The notes under the pieces: generated by a model | What the model was told of the DNA's origin: nothing | Database searches by the model: none | The model's input: the letters and a program-made list of their open reading frames with translations, nothing else | Translations under genes and position numbers: made by a program | Shown: piece by piece, positions 1 to 64,000 of the stretch | Layout: every line of letters starts with the position of its first letter | How positions within the stretch are numbered: the first letter of the stretch is position 1 | From: Eledone cirrhosa | Taxonomy: Eukaryota | Reading direction: 5' to 3' | DNA length: 64,000 bases | Assembly: GCA_964016885.1 (NCBI GenBank) | Contig: OZ024763.1 | Span: 24,862,001 to 24,926,000, forward strand

Positions 1-55555: not shown

Positions 55556-55747
55556 CATATATATAATAATAATAATATTACTTATAGTTATATATACACT
55601 ATATACAACTATAAACAGGAAAGGTCAGTAACTCAATACTACCTTGTTACCAGTAAGAAAAAACTGTTGATGACAGCATTAATATCCATGTATCTATATG
55701 ATTGTTCAGTTAAATAAGAAGTTAATTATATGTCCAAACTTTACTAG

Positions 55748-55794
55748 TGCTCCGATGATTCCAAACGAAAGTTTGGAAGAAACGATTATCAGCA
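55748..55794 (+). ncRNA. Minimal type I hammerhead motif, U4C core variant
   Basis: TGCT-CCGATGA-TTCCAAAC-GAAA-GTTTGGAA-GAAAC-GATT-ATC-AGCA then AATAAA; perfect 8 bp stem II with GNRA loop, 4 bp stem I. Confidence 0.7.
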
Positions 55795-55859
55795 ATAAAA
55801 TGATTGGAACATAGTTTTGATTATTGTGTAATTTACATATATATATATTTATTATTATT

Positions 55860-56172
55860 ATTAACTTTGCTGTTCATCATTACGGGGTTGATAAAATAAA
55901 GTACTAGTAATGTACTTGGTAATTGCTGGTCTTGTGCCAAAAGTAGAAACAATTATTATTATTATTAGCCGGGTGGTGAATTGGCAGTACCGATAGAGGG
56001 TTGGACGCCATGCTTTCTAGCATAGTTACGTCCCTTTACAGTCTGAGTTCAAATCCCGCCGAGGTTAACTTTGCCTTTCATCCTTACGGGGTCGATAAAA
56101 TAAAGTACCAGTAATGTACTTGGTAATTGCTGGTCTTCTGCCAAAAGTAGAAACAATTATTATTATTATTAG
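55860..56172 (+). mobile_element. Tandem family A SINEs (partial plus full)
   Basis: 3' halves 55862-55972 and 56066-56177 near-identical. Confidence 0.88.
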
Positions 56173-56705
56173 CCGGGAAGGGCAGGCAGTTTTTATCTGT
56201 CTGGTGGCCACGGCGAAAGAGATAGTATGGTGGACACGTTTGAAAGAGCTGAAGACGAGCACTTACCTCTTCGGTGATGCCCTGATTGACTTTTTCAAAT
56301 TTCATTTGAAAAGGAAAATCAGGGTAGAGAGGGAAGTGCTCTCTTCCCAGCAATTTGTTGAAAGATGGGTGAGAGAGGCAAGAATGGCCCGAGTGAATGG
56401 GCCTACTCTGAGTATGTGTCTGTAAATTAAAGGTGGAAAACTGGGAGAGGGCACTTGCCCTGGTGGTCAGGGTCACTGTGGTCTTTTAATAGGCTTTCTC
56501 CACAAATGTCCCTCGGAAGTCTCCCCCTATTGGGGAATCTTTCATTGTCATTTTTTTTATTACATCCTCTGTTTTTTTTTACACGTAGAAATGCCCATTT
56601 GTACCGTCCTGTACTGTCCTTAATGTCTAGTTTATGTAAACCCTTGTGGTTAATAAAGAAAGCTTTATTATTATTATTATTATTTTTATTATTATTATTA
56701 TTATC
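56170..56705 (+). mobile_element. 5'-truncated L1/Tx1-type LINE 3' end
   Basis: ORF end FICLVATAKEIVWWTRLK...FVERW matches the AK..(I/V)W..R and F..RW pattern of Tx1/L1 ORF2 C-termini; ~230 bp 3'UTR, AATAAA, (TTA)n tail. Confidence 0.7.
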
Positions 56706-56885
56706 ACGTCATAGCATAGTGAATTCTGAAGGATTTCAGGTATATATACAGTGACATCAGCGAATGTAGAGCAAACATATTTAATCTTGTTTAAGTCGGG
56801 GTTATTTGGTTGGTTGCAGATGCCATTCAGTAGGAACGTGGTGTGTGTAAACATGCAACATATGTATATATTTATATATACATAT

Positions 56886-56918
<33 letters not shown>

Positions 56919-57003
56919 CATACATACGTATATAGAAGGCACCTATCAATAAATGATTTGCATATATACATATTTATTTAGATGTGTGTATAATATATGT
57001 CTA

Positions 57004-57042
<39 letters not shown>

Positions 57043-57078
57043 ATAATATATAAAAAATATATATATACACACATCTAA

Positions 57079-57148
<70 letters not shown>

Positions 57149-57357
57149 CGAGACTCATACGTCTGCTGTCATACATATTTAATGAATATTTCAGTAAACA
57201 GTATGGAAGAGAAGGGAAAATGTTTGAAATAATGTCCAAGACATTTTGAAAATTTAACGATGCATATCCGTACATACACGTACACACACATACACGTACA
57301 GGCACTCACATACACATACAACTATATATATATATATTATGAGACAGAGAGATACGT

Positions 57358-57399
<42 letters not shown>

Positions 57400-57404
57400 A
57401 ATAG

Positions 57405-57454
<50 letters not shown>

Positions 57455-57875
57455 AATAGATATTATATATATATATGTACACACACACACATATAAAACA
57501 TATATATTTGTATTTAATATATATACTTATATGCACACAGACATATACATATATATAAATATTATATATATATACATATAATTATATAAATTGGCATAAC
57601 GGCATATTATGAAAATATGCATTTAAATATATTATATATACATTGGTGTATATATGTCAATTGGATACATTGTTTACTATGACTGGGTATATACTGTGCT
57701 ACTATGTTGAACCGACATTGGTATAAGTATCATATAAACATAAATATACACAATTTTTAGGCAATAAACACACAAACATATATGTATATATATACATAGA
57801 TTCATATATATATATATATATACATAGATTCATATATATATATACATATATATATGTATATATATTCATAAATTC

Positions 57876-57909
<34 letters not shown>

Positions 57910-57916
57910 TCATAGA

Positions 57917-57963
<47 letters not shown>

Positions 57964-57970
57964 TCATAGA

Positions 57971-58008
<38 letters not shown>

Positions 58009-58559
58009 GATTCATATATATATATATACATATATATATGTATATATATTCATAGATTCATATACATATTTATATATATGCATATATGTGTATACATGTA
58101 TATTTGTATATATATATATATTCATAGATATATATATAGATATATCCATATATACATATTTATATATATGTGTATACATGTATATGTGTAATTTGTATAT
58201 ATGTATATGTGTGTGTGGTGTGTGTGTATATCTTTGTGTGTGTATGTACATATATATTTATATATAAATATATGTATATATATATATGTGTATACATGTA
58301 TATATGGATATATATTCATACATATGTATGTATATGTTTATACATGTGTGTATAGATATATATGTGTGTGTGTATACATATATATAAACCTGTGTTGTGA
58401 TTTGCAAATTACAAATTACATAAATTGTCATGCAAAAATAGACCTCCCTCTCATTTCTAATATTCTAGAAACTGCATAATTTTAAAAACAAGCATCATCC
58501 ATTTTATGTCTAATGCATAAATTTCAAAAATAAAAGCATGCTGGATAATTTAGCTTTAT

Positions 58560-59395
58560 TCATTTGTACGTCAATTCTATTCTTCTTGTTTTGAAAGGAA
58601 ATCTATCCTGTGATCTCATCATGCAAGGCACATCTTTTAAATTCTATAGCGTCAGTGCAGTTTTTCTGAGAGCTGAACACTTCTAAGTTCTTCATAAACA
58701 ATATATCTATTTGCTTCAGTAGCATCAATGCACTTATTTCTTTCAATGGATAATAAATACACCGAGTCCATTTAATCTTTCATGGCTTTTTGAGCCAAGC
58801 CATCAGGTATTTATTTGTTTCCAGACTGAATGTGTGCGTTCTTCTGAATTAGGACTGCTCAGGTATCCAATTGAAATCCTTCTTTAGATGCTGTTCTGAG
58901 AAAGGGTTTTTATTTTCTGCTATTAAATCAGCTATCTCAAGTAGCACATATTAATTTATTTTTCCTTTAAACTCAGTCATTGTATACAGGTAAATACGTT
59001 TATTTTCCATAAGTTAATATTATCCAAACAAACAACTATAGAAATCGAATCTTAGTAAATGATTATGGAATATAAATTTTTCACATGTTATCCTTCTCAT
59101 GGCGTGGTTTCGATTCTTGGGTAGAGCCGCATGTTGTGTTTGTGGGCAAAGTATTTCAATTTTACTTTCTTCCTTCTGCCAAGGGTTGCGAAGGTTAGAT
59201 AGTATCAAAATGGAAATGCCCATGGACACGTTTCCACTCTTTCACAAACATCCACACACACACACTTGCATATATATATATATACATATATATATGCCTC
59301 TGGCATTGTTGTATTTTTAATACTACATGTATTTCGAAAGTTTTTTTAGTTGTATTTTTTTAAAGACATCATTTCGTGTTTCTGAAAGTATGTAA
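58560..59395 (-). pseudogene. Highly decayed hAT (Buster/Charlie/GTF2IRD2-like) transposase remnant, interrupted near 59090-59290
   Basis: Collinear fragments on minus strand: frameshifted VFKKYNLKKHFE-like segment (~59330-59370), EIADLIAENKNPFSE (~58895-58940), LSIERNKCIDATEANRYIVYEEL (~58685-58755). Confidence 0.45.
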
Positions 59396-59664
59396 TTATT
59401 GATTATATCTTAAGTTAAAAGGATTTTCATGGAACCCGATAATATCCTTGGATACTGTGTCATTAGCTACAAATATTTTCTCAATAAAACTATCGATTTT
59501 GACAGACATAAATTATGGTCATGTGACGGGGTTAAAACAACAGTCCGAGATGGAAGAACTTGATATAAATGACTGCATTAGTTGTTTTTTTCCGATAAGT
59601 GCTTGCAATTTCTGTAACAAAATTATGGGTATACACGCAGAATCAAAGCGTCAGAAATTAATAG

Positions 59665-60480
59665 AAGAATGAAAAAAGAAAGCAAAAAGGGAGGGGAAAG
59701 AAATGTTATTGGAAAGACGAAAGTGAGAAAGAATGAATGGAAACATAATATAGTAAAAGGAATAATAAATGAAATGGTGAATGAAATCAGATGGAAAGAA
59801 GTGGCGAAATAGATGAAGAAAGAAAGAATAAAAAGAAAATTAAGAAACAAGTAACGAAAGATATGGAGAGAGGGATGGGCAGAGGAAAGAACGAAAGAAA
59901 TGGAAAGAAAGTACGAAATGAGCAAAAGGAAGAAAGGACGAAGGAAAAAAGAAAAGAAAGATGTAGAAAGAAAATAGAAAGATGTAGAAAGAAAATAGAA
60001 AGATGTAGAAAGAAAAAGAACGAGGGAACGATAAAATGATGAAAAAATGAAAAGATGAACGAAAGGAATCGTGTAACAAATGAAATACTTGAAAGAAGGA
60101 AAAACTGAAAGAACGAAAGGAATGGTGTAACAAATGAAATACTTGAATGGATGACGGAAAAAGATTGAAAGAGAAAGACAGGAATGGCGTAACAAATGAT
60201 GAAATACTTGAATGAAGGAAAAAAAGAAAGAAAGAAAGAAAGTAAGGAATAATGAGCAGATGCTGAAAGAGTTGAATGAAGGAAAAAAAGAAGAAAAAAA
60301 AGAGAAACAAAGAAACAAAAATCTAAGAATAAAACGTAAGGAAAGGTGTAACAAATGATGAAATACTTGAATGAAGGAGAAAATGAAAGAAAGAAAGAAA
60401 GAAAGAAAGAAGGCAAGGAATGGAATTAGGAAAGAAAAGGAGAATATAGTGGAAGGAAGGTATTGATGAAGATGAAGAGT
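59665..60480. repeat. Purine-rich (GAAA) tract with repeated GTAACAAATG(ATG)AAATACTTGAA motif
   Basis: Motif occurs 4 times; AGAAAGATGTAGAAAGAAAAT occurs 3 times. Confidence 0.85.
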
Positions 60481-60601
60481 ATGACAGAGTCTGGTTGTTA
60501 TTGAAGATTTAAACAGCGTTCTACTTAATCCCATTTAAATCCCGTAGAAATTGTATCATGGCTGGAGACCGGTAACTTGTCATCCATGTACACTCTCTAG
60601 C

Positions 60602-60758
<157 letters not shown>

Positions 60759-60937
60759 CAATCTCTCTCGCTGTCCCTTTCTCTCTCTCCCTCAGTATAT
60801 ATTTATGTATATATATATATAAACAAGGTAAAAAGCAAATATCTATATATATATATATGAATGCGAATGTGCATATATATATGTATATATATATACACAC
60901 ATATATATACATATATATATATATACATGTATATATG

Positions 60938-60968
<31 letters not shown>

Positions 60969-61204
60969 ACACATATATACATGTATATGTATATATATGT
61001 GTGTGTATATATATATACATATATATATGCACATACATGTATGTATATGAGTATGTGTATATATATATACATATTTATATGCACATACATGTATGTATAT
61101 GAGTGTGTATATAAATATACGTCTATACATATAGATATATATAAATATATACATGTAAGTATATATTTATATATGCTATATATATATATATATACATAGG
61201 TTTA

Positions 61205-61308
<104 letters not shown>

Positions 61309-61694
61309 AGTGCCTTTGTCTCAGTATGTGTGCAAGTGACTAAGTACTAGAAGTTAAAGTGGTTTGTGTATATAACTTGGTTTGGAGATTTTATGTCAAT
61401 GTCTCCAAGATATATGTGTGATGTAAACTGTGAGACCCCAGGTGACGTTGGAAATAATGGTGGGGATTAAGGGGTTTGGTGGAGGGCCCTGGTGGAGGTT
61501 TCGGATCTGGCAATTAAGTCAGGTAGGAATCGTCTCCGTGACAAGAAAATAGGGGATTAAGGAGAACGGTTATACGGAAATAAGTGACATGGGAAAGAAG
61601 ATATATCAATGTTTACACTCACACAAACATACACACTCGCACATGCGTACATACAGACACACACACATACATACACACACTTGCACACACACTT

Positions 61695-61733
<39 letters not shown>

Positions 61734-61744
61734 TACACATACTT

Positions 61745-61808
<64 letters not shown>

Positions 61809-61948
61809 CACACACACATATATATAGTAATAATAAATCCGAAGAGGACTTGATAAAGATTGTATATATAAAAGCAACCAAACAGTGAGTGTGTTCTATT
61901 ATTATTTCTGGCAATATTATAACAATGTGACCCTCCCCAAATATATCA

Positions 61949-61980
<32 letters not shown>

Positions 61981-62007
61981 ACATATATATAAACCCGTAG
62001 AGCAAAT

Positions 62008-62053
<46 letters not shown>

Positions 62054-62129
62054 CGAGGGAATTGTGGTAAGGAACCAGGTGGACCATAACGCACCAGAGT
62101 ACTCAATACTTAGGGTAGTAGAGTGGGTG

Positions 62130-62242
62130 ATAGGAAAAGGTATGACTCCGACGGCAGAGCTCAAGCCGTTTCGACGGCTATTTCAGTTTTGAAATAGCCG
62201 TCGAAACGGCTTGAGCTCTGCCGTCGGGGTCATACCTTTTCC

Positions 62243-62245
<3 letters not shown>
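62130..62245. repeat. GC-rich hairpin, 56 bp arms and 4 nt loop, containing an HHR 3' half
   Basis: Arms 62130-62185/62190-62245 with one T-G wobble; arm reads GAAA-CGGC-TTGAGCTCT-GCCG-TC. Confidence 0.95.
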
Positions 62246-62275
<30 letters not shown>

Positions 62276-62747
62276 TGATTTGTTTTGTGTGTGTGTGTGT
62301 AAAGGAAATTAAGTTGACAGCGAGAAGTTCTTAAATCGTTTAATCTTTACAATTGTTTCGATGCAATTTTTTTCTACTGACACAGAACTTGGCAACATGT
62401 AATAATGATATTACTGATAACAATCAAACAGGTGGAATAATATATATACTTTACGCTAGTTTGAGTTTTAAAAACTTTGTATTTCCTCAGAAGGAAGTAC
62501 AAAGTTTTTCGATTAGAAGTATAGGCTGGCCTTTTTAGTTAAGATACACTATCCATCAATTCGCCGGACTGCCAAACAGTTTCCGTCTACCAAATTTCCC
62601 TCAGAAATCGTATTGGGATTGAACCCGGGATTTGTCACTACATAATATCATACACACACCACATATGACACACTTACACATCACCTAAAGCTATACACAA
62701 AATCATACCACATGTATCAATTAATATATTACATTATATCATAAACG

Positions 62748-62942
62748 AGGGCGGTGGATTGGCAGTTTCGGTAGAGAGTCGGACACCATGCTTTGAAGCA
62801 TAGAGTTACGTCCGTTTATGATCTGAGTTCAAATCCCGCCGAGGTTAACTTTGCCTTTCATCCTTACGGGATCGATAAAATAAAGTACGAGTAATGCACT
62901 GGGTAATTGCTGGCCTTGTGCCAAAAATAGAAACAATTATAT
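62748..62942 (+). mobile_element. Full-length family A SINE
   Basis: GGGCGGTGGATTGGCAG head, B box, body. Confidence 0.9.
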
Positions 62943-62974
62943 CATAAACGATATCACATTTAATACCACATGAA

Positions 62975-63320
62975 ACCATATATTGTATGACAAGGATTAT
63001 CAGACAAATCGTATCACACAATACACATACAGTACATAAATATCACTCACAATGTTATATTAAATAAATGTTTCACTTAATATTACATAAACCATATATC
63101 GTATGACAAGGAGTGATATACACCATAAAGATATCTCACCATCTTATACTAAATAAATATCTTATTTAATACCGAATATATTGTATGACAAGGAGTATTA
63201 TATAAAGTCGTATCACACACTTACACAGTATATCACATAAATATCACACATACAGTGTTATACACCACATAGATAAAACACAGTGTTACAGTAAATAAAT
63301 ATTTCACTTAATATTACATA
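62975..63320. repeat. Degenerate ~115 bp tandem repeat, ~3 copies
   Basis: ATATA(T/C)GTATGACAAGGA and TAAATAAATATTTCACTTAATATTACAT recur. Confidence 0.75.
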
Positions 63321-63437
63321 TCATTCAGTGTATAATATCCGTTAAAAGATGTAACACTACATCAAATACACACATACAAACTTACCTACATACACACACG
63401 CATGCATGGATACAAACACATCGACGCACACACACAT

Positions 63438-63490
<53 letters not shown>

Positions 63491-63637
63491 AATACATATA
63501 TACTTACATACACGCACATAAACACACACATTTACATACAAATATACCTACAGGCAGATATAAGCATATATGCATACACATCATGCTTATGTGTATACAT
63601 ACGTATACACATCTGTCTGCATATATACATATTTATT

Positions 63638-63916
63638 CATAAATAATGTGTAAAACGTGACAAAAATACAAAAAACATGGCGGACCATGTTTCGTATGTT
63701 TGCTAAGGGCGACAAAATGAAGAGAGACACCTACACACGCATATGCGTGTACACACACACACACACATACACTCACACGTATAGCTGCATACTTATACAT
63801 GCATGTCTATATATATGTATATGTATTTATAAATAATGTAAAACGTGATGAAAAAAACAAAAACAAAAAATTTTAAATATGGCGGACCAACTTTCGTATT
63901 TTCGCCATGGGCGACA
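63638..63916. repeat. Two-copy ~190 bp tandem duplication
   Basis: ATAAATAATGT..AAAACGTGA..ATGGCGGACCA..TTTCGTAT..GGGCGACA occurs twice. Confidence 0.8.
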
Positions 63917-63932
63917 CACAGACACATACACA

Positions 63933-63966
<34 letters not shown>

Positions 63967-64000
63967 TACACACACATTCGTATGCGCATTCATTACAGAC

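What the first reader, a model, noticed from the sequence alone, without database searches (positions are those of the whole stretch)
62130..62245. Palindrome built from half a hammerhead: axis in stem II, catalytic box replaced by mirror image
Seen: 56 bp arms; on either strand the central hairpin (GACGGCTATTTCA/TGAAATAGCCGTC) is followed by GAAA-CGGC-loop-GCCG-TC, a well-formed stem III with a GUC site, then GG(G/A)GTCA, which can pair with the upstream TGAC(T/C)CC as stem I. Where CTGATGA should lie, the reverse complement of the 3' half is found instead. Inference: cDNA stalled in stem II, folded back and was extended (snap-back), fixing a ribozyme-centred palindrome. This would be a footprint of PLE reverse transcription.
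Basis: partly seen in the sequence, partly recalled or inferred. Interest (0 to 1): 0.8.

Follow-up and report, generated by a model that had tools for sequence, protein, structure and literature searches.

The report
Head-to-head Penelope-type retroelement stub
This 116-base mirror sequence is real and is likely two head-to-head copies of the end-piece of a very abundant Penelope-type jumping gene; its centre is simply where nearly all copies of that family begin, and the complete hammerhead ribozyme it was supposed to come from was not seen.

Summary
The palindrome is real: arms 62130-62185 and 62190-62245, 55 of 56 bases paired. Laying four public runs on it shows a huge repeat family (17,499 contigs in one run, 21,938 reads in another). 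Copies abut (TA)n at two fixed 3' ends about 77 nt apart. The left arm has the long end, the right arm the short one: the known Penelope 'inverted repeat plus tail' layout. Most copies are single arms that stop at a fixed 5' end on the axis; no CTGANGA shows in the consensus beyond it (a rare parent, under about 20% of ends, is not excluded). 'Stem I' and 'stem II' follow automatically from the mirror symmetry; only GAAA-stem III-GTC is independent (49 of 20,000 shuffles). All 12 listed inverted joints keep one arm at the fixed end; 10 break the other near the inner 3' end. That fits twin priming on one RNA better than a stall in stem II. An identical hairpin junction recurs in 0.5-2% of depth, so a parent with a long stem II used for snap-back stays open (about 0.22). 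Known kind, with a testable mechanistic lead.

The parts
62013..62052 (.). (TA)n tract at the long 3' end of the left unit (target)
   Evidence: sequence; family loose ends before 62063 are (TA)n in 213 contigs and 2,787 reads
62053..62129 (-). about 77-nt 'tail' of the left unit, present on this arm only; lies between the family's two 3' ends
   Evidence: deep family coverage of 62058-62129; loose ends with (TA)n both before 62063 and before 62130
62130..62185 (-). left arm: family unit on the minus strand, starting 4-5 nt short of the family 5' end
62186..62189 (+). loop GTTT, likely decayed GTCC, the 5' start of the right arm
   Evidence: table 3: C at 62188 in 51 contigs and 43 of 69 reads, C at 62189 in 63 contigs and 67 of 68 reads
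62190..62245 (+). right arm: family unit on the plus strand ending at the family's short (inner) 3' end
   Evidence: mirror position 62130 is a (TA)n junction in 225 contigs and 3,644 reads
62198..62232 (+). hammerhead-like 3' half (C-GAAA, 4-bp stem III with GAGCTC loop, GTC); mirrored on the minus strand at 62143-62177; no CTGANGA
   Evidence: sequence; 49 of 20,000 shuffles; not the predicted fold; no Rfam hammerhead match
62246..62262 (.). (TA)n tract at the short 3' end of the right unit (target)
   Evidence: sequence
55248..55306 (+). older, single-arm copy of the same family (74% over 53 nt) ending in (TA)n at the short 3' end
   Evidence: E = 0.006 within the window

Best explanation
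The palindrome is a head-to-head pair of copies of a short, very abundant repeat between (TA)n tracts, with the long 3' end on one arm and the short 3' end on the other; it is likely the terminal piece of a Penelope-like element, laid down by twin priming on one RNA. Shown: the family has a fixed 5' end at the axis and two fixed 3' ends about 77 nt apart; most copies are single arms; inverted joints keep one arm at the fixed 5' end. Inferred: a Penelope-type RT-endonuclease nicks both strands of a (TA)n target. One nick primes at the inner start site and runs off the RNA's 5' end (right arm). The other primes at the outer start site, copies the tail, and usually stops near the inner site but sometimes reads on to within a few bases of the 5' end (left arm here). 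The two cDNA ends are then joined. The fixed 5' end would be the RNA's own start (an initiator-like AGTC; the initiator consensus is recalled). The hammerhead-like half is likely a relic of the parent's terminal repeat and plays no shown part.
For:: two (TA)n-joined 3' ends (225 and 213 contigs; 3,644 and 2,787 reads). Read depth falls from 12,198 at 62173-77 to 85 at 62188-92, and loose ends behind 62184 share only TGGAC(T). 12 of 12 listed opposite-strand joints have one side at 62178-62184; 10 of 12 have the other within 22 nt of the inner end 62130 (p = 0.002-0.004), 7 of them inside the tail. The window loop is closest to the sense 5' start, so the short-ended arm is the 5'-complete one. 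Both arms share a base at 62139/62236 that only about 430 of 10,022 reads in one mate direction keep, pointing to one template. Within-window comparisons: three copies of a second family with a canonical minimal hammerhead also begin at a common 5' point about 55 nt upstream of their ribozyme, and a SINE-like repeat with no hammerhead noted forms the same asymmetric fold-back (26612-26698). Literature: inverted pLTR with tail on one arm and head-to-head palindromes (PMC3846280; PMC8557442); a PLE protein extends both nicked strands and its two RT start sites delimit the tail (PMC11167929).
Against: No RT or GIY-YIG partner was found, so PLE membership rests on architecture; the tail (about 77 nt) is longer than the 30-40 nt reported. 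Merging joints within 3 nt leaves 5 of 7 near the inner end (p = 0.11), and only 15 of 20 joint rows were shown. For joints other than this locus the data do not show which arm has which 3' end. The loop-orientation argument rests on 2 versus 3 changes, and palindrome spacers can invert by recombination (established knowledge, recalled). One exact junction recurs in at least 51 contigs (2.0% of depth in X1, 0.5% in X8), which a templated hairpin explains more simply. [quoted passage not shown] No transcription start was measured.
Confidence: 0.55

Rival explanations
1. One reading: the parent terminal repeat holds a complete hammerhead whose stem II is a natural 12-bp hairpin with the loop AGTCCA. 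The cDNA folds back on this hairpin and primes its own second strand, replacing CTGANGA by the mirror image; opening of the hairpin tip gives the many single arms that begin in the loop.
For: The same junction recurs in 51-63 contigs and about 66 reads from 3-9 start places; it closes with a G-C pair directly before GAAA, as conserved in PLE hammerheads (PMC4209133); 5' ends of single arms cluster at 62178-62190; the 3' half is rare in shuffles and resembles by eye the loop-stem II-GAAAC letters of the canonical family at 18211. Five reads in X8 stop at 62202, where a parent would leave the mirror.
Against: No CTGANGA in any listed loose end; any single continuation is limited to under about 17-29% of ends. 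11 of 12 listed inverted joints lie away from the exact axis. The 5'-complete arm here lacks the tail the other arm has. Fixed 5' ends also occur in the second family far from its stem II. Reported PLE helix II lengths are 6-8 bp (PMC4209133).
Confidence: 0.22
2. Snap-back at the fixed 5' end without any ribozyme: a full-length run-off cDNA turns round and primes on itself at variable places, and one arm is later trimmed at the inner site by the endonuclease.
For: One side of 12 of 12 listed joints is the fixed end; self-priming was proposed for PLE head-to-head palindromes (PMC3846280); endonuclease resolution was proposed for the tail (PMC8557442); an AGTC stretch near 62140 in one subfamily could pair with the cDNA end and fit the joints at 62136-38.
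Against: Does not by itself explain joints piling up inside the tail just before the inner end, and needs trimming or loop inversion to fit this locus.
Confidence: 0.13
3. A MITE or fold-back DNA element, or a palindromic master amplified as a unit.
For: Long near-perfect inverted arms; TA-rich target; one junction recurs.
Against: 98-99.5% of family depth is single-arm; ends are asymmetric; inverted joints vary; no duplication can be told within (TA)n.
Confidence: 0.06
4. Assembly or amplification artefact at this locus.
For: No listed piece spans the stretch; palindromes are a known artefact class (established knowledge).
Against: The arms differ at one base, the loop has decayed, each arm ends at a family-typical end, and the same junction type is in raw reads of a separate study (X8).
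Confidence: 0.04

Closest known systems
Inverted-pLTR insertions of endonuclease-bearing Penelope-like elements (Arkhipova et al. 2013, PMC3846280: passages and Discussion read; Craig et al. 2021, PMC8557442: passages and supplement searches)
   Same: Head-to-head inverted copy at the 5' end, palindrome at the junction, optional tail on one arm, microsatellite or AT-rich target.
   Different: No ORF attached; unit only about 60-135 nt; tail about 77 nt instead of 30-40; 5' end fixed across thousands of copies; no complete hammerhead seen.
PAc Poseidon element of Anolis (Frangieh et al. 2024, PMC11167929: passages and second half of main text read)
   Same: Two RT start sites delimiting the tail, AT-rich target, both strands nicked and extended, hammerhead dispensable for insertion in vitro.
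   Different: That paper gives no model for inverted pairs in the parts read; here the partner protein is unknown.
Twin priming in L1 retrotransposition (Ostertag and Kazazian 2001; seen only as a reference-list entry in PMC3649969, mechanism recalled)
   Same: Two target ends prime on one RNA; the inversion point falls near the inner priming site.
   Different: Here both priming sites are fixed family positions, the inner cDNA always reaches a fixed 5' end, and the arms can overlap almost fully.
Minimal and type I hammerheads of metazoan PLEs (Cervera and de la Pena 2014, PMC4209133: parts 1-2 of 4 read)
   Same: C-GAAA, palindromic stem III loop, GUC site, position just inside the 3' end.
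   Different: CUGANGA absent; stem II and stem I exist only through the mirror arm; predicted fold hides the GAAA.

Membership tests
Penelope-like element (EN+) terminal piece | RT plus GIY-YIG ORF belonging to the family | tested here: inconclusive
   No such ORF noticed among ORFs of 110 aa or more in 14000-64000 (read by eye, no family scan); three protein searches with 43-46-residue translations of the unit were blank; no genome is held
Penelope-like element (EN+) terminal piece | Inverted 5'-adjacent copy (head-to-head) | tested here: met
   (12 opposite-strand joints listed)
Penelope-like element (EN+) terminal piece | Optional tail: two fixed 3' ends, tail on one arm | tested here: met
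   table 7; about 77 nt, longer than the 30-40 nt reported
Penelope-like element (EN+) terminal piece | AT-rich or microsatellite target | tested here: met
   (TA)n at both ends here and in family loose ends
Penelope-like element (EN+) terminal piece | Hammerhead in the terminal repeat (canonical clades; Naiads lack it) | tested here: inconclusive
Hammerhead ribozyme | CUGANGA box before stem II | tested here: not met
   absent at the locus and from listed loose ends (20 of 376 rows shown)
Hammerhead ribozyme | GAAA, stem III, UH site | tested here: met
   62203-62225; 49 of 20,000 shuffles
Hammerhead ribozyme | Stems I and II independent of the palindrome, three-way fold | tested here: not met
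   mirror positions; predicted folds are a long hairpin or a competing short hairpin
Hammerhead ribozyme | Self-cleavage | not testable with these tools
   none
MITE | Terminal inverted repeats in most copies, symmetric ends | tested here: not met
   only 0.5-2.0% of depth crosses the axis into the mirror arm; tail on one arm
MITE | Fixed-length target-site duplication | tested here: inconclusive
   both ends lie in (TA)n

The most novel reading that the evidence does not exclude
A Penelope-type family uses its own hammerhead's stem II as a built-in hairpin primer: nearly every cDNA snaps back there for second-strand synthesis, the hairpin tip is opened, and this leaves thousands of genomic stubs that all begin in the ribozyme's loop II, plus palindromes in which the catalytic box is overwritten by its mirror image. 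That would give PLE hammerheads a DNA-level, non-catalytic job.
Probability: 0.2. Interest if true: 0.72.

Novelty: new member of a known kind. Interest (0 to 1): 0.36.

Why it matters
The structure itself is a described product of Penelope-like elements. Its value is as a test bed: how these elements make inverted ends and tails is stated as open in PMC8557442 and PMC11167929. A family with thousands of short copies, one fixed 5' end and two fixed 3' ends lets one count, in a single assembly, whether inverted pairs arise by twin priming, by snap-back at the RNA end, or by snap-back at a ribozyme hairpin; the three make different predictions about which arm carries the tail. Two searches and one for self-priming listed no paper that appears from title and abstract to apply twin priming to PLE palindromes, but the library lacks most subscription papers, including earlier Penelope mechanism papers, so this is not a claim of priority.

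Tried and rejected
Own genome: none held, so no census of copies. Rfam: 0 matches at gathering score in the window and no hammerhead family among 115 matches at E up to 10 in 60000-64000; weak, since the canonical minimal hammerhead at 18211 was also missed. Pattern scans: 0 in viral contigs, 0 in metagenomes with a 26-mer; 9 metagenome and 10 genome loci for a 20-mer are chance hits in GC-rich DNA, 9-16 of 50 identities downstream in all 19. Protein searches with translations of the unit: blank. No RNA holder listed. Craig et al. supplement: no match to eight short motifs of the unit apart from one unrelated hit (lines wrap at 70 letters, so matches can be missed); the 3' end of Naiad_Obim shows no likeness by eye (the 3' end of Naiad_Ovul was not viewed). 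PMC13282606 (octopus repeat annotation; passages only, supplement listed but not read) has no mention of hammerheads or palindromes; its repeat library could name this family. bioRxiv 10.64898/2026.07.22.740005 (passages; supplements closed) had nothing on palindromes. One paper on dimeric PLE hammerheads was not held. Run X4 (another organism label) gave only 2 contigs of 151 nt, so it says nothing about that organism's own genome. A type II hammerhead reading (CUGANGA after the cleavage site) was considered and fails: the letters there are not CUGANGA. 'Stem I' rejected as evidence because it is the mirror of the same bases.

Full report
1. Observation. The palindrome is at 62130-62185 / 62190-62245 with one mismatch and a 4-nt loop; it folds as one long hairpin, z = -20.9. 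The window is an animal genome about 61% simple repeat; I take it to be octopus-like from recollection of its SINE, which no call tested. The hammerhead-like letters GAAA, CGGC/GCCG and GTC are present, and 49 of 20,000 shuffles of the arm hold such a half on either strand. The proposed stems I and II are mirror positions and carry no information. One unit alone is predicted to fold a competing hairpin around the GAAA. Rfam gives no hammerhead, but it also misses a canonical minimal hammerhead at 18211.

2. The family. No genome is held, so I laid four of ten listed runs on 62058-62203 at 80% likeness. Laid: 17,499 of 16.3 million contigs (X1, possibly the window's own sample), 464 of 0.76 million (X5), 2 of 8.2 million (X4, another organism label) and 21,938 of 12.5 million raw reads (X8, a separate study, RAD-seq). 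If X8 were random reads of a 2.7-Gb genome (size recalled) this would be about 19,000 copies; RAD-seq is not random, so read this as thousands to tens of thousands. Tables were cut: 20 of 376 loose-end rows, 15 of 20 joint rows, 40 of 52 variant rows.

3. Ends. Copies meet (TA)n at two places: before 62130 (225 contigs, 3,644 reads) and about 62053 (loose ends before 62063: 213 contigs, 2,787 reads). The left arm has the long end and the right arm stops at the mirror of 62130. This is the 'tail on one inverted repeat' of PMC3846280 and PMC8557442; PMC11167929 shows the tail is the stretch between two RT start sites. At the other end, X8 depth is 12,198 at 62173-77, 1,486 at 62183-87 and 85 at 62188-92. 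Loose ends behind 62184 (245 contigs, 14 contigs, 2,616 reads) agree on TGGAC(T) and then only at 0.49-0.54 overall, the level expected from five or six fixed letters plus mixed AT-rich flanks. So the family has a fixed 5' end on the axis. No CTGANGA shows; a single continuation in more than about 17-29% of ends would have changed the consensus, so a rare parent is not excluded.

4. Inverted joints. A junction with the loop AGTCCA and close variants runs on into the mirror arm in 2.0% of X1 depth and 0.5% of X8 depth (51-63 contigs; about 66 reads from 3-9 starts). The window's loop differs from the sense form of the T variant by two C-to-T changes and from the antisense forms by three or four changes, so the right, short-ended arm is likely the 5'-complete one. 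All 12 listed opposite-strand joints have one side at 62178-62184. The other side is 62108, 09, 14, 19, 24, 25, 26, 36, 37, 38, 53 and 84: 10 of 12 within 22 nt of the inner 3' end (p = 0.002-0.004; 5 of 7, p = 0.11, if neighbours are merged). In X8, 189 reads support variable joints against 10 joint reads plus about 66 collinear reads at the exact axis.

5. Mechanism. Twin priming on one RNA fits these together: the inner-primed cDNA runs to the RNA's 5' end, the outer-primed cDNA copies the tail and usually stops near the inner site, sometimes reading almost to the end; joining them gives a head-to-head pair with the tail on one arm. The ends and joints are shown; the enzyme, the RNA start and the order of events are inferred. 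A simple snap-back cannot copy a tail that the first cDNA lacks, unless the loop later inverted or the arm was trimmed. Two within-window comparisons point away from a stem II stall: a second family has a common 5' start about 55 nt upstream of its intact hammerhead in 3 of 3 copies, and a SINE-like repeat shows the same asymmetric fold-back. Against my reading: no partner ORF was found, the statistics are thin, arm-to-end assignment is known for this one locus only, PMC11167929 saw no strand difference in start sites, and the recurring exact junction is what a templated 12-bp stem II would give. Five X8 reads stop at 62202, where such a parent would leave the mirror, but a CpG change at 62203 explains them equally well and their loose letters were not shown.

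6. Comparison and novelty. It works like the inverted insertions of endonuclease-bearing Penelope-like elements and meets three of five features tested; ORF and hammerhead are inconclusive, so membership is likely, not proven. It is not a hammerhead (CUGANGA not met) and not a MITE (single arms dominate). Earlier notes of this scan on other genomes reached similar readings (unchecked, not counted as support). Papers seen: PMC3846280 passages and Discussion; PMC8557442 passages and supplement searches; PMC11167929 passages and part of the main text; PMC4209133 parts 1-2 of 4; PMC13282606, PMC3649969 and one bioRxiv preprint passages only. Unseen supplements of PMC13282606 and the preprint may name this family.

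7. Verdict. Real feature, new member of a known kind, interest 0.36. The lead worth keeping is that this family lets one count, in one assembly, which of three mechanisms builds Penelope palindromes.

Noticed in passing
window 46903-47162: A second palindrome, 130-bp arms, 99% matched, no loop, (CA)n on both sides, unrelated in sequence. Each arm has GAAA-CCA/TGG-TA about 14 nt from the axis, a weak hammerhead-like half without the C before GAAA (236 of 20,000 shuffles have it in the first 30 nt). Both arms have the same 3' end.
   Followed up: partly
window 26539-26704: Head-to-head fold-back of the abundant SINE-like repeat, 39-bp arms, 9-nt loop in the sense of the shorter arm: same asymmetry as the finding, no hammerhead motif noted.
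   Followed up: partly
window 18086-18264 (-), 26197-26360 (-), 55375-55559 (+): Three stubs of a second family with a canonical minimal hammerhead (intact core at 18211), common 5' start about 55 nt upstream of it and a pyrimidine-rich 3' end before a microsatellite that resembles the finding's short end.
   Followed up: partly
window 23910 (+), 47262 (+), 51513 (-), 46669 (+): Further CTGATGA-bearing stubs; 23910 and 47262 look related by eye and have long stem II-like spacers before GAAA.
   Followed up: no
tables 5c and 7: One X1 contig and one X4 contig carry short tandem repeats of the 14 nt around the 5' end, as if the polymerase slipped or re-primed there.
   Followed up: no
loose ends behind 62138-62139: A subfamily with a small insertion just downstream of the GTC site (133 contigs, 1,574 reads).
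   Followed up: no
window 14544-14754 and 24926-25136: Two 96% identical copies of a 211-nt repeat; the first sits within an inverted microsatellite-rich stretch 14366-14890.
   Followed up: no
window 9132-9331: 200-N scaffold gap; about 61% of the window is tandem or simple repeat.
   Followed up: no
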